A DNA stretch of 63,575 nucleotides, counting the filler, from Reticulomyxa filosa (taxonomy: Eukaryota > Protista > Foraminifera), in NCBI GenBank assembly GCA_000512085.1. It is 17 parts of 17 records of this genome, joined end to end, with 100 filler letters (N's around TTAATTAATTAA, not from the genome) between each part and the next. Parts side by side here need not be neighbours in the genome. Positions count along the whole stretch, not along the records: positions 40,828 to 49,438 come from ASPP01010151.1; 16 more parts are not named here. One strand, 5' to 3'. This document shows, piece by piece, positions 1-63,575 of this stretch. The position numbers and the translations under genes were made by a program. The notes under the pieces were generated by a model. That model ran no database searches. It had not been told where the DNA came from and was given only the letters and a program-made list of their open reading frames with translations. Positions within the stretch are counted from its first letter, which is position 1. Each line of letters starts with the position of its first letter.

Positions 1-33
<33 letters not shown>
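1..33. repeat. (ATT)n microsatellite, probably intronic
   Basis: Perfect ATT repeat at the window start, next to the last visible PMS2 exon. Confidence 0.9.
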
Positions 34-77
34 TTTAGATTTGTTTGTTTGTTTGTTAAAAAAAAAAAAAAACTCAA

Positions 78-761
78 CTGTACAAATAATAGCATACGCT
101 TGCAAAATACTTAACATATGCGCGTACTCTTTCTTCAAATTATTATGAAAGTCTTTTTGGCGAACGGGCAAATTATAAAACAATCGCGAGACTGTCACCG
201 TTGTACCCGTCTCACAAGCTATTGGCATACTATTCACTAACTCACCGTTCATATCGTAATTCAACTTACATCCAAGCTATTTTGTTTTATTATTTATATT
301 CATTTGTTTATTTGTTCATTTATTTTATACGATACCTCGTCGGATGCTGTCTTCGTAATCACTGCCAACTGACTCATTGCACACAACGAACTCAAGGCTT
401 CTCCACGGAATCCAAACGAATACAAATTTGACAAATCCTGAAACTTTGTCAACTTGCTTGTTGTATGCTTTTTTGCCAATAATTTATGGTCTTCTTTACT
501 CACTCCGCTGCCATTGTCACATACACTTATGCTATCCTTTCCAAACTCTTGCAACTTAATTTCAATGCTTGTGGCGCTACATTTTTTTTTTTATTTTATT
601 GTTGCTGCTGTTGCTGTTCCTGAACACAAACAGTCTCCACACAAATATTACCCTGCATCTAAGCTGTTTTCAACTAATTCTTTCACTGCTGTGGCTAAAT
701 CTGTCACAACCTGACTACTGCAAATTCGATGCACAGAATGCTCGGATAAATTTTTTATCAT
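78..761 (-). CDS. PMS2: MutL-family mismatch repair ATPase, PMS2/Pms1 type, N-terminal part (exons ~761-652, 576-336, 276-78; continues off the window)
   Basis: Spliced translation [37 protein letters not shown]|ATSIEIKL...DNGSGV...TSKL...[13 protein letters not shown]...|...[24 protein letters not shown] motifs and the MutL GFRGEAL signature are present; ICSxQVV is PMS2-like; the GT-AG introns keep frame. Confidence 0.9.
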
Positions 762-1646
762 ATCACACCCAAACGCATTTGAATTTTTTTAGCAAAAACA
801 ACACGTTGCTAGTTGTTAAGTAAAAAAAAAAAAAGTAAGGTTTGAATCTTAATATTAACAATTGTCGCCTTTTTAAAACAGCTTTGTTTCGTTTTTTACT
901 TTGTATTTATCCAGATGATGGGAACATAACGAAAGTATCAAGTGTAATGCAAAAAAAAATTTATCTGATCATACTGTTGACTCGTAAGAACAATTGAAAG
1001 GCAAACGACAAAGGGAAAAGAAAAAAAAAGTTATATTATTCCGTCGAACGTTTCGACTACCCAACTGGAGAAACTGTAGACGTTCAAAGCAAGGTCAAAC
1101 ATTATTTTCTGATGTTGCGACTTAAAACATCAATTTTTTGAGGAAAGTCAAAACCTTACTGTCAACAATTGATTTACGTGCATATTCAAATTCATTATCT
1201 TAAGTTGTAATGTTTAAACCTCCAAAATTTCATTTTAAACTGAACATACCTACCCCTTTCGACAACAGTACACTTGTCACTTTTTAATGGTTGTGCTTCG
1301 CAATGTTTCGAATTTCTTAAATGAAATGATAGAATTTCTTAGAAAAAACGATGAGCTTGGTTGAAATAAAAAAAAACAGATATAACTCAACAGAACAGGT
1401 AACTGAAGTTTCGGAGTACGTAAAAAGTGTTGTAACTTGTTCATATTCGAAAAATTGAAGAAGTTTCGGATAGTCAAAATTGAACAAATTGCGATATTTT
1501 AAGGAAAAAATGAGAAGAAAAAAAAAAGGATGAAATAATTGAATAGAAAAACAAGAATGAGAGGAGTGAAGGGGAGCGAATAATAATAATAACAGTAGCA
1601 ATATACTAGTAACAGAAAATAGTACTATGTAAAAAAGCAGTCCAAA

Positions 1647-2239
1647 TTAAAAGAAGCCTTGAGCCTTGACTCTCCGAATATCAACAGTGACTTGGCCCAT
1701 GAGATCCAGGAAGCCATTATAGTACTTTCGGAGGGTTCCCAAGGCCATGAACAGCCAAAAGACGCTGAGTCCAAAGACGAGATAGGCAGCAGCAGTGCCA
1801 ATGTAGAGAAAAGGTTGTGGTGGTTCGATTCCCCATTTCGCATGATAAATGTACCCCGAGCACACGGAGATGAGACCAGCAGCTCCATACATGAAGCACT
1901 CGACACGATCTTTCTGGCACCTTTGCATTCCCAAATGCAGTTGTTGATAGATTTGGTCGAGCAGTTTCAAAGCATCACGTTGTTGTGTGGAAGAGGAGTC
2001 AAGAGCGTTTGTAAGGCCCTTATTGTCACCATCATCATTATTATCATTATTATCATTATTATCATTATGATCATTATCATCATTCTTCTTCTTTTCCTTT
2101 TCATTGCTATGATCAGTGGACTGTCCACCAGATCGAAAGCTCAATTCAAAAGTGGCAGCAATTCCGTCGTGATCCGACAAGCTGCAAAGGCCTTTTCGAA
2201 GCAATGTAGTTTGTTTTAAAGTGGCATTATTATTATTAT

Positions 2240-2321
<82 letters not shown>

Positions 2322-3246
2322 CTATTATCATTATCATTATTATTATTATCATAGCCATTGACGACATGCGTGTGCGCATACTCTTTGAGAACTTTGGCAC
2401 GGACATCGACATTAGCAATGGCGCGTGCATTGTAATCGAACAGTACATAATCCAAGCGCAAAGGCTGAAGTTTCGCATTGTCGGCATTTGTGGTGAACGT
2501 GTTGGTGTGATTCCAATACGTAGTGTCCTCGTCGTGCAGCACGTCTCGCAAGCGACACAGCGTCTTGGGGATTTGGGCGACCAGGTCTGTCACTGGCGCG
2601 TTCAAGTCCGCGCACAGCACGCACAGCTCGCTCTTTCGTGTCAACTGGATGAACGAAGCCAAGTCGTACGCCTGCGCGACGCGGTGGCTATAGTACATGT
2701 CCACGCTCGGGTCAAACGCGTCCTCGTGGTAGCACGCGTGCAAGTGCGTGTTATATATATCCGCGCGAAATCGCTTGTTTATTTCGATTCGAATCAAGCC
2801 CACGCCTTTGTATGCGTGGTAGTCACCGTGATGGAAATAATGATAAACCCTTTTTTTTTAAAAAAAAAAAAAAAATCACCCCCTTTTTTTTTTTTCCTCC
2901 CCTTTTTTTTTTTTTAAATTTGTTTTGCACAATTAACCGTTAACAAAAAAGGTATGATACGACACTTCAATAATTGGGTACTTTGAAAAAACTACAATCC
3001 CGGTGGATTGAGCGGCGATGCTATTGCCATGAGGAAATTGATGAAAGTAGTAGTCGGTTGCACACTGCTTGATATCGTTCATGTAGTACTTCACAAAGGC
3101 CTCCTGGAAACATATGATATCGTACTCGCCGCTTTCTATTATCTCCTTAATCTTCTTGTAACGCACGCGCTGCGGAGATGTCAACAGTGGTGCTATCAAA
3201 TACAAATTTTGATTCCATATCTTCAGTCTTATCGTCGTTCTCGTTG
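1647..3246 (-). CDS. Neutral sphingomyelinase / ISC1-like EEP phosphohydrolase with C-terminal TM segments (5' end probably cut by the contig edge)
   Basis: Motifs across ORFs 2933-3205, 2318-2803 and 1647-2249: YDIICFQEAF, HHGDYHAYKGVG, YNTHLHA, ADLN, RLDYVLF, LSDHDG, then two hydrophobic helices. The frame changes inside the (AAT)n tract. Confidence 0.85.
2227..2351. repeat. (ATT/AAT)n microsatellite encoding poly-Asn inside the sphingomyelinase gene
   Basis: Long ATT repeat with occasional ATC interruptions. Confidence 0.9.
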
Positions 3247-3346
3247 NNNNNNNNNNNNNNNNNNNNNNNNNNNNNNNNNNNNNNNNNNNNTTAATTAATT
3301 AANNNNNNNNNNNNNNNNNNNNNNNNNNNNNNNNNNNNNNNNNNNN
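3247..3346. other. Artificial contig linker N44-TTAATTAATTAA-N44 (first of 16)
   Basis: The same 100-bp linker starts at 3247, 5243, 7901, 10602, 11702, 23651, 25876, 31667, 40728, 49439, 54264, 55451, 56561, 58227, 59580 and 62472. Confidence 0.99.
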
Positions 3347-3365
3347 TTTCATTGATAAACACAAT

Positions 3366-3420
3366 CATCTATATAAGGTGGCATTTTAGGTGTCAACTTT
3401 CTTTTTTATCTTAATGTATA
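3366..3420 (+). repeat. Dispersed ~50-bp repeat, copy 1
   Basis: CATCTATATAAGGTGGCATTTTAGGTGTCAACTTTC... is closely similar to 26049-26101 and 53456-53506. Confidence 0.75.
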
Positions 3421-4092
3421 TTGTATATTCGGCAAAACATGTCGATGTCATGTATGTGTATATTGTGTAAATGAATGTACTTAGTTTGAGTTAGAATAGA
3501 AAATCGCAAGAATTGTTAACAAGTAACTCAGATTCGAATTGAGCGCAAATCGAACATGTGGTAAATAGCGCCACATACAAATATGAATAAAAATAATAAT
3601 TATATCAGTATAGTAATGGCAACATCCAAAGCGATATCCACTACAAATGCAGATGCAAATGCAAATATTGCTGCTGACAGTAGCAATAGTCATGATAGAA
3701 CCACTTGTGGAATAAACAACACAAATTTATCACAGTCTCTCGGATATGGACGGAGTCGAGGAACAGTGCAGACGTTGGCCGACACTAGATTTGATCCATT
3801 GAAGGCATATGTCTCAGTTAGCACAAAACAGAAACGCAAATAAAAAAAAGAAAGGGTAAATGAAAATGCGTATTTAACTTTGTTTGCATTGTGGATTGCT
3901 TTGGAATTAGTAAAGTCGAGCATAATAGCTACTGCGGCAACTAAACAAGCTTGCAAATGCCATTCTAAAAATCCATCTTGCAACTGTCAGTGGTCATGAT
4001 CATAATAATAAATAAGATGAATTTAAGAAAAACAACAATAAAAATAAACAAGTTCAGACCAGTGATGCTGGTAAAGAAATACGCTTAAATTA

Positions 4093-4309
4093 GTCTGTGA
4101 TTGTTGATGATATCATTTATCAATTACAATGTGGCGATTCTCCGGACGTGTTGGATAATTTGGCGGAAATTGTGATTTAATATGGATATGTCATCCTGTT
4201 TGCAGCTGTGTTTCCACTTATGCATTTGTTCAGTTTGATCAACAACTTTATCAAATTTGCCGTCGATTTCCATTATACACATGTTCAACGCCATGTGGCA
4301 ATAAAATAA
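4093..4309 (+). pseudogene. Anoctamin/TMEM16 fragment with an in-frame stop
   Basis: Not in the ORF track. Reads DVLDNLAEIVI*YGYVILFAAVFPLMHLFSLINNFIKFAVD...QR, matching the anoctamin ExxIQxGxVxLFxxxFPLxxLFxLxNNxxE...D motif, with TAA (4178-4180) at the Gln position. Confidence 0.7.
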
Positions 4310-4829
4310 GAAGAAAAAGCTGACATTGACAATGAAGAAAGAGATTAAAGAAATTTGTAATAATTTTTCTATTTCTGATTAGCTTGGTGTGGTATGAAGT
4401 GATTTGTTTTAGTATCTGAAACTTTGACAGCACTTTTCATTACTCATCAAACATTTTTTGTTAATATTAACAAAGTAAAGCCAAGTCAAATTGCCTTTTC
4501 TAGATTTTGTTTGAGATCTGTTAATTGTACTAGCTGTTTTAATTACATCCTGACAATAGCATTCTTATTATGAGTTATTCGCTTGGATAAAAAATCAACA
4601 AAAATTGCAAAAATTTTCGTAGTTGTTTTTTTGAAATGACTATTTTAAGTATAATAGCAATACGGGATTGCTCTGACCAACTTAATTAAAAACACATCTT
4701 TATATTTACAATAACACATCCAATTAAAAATCAAACAAAACAAAAATCAAAAGATACCACATTCACTGTATATTTTTTTACAAAATACTTTTTTTTGTTT
4801 TGTCTGTCTCCTTTCTTCCTTCTTTAGAA

Positions 4830-5113
4830 TCACAGGCCTTTATTGTAAAAAAATTGCATTTCCTTGATGACACTTTCATCAAGTTGTGTCATTTCTCTAA
4901 CTTTGGCAACCAGATGTTTTTCCACACGATGTCCTGGAAGACTGTCTTTTTGAGGGAACAAGGCCATAGAAGGAGGAATAAAAGTCATCACCGTCAAGCC
5001 AATCAAAGCAGCTTCGACCGACAACCTGCCCCAAAATCCCATTCTCGCAAACAATCGCGTTTCATCACATATTTCATCATAACTGGCGGGAAGAACATTG
5101 GAGGCACTGACTT
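4830..5113 (-). CDS. Sideroflexin (mitochondrial carrier, SFXN/Fsf1), final exon
   Basis: Contains IPPSMALFPQ and ends FFYNKGL*, the sideroflexin C-terminal signature. An upstream VPPMFFPPVMM in a shifted frame suggests a homopolymer error near 5062. Confidence 0.85.
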
Positions 5114-5201
5114 GATTCAAACATATTAAATATAATATTAATATCATATTTTGAAAGTCGTTGTTATGTACGTTTCCGTAAACAAAAGAAGCAAAAAAGT
5201 A

Positions 5202-5240
<39 letters not shown>

Positions 5241-5342
5241 CCNNNNNNNNNNNNNNNNNNNNNNNNNNNNNNNNNNNNNNNNNNNNTTAATTAATTAANN
5301 NNNNNNNNNNNNNNNNNNNNNNNNNNNNNNNNNNNNNNNNNN

Positions 5343-7450
5343 CAAAAAAATAAAACTTTCGAAATACCTTGCAGGACTTGCTAATAAAAGTGGAGGAACT
5401 GCAACTTGAAAATATTGAACAATATCAAAATTTGTCCATAAAAAAGATGATGATCTCTCCTAGTTAACACTTTTGCCAGTGTTGCAAGTATTTTTGAGTT
5501 GCTCCCGGTTTTATTCGTTTTAGGATTGCTTGATATGATATCATTGTTGGGTCCATTACCTTCATCAGTTCTGCCAGGGGCTTAGTATACTTAAATTTCA
5601 GTATTTCTTCTATGTCCATTTCGTATGCTATTTTATATACATTGTTCTATATTTTTCCACTCCTGTATGCTAATGTGTATGTGTAGTTAAAACCAATGAT
5701 GTAGCATCCCGTTACATGCCAGTGCTTTAAGTATTTCATTGCTGACTGATAGTTTGTTGCTTATCTGTGTTAGGAGATATAATGTGTTGAACCAGCAAAG
5801 TAAAAACATAATACTGTTCCTTATTTGTAATGATGGTACCCCGGTTAAGATAGGTAATGCTGTTTTGAAAGAAATCCTGTATGTTACTGTTATTTTTGCC
5901 AAGACTGCTGTACACTGTCAATCCTATTTCCATTTGTTTTCCATAGTATTATTCTACTGCTTTTCGGCTTTCTTTATCTGATGTGTGGCTACTGTCATGC
6001 TTTGACAGTGTTTATCTCCATCTTCCATCTTTGGCAATAATTTCTTATCGCGCATAATATGCGGTCATTCTAGTCGATACTGTTTGCTATTGTTATAATG
6101 CATCTGCATATAGTAAGCAGTTTGAAGCCCCGATGTCATATACTGTGTTTGCTATTCCAATATAAGTTGAAAAGTGGGCCGCTTACTGATTACACTTATC
6201 CAGTTCCGCTGCAAAGAGTAAATTGTTGATATTGCCATTCTCCATTTACGACTATCAGTTTGCCTTGCGTAATCATCGAGTTTGCAATCTTAAACAGTGG
6301 TCCTATGACTCATATTTGGTGAATCTTATACATGAGTCCTTCATACAATAAGTTTTCAAACGCTTTTGAATATCTAGTATGGACAATATGCAATGTTGTT
6401 TTTTTATATATTTCTTATAATATAATACGGCTCTCATCTTTAGCAACTGATCATCAGTTCCACTCATTCTCTTGAACCCTCCTTGTTCTTCATATATCAC
6501 CCTATCCAATAATGGCTGTAGCCTGTGTAGGATGCATTGTCTATAAGCGTTAGCATAGTCGATTTAATTCGTAACCTCTTATGTCATTGCAACTAAACGT
6601 TACGTCATTCTTGAGTAGACTTACCATTCTTGACATCAGCAGTTTCTCCTACAGGCTTTTGTTTTTACATATTGCGTTTACCATTTGTGTCATCTCCGTG
6701 GCATATATCTTGTCCAGCTGCTTACTAGTTCATTTGATATACTGTCCAAGAAGACTGCTTTTTCATCTGGTAATTTCTTTGCTGCCTGCATTATCTCATC
6801 TTCTGTGAATGGCCTATCTAGTGCGCTGTCAAAATGCAAGTGTGTGGTATTGAGCATTTGGATTACTCTAGTTTCTATGCTCTTCGCCCAGTTATCTTTT
6901 GCCTCTCTGGACACAAATAGTTTACTGTAGTGTTCTACCATCTTATACATATCTGTTCTTGCCCGTGTATTGCCATGCCGTCATTGTTATATAGTGATTT
7001 CTTTATTTGGTTGTAATTTTCTTATTATATCATAAAAAGCCTTGTCGTCACCATTATTGTTTTTGTTTATGTTCGTTTACTGTTCCATTATATATTACTT
7101 TCTTTCATCATATCTCTTTTTCAGTTGCTTTAGGAGCGATTTGTGTGCATCATACATGAGGCATATGTCTATTATTTGTGTTATTTTATATAGTTCATCG
7201 TCATATTGATACCTATTGTGATTTTTCTTTCGAGTTTCTATTTTTATTGCCTTATTTTGGATCAATGCATCATATATGTTCCAGAGGAATTAGTCATATA
7301 TTTCATGTGGGTTTATATGCAATGTCGCCATTGTTTTGATCAACGTTTCAATTCTTGGTTTCATTGTTCTTGCTGCTCTTTCTAAATTGTCTTTTTTTCT
7401 CATGTTCACTGTCTTAGTTGTTTTCATTTAAGTCTTTATGTTTTTTTTGC
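5343..7450 (-). mobile_element. Decayed non-LTR (LINE) retrotransposon, reverse-transcriptase region
   Basis: Fragments LDRPFTEDEIMQAAKKLPDEKAVFLDSISNEL, EEQGGFKRMSGTDDQL...ILDIQK, and LLYADA near 6101-6120 (YADD position). Many stops and frameshifts; boundaries approximate. Confidence 0.8.
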
Positions 7451-9719
7451 AATGCGTAGTTGTGTGGAATGTCACCTTTATGGGAAATAGTCTGAACCCG
7501 TATATTTTGTTATCACTTCAATTATTATTATTATTATTATCAGTGGAATAACACATTGAAAATAAATAAAGTCTAAACTAAATGCACAGATTTTAACCAA
7601 ATGATTCCCACGTGTGGGAGTTAGATTCCATTGAATCAACGTAGTGTTCGCATTCTCCCAATTCCACCAAAATGTCCCCCCGTTTGTCTTGAGGATATCG
7701 ACATTGGTGATTCGACCTCTGATGAGTAGCTCTTTTTGGCGCATTGATTGACAACGACCAGGTCATGTTCGTTGTAATAGTGGGTTGATCTGCCATGACA
7801 TCACGCGTGAGTTCTTATGCTTGTCATCATCAGTGGGTCGCAGGATCGGACCCTCAATCACAATCTTCTCAGACGCCTTCATGGTATCCAATGGCCATAA
7901 NNNNNNNNNNNNNNNNNNNNNNNNNNNNNNNNNNNNNNNNNNNNTTAATTAATTAANNNNNNNNNNNNNNNNNNNNNNNNNNNNNNNNNNNNNNNNNNNN
8001 ATTGAAAGTGGTAAGCTGCGCAACCTATGTTTCCAAGTTATAATATTTTTTTTATAATGTGCTTGGAAAACATTTGAAACACGTATGATGAATATACACA
8101 TATATAACATAGGGCCAATACCTGTCTGTCGAACAATTGGAAAGTGGCTGTTGGGTTGCGGTGCCAGCAAAGTTCAAACAACGCCAAGTCATAGCATGTT
8201 CGATTGCAAGTATTTGGCTTGCCTCAAATTTTTGCTCAAAAAGTGAAATTGTAGTTTGTTTGTATTTTTGGAATAATTTTAACATTCCCAAGTCTCCAGC
8301 ACCGATATCTTTCTCATTCAATTAAATTTCTTACATAAAATTTCTGAATTTAAATGTTTGAGTTTTTGCTGATGCTATCTAGGCCAATTGTACAGCAACC
8401 AATTACGAACAACTTTTCTTAGGCTAAAAAAACAATCAATATTTCATACTACAAAACTAGTTGATCTTCACAAATTGTTAAGAAATATTGAAAATATCTG
8501 AATTTATTTAATTTTCAAATAAAATTTCAAAAAGCTTAAAGTTCGTCTGAACAAAAAAAAAACATTCGGTGGTCACTTTTTACTTGCTGCAGCCGACAAA
8601 AGCCTTGTCGTCATTAATAAGTCTGTATAACCAATGCTGATGCGATTATTATAGTCACGTTTTTTTTAAATCAGTTCTTGTGTCCGCCAACTATATTCTA
8701 ACATTTTGGGCTCGTCATCTTTTGATAGTACTTGCACTTTGTCACGGCTTTTGTCATAATGGTAGTGATATTTCCATACCACTGCCAAGTTACCAAGCAC
8801 TCCTCCACTTACGTACACCAACCAAAAAATTCGACCACCTTTTTTTTTTGAATGAATTGAATGGGGTGATTGGGAAAAAAAAAGATAGTGTCAAAAGTTT
8901 GTGTTCAAGGAAGGGCAAGATTCAAAAGAGTGAAAAATAAAATAAATAAATAAAAATGATAACAAACCAATGTATCGTATTAAATGTAGCTCTTGATTGG
9001 CAAGGCCCAAGAAATTAAACAGGAAATGATCAAAGCCATGATGTATCAATGTTGATATTATTAATGTATGGTACATATGCAATTTCCAATTCCTTATCGA
9101 AAACACCAAATGATCAGTCAGCGTTTTTTTTGACACTGGATACGAGGAAAAGTTATCCTTATTTAATTTTCTGTTTGCAATTTTGCGTTTGTCTGTTAAA
9201 AAAGTGCACCATTTTGTACGATATTGTCCAAAGACAAACCAACACTCTACCATTCTTTTTTTGTTCTTCTCCACTCATTCGTGTCTTTTGCCTCTGCTTT
9301 GGTCATTATTTTTGTGTCGATGTCTGCCTTTGCTTCTGTCGCTCTTGCTTTTACTTTTGGTGCTTCGGCTGTGCGAACGAGACAAAGAATAGAGTCTTGT
9401 CGCTTTTCAGCGCATTTCCGTTATTCGCACAATGATATATCCATACACATTATATATGTATATGTATATGTGTATATATGCATTTATGTACACAACAAAA
9501 ACATAATATTTTCATTTTTAACAATATTAAATTGGAAGGGGAAGGAAATGAGACCATAAAAAAAATTGATTAGGGTTCAAAAAACAAGGTCACTTAAAAC
9601 GCTCACTTTTTGTTACCAACTTTGATTGTCTAAAAAACATTGTTTAAAAAATGCAAAAATATGTCATTTTTTTTTTTTTGCAAAAGACAAAAAGAGGTCA
9701 CACAAAATACCATCTGTTT

Positions 9720-10330
9720 GTTTTTCTGACGGCAAAAATTGGACACACTTAATTCCATTCCTTTGATTTCATAAAGCTGTTGAAATTTGCATAGGTCCGA
9801 CAAACAAACAGTATTGTCAGCATATTATGTTTCTAGCTCTACTGCTTTCATAAGATAAGTAGTCAACGCAATTAACAGCATTTTATGTCCACTAAGTGTA
9901 GAAATTTCTTTTTGGATCGAGTGTCCCAGAAGCAAATAGTTCTATCCCTTGACGCAGAGCATATACAGCCATTGCAACTTTCTTCATAGGGTAAGTATTT
10001 GGTGTGCAGCACACAATCTCCATATCCCTTAAAAGAAATCAATTCCTTTGTCCCACACACAAATGGTTCTATCAAACAATTCAGAGCAAATATTATATTC
10101 ATTACCACCACTAATGCTATTATCACCATTTTCTCTTCGAAATGAAAAGTCAACACATCGAATCACTCCAGAATATTCTTTGAAAGTTTGCAAGGTGCTG
10201 GATGTTTCAATATCCCACAATTGAATAGTTAAATCTGCCGACACAAAACACAAATGTCGACCAATTGACATTTTGTAATTATATTTCATCTTATCAAATG
10301 GTCTTGCGATGTAAAACTAATTGTATCCAA
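9720..10330 (-). pseudogene. Degenerate WD40-repeat gene
   Basis: SADLTIQLWDIETS..TFKEYSGVIRCVDFS, ICSELFDRTICVWD and ICSASRDRTICFWDTRS lie in different frames. Confidence 0.7.
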
Positions 10331-10714
10331 ATTCTTTGAACCAACAACTTGCTCAAGTGATCATTCATGTCCCTTTTGAAATCACATATGACCAGCTTGG
10401 AGGTTTGCCCTTCTTCGTGTTTTCCACAACTTTGCAAATCTTGTTGAAAATTTTGTGGACAGACCACTTCCAATTCGTTAATAGTTGATTTTTGGAGTCA
10501 CTTTTGTCCCGCTTTCTTCTTTGCTCTTTTCATTCTCGGCTTGACTCTCTTTTTTGTTTATTGATTGCAATATAAAGTTTTCATTTGAAGTTTCCCTTTG
10601 ANNNNNNNNNNNNNNNNNNNNNNNNNNNNNNNNNNNNNNNNNNNNTTAATTAATTAANNNNNNNNNNNNNNNNNNNNNNNNNNNNNNNNNNNNNNNNNNN
10701 NAAAAAAAAAAAAA

Positions 10715-11701
10715 ATGGGAAACATGCGAACATATAGTGTGATATCATACTCAAAGTTTGAGAAGAAGCACGAGCTATTAATCTTTTGGAACAACTTGCA
10801 GATCAAGATCGACATGTGTTTCACGCGTAAGCGAGTGCAGTTGTTGTCATTCCATTGCAAGATGTGGGGCACACACGTATATAAATTGGAGCCAAAGACG
10901 GAGTTGCTTAGTGTATGTGACGACTTGTTGTCAGAGTGTATTGTAGATGTCGACTTTGCGAATGACTCGAGTCATGCGGTGAAAGAGATCCTAAAAGCAG
11001 TATTGCTATGTCCTAGTTTTGAAGTGATCTCAGAAGAGTGTCGTGATTGCATTGCATTTCTTTAAGGGATGGTTCTTCTTCGTCACCGCTCATCCCCACC
11101 GCTTCTCCGAGTTATTGCAGCCCAACAAGAGTTTAACCAGCTCTGCGTATGAAGCACTCATTGTGTATTGCTTTTTCAAATTGAATAAAGATGGCAATAG
11201 TAATCATAGCAATCGTAATGGCAATCGCAGATATAATAATAATGATAACAAGAAAAAACATAAATATTATGACATTATCAAAGAAGCATATTCTGTGTTT
11301 GACGATATTGCTCGTTGTGTCACCACCAAAAATAAAGATATTGACAATGATATGCAACATCAGATAAACTCCAAGCTTACTAAATCAGATTATTCCAGTT
11401 CACACTCTTTTGCTATCTCTTCTTCTTCTGCTTTTTCTGTTTCTTCTGCTTCTTCTGCTTCTTCTGCTTCTTCTTCTTCTTCTTCTTCTACTTCTTCTGC
11501 CTCCGATTTTGCACGCGTCAATACAACCCATTCGTCCCACTCCGAACCGCAGCAGAAGGAAGTGTTTATCGATCCTTTTAAATACTGCGAGAAGCACATC
11601 CCGCCTATCCCTTCCCATCTTCGCAAACACCAACCCAAGCTCACTGCTTGGTTGAGCAGAGGCACAAACGGATCATCCAGAACGAAAAGGAACATCGCAA
11701 A
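10715..11701 (+). CDS. Unknown eukaryotic protein fragment with a poly-Ser tract (probable frameshift near 11060)
   Basis: Overlapping ORFs 10715-11065 and 11043-contig end with coding-like composition and (TCT)n at ~11419-11500. No family recognised. Confidence 0.45.
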
Positions 11702-11931
11702 NNNNNNNNNNNNNNNNNNNNNNNNNNNNNNNNNNNNNNNNNNNNTTAATTAATTAANNNNNNNNNNNNNNNNNNNNNNNNNNNNNNNNNNNNNNNNNNN
11801 NTTGTTTATTTGTTTGTTTGTTTTGTTTAAGTGGTTTCTTTTTTTTTTTTTTGATCCCTTGAAATAGTGAGAACAAATGATTAGAGGAGAGGGACGAAAA
11901 AAACATAAACAAAGCGAAATTAATACGCAAC

Positions 11932-12117
11932 TGACACTGGACGAAGGATATCTCCTTTTGAATTGACATGCGGGATCTTGGTGGCAGAAATGTTATTTGA
12001 GTCGCTTGCGTATATTGCTTGCATTTTTTTAATTACCATTTTCAGACCATCAAAGTCACAGTAATGCTCGGACCATTCCAAGATTTTGTTTGTTTCAAAG
12101 TAAACACCAAACTTCAT
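11932..12117 (-). CDS. SPX-domain protein, first exon (truncated by the contig edge)
   Basis: MKFGVYFETNKILEWSEHYCDFDGLKMVIKKM matches the SPX N-terminal pattern MKFG...EW...Y..Y..LK..IK. Confidence 0.8.
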
Positions 12118-12649
12118 GTGCTTTGATGACTTCTCTTTTTTTCTTACAGGCAGAATGTACACATAAGGCAGAAAAAAAAAGTGATATCCGGAATTATAGA
12201 GTTTTTTTAGGGGGCTAAGTTCGTCATTCTTTTTCCAAAAACTCACAATACTGTTTTTTTATTGCTTTGTGACCACTGAAATTATTGGACAAATTTGAGA
12301 TTAAATACAACACAGTATTTTTGGGTTGTTAATTATTCTATTGTTGAACTGTATATCTTTTCCAATTAGAGTTTTTAAAAATATACTTCTATATTACTCA
12401 GCCTTGTATGTGCAACAATGGAAACATACACAGTGTAAAAGGTTAATAGAAAGCAAAAATGCTAGTTAAAAAAATACTCAATAAGTGGAAAACTCCCAAT
12501 TTTAAAATCATGTTAAAAAAATAAGTGTCAATAAAAGAGCTCGAAAAAGAATGAACAGAGTAGCAAAAAAGCACGCCTTAAAAAAAAAAAAAAATACAAG
12601 GCAAGAAGTTCAAAAATGCGAATGTGAGAAAGTTTATTAAAACCGAGTA

Positions 12650-13618
12650 TCAGTTACTATCTCCCTCCTCGTTGTTGTTGTGTAAGAAATTCCATTGATT
12701 TTCTGTTTGTTCATGTTCATCATTATTTTCGTTATTGTCGTCATGCATTTCATTAGCCTCGAGATGATCATCACCCTCTCTTCCAATTTCTGATTGATTT
12801 TGAGTGAAAGGTTTTTGAAATTTCTTTTCTTGTGAGTGTATTTCTTGAAGTAACAACGACATCCTGGCAAATAATTTTGGCTGTCCATTTTTTGTTTTCA
12901 TTTGGAATACTTTGTTGCGTTTATTGCGTTGTTGAATCTTCTGTTGTAGTTGCTTTTCGCGCTTTTGTTTTGCAAGGATTCGCTGCTCTATTTCCTTTCT
13001 TTTCATTTCTCGGATCGCTTTTCCTTGCAATTGTGCATTGACAACGGATCTCTTATTGGCTGTGAAATTGCTTGAGCTTGTTTCACTCTCTGCCATTTGA
13101 TTTTTAGTTGGTGGCCACTTTTTTGATTGGGTGCCCGGTCGTTGTTGATTGACTGCACTTCCGTATTCTCGTTGAGATGTGCGCGACGATGGTGTTGTTG
13201 TCTCTGGTAAAGCTTCTTGGCTATCTTCGTTTTGAATGCCCGATTTAAATTGATCCAGAGTTTTGTCCATCCAAGACCAATCCGATTTTTTCTCGTCATA
13301 TGGTTGCTTTTTTACACGTTGTTCCATGTTCTTGGGATGCCACACGTTTTTATGCTTTGTGGATGAATTTCCAAAATAGTACTTTTGCTCTCGATGCAAA
13401 TCTTTCATTGCTCGATAATATCCACGCATTACTCGTCGCTCGACTCGCTTTTTTGCTAGCTTTTCTTCGCTGTATTGCTTCACCCATTCTTTTCGCTTGT
13501 GTAATTGGCGCTGAAATACTGAGACACCTCGCCTCTGACGTTTTTCAGGGGCTTTGGTTTCCTCTTTTGATTTATCTCTTTTTCGCTGTGGTTTGAGTTT
13601 TTGTTCATTATCGCTCAT
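12650..13618 (-). CDS. Fyv7/TAP26 (CCDC59)-like nucleolar rRNA-processing protein
   Basis: Intact 322-aa Lys/Arg-rich ORF with KTKNGQPKLFARMSLLLQEI, resembling the Fyv7/TAP26 TKKGQP...M..LL..I motif. Confidence 0.7.
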   Translation of the reverse strand: MSDNEQKLKPQRKRDKSKEETKAPEKRQRRGVSVFQRQLHKRKEWVKQYSEEKLAKKRVERRVMRGYYRAMKDLHREQKYYFGNSSTKHKNVWHPKNMEQRVKKQPYDEKKSDWSWMDKTLDQFKSGIQNEDSQEALPETTTPSSRTSQREYGSAVNQQRPGTQSKKWPPTKNQMAESETSSSNFTANKRSVVNAQLQGKAIREMKRKEIEQRILAKQKREKQLQQKIQQRNKRNKVFQMKTKNGQPKLFARMSLLLQEIHSQEKKFQKPFTQNQSEIGREGDDHLEANEMHDDNNENNDEHEQTENQWNFLHNNNEEGDSN

Positions 13619-14513
13619 ATTTACTTTTTCAACAAATCCCTTTTTTTATCTGTACCATTTGAATCGCTTGAAACTGATCGATAGTCATATTTCTAGATAA
13701 ACTTAAATTTGTTTCTTTTTTATTTTTATTTATTTCAAGTGCAAATTACTTATTTGCAGTAAACCAACAATTACATTTTATTTTAATTTAAATTCATTGC
13801 TGCTCAGCATTTTTTAGCAGACTTCAACTTCTTACAAGCCAAAAGAAAGAACAATCCTCTCAAAGTTAAAAGTAGAGTAATAAAAAAAGGTACCAAATTG
13901 TTGTATAGTAGATAAAGCGATTGACCTCATTTTTTTAGGTAGTACCAGCACTTGTGTGAAGCAACAAGAAGAAAAAATTGGAAAGGTATTGTCTAAAGAC
14001 AAAACTTATAATAGAAAAAAACAAAAAGTTAGAGCGAAAGTTTTGTGTGTGTGTTCAAATATAAAATTACAACACAAATTTTGCAACAGTTGTCATTACA
14101 CTTGGCAAAACAACAAACCTCAATACTCCATTTTGACCTCTTGAGGCAATGTGGCCTGGTCCAAGTGAGGTCACGGTGGGAGAAAAAAAAAAGATATCTA
14201 CAAAAATAATCACAAAAAGGGAGAGCTACACTTTGCAATGCAATAAGCTCAGTTCCCTCTCTCCAAAAGAACAACTACGTGAAGTCAACAATATTGTTGT
14301 TGTCTTTTCCTTCTGACATAGAAAAAAAGTCGATTGAAGCTTAAGATCCTTCTCTCCCAGATGATGTTTGCGGTTGGAAAATGGGTATAGGGTTATCATT
14401 CGTGATCTGTCCGTCCAACATCACAACAACAGCAAACACAAGTTAAAATTGTTGTTACACAATGTTCCAATAGGACTTGAAGTAGAGAAAAAATGAACAA
14501 CATTTGATGTCAT

Positions 14514-16243
14514 TTAATCGGCACATACTTTTAGAAAACGATGTTGCAACAGTTCATCCATAGTTATTCTTTTGTTCGCAGGTGTAAAGATTTTCTCCAT
14601 TACATCTATCATAAAACAAGCGATCCCCTTTTTTTTTTTTTCTCTCCTCCTCTTTTTTCTTCTGACATATTTTTTTTTTATTATCCCAAAAGACAAATAA
14701 CAAACGACAAACCAACAACATCAGCAGGCAGACAGTTGAGCCAATCCACATGTTTCGGCAACGTTCTGAAGTGCCCATTGATAATACTTTTGAAAGTGCG
14801 ATCCGTGTCGCTGGGCAGTTCATACAGCTTTTTGCGTGCCAATATCATATAAAGCATCACCCCTAAGCTCCAGACATCGGCCAGCCGTGCATCGTACTTT
14901 GACTTTGCATATACCTGATGCAATATTACATTACACCATTAGTGTGTGTATGTGTGACAAAGGGGAGAGAGATAGAGAGAGAAAAAGAGGAACATGAAAA
15001 AAAAAAAAAAAAAAAGGGGGAGGATTACATTCAAAAACGAAAAGACCAAACTTCAGGCGCCATGTAAATGACCTTTCCCACTTGCTTGTCAAAAGTGAAA
15101 TCGACGGTATTGGTGGACAGTGCTTTTAAGTCGTTGGCCACATCGACCACCGAGGAGGACAAAGAAGAAGTAACATTACCAGTAGTAATGGCAGTATCAA
15201 AGCGTTTGGCCATTCCAAAGTCGATGAGTTTGACCAAGACCGGGAAATCGGGATCCAAAACAACCCTTTTGGAAACCACGGCCTCGACATTGAGTTGTTC
15301 ACTGGTCTGTCGCGACAACGACAGTGAGCTCTGTTGGGACAGTAGACTACTGCTCCTTCGCATTTCTTGAAACGTTTCTCCAATGCTCAAATTGCTTGGC
15401 TGTGGCGTTACCACCTCAGCAGGCGTCGTGGTGGCGGTAGCGACGTCCAAGCTATAACTTCGTGGCATCTTGCTGCTGCTGTCCAAGGTGAAATTCTTTG
15501 TATCTAATGGCATCGTTGTCACCACGTTCTCCAAACAAATGTGCAAATGACATACGTTGCCACAGCTGTGCATCCAGTGCACACATTCCACCAATTGCTT
15601 GAAGATGTACTTCACGTGCTGTGTGTAGACTTCATAAATGTCTTTCACCAGTAATTGACGACTGCTACGATTGTCTATTGGAATCTTACTGTGGTCTTTC
15701 TTGCGATATTCTTCATTCACGCGAGCGATGCTGTGCTTGTATAACGTCTCTGTAAATGTGTACAGCTCACCTCCGTTGCAGTATTCCATCACTATGTAAT
15801 CAAACTTCTCGTCACTCCAGCTCTCAAATGCTTGTGCAAAACCTTTTGTTTTGTGTTCAACCAATAACCTAACAAAAAAAAAAAAATCCAAAAAATGAGA
15901 ACCCCAAAAAAAAAAAAAAAAAGGATGAGTGCTTTTACGCAAACCCGAACTTTTTTTTTTGTTAACATGGATGAGGGGTTTTTATGCTCGATAAACCCAA
16001 GTGTATCTCTTTCTGCTCTCCCAATTTTACTACCGAATTCAAACCGTCGATTGTCTTCCCCGATTTCACATATTGCTTCACTGCAACGTATTCATTGGTT
16101 ATCGTGTCTTTATATAGCCAAAGGCGTCCTGTTCTCGTGTCTGCCAATGCCCGCTTTGGTATGTATCTTGAGGCTGGAGTAACATCTGGCTTGATACTAT
16201 GGGACAGTTCCAACCCTTCTTTTTCTTCGCTCGCCGTGCTCAT
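14514..16243 (-). CDS. Multi-exon Ser/Thr protein-kinase-fold protein (CAMK-like), probable pseudokinase
   Basis: YVAVKQY, YIVMEYCNGGELY, VKLIDFGMA, GKVIYMAPE|V, ADVWSLGVMLY and KRITMDELLQHRFL are present. The catalytic loop reads CHLHICLEN, with no Asp. Confidence 0.85.
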
Positions 16244-16701
16244 TGTTCGTTCACGGGAGATAGACTCTTTTCATTTATTTTTTTAAAAACCTGATATTCC
16301 AAAAAACCCCTTTACAAGTGTGCAATCCAGACAGGTAAAGTTTCATATTTTGCGTGTACATCAAGTTTTTATATTCAAGAGGTATAGCGTAGCACTTTAC
16401 TTTTTTGGTACTTATACAGACTAAGATATGTCTACTATTTTCGTGGCTCATTGCAATTTTTATTTCGTTTTAAGAATGTGTGATATCTTATAAAACAATG
16501 TCTTAAATATTTTTTAAAGAAAAACTGAGCTAGGCATAGTCATTCATGGAGAATAACTAAACATTTTTTAACGTGAATATTAACTTTGCTTGATATTGTA
16601 TTTGATATGAGAGCCCAAGTACAACGACAACCAACACAAAAAATGATCGAAACAAAATGAGAGCAGAAAACATGGATTATATTTGTTAATTTGAAGATAA
16701 T

Positions 16702-18849
16702 TTATGATTTGTCGTCAATATCGAGGGATGCATTTTTAGTCAGTTGCAAAGGAAGATTAGAAGTGATCGACTTGCACATGTCCAACACATGTTCTTTTTT
16801 CTTAAAATAATAAGATGCCTCCAAGTAGGGATTTTCATCGATCCAATGAACGACCATGCGCAGAAAGTATTCTATTTGTGCAAAATGTTGTTGGTTTTTG
16901 TCTTTGTCAGCAGAGCGACGCAATTCCAATAGCACTTGATAAATATAGCGTTCCAAGTTATTTTTGGCAGCAAAATTCTCTGCGACGTTGGAATCGTAGT
17001 TGTTTTGAACGCAAGTATTTTCCGTGATCTGGACTATTTCTTTTGCTTCGAGTTGATATTTGGAAGAGGTGACATGCAGCATTTTATTATCGCGTTTTTC
17101 TTTGGCGGAAACAGACAAAATGCAATTGTTATCCAAATCAAATTTAATTTCAATTTGAGGAACACCTCTTGGAGCTGGAGGTATACCTTTCAATTCAAAC
17201 TTCCCTATGCAAGTGTTGTCCTTTGTCAACATTCGTTCCCCTTCAAATACCTGAACTACAACCCCGGCGTTGGAGTCTGAATACGTAGTGAATACTTCGG
17301 TCGTTCGACAAGGTAAACATCTATGTTTAGGAAATAATTTTACCATCTCTCCTCCTCGAACTTCGATGCCTATGGACCGCGGTGTTATGTCGAGACAAAT
17401 TATATCTTGTATGGGGTCCATTTTTTCGCCGCTACGTATAGCTGCAATGACCGCAGCCCCGTACGCCGCTGTCTCATCGTGTCCATGAGTGCACATCTTG
17501 GAAATGTGTTTCCCCTCAAAAAAGTCTGTCATTAACTCTTGTAGCTTTGGAATATGTGTGGACCCCCCTACCAACACCACGTCATCGATGTTTGCTTTTG
17601 TCTTCTTACTGTCTTTCAGCACTTGTTCGACATAATCCAAACACGTGTAAAAGTATTGCACGCACAATTCTTCAAATCTTTTTTTTTTTTTTTGACAATG
17701 GTATAACACAATAAAACAATCTTTTTTTTAAAAAAAAATTAACTTTGTTCTGGTAATTGATAATTCAAAATCACGTCCTTTAAATAATGAGCCAATTCGA
17801 ATGATGGTTTGTGTTGCTGAGCTTAGTGTACGTTTTGCACGCTCACAATAGACAAACAGTCTTGTCATGGCGTTTTTATCTGAGGTCAGATCTAGCTTGT
17901 GCTTTCGTTTAAACTCTCCAACACAATAATCCACCAGCGCATTGGTGAAGTCTTGTCCACCGAAATGGGTGTTCCCTGCTGTGGCGATTACCTCAACAAT
18001 CATCTCCTCTATAACTATCAGTGAGACATCAAGAGTTCCGCCACCCAAATGCAACACCAACACAAGTTTTTCTTTCGATAAGTCGAGTACTTTTTGGCTT
18101 ATCATTAATTGATCACTGCTGCGGTCGGTGCGTTTATTAGTTGCAACACTGTCAATCCTGCTATGGTTGCTGCATCTTTTGTTGCCTATTATAAAGCGAT
18201 TTTTAAAAAGACACTTTTTTTTTTCTCTTTAACCTCAGCGTAGATTGATGTCCATTCAAAAAAAAAAATTACGTATACATGTGCAAATTAAAAAAAAACA
18301 ACTTGTCTTTGTGAATCAGTAAAATGTGCAGGGACCGTAATCACAGCGTTGGTAACAGGACACTTGAGAAATGCTTCTGCCAATTCTTTCAAATGACGTA
18401 ATATCATTGCTGATATTTCTTCTGCGAAGAAATACTTGGTTTCATTTTTATACATTATTTCAACTGCAAGTCGGTAGTCTGGCTTTTGGATCACTTTAAA
18501 TGGCCATCGCTTTATGTCGTTTTGCAACACCACATCAGAAAACCTTTGCGATGTGTGTGTGTGTATTGCACTGCTTTGCCTTGTTCCATGCTTGCATTAC
18601 AAAGATCTACCTTTTTCCAATTAGTCTCTTTGCGTCGTATATAGTATTCCTTGCGTTGCTTGTGGCCTGACTCTTTGCTGATGCTCCAACTGATTTTCCC
18701 AAATCGGTGAACGACACGTATGAGGGTGTTGCTCTTTCTCCTAATTCATTAGATATTATTTCAACTGCCTTTTTCGTCCAAGTCGCTACGCACGAGTAAG
18801 TTGTGCCTAAATCGATGCCTATGGGAGGTTGTTTAGCACTAGTACTCAT
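16702..18849 (-). CDS. Divergent cytosolic-type Hsp70 (multi-exon, one frameshift near 18106; possibly a pseudogene)
   Basis: [48 protein letters not shown] and [13 protein letters not shown] are present. No C-terminal EEVD. Confidence 0.9.
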
Positions 18850-19190
18850 CGATTTTTTTTTTTGCAAACCGAACAGGACAAATTTTTTGGTAAGCAAACC
18901 TTTTCCTCCTTAGCAATTAAATTTAGTTTTGTGAATTTGAAAAATTCAGTTTATCGTTGTAATTTAGTAGTGATCCTTATTTTAAGTATTCGTTGAATTC
19001 AAAAGAAATGATCGTGAAGAAACAATAAGTTGTAGATGTTTATAGAATATTTGAAATACAGTTTGTTAGCTTTCGACTAGTGCAATCTTAAACAAATTCA
19101 ATAAACAAAAGAAAACAACTTGCATGCATATTGCAAATAGTATATTGACAAGTTGAATATTCGAACAGCACGCAAGAAATGTGGCATGTA

Positions 19191-21796
19191 TCAAATGGGT
19201 ACGGAATTAGGAAGAAAGACCTTAAGAAAAGTGATAATAATGGACACCAAAGCGCTTAAAATGGCACTTAACAGCACGCCACTCAAAGAGACCCCAAAGA
19301 GCTTTGGAAGAAGACTTTTGCGTTTGACAGTTTTCAGCATTGAATCAACAAAATTTAAGTCATAGATATTATGACGAGGAATGTGAGAATCAGAAGGAAG
19401 GAGTAGTTTGATGGCCTCCTTGTCATTGAGTTGTTTGCTTTCCTCGCTCTGCGGAGGAGCAAGTACTTGAGTTTTCCTGGAGTTTTGACTAGGAGGTATC
19501 TGTCGAATGGAGTCGCAATGTAAATAAAAGTGTTGATCGGCGATGAGTTGTTCCTGACTATCTTGGATGTTTTCAAAGGCCTTGCCAGCAATGGCAATGC
19601 GAATCAAGCAAGTAACAGAGACGAGAAAGAACCAAGAGATGCCGTCAAAAAGGATGGACCGAATGACCTGACGTTGATGATTGGGAACAAAGAAGGCATC
19701 GTAGAAGATGAATATGCCTTGTGCCAGTGTTAACAGTACTAAGAATGATGTGGATATTTCCTGTTCGCCAAACAACACCACGCCTTCCACACCCAAAAAG
19801 GACCGCAGTTCCAGCCACCCAAGCACATTGCTTTTTAGTTTCAAACTCAAAAAAAGCTTCGACAATTCCTCGCGACTCGAGGTTTCCGCGCGAGATAAAA
19901 GCATCGTTATGGTTTCCATCCACTTTTGATAATTACCTATTCATAGATGGAAAATATATATATACTACATATACATATACATATAATATATATATGTATA
20001 TAATCTGTAAAGAGAAAAACCTAAGTTTTTGGAATACTGCCATTCAACTCCCATCAATAAAATAGCCATTAGCAAAAAATTAGCGACAACGGCTCCCGCG
20101 GTGAGCGTAAAGTCAGTGTAAAAAAAGGACGTGTTTAGGATGGACACGCGAACGAGTCCGGGGATGAGTCCGTAGACAAGAGACATGGAGAAAATATACA
20201 CGAGAGCGAACCAAGAGAAATGTCGGTTTCGTTTGGATTGACGGGAGAACGCATACGATCGCAGGAACGTATACACGTCGCATTGGTAGTCAAACTTCTC
20301 CCCGAAATACAAGCGCAAGCCTCGTAAACGAGTTAAGCTCGGTAACATCGGTTTGATAGTAAACTCGTGGCCTTCCCACACCGAAAATACCAGCCATAGC
20401 AATGCGTACAAAAACAACGGTCCAAACGTCTCCATCCATGACAACTTCTCTCCACCCCCATTCCCAGTCCCGCGGTTCCGAAATTGCGATATCGGATTGC
20501 GGATTATTATTACATACAACAGCGTGCTTATCAATATCAACAGCACGCGTAGTGCTAACTGACGCAACGACTGGATTAAAAACCAGTCCACATGCTTCAA
20601 GCTCTCCGGGTCGTATTTCGAACTCCTTCCGACTAGTGCACCCAACAAGTCCAGTGTTAATGCATCTTGTTTCTTGTCGTAATCGAATCCAGATGGATAC
20701 CATTTCGACACTCTTTTTTTTTATCATTTAAATTACCCCTTTTTTTTTTTTTTTTTTGCTTATTAAGCTTTTTTTTTTTTTTAAAAAAAAAACATGCTTG
20801 TGTTTCCAACGCCAAGCTAGCAAAAGCGGTACGTTCTGAACGATCAACACCAGTGGCAATGTGATCCCATAGCACAGCATGATAGCAAACCGCTTGTAAT
20901 GAAATGTCCTCTCCGCCACGAAATTTTTCAGTGACAAAATCGGGTAGGGAATGGTCTCGTCATTGAACTGCAAACTGTTTTTCACTGGAAATAGTCTTAC
21001 TGGTGTGTTCGTTAACACATCTACTCCTTCTATTCCATTTCAATTTCAAAACATATTCCAAAAAAAAAGGGGTCGTTTGACAAAAAAAAAAAAAAAAAAA
21101 GGTAACCAGCATATTATTAAATACATATACGTGTATGTAAGCATGTGCAATAGGACGTAGACCATTTGCTGTGGTTGCGTCACCCTGCAATTCGATAATT
21201 TTCTCTTCTGTGGCGTCTTCTTCTTTGCATATGCCAACACAAAACGTATACCAATCGGATGTGGCCTTTTCGTCTGCAATTTGATTTCGATTTTGCATGA
21301 TCTGATTTGCCAGGTCATGAAAACATTTGTCGACGTTTTCTCGTGTGTACGCAGACGCTTCGATATAATCCACGCCCCATTTGTCCGTCAGATCCTTTAC
21401 CTCCTTTGTGCTAAATTGTCTTTCATTTTCCAAGTCTTTCTTTGTCCCGACCACAACCATTGGGAAGCTCGTCTTGTCTTTCGAGCGCAGAATTTTTTCA
21501 CGGAATGCAGAAATCGAATCCAGTGTCGATCGGTCACATAAGCTAAACACTAAAATAAATCCGTTGCCATCTCTTATCCATGCATCGTGGAAAGACGAAA
21601 ACTCTTCTTGTCCTGCGGTGTCCAATACTTCCAGCACCAACCCTTCTTCGTTTATTGAAATTTGTTTCCTGTAACTGTCTTCTATGGTCGGGTCGTACGT
21701 GTCGTGAAAATGATCGGTGATAAATCGTACCACTAACGCCGATTTACCTGCCCCTCCAGCACCCACTACTACTACTTTAGCTTCTGAAGACGACAT
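19191..21796 (-). CDS. Ras-family GTPase fused to a multipass membrane domain with PHTF/7TMIC-like motifs (predicted exons 21796-21163, 21029-20798, 20712-20021, 19936-19191; 767 aa)
   Basis: G-boxes GAGGAGKS, YDPTIEDSY, DTAGQEEF, TKKD and EASA; no CAAX or stop right after the G domain. A phase-1 GT-AG intron at 21162-21030 joins in frame to the TM exons, and the exons sum to 2304 nt. The Ras domain is high confidence; the fusion is inferred from splicing. Confidence 0.75.
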
Positions 21797-22052
21797 TTTT
21801 TTTTCTTTTTTAAAACTCGCGGGCTACATTTTTTTGTTTCTTGTTTTAAAACTTTAAAAGTAAAGCAGTATCGTTTTTTTGCTCGTGTGCTTCACAATGG
21901 AATCAACTTATGCAAAAAAAAGACAAGAGAGACGAAGGAGTGGATGAAAGGAGTAATCTCTTGCCCTTGTGCAAAGCGGTTCAAAGACAAAGAAAAATTC
22001 GGTGAAAAGGATTAGAGCTTGAAGAAGCCGAAGTCAAGGATAATAAATCAAA

Positions 22053-23650
22053 TTGGACATTGACATGGCAGACGTGCAGCCAGATACTGGAGCGAATGAG
22101 AACGAAGATGGTGAAAATGAAAATGGGAACGGTAATGGCAACGACACGGTGGACGACAACAGCGGAGATGGAGGTGATGACGAGAATGAGAATGTAAATG
22201 AGAATGAAGAAGAGAACGAAAATGAAAATGTAAATGAAGATGGGGATGGGGAAGAACAAGAAGAGCAAGAAGAGCAAGAAGAACAGGAACCAAATGAAGA
22301 AGGAATGGAGATGAAAGAAGAGGATTTAGACGCGAACGATAGAAAAATAGTCCAACTGTACGAAATCGTAAGTGAGTTAATCGAAGAGCAAAAAGCAAGG
22401 ACACAGGATTTGTATTTGCTAGTAAGTAAGCGTGACATCGAGCAGTTAATGAAGGCTATTGAAGAACGAAACGACTCATTGTTCCGATCGCTGCAAGGTG
22501 AATTTGACCTGAAAAGTGCGGAGAATGACGAAAATTTGGAAGATGGTAAGTCCTTCATGAATGTTATCGGCAATGCGCGATATCTATATGTGCATATATG
22601 TATACATACATATATGCATATGCATATACATGTGTATGTATTATGTACATATATTAAACTTTTACAAACAAACAGACGAAATCGACGCAAAGTTTGAGCT
22701 GTACAACGATATTGTGAAAGCTTTCAATCAGTATTTAGAAGCAGTAGGAAGTGTGGCATTGCTATTGCAAGAACAAAAACTGAGTCAAGTGTTTTGCGAA
22801 GGAGAAAAATTGAATAATTATTAATAAAAAACTTTGTGACTGTTATTTTAGTAATGTTCCAAATTCCACTTTTGCATCTTTTTTTTTTTTTATAAAAAAA
22901 AAAAAAAAAAGACGGAGGAGGAGACAAGAATACGTCGAAAACAAGAAACGAGGAAATCGAAGCGGAAATAGTGGAATTGCAACAGTTGTTAGGCGAGCAG
23001 ACGATACTGTTGAAAGAGCAAATGAAAAAGAACGAAGACTTGCAAAACGTGTTGCAATCAGTGTTAGCGGAATACAGTAACAAGATCAACGTGAGCAACA
23101 AACAAATCAAAGAGTCGAACGAGCAGCTGTCCGAGCAAAACAAGACGCATGTAAAGCAGTTGAACGACTTGAAGGTGGCATACGAGAATGAGTTGATGCA
23201 TTTGAAGCAACACAAGGATCAAATGTACGAAAAGGAGATCAACGAACTGATTCACACGCTGTCGGAAGTTCGCAACCAATTCCATGTGCAAGTCCAGGAG
23301 CTGACGAAGCAGATCGAGGGCAATCAAAAGAAGTACGACATTGAAGTATTGCAGCTCTCCGGAACTATTCAAATGCTGACTCATGACTTGGAAGACGCCA
23401 AAACATCAGTCACGCGCTTGGTCCGTGTCAATTCCAATTTGCAACAGCGCTGTCAAACCCTTCAATTAAACAGCGAAAGCCAACTCCAACTGCAAAAAGC
23501 ACGCGAATTCCAGCTCTTGTGCGAGTCTTTGGTTTCCAGTAGAACCACCGTGGATGTGGATTTGGACGCAGATAGTGACGTCGATGCACGGTCGATGCGT
23601 TCTTTCAATCCACGTTATCATCAATCAAAAAAGACTCGTCGTAATAATAA
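22053..23650 (+). CDS. Coiled-coil protein with an acidic N-terminal region (multi-exon, 3' truncated)
   Basis: ORFs 22053-22697 and 22971-contig end are E/Q/K/L-rich with heptad character and are separated by intron-like TA/poly-A tracts. Confidence 0.6.
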
Positions 23651-26048
23651 NNNNNNNNNNNNNNNNNNNNNNNNNNNNNNNNNNNNNNNNNNNNTTAATT
23701 AATTAANNNNNNNNNNNNNNNNNNNNNNNNNNNNNNNNNNNNNNNNNNNNGAATAATCTCAAAAAAAATTGATTGGTTGCCTTTTTATAGAAAACCAATA
23801 AAATGTGAAATTTTTCCAAAAAAAGATACCTGCACAACTCTGATCCCTTGTAAACATGCTTATTGCCTTTTGTGCTTTTTAAAAGGATTGCCATTTGAGA
23901 TCGTTTTCTTGTGAACACGGACAGATCCAATCGAGGAGTACGTGTGTATTGCAGCTGGGCCACGATGAATGAGTCAAATATGTTGAAACGTAGGTACATA
24001 GTAGGTAAAGAGGCTGTTTGCCAAATGAGTTGGTCCACTCGCACACACTCTCATGTTTCAATCCGCCCTGTACGTTAAAAAAAAAACAAACATTTGTGCA
24101 TACCTCAAGTTGTTGTATGCATTAAAGAGAAGATGTCCCAAGATGGTATTGATACAAACTCTTCACAGCGGGCATATATGTGTATGTATACCATGGAGTC
24201 ACTGGTATTTGTTCCAGTGACGATAATTTGTTCCATCCTCGGAAGCGCTTGCTTGCTGACAGTTTCAATGCTTTGGAAGAAAGACATGTTCGCGTTTTTG
24301 TCAGCAAATGTATATCATTTTGTGCAAGAAGATCTTTGCTCATGATTTGACAATGTTCTCAAAACAATATGATAACATCAATTTGTTCTTGAAATGAACA
24401 CAAGGTATCATGACCTTAGTTTTTTTTTAAATTTTAGAAGTACTGAAGTTTCGCACTTATTCAAATGTGCAAAAAAAGCTTTAATAAAATTTTTATTATA
24501 AAATAATATCTTCAAAAAAGATCATAAGATTTACTTTAGAAATGATTGCATTTGCTTTATTCTGAAAATATCAATTGAGTTTTCTAAAAAGGGCATAGTT
24601 CCTTTTTTGTTCCTTATCTTTCATGTTGTTACGTAAGGTTAAAACTTAGAAGAGATGCTGTGGCTTTTGATATAAAAGTGAAAGAATAATCGAATTACAT
24701 GGATACTGACATGTTTTTTAAAGAAATAAGCAACCTTTTCCTTCTGTTGCATTCCTCTTTGGGCTCTCCATATCCAATTCAAGTCAATGAATCACTAGAA
24801 CATGATATTTAAAAGCAAGAACTGGTGTGTATATGCCACAAACCTTTGCAAAGCTCTGAATCTCTTTGGTGTGGCCATTATAGCAATCTCATGTTGCCAG
24901 CACAGTCTTTATAAGTATCTTTTACGGATTCATCAACTTTCTGCTATTGCCCCCAACAAAATCTGTTTGTCGTCACGCGTCTATTACTTATTTACAATGT
25001 TTTTTGCGCCATCTTACTTCAATTTTAGAACATTAATTTTAATAACTATAAATTACTTTGTTTAATTCTGATCACCTTTTATCAACACAAACTTGTTCGT
25101 TCCAGTTTTAACTTTTTTTATCAAACTTTTCTATAAGAAAGATGTTGCACAATGAAACTTGCCCAGTAATAGAAATAATAATGATATTGACAAAATTATC
25201 TTGTTGTTTTCTGTACAGAGGAATTCACAAAGCACATATTTACAATAAAATGTGTAAGTGGAAACAATCGTCATTGCCATTTATTACTTTTCCTGTTGAC
25301 AATGTTTATATATTTCAAAAAATCAAGTTCAATTTATTGATCACAGCATTTTGTCAGTCCGTGGTGTACATTTTCCTGATTTGTATTCAAATCTGAAATG
25401 AGGTAAAAGAGACAATTAAAAATAAAAAGGAAAAAGAGAATGAATAATTATATTTTATAACAATCGAAGATTCTTATTAGATATGGCAAAGACATTAATG
25501 AGTTGAATTGTCTGAATTACAAAATATAAAAAAAATAACGTGTTATAAAATGCATACAATTTCAGACATAAAAAAAAAAAAATCCATTGTATGCAAAAAT
25601 GATATTTAAAAAGATTGTGGCAATATTCATATGTGCTCCAAGGTCGTCGTATATCATTTGCTTTGCTTTTGCTGGTGTGGCAATAGCAGACTTTGCAATA
25701 AGATCGAGACTTGATGATGATGCAATCGAAAGCGTCTTTGGTAGCCGATATAATAAACAACGAGCTAGAAGATACATTGATATAATAGTGGCTCCAGATT
25801 AGACTATGGGTCACCTCAAATGCTCAATGACGGCAATGGCAACGAAACGGACTCCATAGTAATGGAAATAGAGTGNNNNNNNNNNNNNNNNNNNNNNNNN
25901 NNNNNNNNNNNNNNNNNNNTTAATTAATTAANNNNNNNNNNNNNNNNNNNNNNNNNNNNNNNNNNNNNNNNNNNNAAGTACACGATTTGTAGATATTTTT
26001 TAAAAAAAAATTAGGTCTGAATGTTGTTTTTTCATGAAGAAAATCAAA

Positions 26049-26101
26049 CATCTCTATAAGGTGCCATTTTAGGTATCAACTTTACTTTGCATTCTACTGT
26101 A
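26049..26101 (+). repeat. Dispersed ~50-bp repeat, copy 2
   Basis: CATCTCTATAAGGTGCCATTTTAGGTATCAACTTTAC...TTCTACTGTA. Confidence 0.75.
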
Positions 26102-26890
26102 CAAGTATGTATGGTAGTCACTGTCAGTGAACTCAGTAGTTGGCTTAATAACATAAAATCGACAAACTAATGTCATTAATGACATTGATAAGTTGCTTCC
26201 ACTACACGTAACATTAAATTCATCTCAATTCATTTTGTATACCAAAATTGCAAAAGATCGAATTAATAAGCAACGTTTTCCATTTGTTTATTCTAAAAAG
26301 CAAAGATATTAGCAAATTATAAATTCGCTTGAAAATAATTATTCTCAATATATCAAATCAAGTTAAAAGGTTACTATTTTGACACTATTGTAGTACGAGA
26401 CTACGTGATGGTGAGCCATAAGTGTCCTATTCTTAAATTAAAACTTTTATTTTACTTTCCACTTCTAACTCTTACTTTAAGCCTCTATTTTGTCTCGTGG
26501 CCACTCTACACTACAATTGCCATTTATTTAAAATTATTTTACAGATAAGTCCACGTAAAGAAGCTTACAGTCGAACAGTTGAAAGCAAATGCAGCATTAT
26601 AGATAATTGACTTTTTTTAATATAGATTAGTTAGTGAAACGTTTTTGGGGATATCCATAAATCATGTCATTTTTAAATGTAGTCTGGTTCGTTGATAATT
26701 TTTTCAAGTTTTTTTAAAATTAAAAATTCTTTTTTTACAGATGTTTTAAAATTTTAGTTCAAAGTTTTATGTTGATAGTATAACAATTTCAGAATCTGAC
26801 TACTTTATTATTCATTCATAATTTATTTTTTGTGCTCAATGTCAAAATTGTTTAATTTGAGATGGTTCACTTTAAATCTCAAAATTTGTA

Positions 26891-27718
26891 TCAATGTTGA
26901 TCAGACGCTGAAATTTTTTTTTGAGCAAAAACAAGGAAATCAAAAGGAGCATAACAAACAGTAACAGGAATATGCAATAAATGATTAGTGTCAGATCGAA
27001 GTAGAGTTGGCCATGTAAAATAACCAATATTATCACAATCATGCTTTCCTAAATAATCTAATATAATTTCAGGATTTCTAGATTGGACTTCATAATTTAA
27101 TTGTGGATTAGAAGTAAATTGTAAAGGATAAAGTTGTAAAGAAGGCTTTGATAATAAGCAACTCCACATACTTCGTAAACATGATTGAATTAATTCGTTT
27201 TTTTTATTATTTAATTTATTATCTTCTTTCTTCTCTTTTGTTTTATTAATAATTATGTTTAATAAATCTCGAAAATATGTATTTTCTTTACTAATTTCTT
27301 CTTCTAATTTTAAATTAATACTATTTTTTCCTTCTTCACATAATTGTATAAATGATGATTTAAATTGTTCTTGAAATATTACTTGAAAATATCTTTGTGC
27401 AATTTGTTTATTTGATAATCCAAATGGTTTTCGTAAACATTCTAATTGATTATTCCAATACCAATTTACAAATTCATATGATAATTTTAAAATTGTGAAT
27501 GATACACAATGTGAAAATCTTGCCAAAAATGTTATTTCAAATTTTCCTTTTATATTTTCATCACTTTTTAATTCTTTCATTATTTCACGTGTCAAATTCA
27601 ATCGATAATTACGACTTAGTGCCTCATATTCACTCGTTATTTTACTCATTGATGGAAATTCACTCTCTATTCCTACTCCCATTGTCAATTCGCACATTCT
27701 TCCTCTCAACTCTTGCAC
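26891..27718 (-). CDS. Hypothetical protein, C-terminus reminiscent of the Mieap/SPATA18 C-terminal domain
   Basis: 275-aa open frame in AT-rich DNA. LIQSCLRSMWSCLLSKPSLQL...IGYFTWPTLLR loosely resembles the Mieap C...W....P / Y..WP.L pattern. The family call is weak. Confidence 0.45.
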   Translation of the reverse strand: MQELRGRMCELTMGVGIESEFPSMSKITSEYEALSRNYRLNLTREIMKELKSDENIKGKFEITFLARFSHCVSFTILKLSYEFVNWYWNNQLECLRKPFGLSNKQIAQRYFQVIFQEQFKSSFIQLCEEGKNSINLKLEEEISKENTYFRDLLNIIINKTKEKKEDNKLNNKKNELIQSCLRSMWSCLLSKPSLQLYPLQFTSNPQLNYEVQSRNPEIILDYLGKHDCDNIGYFTWPTLLRSDTNHLLHIPVTVCYAPFDFLVFAQKKISASDQH

Positions 27719-29998
27719 TTCGTTATATAATTGCTCATTCGTCCTGAGTTTGTTGTGTGTGTCACTACATTCTTAGTTTTAGAATATTTTGTGGTGCATA
27801 TTTTTTCTTGCCAGTTAATAGATAACAAAACTTGGAGCGATCCTTTAGATCTTGTGAACGCTTATTCAGTTCCGTGTTTAAATTGTATTGACTTTGATCC
27901 CAAACTCTATTGTTTTAAAAGTGGTATTAGTATGGAAATAAGAACAAAATGGCTCAAAAATCGGTTTTTTTGATCAGACAGCAGACCCATTTTTTTTGGG
28001 TTCCGTCTATGAAAGGAAGTACACGTAGACAAGTGGACAAGCAAAGCTGTTAGAGTTTTTCTTATCATTGTAATAGACAAATTAGATCAAAATTTGGGTA
28101 AACTTGAAAGGCTAAGGTCAGGTGTTCTGGAATCACCTGCAGTTTATTTTGTATTTTGTGTCAAATTGGAAAAGTAGGAAAACACAAGCTAAACTTTCAA
28201 ATCATCCGGTGCATTCTTGGTGCCATTGTCTAGTTCCACCAGAATTTCTTCATCTTGGAGGAAATTTTTTACACGGGAACATTCTGTATAACTTGAAGAC
28301 CAAAGCTTCATGAGAGGTTTTTCAGTTTCGTAAGACACTAACGTCCCAATTGACAACTTTTTTTAAACATCAATTTTCACAAAATGATTGTTTTCTTCTT
28401 TTAAAAAGAGACAAAAGAAACCAAACTCCTTGAGAAGACATTGATTTCGCACAATATGACACCAAGGATTGGATAATTTGTTTCAATACTTCAGGAGATT
28501 CATTTGTCTAAATATTGAATAACACAATGTCGAAATAGAGTGAGTAAACTTTTCCTCAAAAAATGAATTACCTTCATATCCACAAATTGTGTATGCCGAT
28601 CCACCTTTGAAACACTAGAACATCCTTGAAACGTTTGAAAAAAGCACTCATATAAGTCGTCTTTGAGAATAAGAACTGGCTCTATTGTACCCACCGTAAC
28701 GTTTTTCATCCACCAAACCTGTTTTGTATTTTTTATTTGTTTGGGTAATTAAATCTCCAATTTTAAGAATACTTACTCAACTTTCGGATTTGAAAAAAGT
28801 TTGCTTAGCTCGTTCACTGATATCATTGACGAAGCTTTTGTTGCAGATTTTGACTATCAGATATTAAATATATACACAAAAGACTGCATTGTTTTGCACT
28901 GTATGCTTTCAAAACGCAACCTGGACATATGAGCAAAAAATAATTTAACCGTCGTTTTTAATAGATCGCTTAAAGCTAGTTCCACGACATCCCCCAGCAA
29001 CATATGTTTGTCCCATAAATCTCCAATATATATATAACCACTTGATAATAGACGCCGATGTGCTGATGAAAGATTAGTAGTTACGGAAGGTAAACCTTTT
29101 GGAAAATTACTTTTCAGCATACTTTGTGGTATCGATTATTTTTAATTATGAAACTAAAAGAATATAAAAATAAGAGCCACTCCAAAAACAAGAATTAATA
29201 AACAGGAAGCAAGGATTCAAATACAAAAAGAACACAAATCATCAAAAATTATTATTTTATTCTTAACACTGTCACAATGTATTTGTCTCGCATGAGTCTG
29301 TACGTATCATTTCCATTTATGCAACCTAGTCTAGCAAAGCCCTGTTGCTTAAGGTTTTGGATATGTTCGTCATAACTATGGAAATGATAATCTGTCATTC
29401 TACACGTATTGCGAGAGGACTTGAATTCTTTGAATCGGAATAGAATTGCTGAAGTGAGAATTTGTAGGATAAAATTTGGAGAACAGCCTAGTTGAAATTA
29501 AAACTATGATACCAATTGAACAAAATACTACAAAACTTTTTCACATTTTTTAAAAAAAACGACTGTGTGATTGTTTGAGTTGCACACATCATTTTACATT
29601 CAAACTGCGAAGAAAGATTTGCCAATATAAATAATACAGACTGAAAAAAGATATTTGATAAAATGGACGTCAACTTCTCAATTCTTTCTTATTTGGATAA
29701 GAGATATTGTTACAAATGTTTCTTTTTTTTTGCGACGACAACGGTTCCACATTGTTCAAAAAAATATTGTTGTATTTAAGAATTGTTATTTAAAAAATAA
29801 AATTGTCAAAAATGTTATTATCAGTACAAGTGATTCATATCTTGTTGTTTTTTTTTTTTGGGTCCAAGTTATTATCTTCTTTAGACTTTTTTGGAAATGG
29901 CAAGTTTTCAGTCAGCGAATTTGAATTTGGAGTGTCAATCACGGCAAATAGTTTAGGTGGCCAAAATAATCTCTAAAACACTGAAAAGATAGCCACAA

Positions 29999-31571
29999 TT
30001 ATGCTCCATGCAACCAATCAATCTCGATAAGCTTCTCTGTGTCTAATTGAACCTTGACTTGAATTTCGGCTCTGTTGAAAAAGAAAGCAATTGGAATTTC
30101 TTTTTCTTCAGCGCCTGTCCCTTCCCACCAATCGCCTGGTAGCTCAAAGGTGCCTCGTGCACAAACGGTAGCATCAGTACACCGTTTGGGGTCTTCATCG
30201 TCGCTGCGATGAATTTCAACAGTGATTTCTTTGTTGCCTTTTTTGAGGGGTTGAAAATATTTCACGATTGGAGGATCATACACATTCATTTTGTCATTTT
30301 TGCGGGTAAATACTTCAAATCCATGTTCAAATATGTACATATGATCTTCTTCACTCCATATTTTGCCATCTTCTCCGTCGTACTCTGCCCAAACGCGAGC
30401 ACATCTTAATCCGTACGTATACGTCATTACGTACGCCACGATTGAGGACGGATCCATGCCAAATCGAACCGCACCTTCCATCACAGCCAAAATGGGTTCT
30501 TCTGGTTTTGTTATTGTTTTTATCATCTTGTGCTTTGTGATGAATTCATCTCGTAGGCGTTGTATAACATAATGTGATGTGGACAACCCTCCAACACACA
30601 ACATGGTCTGGCATCCTTGCAATGGTCGTTTCATCAACAACGTATGGACATGTTTGATAAGGGGATCGACAACTTGTTCCATCAAATATATCCATCCTTC
30701 ATGGCCTATACATAAACTTCCGATATCTTCGTCCAATTCGATTATGCCACTTTTGTCTTTCAATTTGTACTCTTTCACTTTTTTGACCATTGTGTCGATG
30801 TCGATATCGCGTTTATCCATAAAATCTATTATGCTGCTTATTTCCACTATTGGTGGTTCTGATGGAGTTGGTTTATAGTTGTGCTTGGCCAGTCGAAAAT
30901 CTTCTTTCAATCGAATAAACGAGTTTGGACACTTAACTTTGAACTCTTCCATCATTTCTCTTCCAAACATTTCACACAATATTCCCCAAAAGGCTTCGTC
31001 AATGTATGTGCTACCCCATGGTCCGCCACTAGGAGCATGGATTTGTGACACTCTCATATTGTCCCACATGCAATGGCAAGCAATATCTGCAGTACCGCCG
31101 CCCAAATCCAACAGGATATATTTGTCGTCTTTTTTTAAATCGCAATATCTGCGAGCGGCGATGCTCCCACACTCTGTTTTTTTTTTTTTTTTTTTTGGTC
31201 CATTTAACACAATAATTTTCTTTTTGAAAAGGGAGAGCAATATGACAAAAATAAATCACACCTGGTTCGAGTGCAAACACCAAATGGTTAAAAATGTCTC
31301 TTTTTATTAATCCCGCACGAAGGGCAGCCTCCCTCATTTTGTTTTTTGCTGTGTTGGACCAAATGGCTGGGACAGTTACTACCCATTGCACATCTTCAAT
31401 TTTTTCCACTTTGATGTCTTTGAGAACTTTCATAATGTGTTTTCGCAGAAATATAAACGTCTGCGTTAATATTTCCTCAGATTCTCTCGTGCGTCCATTT
31501 GCAGCTGTCAAATATGACTTTGAATCTACTTTCTTCTCGTCGTCACATTTGTTTTCATTTCCTTTTGCCAA
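29999..31571 (-). CDS. HSPA12-like atypical Hsp70 (5' truncated; intron ~31261-31174)
   Basis: WVVTVPAIWSNTAKNKMREAALRAGL, LVFALEP|E, LLDLGGGTADI, SGGPWGSTYIDEAF, CVGGLSTS and AVMEGAVRFG are HSPA12-family signatures. Confidence 0.85.
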
Positions 31572-33178
31572 TGTTTTTATCCATTATTTTACGCACTCGA
31601 TTTTTTTTTTTTCCAAACAGACAAACAAAAAAAAAAAAAACAAATAAATTTTAAGTAGCCTGACCANNNNNNNNNNNNNNNNNNNNNNNNNNNNNNNNNN
31701 NNNNNNNNNNTTAATTAATTAANNNNNNNNNNNNNNNNNNNNNNNNNNNNNNNNNNNNNNNNNNNNTGTTTACAGATACATTAACTGTATCTAATGATAA
31801 TATACACAGACCTTTTTACCAAAAATTTGTTTCCAAGCACACTCTCATTTGTTTATTGCTCATCACTTTTTTATACACCGTATGAAGGTATTTTCTTTGG
31901 AATAGAGAAATTATGATGAGATATCCAAATCAATTTTTTTAAAATGGAAAAAATTTAAAAAGAAAAAATCTGATTGCAAAGCAACAAAAATACTTGGATC
32001 ATCCAGTCGCTGCTATTCGTTTCACAATTCAGCCAGCTTGTAGTCAGTTCACTGTAATCGGGTGAAAGGGAAAGTAAAAGATTTTCTAATGTGTTGAAAA
32101 TGTAAAGAATAATTAAGATTATCTATTGCTTTTGATATAATTCAATTTTGTCTCAAATAATAAAAAAATTATACTGTAAACAATTTGGACACTCTTCAAA
32201 AGAATTTTCTACTAATACTTGATTGCGCGTCTTTTTTTTTAAGTGTAACTTGTTCAGTTTAGACACCTTTTTTTCTTCCAAAAAAAGTCTTTCCAATAAA
32301 AAAACATGACAACAGTGACATTTGTCGATCTTACAAACCAAATGAGCGATTTTCCTGAAGTCCAAAATGTGTTATCGTTAATCATGCAAAAGGAAGACTA
32401 CGTCACAGTTAGACAATCAATGATCATTTATGTTATTTACATAACATCATCACTTAAGTCGATTAAAACTATCTATTGTAACTTTGCATCAAATCGACTT
32501 GTAATCTATTGGTATAATTGCGAAGTTTTTTCAAAGTTTATCAAGACATTGAATGAAAATAATAGTTGAAGTATGTATCAAGTTAAACACATACATTCAT
32601 AAAAAAAGAAAAAAAATAAAGACAATTCAATAAAAAAAAAATTACGTACATGCAATATGTAAAAAACAACATGTACGAACAATTGATGATAATTAATATG
32701 ATGGACTTTTAAGTCCAATAATTCTACATTCAACAAATGATTGCTAAAACAAAGTGATGACCAACAAAAAATTTGAACCAACAAAAAAAAAAAAGGTATA
32801 TAAAGACTATGTTTTTTCTTGTGCAATGTGTATTTCAGATTGACATGGAGTCCAAAAGCGCAATTGTCGATATCGCAAACTAATATGGAATAATAGTTGA
32901 ATTGTGGAAATGCGACGAATTGTAAGTGGTGAATGTGTCGTTGATGTAGTACAGAAGATGAGAAGTGTATATAATAATAGAAAAAAGAAAAGAAAAAGAA
33001 AAATTATGAAAGATAGAGAAATGCATTGATTAGATTGAGTGGAGGATTTATTTTTAGGAGCAGAAAGATCGATCAATACGAGTAAGAATGTACATGCGAT
33101 TGCATGAAAGATCTCTTTCTGCCTCCTCAATACATCAGGACCAGTTGAAGAAAATAGAATGTGAACGGATAGTCGAAT

Positions 33179-33272
33179 CTCCCGACCGAGATTAATCACC
33201 GACCAAGATTAACCTCCAAACACAGTGAACCCCCGACCAAGGTTAACATGTGTGATCTCCCCGACCAGAGAT
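33179..33272. repeat. Cluster of four short CCGACC(A/G)-containing direct repeats
   Basis: CCGACCGAGATTAA, CCGACCAAGATTAA, CCGACCAAGGTTAA, CCGACCAGAGATCA. Confidence 0.7.
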
Positions 33273-33301
33273 CATAATAGAAAACCTCTTTTATTTTTTT
33301 G

Positions 33302-33540
33302 ATGGTGTCTCCACAGGTGCTAACAACATTTATTGAAGCACTCCTGCAGTTTTTGCGTGGTGTCTCCACTTGGTGCAGGCAATATAACGTTTGGTGTACT
33401 CCTTCAGTTGTTTGTGGTGTCTCCACTTGGTGCACCTAACATAACATTGCAGCACTCCTGCAGTTTTGTTGTGGTGTCTCCACTGGTGACGACAATATTT
33501 ATTGTGGCACTCCTTCAGTTTTGGAGTGGTGTCTCCACTG
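33302..33540. repeat. Tandem ~56-bp minisatellite, five copies of core TGGTGTCTCCAC
   Basis: Cores near 33302, 33357, 33414, 33471 and 33526 (periods 55, 57, 57, 55). The intervening segments share ACTCCT(G/T)CAGTT. Confidence 0.85.
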
Positions 33541-34982
33541 GAGGTATCTATAATAAATTCTCATCATTTATGTTCGCCTCCATTCACACTCTACTTTTCA
33601 TCCAACATCCTTACTCGGTTTTTGTCCTGATGTAAATCATCGGAGACAAAAACTTCAACAATAACAACAAAAAAGTTATCTGCATAGATAACCTCCACTC
33701 ATTTATTTTTTTTTGTTGTTTATTGTTGGTGGGTGATTTGCTGTGTGGGTTTCTGCATCCTCACACTCTAATCTTTGCACCCCTTTCTCTTCCATTATCT
33801 TTCCCCCTATTTTCTTTTCCCTAATATTATGTACACTTTCATCTACTATACATACCATAGACTCTATAGCTGTTTCGTCTTTGCTATTTTAAATAGTGAA
33901 ATTTTCGTACGGTCCATATTTTCAAGATTGATATAACACGAATGCTTAATGTAACAATATCCAACATTATATTGATCAATTTGTACCAACAATATTCCAA
34001 CTTTATTCCATTATCTTCGATTGCTATTTGGACTGCAACATTGCTAAATATCTTTGGCTTTTCCATCGTTATGACCACTCAATCAGGTAATACCAAAAAA
34101 ACAAATCTCAGAAAAAATAGATGATAATAAAAAAATATGTTGTGTAAAAAAACAAATATATATTTAGAAAAAAGTGATGAAATGTTACATTTTGATGTAG
34201 CTTTTCACACTTTTTTTTGTGATAAATGTGTATTATGTGGATTATAAAAGAATTTTTAAAATCCACAATATCTCAAAAAATATATCTATAAAAAATAGAA
34301 CAATATCATTCCCAACAAGTGCGAAATTTGTAATATTCTGGAGTATACATTGCAAGACTTCAACGCATGTACCCATCAACAGTTTCAATATTGTAATAAG
34401 AATATTATCTCCAGCTACGGTTTCAATAACACTTGATATGAATGAGATATCTGCATTTATTTTATGTACATAGCTTTGGTAAGTAATGTATGCCGTTATC
34501 GTTAATAAAATCATTATTGCACCAACAACAAACATCCACAATGATACTTGATCTTTTTTCATTTGGATTGTATCATGGTCTACACTATCGTAATTTTGGA
34601 ACATTGATCGTGATTGATTTGCTATAGAAAGTACATGCAATACACAAACGAAGAATGTATATCTTAAAATAAATTTTAAAAATACATACGTTGGATGATT
34701 TTGATATTTTTTTCACGTTTTTCAATTGAAGCAATTTGTGGTACTTCTGGGAACAATATTATATTGCCTCTGCATCTGCTGGTATTTGATACTGTTTCTA
34801 TGGAAAAGAATGTGGATAAAAAAATTTAAAATATGGATATACAATGTATGTTTGTGTTTTTATGTATATTTAATGTTTATTTCTAAACTTTTTTTTTCAA
34901 TTCGTTTTTTTTCCGTTTGTGCATCTATGTTGTGTTATATTACATATGACTAGTTTAGATTTAATCAATTAATAAAAATTTT

Positions 34983-35576
34983 TTAAAAACCTGTTTGCAC
35001 TGGGAATTCAGGCCAATCAAAATGTATATCTATGGTTTTTATGAAAACAACAATGTATGTTATCCATATCAATTTATATAAAAACATTTTACAAAAACAC
35101 TTTAACAGATTTTGATTATTCATACCTTCAAGTTCCCGATGATTTGATCGATTTTGTGGTTGTATTGGAAATTGTTGTTGCCTTCGATTTTGTAACGATT
35201 GCCAATGTAGTTGATATTGTAATTGATTATATGTTGGTATACTTTTTATTTCTTTCATGGTTACATCGTTGTAACTACTATTTAAATCGATCATATCAAT
35301 TACCACTTCAATATCCTTCATCTCAACGTCTTGAGCTGCCTCTTTTGCTTCTATCATATTGACGTTGTCCTCAATTACATCTTCCATCACAACATCTTTG
35401 TCTATTACTTCACTTATTATCACATCAATATCAACTTCGTGCATGTCAACATAGTCTATTTCTTGGTGCTCCAGTCCATCATATCTTTCTATCATATTTA
35501 CATTATCGACAGCTTCTTGCATATCAACATTGTTCATTGGCTCCATTGTGTGGATATCTATGGTATATTTATACAT
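34983..35576 (-). CDS. Hypothetical protein with internal acidic DVxM-type repeats
   Basis: 197-aa ORF in very AT-rich DNA with repeated NVDM/NVNM/DVVM/DVEM/DVTM units. No family recognised. Confidence 0.35.
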   Translation of the reverse strand: MYKYTIDIHTMEPMNNVDMQEAVDNVNMIERYDGLEHQEIDYVDMHEVDIDVIISEVIDKDVVMEDVIEDNVNMIEAKEAAQDVEMKDIEVVIDMIDLNSSYNDVTMKEIKSIPTYNQLQYQLHWQSLQNRRQQQFPIQPQNRSNHRELEGMNNQNLLKCFCKMFLYKLIWITYIVVFIKTIDIHFDWPEFPVQTGF

Positions 35577-36530
35577 ATATATTAACGATGATATTAAATA
35601 AAGTATTACATAATTATGAAAGTGCGTAGTATTTATTATTTTACTTAATCTGTCGAATTTTTGTATTAGTTCTATATTGTGATATATGGAATATTTAATG
35701 TTGTTATTTGTATTGTGTTGTATGTAATCTTTGTTTGATCATGTCGTTTTTGAAAAGAATAGAGTCAGAGAAAGTCAAGTGTTACTTGCAAAATTCATCT
35801 TTTTTTTTGTTAATTTTTTCAAAATTTTTCAAATTTCTTTTGTTTTTTTCAAAAGTGTTTGTGTTTTTGCTTCTGTTGTTTGGTGTTCAAAATAAAAAGT
35901 TCATTGCTATTTCCCTTTTGTGATTTTTTTTTAATTAACGAAATCAATTATAATAAAAATAAACTTTTACAATTACTTGTCAACTCAAAACGTTGAGACT
36001 CAAGTTCTAAACATTTTTCCAGCTTGTGATATTCTATTTGTTTTTTTAACAAAACAAATCAATCCAATTACGTTCTTGTAACAAAAGATCATTTTCGTTC
36101 CATTTATATTATTGACTGGTCAAAATAATCGATGATATTTAGATATCAAATTGATAATTCTTCAGTATAATTTTTCCTCTTTTGGATCTCTTTTTTCAAT
36201 ACAACTTTTTTGTAATTTCTTTTTGTTTATTTTTTCTTTTTTCCAATTAAAATGATTGAGAGCAATTTGTTGATAGGATGAAAGGTAGATATTAATAACC
36301 GTTTATTTTCTTATTTCTTTTTTATGTTGAAGACAGATCACAATGATATCATTTAAAAACAAGAAATGAAATATTTTTTATAGTTTTTCATTTAATGGTG
36401 CAATTTAAGGATGGAAGCAAACAGTGTCATGTCGACGACTACGATATCTTCGTCATGGTTTGTATAAATATACTCGCACCATTGGATTTGCAGGATTGGT
36501 GGCAATATCCATCTGTAATGGACATGATAA

Positions 36531-36674
36531 TGTCTCCCCCTTTGTTGCAGGTCATGTGATCGTGTCAATCGAGGGGTCGAGGCCTATTCATACTAACGAT
36601 GCTACGCTCTTTATCTGGCGGACGACGGTCGTTGTTGGCGTTTATTCCATTGTTTTGGAGTTATCATTTTTATT
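36531..36674. repeat. ~145-bp duplicated segment, copy A
   Basis: Closely similar to 38331-38474, exactly 1800 bp downstream (TTTGTTGCAGGTCATGTGATCGTGTCAAT...ATTGTTTTGGAGTTAT). Confidence 0.85.
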
Positions 36675-38330
36675 CCCAACTTCAGCATTTTCCTATTCAG
36701 ATAAAATTTCATAAATAATTCACTTTAAATTCATTTTTGAGACTGCAGAATGGCTCCTGATTGTTCATAACGAAAAATACATACAATTTGCATGTTCTTT
36801 TAAATAACTGCACAAGCATTTGCTATTGCCATTCAAATCAAGCCAATGTTTCAAACTTCCCTTCTTATTTTTCAAATATTTTACTCAAATCAATGAAAAC
36901 AAAAAAATACAAAGGTATATACTTCACTTTTGCCTATGTGGTTTCATTCAAGCCAAAAAAGCATACCAAATTTCAAAGTCTTTTTCTATTGTGCTCGAAC
37001 ATGTATATACAACAAAATATATACTTTTTGATTTGTTGTCAGCTCCTTCACCACACTGGAGAGAGCAAATGTATCGCGACACTGGTTCATTTCCATCAAC
37101 AGTCTGCTGTCATTACTGTTGGCATTTAGGATTGATATGATCGTAATGATGAATAATAATATTTATTTTTGTTCCATTGTCACTATTGTTTTGTTGTGAC
37201 TAAAAATGATATTGAAAATGATTATCTCGAATAAAGTGACTTGTGTGAGATAGTGATGAACACACACACAAGTCGAGTAGGAAGCAATCAATATTGTTAC
37301 ATCTCTATGGAAAAGATGATGATCACCATATTCTATTCTCTTTTCTTTCAACATTTGTTTCAGCACGTTTTGCTTCATCCAATATTTGTTCTTAATCTTC
37401 TTTTCTTCTTTTAAGCTACGAGATAATTTGTGCTTGTTTCTTTCTCCTTGTAAATAGATTCATCTTCCATTTCTTCTGGGGTAAAACATGACCTGGAGCC
37501 TATTGACTGTCAGCATATGTTTCACAATGCGTATCCAATGTGTAGAATTGCACAATGACTTAGTCATATGGGCTGGTGTGATTCCAGCTGGATACTAAAT
37601 ATTTTATTTTATTTATAACATTATTTTAATCTATTTTACATAATATTCTTATATCTTTTATTAATATTAATAAAAAATTTTGATTTTTATTTAAATTATT
37701 TATAAACAAAAATATTTAAATATACTTTTTATTATGACAAAAAAATACTTAAAGAAATTGTTTTTCATAAAATATATTGTATTATTTTCTTTTATTTAGA
37801 AAATATAACTTATTATATTTGATATTAATTATCAAAATCAACAAATACAATGTATGAATTTTAATTTTATGCTTACAATATGCTGTATTATATTAAGTGA
37901 TATAATATAATAAAATTTGATTTTATCATTATTCATTAAAATAATTTATTTTGCAAGAAATACACTAAGTAAAGCACAAAAGTTTATTATTAGTACATTT
38001 TTTCTAGTTAAATTTAGCAATGTAATGGAAGAAAAAGATGACTAGTTGTTTGTTCAGATTGTTTATGTTTAGTCTATTTTTCTCTATTTTACTTATTCTC
38101 CTATTTTTTATTTCTATTTTTGCTTTGTTTTCATTTGGTTCACCCAATTGTTGCATATTAGCAGCAAAACATAGTTTCATTGTTTTGGAATGTGCGTGTT
38201 TTATTTTATCCTCTTTTTTTTTGCCAATTCGACTGAGGATTTCTTGTTCAATGTTTCTTTTGTTTGAGCAAATGTCGCAACATTTTTTGTTTAAAACTGT
38301 CTGTTTGAGATGCAATTGGTGGCAACGTCT

Positions 38331-38474
38331 ATCTCCTCCATTTGTTGCAGGTCATGTGATCGTGTCAATTGAGTGGTCAAGGCAAATTCATACTAGCTAT
38401 ACAACGTTCTTTATTTGGATGACGATGGCAGTTGTTGGCATTTATTCAATTGTTTTGGAGTTATTATTTTTATT
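38331..38474. repeat. ~145-bp duplicated segment, copy B
   Basis: Direct repeat of 36531-36674 with scattered substitutions. Confidence 0.85.
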
Positions 38475-40945
38475 TATTTCAATATAATCCATGTTTTTTA
38501 ATCAATTGTAAATGACTTGATATTTTTCTTTTTGTGAACAGGTTTGTGATTATTGATTGAATCCTGATCGATCATGGTAGAATATTCTCATCGATATTAA
38601 TTATTGTTTTTTTGTTATTATTTTTGCTTGATTGTGAGTATTTGTGTAACACTTGTATTTTCTACTCATTTTGCCCCACTTTGTAATGTTTTCCAAGATA
38701 CCCTTTTGCATTGTTATTAGTTCATATTGTTTATTAATCATTTTTTTTAGTACAATTGTTTTCTTTGTTTGTTTTTTTTGCTTTAATTGCTGCGCTTGGT
38801 TATTTTATCATTCGTGCTTTGATTAGTCTTGTCCTGCATTGTATACAGACATTTGGTTCATTCATTGAGGTTTTGTGTGATATTGCGTACACGTATGCAG
38901 ACAGCTATGATGCAATGATTTGAATCTCTTGGAGTCGAAATTGCCCGAAATTGCAATTGATCCTGCAAATAAAGTGAGTAAAAAGAGTCTACTGATGTGG
39001 ACATAATCATGGCGACTCCAATACAGGTGGCTTATCTATTGACGCTTGTGCCTTGACATCTCCTTCTATATTGTCTGCGCTTGTTTGGTATTCAAAAAAT
39101 GTACAAGTATTCATTTGATTATGTAGTGTCTTGTCATCCTTGTAATGTGGTCGATATTAATGCTGCTGAAACAACGACAGTCGAATGTGACATCATTCGC
39201 TATCATCAAGTTTGCCATTCATGACAATTTACTTTCTGTTGTATTTTCATTTGGTCCTTCGATCACATTTACAAATGTTTGTTTGTATTATATTTTCAAT
39301 AGTTATGGTATTTGCCTGATTATTTGGCATTCATGCATTTATTATTCCAATATCGAATGGAAATTAAAAAATTTAAAACAAATAATTTGGTTCTAATTTA
39401 TTTGTTTTGAGATTCGTTCTTCGATATTTGAACTTTGTTAAAGTTAAATAATATTTCAATTTTTGGTACAACAAAAAAGTGGCTGTTGTTGAACTATCTT
39501 TTAAAAACTATTATTATTTTAAATGGCACAGAAGAAAGTTTGACTCCACTGGTTGTCAAACTTTAAATCTTTGGAAGTCTTAACAGCGAACAATGGCTTA
39601 ACTAACAAGAGGTTGTTTTTTTTTATGTCAATTCAGTGGTTTCACAATTTGACAAACGAAATGGCCAATTCAATGGATGAAAAAAAAGAAAGGTCAGCAT
39701 AAAGATAATGTCAACAACAATAATTAGAGCCTGTTTGCACTAAGAAAATACAGTCTTTTATATTATATTCAAACAATTTCAACAATATTTTAACATTAAA
39801 AAATACTTTTATGACGTTAAATCAAAAATGCATATACATGTGCAAAAATGTTGAATAAACAATTTGCCAATTATAACAGTTGACAAATTGAGGATATAAA
39901 GAATATCTGAGATTGCTTTACAAATAATCACTAGAGTGAACGAGGATTGTTGGATCACAGCTGCGGATATGTTGTTTTAAGTTTTTTCTATTTCGTCACT
40001 CAATAAATGCTCGCAGCGTATATTCCTTCTGTGCTTGATAGTCAACAAAAGCGATTCGTTAACATTGATACACAATATCTCAAATGGCATTTTTAAACAG
40101 AATGAGGAAAAAAAGGAGACGTATACATCCACATATGTATCCCAGTTTTATCAAATTGCCATTTGATAGCAGTATCGAACAAGCAGTTTCATCTGCATGG
40201 ATTGTAGTTTAATACTTGATGGTGATGCATGATGACGGATACTTAAATGTAAAACAAATAAATAAACAATTCAACGGGAATTCTTTTTGATTGATAGCCG
40301 ATCGTTTCACTTTTAAATTTTTGTTGCCATCACTTTTTGCGTAGAGATTTGTTAAAAGTTGAATAAGGTCTTTTTGGTATGACGTTTTGAAAATTAAAAA
40401 TTGTGTGAAAAAACGATCATTTTATTTTATACAAAGCCCAAATTAATGGAATCGGCCAAAAAAGGCGGAATGCTGTAATTTCACATTGCTTTTTCTAAGT
40501 TGGCAACTCAAGATACTTTGGTTTCGCAACAGGGCATCTTTTTCGTTGTTGCGATTGTATTTATGTTTTATCAGTGGTAATGGTCCAATAATAAAAGAAA
40601 AACAATAGTAAAGCTGTGCTAATGGACTACAGCAAGACAAGACAAGTCGACCGCAGTGAAATTAACACATATGTGAAGTTAATAGCGTGAGTTTTATTTG
40701 ACTGGTTCAAAAAAAAGTAAGTGTGCCNNNNNNNNNNNNNNNNNNNNNNNNNNNNNNNNNNNNNNNNNNNNTTAATTAATTAANNNNNNNNNNNNNNNNN
40801 NNNNNNNNNNNNNNNNNNNNNNNNNNNATTACAACTCTGGAGTCAGTTATGACTCATGTATCACTACAATAGTGTACGATAATAAACGAAAAAAACGAAA
40901 AGCATTCACAAATTTTAAAAGAACTCAAAGCAACGTGTGTATATA

Positions 40946-42010
40946 TTATCCCCACAGCCGAATTGTATTGTCTTGAGAAGATGAAACAAGTAACTTTCCA
41001 TTGGGTGATACATCTATATTAGTAATAGCATCAAAATGGCCTATTAAGCGTTGTGTTGGTTCTCCTGTTGTGAAATTCCACATTTCAATATCTTTAAAGG
41101 ATGAACGAGCAAAGATAATTCGCTTATCTGGTGAGCACTTTGCAAACAGATGGGTATTTGGTGATTGCACTTTTTCCAGTAATTTGTTTTGGGCAATGTC
41201 CCTCGTGACAATGCATTGTTCAGTTGAGAAGGATTCAAGCAATGTTCCATCAGAACAAAATTGAGCAATCCGAATATGTTCACCTGGTCTTTTCATGGAA
41301 ATTATCCTTTCACCAGATGACAGACGAGCCACATGAAGTTCAAAGCAAGTCAAAAAAAGAACATATTCTCCACGGGGTGAAATCTGAAAGCGTAATACTT
41401 CATGGTCCTTAAATACATACAATTGCACCAGTTTTCCAGAATTGATCTCCCACACTCGTAGCGTGTTATCATCTGCACATGCTATAACAGAATTGTCATT
41501 ATGAGAAAAGTGTATGTCGTTTATTTCAGCCGAACAAGATTCGAATTTTCTTGATTTTTTTTCCAGACCCCACATCCCACAATGCAATGGTGCAATCATT
41601 TGAACATGTCACAATGGTATTTCCAGATGACGAGAATTCCGCCCTTGTCACACAATGACCATGACCGACAAAGGTTCGAAGTAACTCGCCCGATTTCACG
41701 TCCCAAATGCACGCTGTTTTGTCATTTGATGCTGACACAAGTTTTGTGCCATCTGGGGAAAATTTCACCCAATTCACTTTGCTTGTATGTCCTATTATTA
41801 TCCTTAATTGTTTCAAATATGGAGTCTGTTTAATTCCAAAAATTTTAATCGAATGTACAATTTCACTGTCATATCGCATTCCAAAAAAAATAAAAAATGA
41901 AATACTTCAGTCTTAACATATTCTGCAATCAATTGATCAAACTCATGAATCCAACCAAATCTCGCTTGTACCTGGCGACGCCACACTCGTAGGAGTATTG
42001 CTAATTCTTC
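40946..42010 (-). CDS. WD40-repeat protein (frameshift in an A-run near 41555, likely a sequencing error)
   Basis: GHTSKVNWVKFSPDGTKLVSASNDKTACIWD, GHGHCVTRAEFS and GHFDAITNIDVSPNGKLLVSSSQDNTIRLWG; the upstream exon reads RFGWIHEFDQLIAEY. Confidence 0.85.
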
Positions 42011-42655
42011 TTCTCTCTTTTTTTTTTTTTTTTTTTTTTTTTTTGAAATTCATTGTTTCCAAAATTGTCTTATTTTTGATCATCATGAACACAAATGTTG
42101 ATAAATAGCTATGCTTAAGGAAAAACGTACAGGAAGATTTCCTGTTCTGTTTTTTCTTATGCGTTTTTTTTTCGTTTTTGGATCTTTTTCATAGCAATTT
42201 CATTACTATCACATTTTGATTCAAATTCCATTTGTAATATTGAGATGAAAGGAAAAGTTTTCTAAGTTAGAGCTTTTTTTTTGAAAGAGTGTTAACGACA
42301 AGTTCAACAAAATATTCCAATTTTATTTCGTACAGCATATACTGGAATATTTAGCATACACCTTTAATTTGGATTCAAATGGAGACACAGATTTGGGAAA
42401 GAATATATATTCCTTTCTTAGCTGCTAACTCAATTTTTAGAATTACGTTGCTGGTAAATTTTTAGAATTTCATCACTCACAACTAAGCAAGTGCTCTTTA
42501 ATATTTTGAATCAGTCAATAATGAAGAAAATTATTTGATGTGCAAGGAGAAGTCATCTGTGAGATTTTCCTTACGGTTGAACGGCCGTTTGGTTTTTCCT
42601 CTTAAAACTTTTTACGAAAGGCTCGATATTATTATCAAGCTCTTAAAAAATTCGA

Positions 42656-43377
42656 ATGTTTCCAGCGAAATTGAGAAGATTCAATCGCAGTGTTCTGAGA
42701 TCTACAATTCCATATCAACATTGTTCCCGCTCTCATGCAAGCACAGTAAAACAGTTCACTGCCAAGCCGTTGAGCCCTTCAATCATCAGTGAAGAAAAAC
42801 GTCGGCAGTATATCCAACAGATTTGGTTGGCAAAAGAGGCAAAAGAAATAACGATTGACGAAATTGCAAAGAAACTGGGTTATACAAATGTTTATACCGC
42901 ACAAATACTAAATTTGCAAGCTCCACTGAACCCGGAAAAAGCATGCGAACTGTGTGAGATTTTAGGTTTTACAATCGACCCCATTTATTCCGAAATTTTG
43001 GAGGAAATGCAAAAAGCACCAAAACGAAGATTTGATCAGCAGATATTACAAGAACCAAATGTTTTGTTTGTTTGTTTTTTTTCTTCTCTTTTTTTTTTTT
43101 TTTTGCATTTTTGTTTAATTAAAAAAAAAAGTAGACATATCGATTGCTGGAAGCAGTACAACATAATGCAGAATCACTGAAGCAAGTTGTAAATGAAAAA
43201 TTTGGTGATGGTATTATGAGTGCCATTGATTTTCATTTGAATGTATCCAAAATCAAAGGCGCACAGGGGGAAGACAGGGTTGTCATCACATTTGATGGAA
43301 AATTTTTACCTTTCATTGAACAGAAAATCGACAACCAAAGAACTGTTGATCAAGAAAATGCACAAAAAAATCAATGA
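42656..43377 (+). CDS. cynS: Cyanate hydratase (cyanase), 2 exons (intron 43061-43134), with an N-terminal extension
   Basis: Spliced: ...[18 protein letters not shown]...QEPN|[10 protein letters not shown]...[15 protein letters not shown]...[14 protein letters not shown]. The catalytic R/E (YRLxE) and S (GDGIMSAI) are present. Confidence 0.95.
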
Positions 43378-43956
43378 GCAATTCTGCTTTTTTTTTTGGC
43401 CCATTTGCTTTGCTTAAACAAACGAGGGAGAGTGAGTTTGGAAATTTGACCATTTTTTTCCCCCACCCTTGCCTATTATTCAAAGAGTTGTTAAAGTAAA
43501 TGAGTTTTGTCTTTTTTTTCTCCCAATGGTTCTAATACAAAGCAAACAGAATTTTTTTTAGCAATTGAATTATTTTTTTTTAATAATTCCTTTGGTTCAC
43601 TAAGGGCTCTCTTTTTATAGTAAAGTTTTAAGAGAACTTTTTTCATTTCTCTCTCCTACCACAACATAGTCTTAAAAAAAAAAACGAACACCAAGTGACC
43701 AACACAGTTTTTTTTTTTATTAAAATTAAAATTCTTAATTAATTACTTATCTAAAAATTTTTATTGGCTGTAACGGCGGAATATGGGGGTCTTCTCTCCT
43801 CTTTTTTTCCTCCATTGAAAGCGTGCGTATGATATTCTACAGATGAACAAAAATGAGAGAAAGGAAATAAAGTTTAAGTTACAAAAGATAATACGATAGA
43901 AGGCTATTTTTGTAGCAGCTTTGTTGTTGTTTTGTATTGGTTTGCAAGAACAGTGC

Positions 43957-45817
43957 TTATAAAATAGCGCATTGACATTTGAAACAATTTTGTCTTGCCT
44001 TGTGGTCGTCCGTCGTTTGGTTGTCATTGTCTTCCTTCGGAACGTCGTACAACAGGGGTCGTTTATCAACGCCAGAGGGCTCTTTTTTGTTGTCTTTGCC
44101 ATACGGTACGCTTTTGTCTGATGTAGTATGCGTAAGAGAGTCCTCGGTTATCGGTTTTGGTAGTGGATCACTAGGAGCGGCCGGATTGAGTTCTGCATTC
44201 GACGTTGTGGCAACAGGAGTGACACTCTCTCGTTTTGTGGATTTGCGTGGCTGTTGAGATTCTTGTAGTTGTTGTTGTGGTTGTTGTGGTTGTTGCTGTT
44301 GTTGCTGCTTCTGCGACGATTCATCAAGTTCTACCACACGCAAAAAAAAAAACAAAAAAAAAAAAACAACCAAGACATTTTGTTTTGTTTTTTTTTAAAA
44401 AAAGAATCACTCTTCTGCACAAACAAACAAACAGTGTTGCTAAAATACGTGAGCTGGGTTGTTTTGTATTGGCAGTAGGAGTGTAAGATGACAGTGCAAT
44501 CGATCTCGTTCTGCTCAAAGTTTCCTCAAAGGGTTTGTTTTTGTCATATGCAACATCAGCATCTTTCTTTTGATTGGAGTTGACATTGGCATTATTGTTA
44601 TGATTGTTGTTAGTGTTATTGATATTGTTATTGTTATTGTTATTGTTATTGTTATTGTTATTGTTATTGTTATTGTTATTGTTATTGTTATTGTTATTGT
44701 TATTGTTATTATTATTATTATTATTGTTATTGATATTGGTATTGCCATTGTTATTATTATTGTTATTAGTATTAGTATTAGTATTGGTCGTGACACTAGG
44801 ATGAGTACTTTTGTAATTGTCATCATCGGTGTCAATAGTAGCAACAACAGCCGAGTAGAAATTAGTGTCGGCAGCAGGAGCAGAAGTGGAGGGCGAAGGC
44901 GAAGGGGAAGAGCCACGATCTGTGGCAGGAGTGGAAACGACGGGACTCGATGTGATTCGAACGGCCGTCGACGTCGCATTGGCGTGTATGTGATCTGCGT
45001 CTGAAGTGACATTGCTTTGGTGTTGGCGATCGACGACGACGATACTTACTTTTTCTTTCTTTTTGTCCACTGCGTTGTGGCCGTGATTATTTTCATTGTC
45101 CTCCTTATCCATCGAAGAAGGATCGTGGTGGTGGTGGTCCGAAGAGGTCACATTATTCTTATTCTCCTTCTTCTTCTTCTCGTCGTTCGATGCTGGCTTC
45201 GCCGCTTTGCTCTTCGTGCTTTTCTCCGTTTCGTTTTTCGTCGCTTTTATTTGGCCTGTGGATATCTCCTCGAAGCAGTCGTTGCATACGCGCTTCTTAT
45301 TTTTTTCTTGATGAAATGTCACCACATGTGGCGAACATTTCCCACATACCACACGTCCGCATTTGCGGCAATGATGCTGGTTATGCATATTATATATCAC
45401 ACATACATTTACTCACTTACTTATATTTCGTGTGTTATATATATATATATATATATATATGCATATATACATATATGTATATGTTTACATATATGCTATA
45501 CGCTTGGAAATTTATTGATCAATTCAGACCATCGCACTTTCTTGTGCCAATGGTGTTGAAAAAAAAAAAAAGGGGGAGATAGAGAGAATTCAAAAAAAAA
45601 AATTAATTAATTAACTCTTCGGTTTTTTCCAATCAATGAAAACTTTGTCTTACAAATCATACATTCGGGGGCTTTTTCATCAGGAACCCAACCCTATTTC
45701 CACAAACCGAGATTTTTTGACAAGTTCGACGGAAATTACACATTAAAACCGAACTGATCCTTTTCTTTTTATTCGATCGGCATCTATATCAGCTTCTGCA
45801 TCTTTAAACGGAAGCAT
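43957..45817 (-). CDS. FYVE zinc-finger protein with low-complexity poly-Asn/poly-Gln region (multi-exon; ends approximate)
   Basis: Spliced WVPDEKAPECMICKTKFSLIGKNRR|HHCRKCGRVVCGKCS...KRVCNDCF contains the FYVE WxxD, RRHHCRxCG and RVC motifs. Confidence 0.85.
44622..44784. repeat. (ATTGTT)n/(ATT)n microsatellite encoding poly-Asn
   Basis: Direct observation. Confidence 0.9.
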
Positions 45818-46243
45818 CTTCCCTAACAGGAAGGATCAATTTACGTTTTAATTTTTTTTTTTAAGTTCACTTTTTTAGCTGAACAAAGCGATTGTTCTTT
45901 GGGTAGTGCACATCAAACTCAAAGTTTATTGCCTATCTAAATAATATATATCACGAAAAAACTTAGGTCACAAATACTAATTTTTATCGATTTAATAAAG
46001 ATGAAAAAACTGGATGGTCAGTAATGGTTACTTTTAGGCGGAACTGATTTTTATTTGAAAATCGGCTTTGCATTTAAAAATTTGAAATGAAAAAATGTAA
46101 TAGTAATTATATATATAACAATGAAATACGAAAATCCGGAACTTCGAAAGCGCGTCCAGTTTTTTTAGTAAGTCTGAAATTGATATTAGTTTGTTTGGAT
46201 TGGGTTGTTCCTGCGAACAGTATAAATCTCAATAAGGGATCAA

Positions 46244-48038
46244 ATGTCTGTTACGTTTTGTAAAGTTAAGTTTTTGCGTTGTCTTTTTTTTGTGCAGTTC
46301 TTCGGAAGAGGAAAGGAAAAAAGAAAAAAATGTGGGAACATAGAGATTATTTGTATTTTGTTTATTTTGAATGCTGTGGTTATTGTTTTGTGATTTTAGA
46401 TGGGTTGCACTATGTCAGTCAACCCCGGGAAGACACCAAATGGAAAACCGTACAACACGTGTTGTCGAGAGTGTGCAGTGGGTTTCGGTATTCACAGTAC
46501 GGAATGTCAAACTCGAAATGGCAGTTGAGTGAGTAAATGTTCCAATTCCGAAAAAAAAAAAAGTTGCATGTTGAAAAAAAATAAAAATAAAAAAAAAAAA
46601 TACGAAATTGTGTAAAGAGACGACAGCAGTGGTAGGAATTCGTGGGGGTACTTCAACGAAGGAATTGAAGAAAAAGAAGAAGAAAAAAGTAGTACGCAAA
46701 AAGGGGTGCGTTTTGAAAGCTTTTCTTTGTACTTGTTCCGGGTGTTGAAACAAGTACATCCCGCACTTGGAATTAGCAAACGAGCTATGGATGTTTTGAA
46801 CACAATTGGTGCGCTGTAGGATTTTACATACATTATACCATTATTGTATATATGCATATATATATATATACATATATGTATATGAATACATTATATAAAT
46901 ATATAATTATGTATGTCAATTTCGTTGGCATGCACTAACAAAACGTGTATACATTTTGGTGAATTTTGTCGGACTTGTTGTTAATCGTGTCATCCAAAAC
47001 AATAATGCCTAAAAGTGTGGGACCTGTTTAACCGAATTGCAAAAGAAGCAAGTGCAATCTTGAGAAGAGAAGACGGGACAACAATCCGGGCAAAGCATGT
47101 ACTGACCGCCACCAAATTGGCCCTCAAAGGGGAACTGGCCAAACATGCCCTTTCTGAAGCCAACAAGGCCATTGCTAAATTCAATGAAGCAGTTTTGTAA
47201 AAACCTTACTATATACATATATATGTACATATATATATATATATATATATATGTTTATATTTATTTATATTTATGTGTTTATATCCCTTTCCTTCTCCTC
47301 TTGAAAGAACAAGTTTCATAATAATAATAATAAAAAAGATGCGTGTACTAAATTTGTTGAATGCAATAGGGAACCGGTTCAAAAACGAAAAGAGCCGGAC
47401 TGGTGTTCTCAATGCCGAAATTTCGAAAATTACTGAAACATGAGCGTTATGCCGAAAAGATTTCTGGTGCTGCCCCTATTGCGATTGCAGCTGTTCTTGA
47501 GTATATTATTTGTGAAGTGTTGGAATTGAGTGGAAACGCCGCGAAAGATAATGCCAAAATCCGAATTATTCCAAGACATGTAAGTAAATTTTTTCCCCAC
47601 CACATTGATAACTTTTATCTCTTGCACTTTTGCTGTTTGAAAAAAAAAAAAAAAAAAAAAAGATAAGATTGATCAAACTCCAAACTTTGTTTTGGATATG
47701 TATGTATTGTATTACAACAAAAAAAGCTACATCTTGCGATAGCAAATGATGACGAACTTGTACAACTGCTTGGAGGGCCCAGACGAGTGATCCCTCAGGC
47801 AGGTGTTTTACCGTGTATTCATCCCTCGTTAATTCCTGTTCAAGGGAAAAAATCCCTGATGGTAGTTCTGGTTTTTCATTTACTGGTCCTTCATCTTCAG
47901 GTTGGTCTTTTGCAACAACCACTGACCCTTCAGCTCCTCCGGACACTACTACCACTGCTGTTACTACTGACACTACGGCCGCTAGTGTTGCTTTTTAATC
48001 GCTGTGGTCTTGTCAATAAACGAAAACGACAGTCGTAG
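46244..48038 (+). CDS. Cys/His-rich domain + histone H2B + histone H2A fusion (histone doublet), paralog 1; exons 46244-46264, 46400-46523, 46620-46808, 47016-47191, 47370-47579, 47727-end
   Basis: H2B: ESFSLYLFRVLKQVHPALGISKRAMDVLNTI|VWDLFNRIAKEAS...GELAKHALSEANKAIAKF. H2A: KRAGLVFSMPKFRKLLK..YAEKISGAAPIAIAAVLEYIICEVLELSGNAAKDN..RIIPRH|LHLAIANDDEL...QAGVLPCIH. All junctions are GT-AG and in phase. Confidence 0.8.
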
Positions 48039-48800
48039 TCAATACTGTCGAATTTATGACGTTTTGGAGTGCCTTTTTTTTTTTGTCATTATAATGTGGC
48101 CAAAGGTCGTCAATATTTATTGCTTTTCTTCCAACTCTTTTCACAATATCTTCAGTAAGGGTCTGCATTTACATAAAATTCGACCACATTAATATCTTAA
48201 TGTGTGCGTGTATGTTTCTTTTTGTTTTGTTTTTTTTTATTTTTCCTTCTTCCCTTGTTTACTTCTTCGCCACAAGAAATGTTTGAATAAATAAGAAATA
48301 AGCTGAAAAAATTTTTGAAAAACAAATTTCGGATTCTTGCAAAAAATAAATTATGTCCATCTCAATGTGGTGATATTGTGCTTTTGTTCGTAGTTGAGGT
48401 TAACATTTTTTTTGTGTAACTGGCATTGTACTTACTATAATCAAATCTTTTCAGAGCTTATTTTGTCTCAAGATATAACAGCAGAAAACAAAAACATCAA
48501 ATCGTAGTGTTTACACTGATAGACGCTTATGGCGTTGTAAACGAGACATTTTTAAACAAAAAAATGGTGCAATAATGTACCTACTGACAGTTATATAGCT
48601 TATACTAAATGAATTAATTATTATATTGGAAAAATTAATTATCTTGGCGGCTTGTCGCTTTAAAACAACTTAACATTCGAGAGAAGGGGAAGTGGAAAAA
48701 GAACATTTTTTCATGTTTGATAATTGTTAATCTCATTTATATTATTTATTTATTTTTGCTTATTTTGTTGTACGTCATTAAGAATAAACACTACGAGAGA

Positions 48801-49438
48801 ATGTCTACAGCCGTCCTTTGCAAAGTGTGTCTTAGTTTGTCCCCATGTCTTTCCAACACTAAACATTTTAGCATGCAAAAAAAAATAGCATTTAAAAAAA
48901 CGGACTATTACATTGTTATTGGGTGATGTGGACAAAAAAAAAAATGTATTTTTTTGAGATGGGATGCAACATGTTGGTAAATCCGGAACAAGACTCAAAA
49001 GAGCCTAATAATGAAGCATGCTGCAATGAATGTGCGTCAGGTTCAATTCATCACAGTGAAGAATGTCAATCTCGAAACACCAATAGTTTTTTTTTTTTTT
49101 TTTTCCTCTCCCTCCCCAATCACGTCCTACACGTATAGTAATAATGATTTACAATGACATTGGGTAATGATCAATAAAAAAATAAAACAATGAAACTTTA
49201 TAGAAGAAAAAGCGCCACAGAACTTTGTAGGAACAGAAGAGGAAAAGAACGGGAACAAGAACGGAGCAAAAAAAATACGAAAAAAGAAAAAAGGTAAAAC
49301 CCAACAAAACCCCCGCAATACCCGTGGCGAAAGGGTTGCATTTGAAAGATTTGAACGTTACACGGCGCGTGTATTAAAACAAGTCCATCCCCGTTTGTCC
49401 ATGACACTTCGCTGTGCGGCTGTTATGAATACTATTGG
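48801..49438 (+). CDS. Cys/His-rich domain + H2B-like histone, paralog 2 (truncated at contig end); exons 48801-48824, 48959-49085, 49204-49437
   Basis: MSTAVLCK|MGCNMLVNP...CCNECASGSIHHSEEC..|...FERFERYTARVLKQVHPRLSMTLRCAAVMNTI. Intron positions and phases match paralog 1. Confidence 0.8.
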
Positions 49439-49899
49439 NNNNNNNNNNNNNNNNNNNNNNNNNNNNNNNNNNNNNNNNNNNNTTAATTAATTAANNNNNN
49501 NNNNNNNNNNNNNNNNNNNNNNNNNNNNNNNNNNNNNNGTTTGGAGTCAATCAGAAAATAATGACATGTTCAGTTTTTGACTCAGATTATGTAAAAAAAA
49601 GATTGCAAGATGTTAAAAATATAGATATGCAACGCACAAGAAAAAAGAAGTGCAAATATTGTATAAAATCAAATCATGAACCAAAGTAAACATAAATGTA
49701 CATTATGTTATGGAAAATATTTCAGTGACTCTATCTTATGTACAGTTATTTAAAGACATTAATATGAAGTTTTTTGCTTTTTCGTGATAAATTGACTCTT
49801 AAAAAAAGGACAAAAAGGAAATGCAATTGAAAATAAAACACAAGAAACAAAAAAGATAGAGTCAATAGAATACGTAATAACCAAAATCAAAACAGAAAA

Positions 49900-51420
49900 C
49901 AATAATCAAAATGAAAAGCCCAACTGTTGGAGCAAAATATCCAAAGGAAAATATAGCAATAGCAGTCTTCAATTCCAAAATTTATATAATCAACTCTGGA
50001 TTGAAACAGTAAGAATAAGTATTTTGTGCAAAATAAATTCATCATTTGAAAAGGAAGTAGAAAATCAAAAAAGTCACAGAATTTATTGTTATTAGTGGAG
50101 ATTGGAATGCAAATCAACAAACATGGTCGGATGAAAAAATAGACAGTGTTGGAGAAGTTGTTGTGGACTTCATTATTCAAAATGGACTCCACATTTTACA
50201 CTACAATCTATTTAATCACAATCTAGAGAAAAATGATGGGAAATCACCATTGATAATTCACTATGTTTCAAATTTATGAGGACTGATAATGATAAATTGG
50301 ATTTTTATTCTGATCGTTTACAAATTACGTTCAGTATTTAATTTGGATGAAAACAATATGGAAGGTAACAAGTATTGTGAAGCGATTCCTTGCATAGAAA
50401 GTTCATAGACTCGAATGTGAATTCAGTAAGTATCGTACCGAACTGAAGAGAATACTTAGTGTGAAAAACAAAAGTATTTGGTTCGAAACATTCAATTACT
50501 ACATGAAGGTAATCAAGAAATTATTCTATCAATTTAAGTCAATGAATTCTAACAAATTTGGAGTCATTCATACTATCATTTATCAAATGACAAACTAGAC
50601 AATCACAGCAAATGTAAAAATTATAGACTGATTTCATTACTGTACAGCGTTGGTAAATTATTAGAAAAAAAAACACTATGAAGTTAATGTGGTACCTAAA
50701 TGAAAACAAGCTAGTACATCATTGCATCGACACAATAAACAGACATGTTAAATATTTAGTATTAATCATGAACTACAAACTTACATAAAACATCATATTA
50801 ATTATATCATGGAAAAGTAGTAGAAAACTTGGTTATTTAATATTCATAGTATATAACGTGTTGTACAAACGAAATCATAATATCACACCAGATGAAAAAT
50901 TCTGTTGACTGGAAAAATTATTAACGCTAGCAAGAGTCTACATACATGCAAAATTAGATGTAGTAATATCCCTTTTTTGGAGATTTTCTCCTTTGCATTG
51001 GTGGGTTTGTTCCAAAAATTTTCCATTTTAGAAATGGATGAAGCCAACTTCAGGAGAAATTTTGTAGTCATTTGATAAGAATATAATGTAGTTTTTGCAG
51101 ATGAAATACCAAACCAGAGCCTGGAATTGGAGGAGCATAAGATAAATCATTTCCAAGTTGAATTTTCAATCAAAGGGTCACAGCGGCAATTGGAATGAAA
51201 TTGAAGCAATTCGTCAATGATTGAATTATATCATACATATAAAAAAATAATAAAATAATTGTAATACTTTCTATGGAGTCAATGTAATTCTTTACAAATG
51301 CGACGATAATGAATATGCTGACGTAGTAACAAAAACACATAATATATTTCGAAGACAATATAGAACGGCACAGTTACTGGACTTTCATATTCTACCAAAT
51401 TTAAAAAGTTGATAATTGAA
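49900..51420 (+). mobile_element. Decayed LINE retrotransposon (APE endonuclease + reverse transcriptase)
   Basis: FIVISGDWNANQQTW...GEVVVDFIIQNGLHIL near 50080-50200 (APE GDFNA motif) and KNYRLISLLYSVGKLLEK near 50617-50670 (RT NYRPISLL motif). Heavily mutated; boundaries approximate. Confidence 0.8.
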
Positions 51421-53455
51421 GGCAAAAAATGGAACATAAAGTAATTAATTTCAACTAAACTTTAAGTCATATTTTTATTTATTTTTTATTTTTATTGTAC
51501 TTTTTTTTTGTTGAATGTAAATTTTTAACGTATAAAAATAAAAACAAGAAGAACTTATGAAAAATAAAAAACTGATTAATAAATTTAAGTCATTTAAATT
51601 GTAAAATGTTACTTGCATATACACGTATAGTGTGGTTTGACAATGAAAACGAAATGTTTTCAACATAAAAGTTTATAATTTATTGAAAATTGTTTCATTT
51701 GATCATTGAATGCTTAATATTGTACGCATACTAAAGTATTCAAGCAAACCTGAGCATGTGAATTAAGAAAAAGTAAAAAAAAGAAATTTTGAAAATATTT
51801 CAATTAGAGGAAAAAGAAATTAACAAAAAAACAAGAAGTACATTTTGATCAAAAAATATAGAAGACTAAATAATCTGCGATTTTTCATTTTTTATATAAA
51901 CTGATTTTTGTGCGATTTTTGCACAAAACATACGCAATGAAATTAAATAAATTATTTATTGAAGAAAATATTTTATTAGAAATTAAATAAAAATTCAAAA
52001 ATATTTATTTCGAAAAAATATTTTGTGTGTTATTTTTTTTTATTTATGTTTTTATACAAGCAGGAAAATTTATTCATCTTTAGGAACCTTTTCAAATAAA
52101 AAAACTAAGACGAAATTTTGTCTAAGTGTTGTATTTTGTACTATTCACAAATTTTTTGCAAATAGCTCAATGTAATTTCTATAACATCATGTATATTTTC
52201 ATAACACTTGCACGATATTTCGCAAGCAAAGATTCAATTTTTTTTCACTCACATACTGACAGTAATATTCCAACTTGTCTTGAACTCTTTTCCACTCCAA
52301 CAAATACGACTTAATGATCTGTCTCAATCACTATATAAAAAGATTTTAGACAAAATCAAAAGTTCACTTAAAACAAAAAAAAAAAGAAATGTTTGAATTT
52401 TTTTACTTATACAGTTGTCTATTGCAACATTTTTTCTTCTTTTTTTCTCCTAATTTCTGTCCAATAAGATACAAAGGACACAATTCATCAAAATGACTCG
52501 TTGCGCAGATCTTGTATATTTGATTAGTCGTTTACTGTTGTTGTTTTTTCTAAGTAAGTTATTTTTTTAAATAAAATGTAATAATATTTTTATATACCTT
52601 TTGATAATGATGTCAGTTCAAATAATTTTTGGTGCTTCTTCCCGTGCTAGTAAATATCCCAATGATCTTTCCATATAATATATTATTTTATGATTGTGAA
52701 AAAAAATACAACTTTTCATATCGCCCTTTTTTTCTACTTTCATTAATTCTTCCACATATTTACTATCTATTTCTCAATTTTTTTTTTACATTTTTTTTAA
52801 AAAGCAATAAACACCAACACATACATAACATCCACAGGACGAAAAAGCAGAAAAAATGAAAAGATATTAAAACGAAGTGATACAGTTGCTCCTTTGACGA
52901 ACGCAGTCACACAAATTGCCTAATATTATGTACATGCGACAGAGCTGGGATATTAATTGCATATCCGAGAAATGTAGAAAAATGAGAATTTTAACATAAA
53001 TGTTTACACTATATTGAAATCGGGATCATTTGAAAATGCAATGGTGGACTTTTGCGTATTGCAAAGTACGCAAGTACATTAAGTAAATGAAGAAGAATTG
53101 AAAAAAGAAAATGAAAAAAAAAATGCCAAAAAAGATGATATATAAAAGGATAAGTGAATAAATGATATTAAATGAAAAAGATGATGTAAATTAGAATAGT
53201 AAGTAAAAAAAGAACATAAAACAAAGAGAATAATATCACGTCGGTGAATGAAACAGAATAATGTCACAAAAAATAAATAATTAAGATATAAAACAAAAAC
53301 CAACAAAATATAAATAATAAATAATCTAAAAAATATATAAACACCAAAACAAGGAAAATATTGATAAAAAAATAATTAAAGAAAATTAGCAAATTTTTTT
53401 CGAAAAACTAAAATAAAATAATATTCAAAAACTACACGATTCGCAGATAATTAAT

Positions 53456-53506
53456 CATCTTCATAAAGTGTCATTTTAGGTTCGACTTTCTTTTTATTCT
53501 ACTGTA
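53456..53506 (+). repeat. Dispersed ~50-bp repeat, copy 3
   Basis: CATCTTCATAAAGTGTCATTTTAGGTTCGACTTTC...TTCTACTGTA. Confidence 0.7.
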
Positions 53507-55010
53507 TTTAATTTTTTAAAAATTTGAAGTATGTACTAAATTTTGGTTTAAATACAGAATCGATTAATGTAGAGTTTGTTGATGAAAAAAATGGACAAAT
53601 TTAGGATATTGTAGAAACATGAAAATTGCTATTAAAGATTTGCAGAAATTAACAGCAGTTTTGAGCGTACTATGGGGATTTTTAGCAAATGATTGAAAAA
53701 AAAACAAAAAATATAGAAGTTAGGATAGCAGCATAATATATTCTAGAGGTAATGAGTAAAGAAAGTACTCAAGTTGCAGCGAACTGCAGTATATTAGGAT
53801 GTACGTGGTGAGTCTGCAATATATGTAGACATTTTTTGAGGTCTGATACCAATGCAAATGGATCTGATCCGGTAAATACCTTCCTTATTGCCGACTACAA
53901 AGTTCCAGGAAAACTATAATCTTTTGGACAAATCAGTAATGTTTTGCAAAATAAAAAAAAATGATCAGTTAATAACATATTCTATGCATATTTTTTAAGT
54001 AAACTTTATAATCAAACACTTTCAAAAATAATGATCGACAAAGCATTAATTTGCAAAATGATACTAAGCGCCAACATACTGTCTGATGATCAAAAATACA
54101 ATATTCAACATAACATCTAAACAAAAATGCAATGTCTTGAAAAGTAAGCATTAAATCGATCTCAACGCGATAAAAAATATAAAAAAAAGAAAATAAAAAA
54201 AAATTATACAAACAAAAAATATATTCAAAACATTAATCAAAACTTCAAAATACAAAAAAAAATNNNNNNNNNNNNNNNNNNNNNNNNNNNNNNNNNNNNN
54301 NNNNNNNTTAATTAATTAANNNNNNNNNNNNNNNNNNNNNNNNNNNNNNNNNNNNNNNNNNNNCATTTCAATCAATTATTGAAAGAAGTAATATCCATAA
54401 AAAGTGCTTTTATTGTATCTACAAAGGTTTTTTCCCATCTTTGAAACAAGAGACTACGTGTGCACGTCGTTCCCCTCTTTTTTTTTTTTCATGTATGTAA
54501 ACAAAGCAAAAAAATAAAGCAGATTGTAGTGATCCTCGAAGTACTATGGTATTTATTAAAAGCGGAGAACGTTAAACCACACTCAAAACTTACTTTTTTT
54601 TTTTAAAAAAAACATCACGATTCATATTCTTCTCTTCCCCCTCCACATTTGTCTTGCACATTCAAATATTTACAGAATTAAAAAACAAGACCAACTCATA
54701 ATTGTCCCCTTTTTTTTGCTGTGTTTTCTTTCTCAGGATCGATTGATTGTTCGGATATGAATCTAACACAAGCATATCCTGGTATATCTTATACGTTTGA
54801 GGAAAAAAAAAAAGGATTTAAACTTTTTTCTTTTCAAAGAACTTTGTTCAACTCTAAATACAACATTCAATATAAATAATGAAAGGTTTTATGAAGGATG
54901 ATGATAATGATGATACAATCCGAACCAAAGTATTTTTTTTCTTATTTTCCAAATTACAATTGATTATTGATATTTTTTTTTGTTTGCCGCGATATAATTA
55001 CAATTTTTAG

Positions 55011-55450
55011 GTGATGATGAGCAAAGATGGTTGCTATAGTGTAACCATGAACATAACAAAAGAAAATTGTATACGTGATGCAGATGTGAGAGATTGGAGT
55101 GTGGGCGGAGTAATTTGTTACAAGTTGCCAGTATTCTTCGAAGGCAATGCAATGACATTATTTACAAACAATTGGAGCATGACGAATATGAATGAGAGAC
55201 CACATGATGATGTCAATGTCGTGTGGATAAACAAAAGAGACGAAGCAAAGACAAATGGATTTGTATTTGTAGGTAGAATGAACGCTCGTGGAGGAATGCA
55301 AGATAATAAAACAAATAATGAAAGCAATGATACGAAGGGTATTGATAACAATCGATGTGCCAAAGAAATTGAATTATTAATGATTTTTTTTGGTGATATT
55401 ACAAACAAATATGAATTGCAGAGTAAACTGGAAGAATTCAAAGGTGATAT
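55011..55450 (+). CDS. Hypothetical protein fragment
   Basis: Open frame runs from a probable 3' splice site (TTTTAG at ~55010) to the contig end. No family recognised. Confidence 0.3.
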
Positions 55451-56368
55451 NNNNNNNNNNNNNNNNNNNNNNNNNNNNNNNNNNNNNNNNNNNNTTAATT
55501 AATTAANNNNNNNNNNNNNNNNNNNNNNNNNNNNNNNNNNNNNNNNNNNNGTAAAAGATATTTAATGCACAAGGCGTAGATTGGTGTTTCTTTAGATGAT
55601 AGAACAACTCTTGAGATTTGACAATTTGTAAGTAGAGATCATTGCGAAGAGGATTTTTGCAAGATTAACATGATTAAATATACAACCCTTTGTTTTAATT
55701 TTAATCAATTTTATATTATATTTTTGCGCAAAGACATTGACTGTTTAGAATAATTCCAGTTTCTTGATTAGTACAACTGATTTTAGATAGGAAGCATTGG
55801 ACAAGAAACCAGTTTGGAGATATGAATGGTTGCTTTTACATTACTCGAATAAATTTAATTTACAAAAACATTATTTGTACAATGGCTTAAGAAACAACAA
55901 GTTCAATCTGATGAGCAATTGATTGCTCCTATCAAAAAAATATTGTAAAATGGAATTGTGTTCACTTTACTTTCTGCCATTTTTTTTACATTAAATAAAA
56001 TGTTTAGAAGCAAAATATGATGTATCATCCTAAGAAACTTGAAAAAAAATTACTTTAACAGCTTTTAGATTTGAAAATAAGTAATATAATCAAATATTTT
56101 CGAATTCAATTGATTTTATTTATTGATCAAAGAAATTGAATACTTAATTACTCTTCTGTGAAGAATGAATATATTAAATTTCTTTTATGGATAATTTGTG
56201 ATAAAATTTGAATCAGTAAAAAGATTTTATTTTCGAGAGAGACAAAATAAAAATCAAAACCATATTTGTAACAGATTCTCTTCACAAAAAAAAAAGAAGT
56301 TAATAAATTATGTATTATTTTACTTTTATTTTTCATCTGAATTATAATAACAGACATCTACTTTCTTC

Positions 56369-56560
56369 ATGTTTGACACATTTCGTTCATCATCCAAATT
56401 AATCAATACATTCACTGGACATACAAATATTGTGTGGAGTATTGATTATTCAATATTTGATGATTGTCAATTCATTTTTCTGGATCAGGAGATAATACAG
56501 TTCGTGTATGGGATGTTGATAACAACAAACAAATTCGATCATTCAATGGACATTCAAATG
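56369..56560 (+). CDS. WD40-repeat gene or pseudogene fragment
   Basis: LINTFTGHTNIVWSIDYS, then in a shifted frame SGSGDNTVRVWDVDNNKQIRSFNGHSN. Confidence 0.75.
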
Positions 56561-56660
56561 NNNNNNNNNNNNNNNNNNNNNNNNNNNNNNNNNNNNNNNN
56601 NNNNTTAATTAATTAANNNNNNNNNNNNNNNNNNNNNNNNNNNNNNNNNNNNNNNNNNNN

Positions 56661-58226
56661 TCGGCAACCACCGGCGCGGGGATGCCGTGATCGGCATAGG
56701 CGCCGGTGGCGCGGTCGAACCCGGGCGTCAGGATGGTCAGCTTGCACGGGTCGGTCATCGCATAGCCCGGCGCGACATGGCGATAGCCGTGCCAGGCATC
56801 ACCGGGCGCGAACGCCCAGCAGGCGGGGTCGCGCGCCAGGTCGTCGGTCGGCATGTCCTCCCAGGCGACCGGGCCCGACGCGGTCGCGACCTTGTCGGGC
56901 ACGAAGGCATCGAAAAACCACTGGCGACCCTCGTCGGTTTCCTTCTCCTCGTACTCCTTGCGCATCGCCCTGAGCTTCTTGCGGGTCTCGATGCCGAGCC
57001 GGATGGTGTCGTCCCACAGCACCGTGCCCTGGCGGCCCTTCATCATCTGCGCGCCGACGTCGAGCGAGGCGAACAGCGGATAGAACGGCGAGGTCGAGGC
57101 GTGGATCAGGAAGGATTCGTTGAAGCGGCGGTGTTCGACCCGGCGTTCCTGGTCGCGGATATGGCGATCCTTGACGTGGATCTGCGACGACTGCGAGAAG
57201 CTGGCCAGCTGCTTGTGGCTCGACTGCGTCGCAATGATGCCGGGATGGTCGGGCCCCAGCCCTTCGAGGCCCATGGCGAAGCGCCCGCGATACAGCGGGT
57301 GGAACTTCATGAAGCCGGCCCAGGCCTCGTCGAACAGGATATGATCGCAGAGATGGCCGATCTTCTCGATCATCATCTCGGCATTGTTGATCGTGCCGTC
57401 ATAGGTGCATTGCTGGATGACGGCGGCGCGGAACGGTCGCGGGCGCGACCAGGCCTCGGGGTCGGTCACCAGCGGGTTGCGGCGGATCTTCTCGCGGATC
57501 TTTTCCTCGTCCAGCGCTTCCCAGTCGATCGGGCCGATCAGGCCGTGGGCGTTGCGGTCGGTCTCCAGGAAGATCGGCGTGCCCTGGCCCAGCAGCAGCG
57601 CGCCGTGATGGGCGGCCTTGTGGTTGTTGCGGTCGAACAGGACCAGATCGCTTCCGCGACCAGCGCCTGCAGCACGATCTTGTTCGACGACGAGGTGCCG
57701 TTCAGCACGAAATAGGTCTTCTCGGCGCCGAAGATGACGGCGGCTTCCTTCTGCGCCTTCAGCGCCGGGCCCTCATGGACCAGCAGGTCGCCGAGATCGA
57801 GCACCGAATTGTCGAGGTCGTCGCGGAACACCGCCTCGCCCAGATGCTCGACGAAGATCCGGCCGATCGGGCTCCTGTTGTAGAAGATGCCGCCATTGTG
57901 GCCGGGGCAGGTCCAGAGCTGGTTGCCTTCCTCGGCGTAGTCGACCAGTTCGCCGAAGAACGGCGTCTTCAGCGTCTCGGCATATTGCTTGAGACGGCTC
58001 ACCAGGTTCTTGGCGATGAACTCCGGCGTCTCCTCGGAGAGGAAGATGTAGCCGTCGTAAAGTCCATCAGCTCGACCGGGATGTCCTGCAGCCGCTTGCG
58101 GCGCACCAGGATGACGATCGGCATCTCCAGCCCGCGCCGCCGCATCATGTTGATCATCGCGGCGGCCTTGCCGTCGAGACCCTTCTTGCCCCAGTCCACG
58201 ACCATGCAGCCGATGGCGGCGTCCGT
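56661..58226 (-). CDS. Bacterial PLP-dependent ornithine (Orn/Lys/Arg family) decarboxylase, internal fragment with two single-base frameshifts
   Basis: GC-rich, intronless contig. TCPGHNGG, DLGDLLVHEGP, TYFVLNGTSSSNK, LFDRNNHK, TYDG, LFDEAW, TQSSHKQL (PLP lysine) and STSPFYPLFASLD. The frame is restored by adding one base near 58058 and one near 57651. Confidence 0.9.
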
Positions 58227-59679
58227 NNNNNNNNNNNNNNNNNNNNNNNNNNNNNNNNNNNNNNNNNNNNTTAATTAATTAANNNNNNNNNNNNNNNNNN
58301 NNNNNNNNNNNNNNNNNNNNNNNNNNAAAAAAACTGAGTCCCTTTAATTTGTTATTATTTTTAACTCTGGTGGAAGAGCATTCTCCTCCTTTTACAAATG
58401 TCAGATTATCCCAGTCCTCCAGGCCCTCCTCCGGATGTCCTAAAGAAAACGGGGATTGGGACAAATTCATCACAATTTAGTGAAGGAAAAACTGAACACA
58501 ACAATAGCGTTGAGCCAGAATCAAGAAATGAATCTTCTATTGAAAAGGAGAAAATATTGACGATAGAAGAAGCCATTTTTGCATTTTACCAAATATTCCA
58601 ATAATCTCTTTTTCAGTTAGGATGCCTGCTTCTTTTCGCTATAATTGTCAGTCGATGCTGAAAGCGGTGGTAACCGTTTTTCAGGTTTTCCACATATCGC
58701 CTTTCACTATCAGGGTTTTCAAACGATTGGTGATGCAAGTCGAAGGATCCAACCCACACTTTCTAAGGTACACAAAAAGCGCTCAGGGCCAACCTCAATC
58801 AAAAAAATCGACTTTACTGTACTATCTAAATGTTTGAAATTTCTGGCAATTGACAGATGTGTAAGAGCTTTTCTGGTTACATGTTCGACCACTAGCTTCA
58901 AATTATCAGTACATTTGCCTTTCAAAATAGCCTCTTCTTTGCCATAACTTGAACTCACTGGAAACATCATCAGGTAGCTTGATTATTTTGTTTTATTTTT
59001 ACGCCACATTTTTTCAAAAACAAGTAAAAAAACAAAACTCCAATGAAACCATTAGCAGCGGCCCAAAGTATGGCCTTGAGAAGCATAGCAAATTGAAGAA
59101 AAGTTCCAAAATGCGAAGCAGCAAGAAAATGTTCAGAGCTAGATTTGGTTGCATAAGCACAGTCCAATATTTCCATAACCAAATAAAGCAAAAAGATTTG
59201 TGTATTTTCTGGCATATTCTTCCAGTTCCAACTGGCTCATGAAAAGTGTAGTTGCACACAAAGAGCATGCGAGATTTTATCAAGCCAAGTAGCCATTCTG
59301 CATTCAAATTATGGCGATAAGCACTGGGCGCATTTGCAATATGCTTGCTGTATGAAGTTCTTTGATAGTGTGCTTCTCGAATGTCCATTTCCTCACAACA
59401 CAATAGTTTTCACATTCGACAGCCACCAATTCAACCGTATTTTCGCGGGTTCACTATCCTTCACTTTATTGCGAATGCGATACAGTTCCAAGCTAAATGC
59501 GTGCAGTATAATTATCCACAGTTTTTGTGTTTCACTGCATTTCAAGCACTGCAATGCCAAAAACGTTTGTGGCTCTTGTNNNNNNNNNNNNNNNNNNNNN
59601 NNNNNNNNNNNNNNNNNNNNNNNTTAATTAATTAANNNNNNNNNNNNNNNNNNNNNNNNNNNNNNNNNNNNNNNNNNNN

Positions 59680-59842
59680 CGGGGCGATGGATGATCACTT
59701 CCCCGCGCTCTCGCATCGCCGTGCTGCGCGCCGCATCGGCGGCCTGTCCTTGGGTGCCATGCGTTGAGCCTGCTCGCGAAGCTCCCTCTCGACGGGTGGC
59801 CCACCTATCGCCATCGGGAACAACGTGGATGCGCTTGGACAT
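59680..59842 (-). CDS. DUF2188 family small protein (3' truncated)
   Basis: The true start is probably ATG 59842, preceded by the SD GAGAGGAG with 6-nt spacing. MSKRIHVVPDGDRWATRREGASRAGSTHGTQGQAADAAR...GEVIIHRP matches the DUF2188 pattern (HVVP..W.V..EG..RAS..TQ.EA...AR...E..IH). Confidence 0.85.
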
Positions 59843-59988
59843 AATAATCTCCTCTCGTTTGGCTTGCAGTGACAGCGCGAAGGTCGCAGAGCATTGGAGT
59901 GTTGTCAATACAAACAGTGGTATGTGCTTATTAAGCACAATGTTTGCCAGGTTGACATTGATCCCGTCGCAATACAAACTCTGGTATG
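59843..59988. promoter_or_regulatory. Divergent sigma70-type promoters with two operator-like repeats and a perfect palindrome
   Basis: Plus strand: TTGACA(59952-57)-N17-CAAACT(59975-80)-N5-ATG. Minus strand: TTGACA(59908-03)-N17-GACCTT. Repeat CAATACAAAC(AG/TC)TGGTATG at 59906-59924 and 59970-59988. Palindrome TGTGCTTA-T-TAAGCACA at 59923-59939. Confidence 0.7.
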
Positions 59989-60330
59989 GCTGACAAGGTT
60001 ATATACAAGGCGTTTGGCCTAGCGGTCGCTACGCGCCGCAGAGAGTTGAAGCTTACCCAAGCTCACTTAGCTGCCAGAGTGGGTATGTCTCGAGCTTCGA
60101 TCGCGAACATTGAAGGCGGGCGACAGAATGTATTGCTTCATCATGCATATCATCTGGCCGCTGCGCTTAATTTCTCAAAAGTTCACGATCTTTTGCCAGC
60201 GCTTCTCAAATTAACAGCGGAGAACCAAGTGGATACGGACAAAAGCGTTACGGCGCGAGGTAAGGCGGAGATCAGCAGCCTAATTGCCACTGCGCTAGCA
60301 ACGCGTAATCCAGCTAAGAGCGACTCTTGA
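59986..60330 (+). CDS. XRE-family helix-turn-helix transcriptional regulator (CapH/ImmR-like)
   Basis: RRRELKLTQAHLAARVGMSRASIANIEGGRQN is a canonical HTH_3. Its stop overlaps the next start (TTGA). Confidence 0.92.
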   Translation: MADKVIYKAFGLAVATRRRELKLTQAHLAARVGMSRASIANIEGGRQNVLLHHAYHLAAALNFSKVHDLLPALLKLTAENQVDTDKSVTARGKAEISSLIATALATRNPAKSDS

Positions 60331-60860
60331 CCAAAGTGATCAAAGCCAATCCGGAGCACGCTCGCGAAGTGGCGCGATTGGTCCTTCGAGACTTTGGAGC
60401 CAAGAGCGCGCCAGTGCCGGTGGAGCGCATTATCAAGAGCCGAAACATCATCTTGCAATATGCTCCTCTCGGAGAGGGCTTGTCTGGGATGGCTTTTATC
60501 AAAGATGGCGTTGGCATCATTGGAGTTAACGCACTTCATCATCCTAATCGGCAACGCTTCTCGGCAGCGCATGAGCTTGCGCACCACGAGCTTCACCCAG
60601 ATGAAATTCGCGAAGCGGTTCATGTTGACAAGGAATTCCGCGTTTTGCTTCGAGATGATGTTTCATCTCAAGGAATCGATCCTTTAGAAATTGAAGCCAA
60701 CGCCTTTGCCGCGGAGCTGCTGATGCCACAAGAACTTTTGCGTAGCAGCTTGGACGCAGTCGGCCTGGATCTAGAGGATGATGCAGGCGTTGAGGCGCTG
60801 GCCCGTAAATTCCGAGTTAGTACCTCTGCAATGCGCTATCGACTAGCGGGTCGATTTTAG
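60327..60860 (+). CDS. ImmA/IrrE (DUF955) zinc metallopeptidase (CapP-like)
   Basis: LSGM, IIGVN, RQRFSAAHELAH (HExxH), EIEANAFAAELLMP and LARKFRVSTSAMRYRL. Confidence 0.93.
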   Translation: MTKVIKANPEHAREVARLVLRDFGAKSAPVPVERIIKSRNIILQYAPLGEGLSGMAFIKDGVGIIGVNALHHPNRQRFSAAHELAHHELHPDEIREAVHVDKEFRVLLRDDVSSQGIDPLEIEANAFAAELLMPQELLRSSLDAVGLDLEDDAGVEALARKFRVSTSAMRYRLAGRF

Positions 60861-60870
60861 GCCTGTTCCA

Positions 60871-62283
60871 TTGAGCTACGTATTCTTCGACACAGAGACT
60901 ACTGGCCTACAGCGTGGGTTCGATCAAATTGTGCACTTTGCTGCGATCCGAACTGATGCGTCTCTCGCAGAGATAGGTCGATTTGAAGCGCGGGCGCGCC
61001 TTCTTCCGCATGTCGTGCCGCATCCAATTGCTTTGTGCACGAATGGACTGACTATCGGCGAGTTGGTCGATCATCAGCTGCCATCGCATTACGATATGAT
61101 TGGTGAGATCAGACACCAATTGTTGAAATGGTCGCCTGCGATTTTCGTTGGCTATAATTCAATTCGATTCGACGAGGAGATGTTGCGGCAGGCGCTATTT
61201 CAAGCACTGCATCCGCCATATCTGACGAGTAATCACAACAATTGTCGAGCAGATGCCTTGGGCTTGGTGATGGCTGCGGCTCTATTAGAGCCCGGCTGTC
61301 TCACTGTTCCAGTTACCTCGGAGGGTAGGCCGACATTTCGCTTAAGCGAAGTGTTGCAAGCGAATGGCTTTCAATATGGTCAGGCGCATGAGGCGATGGC
61401 TGACACCCTCAGTGTTTTAGAGTTGTGTAGACACGTCTGTGAGAAATCACCGGCTCTCTGGCAGAGATTTGTGCGATTCTCGAAGAAAGCGGCAGTCGCT
61501 GACTTTGTCGAAGCAGAAGACGGTTTTGTTTTTACAGAATTCTTGGCGAATCGAGCCCTGCATTCACTGGTCGTTTGCATCGGGCGAGATCCTCAACAGG
61601 CTAACAACTTTATATGTCTAAACCTGATGATCGATCTGGATCGGCTTGCCGCCCTGTCAGAAGGCGATCTGCAAGCTGAGCTCTCTCAAGACTCCAACTT
61701 GATTCGGCGACTACGAGTTAATGCGTCACCGACAGTTACCCCGCTGTACGAAGCGTCAAGTCAGATGTTCAACGGACGAACATTAGATGAAGTGGAAATC
61801 AGTGCTCGTCGTCTAAAAGAAGATCGACCTCTTTGCGCCCGTATCCTCGCCGCTCACCTGGCCACGAGGAAGGCCTACACTCATTCTCCGCATGTAGAAG
61901 AGCAAATTTACGACCGCTTTATAGACTCTGAAGACGAGCGACGTATGGCAGATTTCCATGACGTGCCTTGGCAAGATCGACTTGCCGTCGTTGAACGCTT
62001 TGACGACGAGCGCCTTAAAATATTTGGCCGCAGACTAATCTACTTCGAGCGTCGTTCCGTTCTGCCAAACGAAGTTCAACTACAGATCGAGCAGACTTTG
62101 ACGGAGCGACTTATTGGCAATGCAGATCGACCTCTAACTCTTGCACGGGCGCTCCACGAGACTAGCTCGTTGCTGCAAGGCGCTGATCTGAAAACGCGGC
62201 AGCTTCTTTCTGATTATAAAGATTACCTTGAGGCTAGAATTGATCGAGTCGTCAAGTTCCGATCCGGTCGTTTCGTTAATTGA
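60871..62283 (+). CDS. sbcB: Exodeoxyribonuclease I (SbcB-like DEDDh 3'-5' ssDNA exonuclease)
   Basis: 470 aa. FFDTETTG, QIVHFAAIRTD, GYNSIRFDEEMLR, GRPTFRL, AHEAMADT and C-terminal VEEQIY. Full-length ExoI size with catalytic residues intact. Confidence 0.85.
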   Translation: MSYVFFDTETTGLQRGFDQIVHFAAIRTDASLAEIGRFEARARLLPHVVPHPIALCTNGLTIGELVDHQLPSHYDMIGEIRHQLLKWSPAIFVGYNSIRFDEEMLRQALFQALHPPYLTSNHNNCRADALGLVMAAALLEPGCLTVPVTSEGRPTFRLSEVLQANGFQYGQAHEAMADTLSVLELCRHVCEKSPALWQRFVRFSKKAAVADFVEAEDGFVFTEFLANRALHSLVVCIGRDPQQANNFICLNLMIDLDRLAALSEGDLQAELSQDSNLIRRLRVNASPTVTPLYEASSQMFNGRTLDEVEISARRLKEDRPLCARILAAHLATRKAYTHSPHVEEQIYDRFIDSEDERRMADFHDVPWQDRLAVVERFDDERLKIFGRRLIYFERRSVLPNEVQLQIEQTLTERLIGNADRPLTLARALHETSSLLQGADLKTRQLLSDYKDYLEARIDRVVKFRSGRFVN

Positions 62284-62706
62284 CACGTTCTTCGGACGGT
62301 CCTTTTCGCTGCTGTATCGTGCTTAAAAGTTGCGGCCGTCAGATTGGTTGCGTTTAGCAAAAAGAAGCGAATCGAGGCTTTCCGCTGATCCGACTTTGAC
62401 GTTTGGTCGGCATCCATCACCCACCCGTGATCCCCCACCCCTGATCCATCCGCCCGCGTGCTACAGTACCANNNNNNNNNNNNNNNNNNNNNNNNNNNNN
62501 NNNNNNNNNNNNNNNTTAATTAATTAANNNNNNNNNNNNNNNNNNNNNNNNNNNNNNNNNNNNNNNNNNNNGTAATTAGTAATAGCATATATGTATATAT
62601 ATATGTACATATATACATATGTATATATATATATTTTTTTTTTTTTTGAAGCTTAATTTGCGGAGTTACTCTATTTGTATTTGTATCTGAAAAAAAAAAA
62701 AAGTAG

Positions 62707-63575
62707 AAATTGGACGAAAACTCGCTGTTGGAAGCAGTGAAGGAGATGTTGAAGGTAATGCTCAGCCGACACAGCGAAATCGAATCGAATATGGAGGAGC
62801 ACTTGACACAATTGGATTCGAAAGAAAGTATAGCAGTAGCTATATCGTCTGACCCCTCTCTCGCCGCTGCAAACAGCCCCACGGAAGAGACAAAAGAGAC
62901 AAAGGAAGCAGCTCCGGCCAATGTCCCGCAGACATCACTGATAACACCATTTCAGGTTGGAAGTAGTAATAATATACTTTTACTTTATGTGTTGTTATTG
63001 TTGTTGTTAGTATCGATAATTTCCTCGCTTATGTGGAATTATGAATGTTTTATTAATAAAAATCAATAAAAAAAAATACATAAATAAATAAATAAATAAA
63101 TAAAAAGGCATATCAACGAAATGATATTGATTGGCGAAATGCCTTCAAAGATGGAATTCGTCAGCTGTTCGGCATCGAGCCTCCACCGGACGAAGAGCCG
63201 ATTCCGGAATGGTGGCTGGACCGCAACGCCGAGCGCAGAGCGCACGTGCAACAGATTGTGGTGCGCGACAACTGGGTGGAAAAGCAAGAGACAGAGGCGC
63301 CTGTGCTGTCCAAGAACGCGGACGACTACGTGGACGTGGAAGTGTTCAACGAGTCGGAGGAGGTGCATATGAACGCGGTGTATTTGGATCGCGTGTTGGC
63401 AAGGCCAGTCGAAGATACAATGCGTCGTCTATATATTCCAATGAAATTGAACGACGAAGAGAAACTGGACAATTACCACATTTTGGCCACCGTTTTTGAC
63501 GGCGCCATGCTGGGCTTTTTGATTGATACAGTGCAGCCCAATTTTATTGACACACGTGTCATCCATCTGCCCAAC
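62707..63575 (+). CDS. Protein with a fimbrin/plastin-type calponin-homology domain (exons 62707-62955 and 63108-end; partial)
   Basis: The second exon is not in the ORF track. FNESEEVHMNAVYLDRVL...YIPMKL...TVFDGAMLGFLIDTVQPNFIDTRVIH resembles plastin CH1 (SEEE...WINxxL...IPM...DGxxLxxxINxxxPxxIDERxIN). A phase-0 GT-AG intron joins the exons. Confidence 0.7.

What the first reader, a model, noticed from the sequence alone, without database searches (positions are those of the whole stretch)
19191..21796. Ras GTPase fused to a PHTF/7TM-ion-channel-like membrane domain
Seen: a Ras G domain with the effector loop YDPTIEDSY has no CAAX box. A 133-bp phase-1 GT-AG intron (21162-21030) joins it in frame to three further exons, giving 767 aa with many hydrophobic helices. 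The C-terminal part contains FLSLKLKSNVLGWLELRSFLGVEG, EQLIADQHFYLH and LKTVKRKSLLPKLFGVSLSGVLL. From memory these parallel the PHTF1/2 motifs F.L...NIKMWLSLRSYLKRRG, LLTEQINLYL and LLKELDSPFRLYGLTM. Established: PHTFs were structurally assigned to the 7TMIC superfamily of insect odorant/gustatory receptors. Inference: a small GTPase anchored by fusion to a putative channel or receptor rather than by prenylation, which could be a self-contained receptor-Ras signalling unit or a GTPase-gated channel. I know of no description of this architecture.
Basis: partly seen in the sequence, partly recalled or inferred. Interest (0 to 1): 0.85.

Follow-up and report, generated by a model that had tools for sequence, protein, structure and literature searches.

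The report
Ras fused to odorant-receptor-fold membrane protein
Foraminifera (shelled and naked marine or freshwater amoebae) make a family of single proteins in which a Ras signalling switch is joined to a membrane domain folded like insect smell and taste receptor channels, a pairing I could not find described and a lead on what the unstudied human PHTF proteins do.

Summary
The piece is a Reticulomyxa filosa contig. Four minus-strand exons give a 767-aa open frame; intron 2 is either GC-AG or a GT-AG five codons longer. All four exons match, in order, single proteins from Nonionella, Bolivina, Ammonia, Elphidium and marine metagenomes: 18 other Ras + membrane proteins, including transcript-derived ones and an intron-free genomic copy. 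The fusion is therefore real, old and expanded into paralogues. NCBI's model of this gene (ETO19181.1) is mis-spliced. A confident AlphaFold model of a relative's membrane domain (pLDDT 87) matches only insect OR/Orco/GR channels at the top (Z 10-15) and, far above all else in the ESM Atlas, PHTF (TM 0.61). It is a 7TMIC-fold, PHTF-like domain, but it lacks PHTF's long first loop and has no Pfam PHTF hit. The Ras core and effector loop are conserved; hydrolysis residues drift in some paralogues; a cysteine cluster sits where CAAX would be. Channel activity and the direction of control are inferred, not shown. No RNA reads for this locus were available. No paper describing the architecture was found.

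The parts
21163..21796 (-). Exon 1: start codon, Ras G domain (aa 5-170) and first part of the linker
21227..21241 (-). Linker cysteines C186 and C190; C186 aligns with the CAAX cysteine region of KRas4B; a Cys cluster is in every fused relative
21030..21162 (-). Intron 1, 133 nt, GT-AG, phase 1 (wrongly retained in ETO19181.1)
20798..21029 (-). Exon 2: start of the membrane domain, conserved strand block and proline-kinked hydrophobic helix H1 (20886-20830)
20713..20797 (-). Intron 2, 85 nt, GC-AG (alternative: GT-AG 20810-20711, 100 nt, same frame)
20021..20712 (-). Exon 3: short TM0-like helix, TM1 (20558-20502), TM2 (20435-20379), short IL1, TM3 (20207-20151), TM4 (20111-20055)
19937..20020 (-). 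Intron 3, 84 nt, GT-AG, phase 1
19191..19936 (-). Exon 4: anchor-domain helices, TM5 (19742-19686), TM6 (19643-19587), variable loop, TM7a and TM7b (19280-19224), stop

Best explanation
SHOWN: one gene makes one chain: Ras G domain, linker with a cysteine cluster, then a PHTF-like domain of the 7TMIC (OR/GR) fold. It belongs to a multi-paralogue family across Foraminifera (confidence about 0.9 for this part). INFERRED: the Ras domain is cytosolic. By analogy with OR/GR the membrane domain forms a tetramer with a central pore lined by TM7b, so each complex carries four tethered G domains beside the cytosolic anchor domain, probably held on the membrane by S-palmitoylation of the linker cysteines, a likely relic of the ancestral CAAX tail. 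MOST LIKELY MECHANISM: the G domain is a built-in regulatory switch. When GTP-bound, its conserved switch I docks on the cytosolic face of its own membrane domain, or recruits a fixed partner, and so sets opening, assembly or trafficking of the channel-like protein. Paralogues that have lost G12, G13 or Q61 would be slow-hydrolysing, mostly-on versions.
For: Collinear match of all four exons to single proteins and of those proteins to the window without any gene model. Named sources: Nonionella, Bolivina, Ammonia, Elphidium. Intron-free genomic copy with two neighbouring paralogue starts. Model pLDDT 87.1, pTM 0.84. Top 8 of 48,161 chains are all OR/Orco/GR, Z 9.9-14.8, next 7.7. Z 12.0 to Orco 6C70, against 12.9 published for PHTF1. 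Atlas best hit PHTF, TM 0.61 over 404 residues, next 0.27. Positive-inside bias puts the N-terminus in the cytosol. P-loop K/S, T35, D57 and G60 invariant, effector loop 0.8-1.0 conserved, while G12 differs in 5/15, G13 in 10/15, Q61 in 5/18. Domain distances correlate, Mantel rho 0.59.
Against: No functional data; no PHTF has been shown to conduct ions (PMC9998090). TM7b is poorly conserved in sequence and lacks the GR TY..QF signature (own knowledge). The model is of a relative (P0059, about 35% identical), of the membrane part only and of a monomer, so no G-domain docking or tetramer was modelled. The Reticulomyxa copy keeps G12, G13 and Q61, so it looks like an ordinary cycling Ras. Switch I conservation fits ordinary effector binding equally well. 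Z 10-15 lies in the range the tool warns about for helical bundles. No reads for this locus.
Confidence: 0.5

Rival explanations
1. Self-contained receptor-to-Ras unit: the membrane domain senses an outside or luminal cue and drives nucleotide exchange on its own Ras, which then signals to ordinary Ras effectors, for example for reticulopodial motility. Signal runs from membrane domain to Ras.
For: Effector loop is canonical and conserved. The OR/GR fold binds small ligands. Expansion into many paralogues per species suggests diverse inputs. The window copy has intact G12, G13, Q61.
Against: No GEF-like domain is present. Several paralogues have lost hydrolysis residues, which would blunt on/off signalling. 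A tethered Ras cannot amplify by diffusion.
Confidence: 0.27
2. Non-conducting scaffold: the PHTF-like domain is an internal-membrane (for example ER) anchor that replaces prenylation and places a Ras-like switch on one organelle, as the tail anchor does for Miro.
For: Rat PHTF1 is mainly in the ER and binds an E3 ligase (PMC9998090). The pore helix is weakly conserved. No terminal CAAX.
Against: A whole 7TM fold with near-invariant residues in anchor helices is more than an anchor needs, and the linker cysteines could anchor alone.
Confidence: 0.18
3. Two adjacent genes or a splice-model artefact.
For: No reads at this locus; intron 2 is non-canonical or uses the second of two AGs; several in-frame donors and acceptors exist at intron 1.
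Against: 18 other single-chain Ras + membrane proteins, some from transcriptomes and one intron-free in DNA. Exon 1 has no stop before the intron, and family homology begins at codon 10 of exon 2 before any ATG.
Confidence: 0.03

Closest known systems
PHTF1/PHTF2/Phtf (Class-B eukaryotic 7TMICs; PMC9998090, bioRxiv 2023.08.30.555482)
   Same: Best structural match over the whole membrane domain (TM 0.61); collinear motifs by eye from TM0 to TM7b; IL1 with strands before TM3.
   Different: N-terminal Ras domain; IL1 about 50 aa, not over 300; long variable loop between TM6 and TM7a instead; extra N-terminal hydrophobic helix; no PF12129 hit; many paralogues per species.
Insect OR/Orco/GR ligand-gated channels
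   Same: Fold from TM0 to split TM7, Z 10-15.
   Different: 7-12% identity, rmsd 5-6 A; no fused enzyme in OR/GR; conduction unknown here.
Trypanosome GRL1
   Same: The one cytoplasmic-domain fusion to a 7TMIC that the 2023 paper reports.
   Different: Its added domain is a repeat scaffold, not a GTPase switch.
Ras subfamily (KRas, R-Ras)
   Same: G1-G3, effector loop and Q61 in the window copy.
   Different: No terminal CAAX; N116 is T and K147 is Y; fused to a polytopic domain.
FeoB, Miro, RGK-channel pairs, 7TM-RGS (own knowledge, not tested here)
   Same: Precedents for a G domain on a transporter (FeoB), a helix-anchored small GTPase (Miro), Ras-like control of a channel in trans (RGK), a receptor fused to a G-protein regulator.
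   Different: None has a Ras-subfamily domain on a 7TMIC fold.

Membership tests
7TMIC superfamily | Seven-helix OR-like packing | tested here: met
   Top 8 wide-search and top 19 second-look hits all OR/Orco/GR, model residues 87-575; model of relative P0059
7TMIC superfamily | N-terminus inside, C-terminus outside | tested here: met
   K/R bias before H1, TM1, TM3, TM7b and after TM6; indirect test only
7TMIC superfamily | Long TM4-TM6 helices forming an anchor domain | tested here: met
   Helices 266-307, 360-408, 417-464
7TMIC superfamily | Split TM7 (cytosolic 7a, membrane 7b) | tested here: met
   Helices 506-539 and 551-574 split at near-invariant P544
7TMIC superfamily | Re-entrant TM0 | tested here: inconclusive
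   Short helices 80-93 align with the OR N-terminus; an extra helix 34-60 precedes them; coordinates could not be inspected
7TMIC superfamily | Tetramer and ion conduction | not testable with these tools
   Monomer model only
PHTF / Class-B | Closest structure is PHTF | tested here: met
   TM 0.61, 404 aligned, rmsd 4.1; next row 0.27 or less (the search is not exhaustive)
PHTF / Class-B | Long first intracellular loop | tested here: not met
   About 50 aa (model 174-223) against over 300 aa
PHTF / Class-B | Pfam PF12129 match | tested here: not met
   Not reported for full-length members nor among the 25 families listed for 77 rows
PHTF / Class-B | Falls in the PHTF clade of a tree | not testable with these tools
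   No PHTF sequence was available by reference; by-eye motif comparison only
Ras subfamily GTPase | G1, G2/effector loop, G3 with Q61 | tested here: met
Ras subfamily GTPase | G4 NKxD and G5 SAK | tested here: inconclusive
   TKxD and SAY in the window copy; D119 kept in 18/19 members
Ras subfamily GTPase | C-terminal CAAX | tested here: not met
   Internal CAAX-like tetrapeptide at 186-189 only
Ras subfamily GTPase | GTP binding and hydrolysis | not testable with these tools
   Motifs only

The most novel reading that the evidence does not exclude
A GTP-switched ion channel or receptor of the odorant-receptor superfamily in which channel and Ras are one chain, with paralogues tuned by natural G12/G13/Q61 changes; the fusion records a general partnership between PHTF-like proteins and small GTPases that also holds for animal PHTFs.
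Probability: 0.3. Interest if true: 0.92.

Novelty: new variant of a known kind. Interest (0 to 1): 0.78.

Why it matters
The function of PHTF proteins is unknown in any organism, and whether non-animal 7TMICs are channels is open (PMC9998090). An old, repeatedly duplicated fusion to Ras is a Rosetta-stone clue: it predicts that PHTF-like proteins work with small GTPases, and it supplies a built-in switch for testing them (lock the G domain, then measure current, location or assembly). It also adds a signalling design I could not find described, a Ras domain on a polytopic channel fold, in a lineage whose sensing and reticulopodial control are little known. It corrects the public gene model.

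Tried and rejected
Sequencing runs: none was listed, so read laying could not be used. Word-based homologue search with exon 4 alone was blank because of its length window. Single-sequence fold of exon 4 was poor, pLDDT 48, and was not used. Pfam and PDB sequence searches of the membrane domain gave nothing. Pattern scans of viral, prokaryotic and JGI metagenome contigs found no relative (low sensitivity). P0040 (plant NLR) and P0043 were set aside as chance hits. Domain trees are mostly unresolved and have no free-Ras outgroup, so a single origin of the fusion is not shown. Literature: ten searches, none describing the fusion; Reticulomyxa and its accessions are absent from the held text and supplements of both 7TMIC papers, some files cut short. 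Rejected: two genes; retained intron 1 as annotated; canonical PHTF orthologue; a GPCR-type or ABC fold.

Full report
Source and gene. The exon-4 search returned a protein identical over all 247 residues. It is ETO19181.1 / RFI_18052 of the foraminiferan Reticulomyxa filosa, on an 11,849-base contig, the length of this piece. Intron 1 is as described. Intron 2 is uncertain by five codons: GC-AG 20797-20713 (767 aa) or GT-AG 20810-20711 (762 aa). The joined model was translated once in a script for frame and hydropathy only. The public model keeps intron 1, drops most of exon 2 and reads into intron 2, so it hides part of the domain.

The fusion is real. Each exon hits, in order, the same single proteins, and these proteins align back to the window in three frames in the same order without any model. 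Eighteen other proteins carry both Ras and the membrane domain: two from Nonionella stella, four from Bolivina argentea, two from Ammonia, one from Elphidium margaritaceum, the rest from unnamed EukProt, MMETSP, JGI and ENA records. MMETSP records are transcriptomes, and their contigs translate directly. L001 is a contig with an uninterrupted 874-codon fusion gene, a second copy head to head and the start of a third Ras. L010 is a Tara contig with the fusion split by short gaps. A membrane-domain fragment comes from the radiolarian Astrolonche, so the domain may span Retaria; its Ras part is not seen. Mean identity among members is about 39-40% in both domains, pairwise distances correlate (rho 0.59, p 0.0014), and one four-member group is recovered by both domain trees. 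This fits long joint inheritance but does not prove one origin.

The membrane domain. Pfam and PDB sequence searches see nothing. Language-model features place it near DUF3537, 7tm_7 and DUF267, all 7TMIC families, and TMEM39B. A 77-row alignment gave a confident model of P0059 residues 452-1026. Foldseek ranks OR, Orco and GR in its first eight rows, though with E above 0.001. The wide structural search puts eight OR/Orco/GR chains first, Z 9.9-14.8 over about 300-340 residues, then drops to 7.7; the second look gives 19 such rows before any other fold, Z 12.0 for Orco, close to the 12.9 published for human PHTF1. The tool warns that Z below 13 can be common for helical bundles; the case rests on the clean ranking, the full-domain coverage and the independent Atlas result: PHTF first, TM 0.61 over residues 1-575, next best 0.27. 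Reading the published PHTF set against the family consensus shows motifs in the same order at TM0, the start of TM2, the strands before TM3, TM3, TM4, the loop before TM5, the end of TM6 and TM7a. This was by eye; PHTF sequences had no reference, so no score was computed. Differences from PHTF: a short IL1, no PF12129 hit, a long variable loop before TM7a, and an extra kinked helix H1. I file it as a 7TMIC-fold, PHTF-like protein, not as a PHTF orthologue. The window's own exons 2 and 3 match the family profile with probability 97 and 100%, so the model's fold carries over.

Topology. Eight strong hydrophobic segments and one short one are conserved. Basic residues lie before H1 and before TM1, so both start in the cytosol; H1 is re-entrant at its invariant proline or returns through the short TM0-like helix. 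The Ras domain is therefore cytosolic (inference), on the side of the anchor domain.

The G domain. In the window copy G12, G13, T35 and Q61 are intact; N116 is T and K147 is Y. Across the family the P-loop lysine and serine/threonine, T35, D57 and G60 never change and the effector loop is 0.8-1.0 conserved, so nucleotide and magnesium binding and a switch I partner look selected. G12 differs in 5 of 15, G13 in 10 of 15, Q61 in 5 of 18, and N116 is T in 10 of 19. In human Ras such changes impair GAP-driven hydrolysis or speed exchange (established knowledge). All 15 members measured have two to four cysteines within eight residues, 40-72 residues after G5; in the window copy the first aligns with the KRas CAAX region. 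An internal CAAX cannot be prenylated, but palmitoylation is plausible. This suggests origin by loss of a Ras stop codon (inference).

How it probably works. Shown: one chain, two domains, conserved. Inferred: tetramer, cytosolic G domains, lipidated linker. I favour the G domain as a cis-acting switch on the channel-like domain (0.5) over receptor-to-Ras output (0.27) and a non-conducting anchor (0.18), because hydrolysis residues drift while switch I does not and no exchange-factor domain is present. This ranking is weakly constrained.

Novelty. The 2023 papers report one cytoplasmic fusion to this fold, in trypanosomes, and no GTPase. Ten searches found no description; the library lacks most subscription papers, so this is not proof. 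Both parts are known kinds; the combination appears new. Interest 0.78.

Noticed in passing
window 20713-21162; ETO19181.1 (P0001): The public gene model retains intron 1, omits most of exon 2 and reads into intron 2, giving poly-F and poly-K stretches.
   Followed up: yes
L001 1-753 (-), 931-3555 (+), 3891-4016 (+): Cluster of paralogues on one AT-rich contig without introns: two head-to-head fusion genes and the start of a third Ras.
   Followed up: partly
L005 437-2790: Second R. filosa paralogue (RFI_25074, split in two by the annotation), closest to Ammonia P0033; no Ras domain is seen on the contig, which appears to start in the linker.
   Followed up: partly
L003 57-3107 (P0049); L011 720-5298: A divergent subgroup has N-terminal membrane helices and a degenerate Rab/Roc-like GTPase remnant before the same 7TM domain (Pfam Roc E 1.5e-4 and 0.03); possibly a second GTPase fusion. 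Organisms unknown.
   Followed up: partly
L004 1907-5443 (P0050); P0031: Relatives without Ras carry SAM domains instead: weak SAM before the membrane domain in P0050, clear SAM at the C-terminus of P0031.
   Followed up: partly
L006 140-3661 (P0033): Ammonia paralogue has 310 extra residues before Ras with an EF-hand-like stretch by eye; no Pfam hit.
   Followed up: partly
P0059:452-1026: TMEM39B scores 0.94 by language-model features among 7TMIC families; it may be another cryptic 7TMIC. Untested.
   Followed up: no
window 20886-20830 and about 20650-20570: H1 and the TM0-like segment both show an F-P ... Q-T pattern in several relatives, hinting at a local duplication of TM0.
   Followed up: no
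window 16702-18897 (-), 14514-16243 (-), 12650-13618 (-), 22053-23650 (+): Neighbours: Hsp70, a protein kinase, an rRNA-processing protein, and a divergently transcribed acidic coiled-coil gene starting 257 bases upstream. No sign of a functional link.
   Followed up: partly

Follow-up and report, generated by a model that had tools for sequence, protein, structure and literature searches.

Between ~46400 and 47998 on the plus strand of the window (the whole stretch of DNA analysed, 63,575 nt), we find what is most likely an unannotated five-exon gene of Reticulomyxa filosa, whose exons encode a Cys/His module, an H2B fold and an H2A fold. The locus lies on contig ASPP01010151.1, for which the public annotation gives three genes and omits this one, and its neighbours are ordinary, intron-bearing host genes (WD40, cyanase and FYVE). 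Introns on this contig are 40-207 nt long and typically run GTT...TAG. The histone gene is part of a small, tandemly arranged family with multiple copies, the next of which lies downstream and is cut short by the contig end. Exact-product look-ups for two window ORFs found no record. The features of the locus, in order, are:

46400..46523 (+): exon 1, 41 codons plus 1 nt from the probable start ATG 46400, encoding an MGC...CC-x2-C-x6-H-x3-C module
46524..46619 (+): intron 1, 96 nt, GTTGAG...GAG, with a possible alternative acceptor 2 nt upstream
46620..46808 (+): exon 2, a low-complexity tail of acidic and basic residues followed by H2B from alpha1 to midway through alpha2 (...FSLYLFRVLKQVHPALGISKRAMDVLNTI)
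46809..47015 (+): intron 2, 207 nt, GT..AG, with a TA/TG microsatellite
47016..47191 (+): exon 3, H2B alpha2 to alphaC (VWDLFNRIAKEAS...KGELAKHALSEANKAIAKFNEA)
47192..47369 (+): putative intron 3, 178 nt, GTTTTG...ATAG, GC 0.20, its ends and composition like those of the contig's confirmed or annotated introns
47370..47579 (+): exon 4, H2A, starting 7 residues ahead of RAGL and reaching ...IIPRH (alphaN to the start of alpha3)
47580..47726 (+): intron 4, 147 nt, GTAAGT...AAAG
47727..47998 (+): exon 5, the alpha3 and alphaC helices of H2A with the docking segment (LHLAIANDDELVQLL...GVLPCIHPSLIPVQGK), followed by a tail rich in G, S and T
48015..48020 (+): candidate poly(A) signal AATAAA, a pattern-scan match of presumed function 17 nt past the stop at 47996-98
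48959..49438 (+): tandem paralogue, truncated by the contig end
48959..49085 (+): paralogue exon 1, with the same MGC...CCxEC...H...EC module
49086..49230 (+): paralogue intron
from 49231 (+): paralogue exon 2, a basic tail, then H2B ...RVLKQVHPRLS...NTI

The sequence-only reading had begun the gene at 46244, a position that turned out to belong to an unrelated 49-codon ORF with its stop at 46393; the Cys/His exon begins at ATG 46400, exactly where DNA similarity between the tandem copies begins. The first exons of the two paralogues share 49% identity, with M1, G2, C3, C21, C22, C25, H32 and C36 invariant and the C-x2-C-x6-H-x3-C spacing the same in both. The module matched no Pfam family at E up to 1 and gave no usable match in an Atlas search, and its sole match in the PDB was a weak one to PRDM9 finger arrays (E 0.0026, with no stretch passing alone). 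An AlphaFold2 model of the module was discarded (pLDDT 54). The attachment of this extra N-terminal exon to the H2B, proposed earlier, is borne out by one intron-less contig in which both are joined.

That contig is one of a set from a single run, X1, which supplied all of our RNA evidence and whose status as RNA is presumed rather than established. These contigs are 90-97% identical to the window and none is ≥99% identical, so the evidence that they provide concerns paralogues, alleles or another strain. Since they join exons 1-2-3 and exons 4-5, the family is spliced and probably expressed. The description of the gene as intron-rich held up, in that introns 1, 2 and 4, three of the four proposed, are missing from intron-less contigs of close relatives. 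Contig record 1 matches 46478-46523 and 46698-46808 with ~84 nt in between, compared to 174 nt in the window. Its exon-1 match stops exactly at 46523, and the intron 1 join is in phase 1 with the frame kept; the exact acceptor is not fixed by this record, in which the aligner passed over the repeat at 46568-46696. Intron 2 is removed at 46807/47015 (cut +1) in record 2, and the same join at a loose end of record 1 represents a second, more divergent copy. The joint for intron 4, 47579/47727 with GT..AG ends, is present in record 3. An Rfam match to mir-297 in intron 2 fell below threshold, lay on the TA/TG microsatellite and was judged to be chance.

Exons 2 and 3 encode a histone H2B, recognised by its VLKQVHP and GELAKHA-x-SE motifs and its alphaC helix, and together they align without gaps to the H2B of known doublets and of a human single-chain construct. 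Exon 2 scored 27.1 bits against Pfam Histone (cut-off 26.4). Because seven of the eight differences between exon 2 and a related transcript-like contig are synonymous, third-position changes, its coding sequence is, as judged from these substitutions, under selection. Record 2 covers exon 3 as far as 47192. As had been described, the H2B fold closes with ...AKFNEA at 47191 and meets a GT donor at 47192-93, and reading through this donor gives ...EAVL followed by TAA at 47198-47200. The unspliced H2B thus ends at a normal length (KF plus NEAVL and a stop), an observation that speaks against a doublet. Retention of the putative intron could possibly give an H2B-only product.

The H2A is divided between exons 4 and 5 and is identified by a fold with RAGL-x-F, the L1/L2 arginines and the docking segment. 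It aligns to human H2A without gaps, retaining LEY, EVLE and NDDEL. The histone-profile check suggested by the sequence-only reading, run on the exons separately, returned Pfam Histone or Histone_H2A_C matches on exons 2, 4 and 5; exon 5 reached 26.1 bits for Histone_H2A_C (cut-off 20), and exon 4 alone scored 23.5 bits for Histone, under the cut-off of 26.4. Searched against the PDB with phmmer, exon 4 matched canonical H2A at E 1.4e-19, and in a library of 1.84 billion proteins the H2A exon was 54-60% identical to canonical H2A. From 47370, after the AG at 47368-69, exon 4 reads GTGSKTKRAGLVF...IIPRH in phase 0. Directly 5' of the exon is an in-frame TAG (codon 47367-69), and the first in-frame ATG (47412) lies past RAGL. 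These observations agree with the earlier argument that a full H2A fold needs an upstream exon: because the TAG overlaps the AG and no ATG occurs until after RAGLVFS, the S-K-T-K-RAGL-x-F segment must draw on coding sequence further upstream.

As assembled, exon 5 of the window copy contains a frame break near an A6 run at 47847-52. In record 5, a related intron-less copy, 2 nt are absent at ~47840, so that the H2A frame runs on into that of the tail. In this shifted frame the tail likely reads ...GSSGFSFTGPSSSGWSF...AASVAF up to the stop at 47996-98, a frame that is open for 50 codons and has AATAAA after it. The end assigned earlier, 48038, follows a Leu-rich frame, and the 2-nt deficit of the related copy makes 47998 the likely end instead. 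Substitution patterns in the tail did not discriminate between the two candidate frames, and neither frame ends in the terminal SQ motif of H2A.X (...TAASVAF and ...NKRKRQS). In its G/S/T-rich composition and terminal F, the tail is similar to those of other doublets, which are rich in G/S/F and end in Y or F.

We then considered the sequence between the two histone folds. The X1 contigs leave 47193-47434, including the H2B-to-H2A junction, outside their coverage. GT 47192 and AG 47368-69 join in phase 0, and the putative intron follows the local splice pattern (donors GTTGAG, GTTTGT, GTTGTT and GTTTTT; acceptors GTAG), with a GC content of 0.20 compared to 0.23-0.27 in the three contig-supported introns (96, 207 and 147 nt). 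It contains an AATAAA at 47329 and an ATG at 47339. The 178 nt between H2B and H2A compare to ~960 nt between this gene and the next paralogue downstream; in R. filosa, genes are separated by a median of 426 nt and introns average 87 nt (PMC13746701). In the spliced product, K[YF] and RAGL would be separated by exactly 10 residues (KF-NEAGTGSKTK-RAGL), a number shared by the natural single-ORF doublets P0269, P0270, P0292, P0293 and P0306 (pattern [NS]xxxxG[SQ][KR][ST]x), and along natural doublets of this kind exons 3 and 4 lie end to end, neither leaving a gap nor overlapping. By its length, such a connector would suit intramolecular pairing. We gave up the shortness of the H2A N-tail as evidence against a separate H2A gene, since the matches include predicted H2As whose tails are 5 residues long. 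Taken at the level of sequence, the locus probably encodes a spliced H2B-H2A doublet in one protein, with 47192-47369 removed as an ordinary GT-AG intron.

The same stretch may be read as the gap between two adjacent genes, in which TAA 47198-47200 terminates a Cys/His-H2B gene whose transcript is polyadenylated downstream of AATAAA 47329, and a separate H2A gene begins with a tiny first exon inside the gap. This arrangement, which we consider unlikely, would explain the normal H2B C-terminus produced by a stop two codons past the donor, and it is consistent with X1 contigs that do not show the junction; adjacency is moreover common among eukaryotic histone genes, and predicted fusions have proved to be mis-annotations (PMC9145170). 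Along with its AATAAA, the gap offers six in-frame ATG...GT options for a first exon (for example MFIFIYIY with a 95-nt intron). Yet ATGCGT at 47339-44 would require a 25-nt intron, below the range observed on the contig, and the remaining, microsatellite-derived options, such as ATG 47251...GT 47275, would put junk peptides (MYIYIYIY, for example) in front of the H2A. There would also have to be room for a promoter in ~140 nt of TA microsatellite overlapping the H2B 3' end, and the exact agreement with real doublets at 10 connector residues would have to be coincidence. Somewhat less likely again, and compatible with the other readings, is that this copy is a decaying or non-expressed paralogue with a real frameshift in exon 5, in a family that may still be a doublet. 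No X1 contig reaches ≥99% identity to it, its H2A frame enters a Leu-rich, nonsense-like tail unless shifted near 47847-52, and its H2B N-tail is acidic in the straightforward frame with a typical K-rich tail in another. Decay is nevertheless at odds with the synonymous excess in exon 2, with splice sites and folds that are all intact, and with a 50-codon open tail frame followed by AATAAA. The WD40 gene on the same contig carries a second homopolymer frame break, bridged in the annotation by a 19-nt 'intron', which suggests that faulty assembly, not decay, is the cause.

A Marseilleviridae-type or domesticated viral origin, which the sequence-only reading had put forward, finds no sign in our comparisons. 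The H2A exon shares 54-60% identity with canonical H2A, compared to 43-57% with the viral and unassigned doublets and triplets that we fetched, and its setting is an R. filosa contig with host genes and three supported introns, not the intron-less arrangement of a Nucleocytoviricota genome. The phylogeny proposed as a check on viral kinship did not reveal any: an H2A tree built from exons 4 and 5, joined across the contig-supported intron 4, places the R. filosa sequence outside the doublet clades, on a branch that is long and unresolved. Overall, in a comparison set containing no Marseilleviridae sequence, we found no kinship to viral doublets over eukaryotic histones. A scan of IMG/VR with the H2A exon yielded no relative, and a metagenome scan with the H2B exon gave one match, an H2B-H2A-H3 triplet ORF. 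Protein searches with single exons, that of the 1.84-billion-protein library among them, recovered no family member, returning canonical H2A only at ≤60% identity, and the protein collections searched held no annotated or transcript-derived protein of this family. The top protein matches with two stretches were tandem H2A mis-predictions. A hybrid-profile search, combining the metagenome triplet ORF and the exons as separate rows, found many doublets, none of them close.

In favour of a viral source, giant-virus MAGs and virus-like contigs contain near-canonical H2B-H2A doublets with an equal connector length and similar tails, and metatranscriptome doublets have been attributed to Nucleocytoviricota (PMC11222145). 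That a giant-virus doublet was integrated and later gained host-type introns and the N-terminal module, with no fusion on the host side, nonetheless seems to us very improbable. The H2A part shows no greater identity to any doublet (47-57%) than to canonical singlets and groups with neither of the doublet clades, while the locus combines four host-type introns and host neighbours with a stop immediately past the donor, as would be expected where a spacer has become an intron.

Comparison with known systems places the proposed doublet in context. Near-canonical H2B-H2A doublets come from Nucleocytoviricota MAGs and from ocean and culture (meta)transcriptomes (Irwin & Richards 2024, PMC11222145; Talbert et al. 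2022, PMC9145170), our examples being the five named above and loci L006 and L007 of GVMAG-S-1096103-95. Like the R. filosa sequence, they have H2B before H2A, a nearly deleted H2A N-tail, a conserved acidic patch, 10 residues from K[YF] to RAGL with a G-S-K-[ST] pattern, and a G/S/F-rich C-terminal tail with an aromatic last residue. However, they are uninterrupted ORFs, several of them on virus-like contigs, whereas R. filosa has four host-type introns (one putative) on a cellular contig. The Cys/His N-terminal module sets R. filosa apart from them, as does the SQ(E/D)-aromatic end, present in many of these doublets and missing from R. filosa, and neither identity nor the tree relates the two specifically. 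The Marseilleviridae doublet (Melbournevirus) also places H2B N-terminal to H2A, as we propose here, and is a single chain that forms the H2A-H2B-like half of a nucleosome-like particle (Liu et al. 2021, PMC8357426; Erives 2017, PMC5704553). Marseilleviridae doublets are, however, viral, intron-less (PMC9145170) and remote from eukaryotic histones, in contrast to a host-genome sequence with 54-60% identity to canonical H2A.

Engineered single-chain H2B-H2A and H2B-H2A.Z proteins (P0275, P0286 and P0288; PMC12993189) link the H2B C-terminus directly to a truncated H2A N-terminus, as in the proposed R. filosa product, with 11 residues between KY and RAGL compared to 10 here, indicating that a connector so short permits a normal handshake. 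Unlike the proposed R. filosa protein, they are artificial, have canonical sequences and carry no extra domains. Predicted animal and plant histone 'fusions', many of which appeared in the hybrid-profile search, share with R. filosa the linking of adjacent H2B and H2A coding regions by a predicted intron. In published eukaryotic cases, each histone has its own start and stop where expected, and the fusions were judged to be mis-annotations (PMC9145170). The R. filosa locus differs in that its H2A has no usable start codon and an N-tail of only 7 residues.

If spliced as we propose, the doublet would be a protein of ~323 residues, consisting of the Cys/His (CCHC-like) module, a low-complexity tail, H2B, the 10-residue connector, H2A with its docking segment, and the G/S/T-rich tail. 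Its H2B and H2A folds would pair within the chain in a normal handshake, as in viral doublets and engineered single-chain H2B-H2A, which would fix a 1:1 stoichiometry of H2A to H2B. Because acidic-patch residues and DNA-contacting arginines are kept, we propose that the doublet enters nucleosomes as a variant H2A-H2B dimer, to which the N-terminal module may contribute targeting or the binding of nucleic acid or Zn. A plausible origin of the fusion is the conversion into an intron of the sequence that had separated neighbouring H2B and H2A genes, which would account for the stop codon two codons past the donor.

To our knowledge, confirmed cases of the H2B-H2A single-protein architecture have so far come solely from giant viruses and archaea. 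Current models of nucleosome evolution give histone doublets a central role, whether by way of tethered intermediates or of viral 'living fossils'. Reviews record no confirmed fused core histones in eukaryotes (PMC9145170) and note that eukaryotes as a rule lack them (PMC10919886). With a confidence only a little better than even, we hold that R. filosa expresses a tandem family of spliced single-chain H2B-H2A doublets, with a Cys/His module and a possible acylation motif, that arose independently of viral doublets through a spacer-turned-intron and would be the first fused core histones to be confirmed in any cellular eukaryote. The analysis brings to light a gene family that the R. filosa annotation omits and cautions against assuming a viral source for every doublet recovered from transcriptomes. 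If confirmed, this would be the first core-histone doublet of a cellular eukaryote; it would mean that a modern eukaryote can re-evolve a histone fusion, by a concrete route in which an intergenic spacer becomes an intron, and it would provide a natural system for the effects of a tethered H2A-H2B dimer on histone exchange, chaperone use and variant swapping.

The R. filosa contig ASPP01010151.1 (assembly GCA_000512085.1) occupies 8611 nt of the window (40828–49438), and its public annotation holds three genes, encoding a WD40 protein, a cyanate lyase (exon 100% identical to RFI_14020) and a FYVE-type protein of 463 aa. This annotation contains no gene from contig position about 5570 to 8611, so the histone locus within that interval is unannotated, which explains why no protein of the Cys/His-H2B-H2A family was found across the protein collections searched with single exons or a hybrid profile. 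The FYVE-type zinc-finger protein (44324–45400, − strand) carries an unbroken run of ~45 Asn, and the opposite strand and other frames yield poly-Ile, poly-Val and poly-Leu ORFs that are artefacts of low-complexity sequence. The WD40 gene (annotated at contig 119–1052, 304 aa) relies on a 19-nt annotated 'intron' that could sit nearly anywhere within the 100-nt overlap of two ORFs (window 41520–41630, − strand), its position not being fixed by splice sites; it apparently masks an assembly frameshift at a homopolymer (A8). From its sequence, the histone locus is best read, with fair though incomplete confidence, as a spliced Cys/His-H2B-H2A doublet gene composed as follows.

46400–46523 (+): exon 1, Cys/His module
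46620–46808 (+): exon 2, H2B
47016–47191 (+): exon 3, H2B
47192–47369 (+): putative intron 3
47370–47579 (+): exon 4, H2A
47727–47998 (+): exon 5, H2A
48959–49438: downstream paralogue, a tandem gene copy reaching the contig end (exon 1 at 48959–49085)

With exons used separately as queries, the Pfam Histone family was recognized on exons 2 and 4 (27.1 and 23.5 bits) and Histone_H2A_C on exon 5 (26.1 bits), and exon 4, which from 47370 reads GTGSKTKRAGLVFSMPKF...IIPRH, matched H2A chains in the PDB at E about 1e-19. Between exon 2 and a related copy, 7 of the 8 differences are synonymous, which shows purifying selection on this exon. The boundary described in the sequence-only reading was borne out: H2B ends ...AKFNEA at 47191 before a GT donor at 47192; read unspliced, NEA is followed by VL and a TAA at 47198–47200; and an AG at 47368–69, with an in-frame TAG at 47367–69, directly precedes the H2A exon, whose first in-frame ATG (47412) lies downstream of RAGL. 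Its gene start at 46244 instead belongs to another ORF, which is short and has a stop codon of its own, and the ATG at 46400, exactly where similarity to the downstream paralogue begins, is the start.

The central question is whether 47192–47369 is an intron or a spacer between an H2B gene and a separate, adjacent H2A gene, the main rival, which we consider unlikely. Because the H2A fold has no ATG and a stop directly upstream, with S-K-T-K-RAGL-x-F conserved in frame from the AG, an upstream coding exon is needed, and the 47191/47370 join is in phase 0. The segment measures 178 nt at a GC of 0.20, compared with 96, 207 and 147 nt at 0.23–0.27 for the contig-supported introns, and GTTTTG...ATAG at its ends is in keeping with the donors (GTTGAG; GTTTGT in cyanase; GTTGTT in FYVE; GTTTTT in the paralogue) and acceptors (mostly TAG or AAG) used locally. 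In R. filosa, introns average 87 nt and intergenic distances have a median of 426 nt (PMC13746701); the downstream paralogue begins ~960 nt past the histone gene. Evidence against an intron is the stop two codons beyond the donor, which leaves a normal H2B end, and an AATAAA at 47329 within the gap. Six ATG...GT combinations there could in principle supply the first exon of a separate H2A, but they demand either a 25-nt intron, below the shortest seen in this contig, or junk N termini such as MYIYIYIY.

Transcript-type evidence comes from the one public run holding any of this stretch, kept as assembled contigs, whose RNA status is a guess. Five of its contigs align to the window at 90–97% identity and, being <99% identical, derive from paralogues, alleles or another strain. 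One joins exon 1, ending exactly at 46523, to exon 2, its unmatched end being the exon 3 start of a more divergent copy; a second joins 46807/47015, skipping 207 nt with GT..AG ends, and extends through exon 3 to 47192; a third joins 47579/47727 (GT..AG, 147 nt skipped). These molecules thus lack introns 1, 2 and 4, and the Cys/His exon belongs to the H2B transcript; if the run were DNA, the contigs would represent intron-less copies of the gene and not mRNA. This evidence concerns introns 1, 2 and 4 only, as 47193–47434, spanning the H2B-to-H2A junction, lies outside the reach of all five contigs, and nothing firm about the junction follows from the exon-3 contig stopping 2 nt past 47192. Within intron 2, an Rfam mir-297 match (46845–46900, − strand) on a TA/TG microsatellite scored 28.9 bits against a threshold of 90 and is probably chance.

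The separate exons were also compared with histone doublets. A metagenome scan with the H2B exon recovered contig SDBT01147318.1 (L001:1448–3141), where an uninterrupted 378-aa ORF encodes H2B-H2A-H3 in one chain beside an H4 of 157 aa, divergently oriented, whose basic tail is long; the arrangement resembles a histone triplet with an accompanying singlet of giant-virus type. Profile A2, comprising this triplet ORF and the R. filosa exons as separate rows, returned many H2B-H2A doublets encoded by single ORFs, drawn from transcriptomes, metatranscriptomes, metagenomes and Logan assemblies, along with engineered single chains from the PDB and clear mis-annotations. In five doublet proteins (P0269, P0270, P0292, P0293, P0306), exactly 10 residues of pattern [NS]xxxxG[SQ][KR][ST]x separate the K[YF] ending H2B alphaC from RAGL; the predicted spliced product (KF-NEAGTGSKTK-RAGL) likewise has 10, and exons 3 and 4 tile all five with zero gap and zero overlap. 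Solved single-chain constructs have 11 connector residues, so the predicted R. filosa connector is sterically sufficient. Many doublets also have G/S/F-rich tails with a terminal Y or F, similar to the R. filosa tail ...GSSGFSFTGPSSSGWSF...SVAF. Two JGI metatranscriptome doublets (P0312, P0330) carry two N-terminal repeats, SAP-like by eye, and SQEY-type (H2A.X-like) ends; doublets thus also occur with other N-terminal add-ons. An MMETSP-derived transcript (P0259; L005:17–925) has a complete 302-aa ORF comprising H2B, a partial H2B alpha3-alphaC duplication and an H2A.Z-like fold; this doublet, from the transcriptome of a culture, may belong to an organism or a virus.

Two frame problems affect the predicted product. 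The H2A frame does run to 48038, the gene end initially proposed, as a Leu-rich 60-residue stretch after ...LIPVQGKK, but we favour the other exon-5 frame, a G/S/T-rich tail with a stop at 47996–98 and an AATAAA 17 nt beyond. Near 47840 a related contig is 2 nt shorter, a difference that brings the H2A frame into register with this tail, as one extra A in the A6 run (47847–52) equally would, and the WD40 gene holds a second homopolymer frame break hidden in the annotation; on these grounds we clearly favour an assembly error over either a genuine frameshift or a genuine Leu-rich tail. Substitution patterns in the tail relative to the related copy did not discriminate between the two frames. 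The Leu-rich frame (47853–48038), as long an open frame as the G/S/T-rich one, is hydrophobic and could pass for two membrane helices; we think it out of frame. In exon 2, the frame needing no correction gives an acidic tail (IEEKEEEK). A second frame (46618–46710) reads as a typical basic, K-rich H2B tail (KELKKKKKKKVVRKKG); it demands an acceptor 2 nt earlier (46617) and a 1-nt error near 46700, which may be a homopolymer error.

Exon 1 (MGCTMSVNPGKTPNGKPYNTCCRECAVGFGIHSTECQTRNG) and its counterpart in the downstream paralogue share 49% identity, with M1, G2, C3, C21, C22, C25, H32 and C36 invariant and flanking DNA unconserved, which suggests a constrained, predicted C-x2-C-x6-H-x3-C metal-binding knuckle. 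Pfam, Atlas and AlphaFold2 gave nothing usable for this exon, and its sole database echo was a weak GKPY..C..C..F match to PRDM9 C2H2 fingers. Both paralogues start MGC(T/N)M(S/L) (46400–46417, 48959–48976); MGCTMS resembles MGCTLS, the dual-acylation motif of G-alpha-i, and would be a candidate site for N-myristoylation and palmitoylation, an N-terminus odd for a histone. An AG directly before the ATG in both genes makes an upstream non-coding exon possible. The paralogue keeps the same order of module, basic tail and H2B before being truncated at the contig end.

As to origin, some retrieved doublets are viral, with relatives in a giant-virus MAG (L006, L007) and a dense ORFan-rich 41-kb contig, and metatranscriptome histone repeats have been assigned to Nucleocytoviricota (PMC11222145). 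No support emerged here for an origin of Marseilleviridae type or by recent viral domestication: the H2A exon is 54–60% identical to canonical H2A singlets, 47–57% to doublets and 43–45% to triplets, and a quick maximum-likelihood tree built from 75 H2A domains (R. filosa entered as exons 4 and 5 joined) left it in an unresolved polytomy, its branch long (1.13 changes per site) and outside the two doublet clades that had moderate support. The stop codon close behind the donor of putative intron 3 fits a putative host-side fusion; an old viral source is conceivable though improbable. According to Talbert et al., fused histones have not been confirmed in any eukaryote, and the predicted fusions they examined retain their own start and stop codons (PMC9145170), whereas the R. 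filosa H2A half, to which this difference is limited, lacks its own start codon.

The R. filosa halves keep the acidic-patch positions of H2A (E in LEY, two E in EVLE, DDE in NDDEL) and H2B (GE, SE), together with the RAGL and IIPRH arginines and the docking segment, so that an H2A-H2B handshake of the normal type would be expected to form within one chain, and the tethered pair to dock on H3-H4. Such a single chain would fix H2A/H2B stoichiometry and possibly change dimer exchange.

Follow-up and report, generated by a model that had tools for sequence, protein, structure and literature searches.

Within the 63,575-nucleotide window (the whole stretch of Reticulomyxa filosa assembly DNA analysed here), the part contributed by record ASPP01031099.1 carries an XRE-HTH repressor, an M78 peptidase and a paralogue of exonuclease I (ExoI) as one plus-strand operon, divergent from a DUF2188 gene. 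In homologous loci, most of them alphaproteobacterial, these three genes travel together as a conserved mobile unit that stands opposite anti-phage operons. We give a probability of about 50% to the reading that it is a damage-responsive cassette for such operons, in which the exonuclease acts as a co-induced single-stranded DNA (ssDNA) sink; this feedback would define both threshold and reset, and would be convergent with Cap18. The cassette bears on how cell-killing immune systems stay off, respond to DNA damage and switch off again; we know of no demonstrated reset for the CapH/CapP, CapW/BrxR or CapK/CapS switches. As a portable control unit that recurs with CBASS, Pycsar, Bil and Bub-like systems, the cassette would carry a candidate reset of its own; the switch type itself is known, whereas its exonuclease partner appears to be undescribed.

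The operon begins with the repressor, a CapH/ImmR-like XRE-family HTH protein (positions 59986–60330, plus strand; 114 aa, ATG start). Its stop codon is overlapped by 4 nt by the TTG start of the zinc peptidase, an M78 protein of the ImmA/IrrE/CapP family (60327–60860, plus; 177 aa), which is followed after a 10-nt gap by the ExoI (SbcB)-like DEDDh 3′-5′ ssDNA exonuclease (60871–62283, plus; 470 aa, TTG start). On the minus strand, the 5′ part of DUF2188 (59680–59842; PF09954, PADLOC candidate PDC-S16) starts at 59842, behind a Shine-Dalgarno-like hexamer at 59848–59853 (minus), and runs for 54 codons to the edge of the piece; its full-length kin have 73 aa. A longer DUF2188 frame from an ATG at 59977 was rejected as spurious, as homologues begin at 59842. 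Family profiles matched HTH_3/HTH_31 in the repressor, Peptidase_M78 (4.9e-24) in the peptidase, RNase_T plus Exonuc_X-T_C in the exonuclease, and DUF2188 (1.7e-15); the corresponding PADLOC matches were capH (4.7e-10), capP (2.5e-32), RTasSbcB (8.5e-99) and PDC-S16 (2e-16). Rfam gave no match. Reading frames and family matches thus agree with the operon proposed in a first-pass annotation, which had noted the HExxH peptidase, the overlap, the gap and the divergence from DUF2188 but had overlooked the short, GAF-less form of the peptidase and the conserved promoter/operator between the two units, and recurrence of the trio in all close homologous loci places the arrangement beyond chance.

Conservation of the exonuclease beside the HTH/IrrE-type pair was borne out: it lies directly downstream of the peptidase in 13/13 close relatives fetched peptidase-first. 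The three genes co-diverge in pairwise identity (Mantel 0.85–0.91, p=0.0005), and in the peptidase tree, computed like the exonuclease tree with partial and duplicate rows left out, exonuclease-linked peptidases fall on one side of a branch (support 100/96) with no loss among 27 rows. The link goes back to one acquisition, and the large number of loci does not amount to independent evidence for it. The loci have changing flanks, are carried by conjugative plasmids and ICE-like elements, and occur in cultured strains of Bradyrhizobium (where the peptidase has the source name Bll0069), Paracoccus aminophilus and Gluconacetobacter diazotrophicus. Divergent cargo in 26 distinct homologous loci comprised CBASS (12), Pycsar (2) and Bil/Bub-like ubiquitin systems (12), with types swapping among CBASS I/II/III, Pycsar, Bil and Bub-like operons. 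In all loci the exonuclease shares the strand of the regulator genes, and it is never within the cargo operon and never exchanged with it; because the identities of the trio co-vary while the cargo switches, the exonuclease belongs with the regulator.

DUF2188 is the sole cargo gene visible in the window itself, the cargo counts coming from homologues. It is 72–85% identical to DUF2188 genes heading CBASS or ubiquitin-like operons, and all 11 distinct homologous loci that have DUF2188 carry defence cargo behind it (8 CBASS, 3 ubiquitin-like), as anticipated when the gene was first annotated as the start of a defence cargo, possibly CBASS. In the closest homologous locus DUF2188 is followed by a CD-NTase. 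The window's cargo operon starts with DUF2188, and a CBASS cyclase most likely comes next.

The intergenic region holds two predicted promoters arranged back to back. The cargo promoter has a near-invariant −35 box in the aligned loci (TTGACA, minus strand, 59903–59908), and the regulator-operon promoter (59952–59980, plus) has its −35 box at 59952–59957 and a −10-like hexamer at 59975–59980. Between both −35 boxes lies a predicted operator array (59909–59946), the putative HTH binding site, with a perfect palindrome at 59923–59939 (7-bp arms, 3-nt spacer) and more half-sites at 59911 and 59940. A 19-nt direct repeat simply reflects the half-sites of the operator together with the −10 region. 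The back-to-back pattern was found in 21/150 loci, 20 of them HTH-peptidase loci, where shuffling predicts about 2.4 matches over all loci; a generic sigma-70 scan picked up neither promoter. The HTH start codon follows the regulator −35 box by 28 nt in the window and by 28–33 nt (mostly 29) in 26/26 exonuclease-linked loci. Because the start codon comes so soon after the −35 box, the repressor mRNA is probably leaderless, and conserved as such across loci.

The peptidase consists of a peptidase and an HTH-like domain, after which the predicted model ends; it has neither a GAF domain nor a cysteine, and its 120 closest homologues are 172–176 aa each. The zinc site (H82, E83 and H86 of HExxH, plus downstream E121) is present in 120/120 homologues, and the structure aligns to 7t5t with TM 0.66 by query and 0.44 by target. 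H99 and D101 are invariant and lie in a mobile loop (low pLDDT at 98–115) at the position of CapP's cysteine switch, H99 standing 13 residues past the second zinc histidine, like CapP C113. R75, equivalent to the ssDNA residue R90 of CapP, is likewise kept in 120/120, and the GAF-side ssDNA residues are absent. The GAF domain forms half of the CapP ssDNA groove (PMC13228613); IrrE with its GAF domain truncated fails to bind ssDNA, ssDNA does not stimulate the GAF-less ImmA, and GAF-less peptidases have been suggested to require additional components (PMC12828697). Because the GAF domain is missing and an invariant histidine replaces the CapP switch cysteine, direct ssDNA sensing by this peptidase, which the first-pass annotation had carried over from CapP, appears doubtful. 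The cassette is also a direct test case for activation of GAF-less ImmA-type peptidases and for a possible histidine switch.

The exonuclease model has the full three-domain fold (DEDDh, SH3-like and helical domains) and aligns to E. coli ExoI (4js4) with TM 0.85, at about 25% identity to E. coli SbcB. Catalytic D7, E9, D101, H173 and D178 are intact and retained in 119–120/120 homologues, and dN/dS is about 0.08–0.25; by these sequence measures its nuclease activity is under selection. The ExoI–SbcB tree proposed as a check did not group it with housekeeping SbcB: its clade is separate from gammaproteobacterial SbcB. This, an NCBIfam SbcB equivalog score of 189.6 bits against a cut-off of 260, and a mobile context without core chromosomal synteny led us to reject housekeeping sbcB. 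No close homologue was found in viral contigs or phage records, where the phage matches were pieces of host sbcB, and the reading as a phage gene was rejected. The SSB-tail pocket, which we take to be R148, R316 and Y207 in E. coli ExoI, appears remodelled, with E140 at R148 (Ser in 112/120), R316 in a gap and R199 at Y207, although nearby arginines could substitute. Next to this pocket, peptidase-linked exonucleases keep F200, R202 and F203, residues whose conservation does not extend to the sister clade. The peptidase and exonuclease genes are spaced by −4 to 24 nt in nearly all loci, as for coupled translation.

In 18/52 loci of that sister clade, a CapW/BrxR-like WYL gene follows the exonuclease immediately downstream. 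The sister-clade exonuclease also precedes BREX and RM-like operons and adjoins DRT10 (L036) and DRT3 (L061) reverse transcriptases. The other 34 loci have no adjacent WYL gene, which speaks against the sink in that the sister-clade exonuclease may simply be a backbone gene flanking a defence hotspot. A reverse transcriptase motif occurred only in sister-clade loci L036, L061 and L073; the motif scan found it in no HTH-peptidase locus, the window's own cargo being missing. A DRT accessory role, raised by the RTasSbcB match, was therefore rejected for the window's clade. We read the WYL, BREX, RM-like, DRT10 and DRT3 neighbours as systems that respond to or make ssDNA and count them in favour of the proposed ssDNA sink; taken with the cassette, they suggest that ssDNA-responsive defences bring their own ExoI into hosts.

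In the mechanism we propose, from homology and operon anatomy, the HTH protein would bind the palindromic operator between the two promoters and repress the cargo operon, and probably its own operon too. The trigger would be a damage signal derived from ssDNA; since the peptidase has no GAF domain, RecA-ssDNA or a similar helper would probably pass it on. This signal would open the His-bearing loop, the peptidase would cut the repressor, and both promoters would fire. At basal level, the co-transcribed ExoI, digesting 3′-ended ssDNA, would keep stray ssDNA under the trigger; after induction it would clear the signal while fresh repressor accumulates, so that lethal cargo would be expressed as a pulse. 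A threshold or reset role of this kind had been put forward in the first-pass annotation.

The exonuclease might instead transmit the signal. In such a split sensor it would be the subunit that senses ssDNA, replacing the GAF domain and activating the His-switch peptidase in trans, and, once loaded on ssDNA ends or via its products, it might displace the His loop from zinc; we regard both the role and this route as possible but unlikely. A peptidase without GAF yet with R75, the putative auto-inhibitory loop with H99 placed like C113, the suggested need for extra components (PMC12828697), the tight spacing and the linked-clade F200, R202 and F203 would all fit. Related GAF-less HTH-peptidase pairs, however, keep the His-Val-Asp loop and front CBASS and Bub-like cargo without any exonuclease, so the switch does not as a rule depend on the exonuclease; sister-clade exonucleases pair with WYL repressors that sense ssDNA themselves, and no peptidase-exonuclease fusion occurs among the 120 best matches of either protein. 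Docking of an aromatic peptidase C-terminus in the SSB-tail pocket was also rejected, as the motif (F/W in 92/120 of the close group) is absent in deeper linked and present in unlinked peptidases. Were the exonuclease such a sensor, a repair nuclease would act as signal transducer, and this would offer one explanation for the activation of GAF-less ImmA-type peptidases.

Signal removal also has to be weighed against roles with no feedback on the switch. An effector role was offered as an alternative in the first-pass annotation; we hold a co-induced effector or helper of the element or cargo, digesting phage, plasmid or repair ssDNA during stress, to be rather improbable. Such an enzyme would be induced together with the switch, its active site is intact, and the plasmids and ICE-like elements that carry it are where ssDNA intermediates occur; it nevertheless follows the regulator rather than the cargo, which makes the role less likely, and phage and viral collections yielded nothing closely homologous to it. 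Least plausible to us is a passenger or general repair gene, captured once beside the switch and giving ExoI to hosts without sbcB. One acquisition would account for the whole pattern, stand-alone relatives exist (L096 nested among linked exonucleases; L097, L099 and L101 basal), and at conserved columns the window exonuclease departs further than any other of 121 copies (26, with a median of 4). Linked exonucleases have nonetheless been kept, at tight spacing and under purifying selection, across 36–66% protein identity, with synonymous sites saturated and all other neighbours, cargo included, exchanged. Decay of the window copy is not supported (dN 0.09–0.32, dS saturated, every catalytic residue present).

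With CapH/CapP the cassette shares the pairing of XRE repressor and M78 peptidase, its divergence from operons of the CBASS, DUF2188 and ubiquitin-like kinds, the zinc ligands and the R90-equivalent arginine, and its predicted operator, conserved beside the −35 box, may be a further likeness; it differs in its short GAF-less peptidase, with His at the switch position, and in the co-encoded ExoI paralogue as third gene. The cysteine switch loop itself is present in about a third of CapP. Lau et al. (10.1101/2022.04.27.489752) reported CapH/CapP adjoining DUF2188, and the word exonuclease is absent from that preprint and from the Bub preprint. The first-pass annotation knew of no characterised HTH-peptidase-ExoI module, and the literature searched, with most subscription journals and supplementary tables outside the search, gave no description of one. 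ImmR/ImmA of ICEBs1 likewise pairs a short GAF-less M78 peptidase (ImmA, 169 aa) with an XRE repressor on a mobile element, whereas here the pair faces defence cargo (CBASS, Pycsar or ubiquitin-like, 26/26 loci) rather than an excision/transfer operon, and is set apart by its conserved His loop and by the exonuclease that accompanies it.

Cap18 is a small RNase T/Orn-like protein and, like the cassette's enzyme, a DEDDh 3′-5′ exonuclease. A review covering the work of Liang et al. 2022 (PMC10419184) describes it as a homodimer whose gene lies within the CBASS operon; it accompanies CapW or CapH+CapP and is proposed to remove their ssDNA signal, a published precedent, with a different enzyme, for the threshold/reset idea. 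Here, by contrast, a 470-aa ExoI fold sits in the regulator operon and is common to CBASS, Pycsar, Bil and Bub-like cargo. E. coli ExoI shares the full fold and the catalytic and most DNA-binding residues, but the cassette exonuclease differs in its separate clade, mobile context and Glu/Ser at SSB-tail arginine R148 (numbering as presumed above). SbcB of the host has been shown to set the threshold at which DRT10 becomes active (10.64898/2026.04.29.721553). PADLOC's RTasSbcB belongs to the same wider family of mobile SbcB paralogues, and its model is a better fit to the sister clade (L007, 518 bits) than to the window exonuclease (330 bits).

Open reading frame analysis placed four genes on the 2,792-base piece near the end of the window. 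The plus strand encodes an XRE-HTH protein (59986–60330; PADLOC capH, 4.7e-10), then an M78 peptidase (60327–60860, overlapping the HTH gene by 4 nt; PADLOC capP, 2.5e-32) and, after 10 nt, a 470-aa ExoI (SbcB)-like exonuclease (60871–62283; PADLOC RTasSbcB, 8.5e-99). The DUF2188 gene, on the minus strand, starts at 59842, is truncated at the piece edge, and matches PADLOC candidate PDC-S16. Family assignments agreed across Pfam, NCBIfam and PADLOC, and the first-pass annotation had described this operon, divergent from DUF2188, correctly. The three-gene cassette is real and widespread, and apparently undescribed: no account of an HTH-peptidase-ExoI module was found in the literature searched, and Lau et al. 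(10.1101/2022.04.27.489752), who place CapH/CapP next to DUF2188 and ubiquitin-like operons, do not mention an exonuclease.

In an exonuclease-first search of genomes, metagenomes and plasmids, HTH and peptidase genes lay directly upstream in the closest loci. Peptidase-first searches, used to escape the bias of that approach, found the exonuclease next to all seven plasmid peptidases with at least 48% identity and next to six of six further peptidases taken from a protein search; four more distant peptidases (38–46% identity) had no adjoining exonuclease. All exonuclease-linked members of a 27-row peptidase tree fell on one side of a branch (support 100/96), and those of the exonuclease tree fell within a 23-row group (support 91/99) distant from E. 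coli and Erwinia SbcB, so that both retention beside the pair and separation from housekeeping enzymes, on which the earlier proposal depended, held. Three rows of the 23-row group are unlinked, two basal (L095, L100) and one nested (L096). Pairwise identities of the trio covaried across 22 loci (Mantel 0.87, 0.91, and 0.85), the peptidase-exonuclease gap was −4 to 24 nt with one locus excepted, and exonuclease dN/dS was 0.08–0.25. Together the three genes form a conserved mobile unit. The pattern fits a single acquisition followed by long retention of the exonuclease beside the HTH-peptidase pair, and for this reason the linked loci do not count as independent events. At L096 (1056–3133), a resolvase-like gene stands upstream of the nested exonuclease in place of HTH and peptidase.

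Hosts were mostly Alphaproteobacteria, with the trio on repABC and other plasmids and T4SS and relaxase genes nearby. Parvibaculum and Hoeflea MAGs contain near-identical elements (L001, L002), and Verrucomicrobiaceae and Tabrizicola MAGs close copies (L003, L004), through recent transfer or mis-binning. In many Bradyrhizobium genomes the cassette is accompanied by DUF2188, CD-NTase, E2 and SAVED (L151–L153, 4351–9936); its peptidase is named Bll0069 at source, a label suggestive of model strain USDA110.

The divergent operon ("cargo") was visible at 26 distinct loci, some assigned via a sequence cluster with a scanned member, and comprised 12 CBASS, 2 Pycsar-like, and 12 ubiquitin-like operons. 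CBASS cargo included types I, II, short II with E2, and III, with patatin, SAVED, SLATT or DUF6602 effectors, and ubiquitin-like cargo took BilA/BilB, multi-ubiquitin plus ThiF, and E2-E1-JAB forms. DUF2188 headed the cargo at 11 of the 26 loci (8 times ahead of CBASS, 3 times ahead of ubiquitin-like genes), bearing out its proposed place as first gene of a defence operon. Because DUF2188 mostly precedes CBASS, and because the closest locus (L156; peptidase 87% and exonuclease 66% identity, the window's sister in the peptidase tree) has DUF2188 followed by CD-NTase, the window's missing cargo is most likely CBASS, which these gene orders make a reasonably confident prediction.

Several cargo operons had further features. 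A gene with a DUF2235/Tle1-like phospholipase domain repeatedly closes CBASS III, Pycsar-like and CBASS-SLATT operons at their distal end (L084, 3724–5022; L154, 2668–3954; L005, 3163–4251; L076, 8480–9901) and may be an unrecognised accessory common to several cargo types. The Pycsar-like operons (L154, 3958–7444; L005, 4248–9035) encode a PycC-like cyclase and a second cyclase-domain protein, L154 additionally an E2-like protein (E2-ntca, E2-Crich). Two different ubiquitin-like operons (L078, 5023–10970; L079, 5566–11405) have ThiF followed by UvrD helicase and PD-(D/E)XK nuclease genes on the cargo strand.

The intergenic region between DUF2188 and HTH is conserved among the aligned loci. 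Predicted back-to-back −35 boxes on the minus (59903–59908) and plus (59952–59957) strands enclose an AT-rich half-site array containing a perfect predicted operator palindrome (59923–59939). This two-box pattern was present at 21 of 150 loci (20 with the HTH-peptidase pair), vs. about 2.4 matches expected by shuffling across all loci. The plus-strand box lies 28–33 nt ahead of the HTH start codon in 26/26 linked loci (28 in the window), a spacing that points to a leaderless repressor mRNA. The predicted operator could control both directions, and the exonuclease would then be induced along with the switch. The window repressor is 3 residues shorter in its linker (60220–60260, HTH residues about 80–92) than its closest kin, which have a hydrophobic Met-Ile-Leu stretch that the window copy is missing. 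This stretch is a candidate for the cleaved region, and repressor cleavage could differ in this copy.

The pair had been likened to CapH/CapP, and in layout and cargo the likeness stands, but the window peptidase lacks the GAF domain of CapP, which puts direct CapP-like stimulation by ssDNA in doubt. It is similar in size to ImmR/ImmA, although pairs of the window type control defence genes. The modeled peptidase fold (zinc site H82, E83, H86, E121) matches PprI, CapP and IrrE over their first two domains and ends there, and all 120 closest homologues are 172–176 aa long. In CapP and IrrE, ssDNA is bound in a groove that the peptidase domain forms with the GAF domain (PMC13228613). Removal of GAF abolishes ssDNA binding by IrrE, and ImmA, which has no GAF domain, shows no ssDNA stimulation (PMC12828697). 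The peptidase-side arginine is retained (R75, 120/120 homologues). The peptidase has no cysteine; His99, 13 residues past the second zinc histidine, occupies the position of CapP Cys113, is invariant together with Asp101 (120/120), and lies within the model's sole internal low-confidence segment (residues 98–115), making a histidine switch plausible.

The exonuclease, which differs from both Cap18 and housekeeping SbcB (189.6 bits against the NCBIfam sbcB equivalog, under the 260 cut-off), was modeled at pLDDT 93 and matched ExoI over its whole length (TM 0.85). Catalytic D7, E9, D101, H173, and D178 are all intact, and 119–120 of 120 homologues share them. At the position of the SSB-tail-binding arginine of E. 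coli ExoI (R148), the family has Glu or Ser; three residues close by, F200, R202, and F203, are conserved solely in the peptidase-linked group. Of 216 conserved columns, the window copy differs from consensus at 26, more than any other of the 121 sequences compared (median 4), with all catalytic residues kept.

We favor a reading, at a probability of about 0.5, in which the exonuclease is an ssDNA sink: basal enzyme would raise the trigger threshold, and co-induced enzyme would remove the signal. It is favored because activity, judged by the conserved active site, is kept, because the gene follows the regulator, and because related exonucleases turn up repeatedly next to other ssDNA-responsive systems. 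The DRT10 threshold is set by host SbcB (10.64898/2026.04.29.721553), and Cap18 is proposed, according to a review (PMC10419184), to remove ssDNA for CapW and CapH+CapP; both count toward the sink. Throughout the homologous loci the exonuclease never travels with the cargo, which argues for service to the regulator; that it is instead a co-induced effector we consider unlikely, and that it is a passenger improbable.

The weak step of the ssDNA sink is the nature of its signal, which is probably ssDNA acting via a helper, by analogy RecA filaments. That idea is drawn from ImmA of ICEBs1. The gap left by the missing GAF domain opens the main rival, in which the exonuclease itself is the sensor that opens the peptidase His loop. 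We regard this as doubtful, if somewhat less so than an effector role, given that three exonuclease-less relatives carry the same His99/Asp101 motif and that peptidase-exonuclease fusions were absent among the best matches.

Related mobile SbcB paralogues, sister to the linked group, reside on Rhodobacteraceae mobile elements, with as many as three in one genome. In 18 of 52 loci the exonuclease is immediately followed by a CapW/BrxR-like WYL gene (e.g., L007, L021, L023, L035, L052 at 5103–7596, L054, L057, and L063) that heads a BREX or RM-like operon; in 9 more, a different WYL-WCX gene lies upstream at a distance of about 4.6 kb, an AAA ATPase separating the two. Reverse transcriptases adjoin them once each, UG17/DRT10 (L036, 2446–6018) and DRT3a (L061, 8534–11359), and since E. 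coli needs SbcB to avert DRT10 toxicity, these exonucleases may be self-supplied copies. The PADLOC RTasSbcB model fits this sister clade better than the peptidase-linked one.
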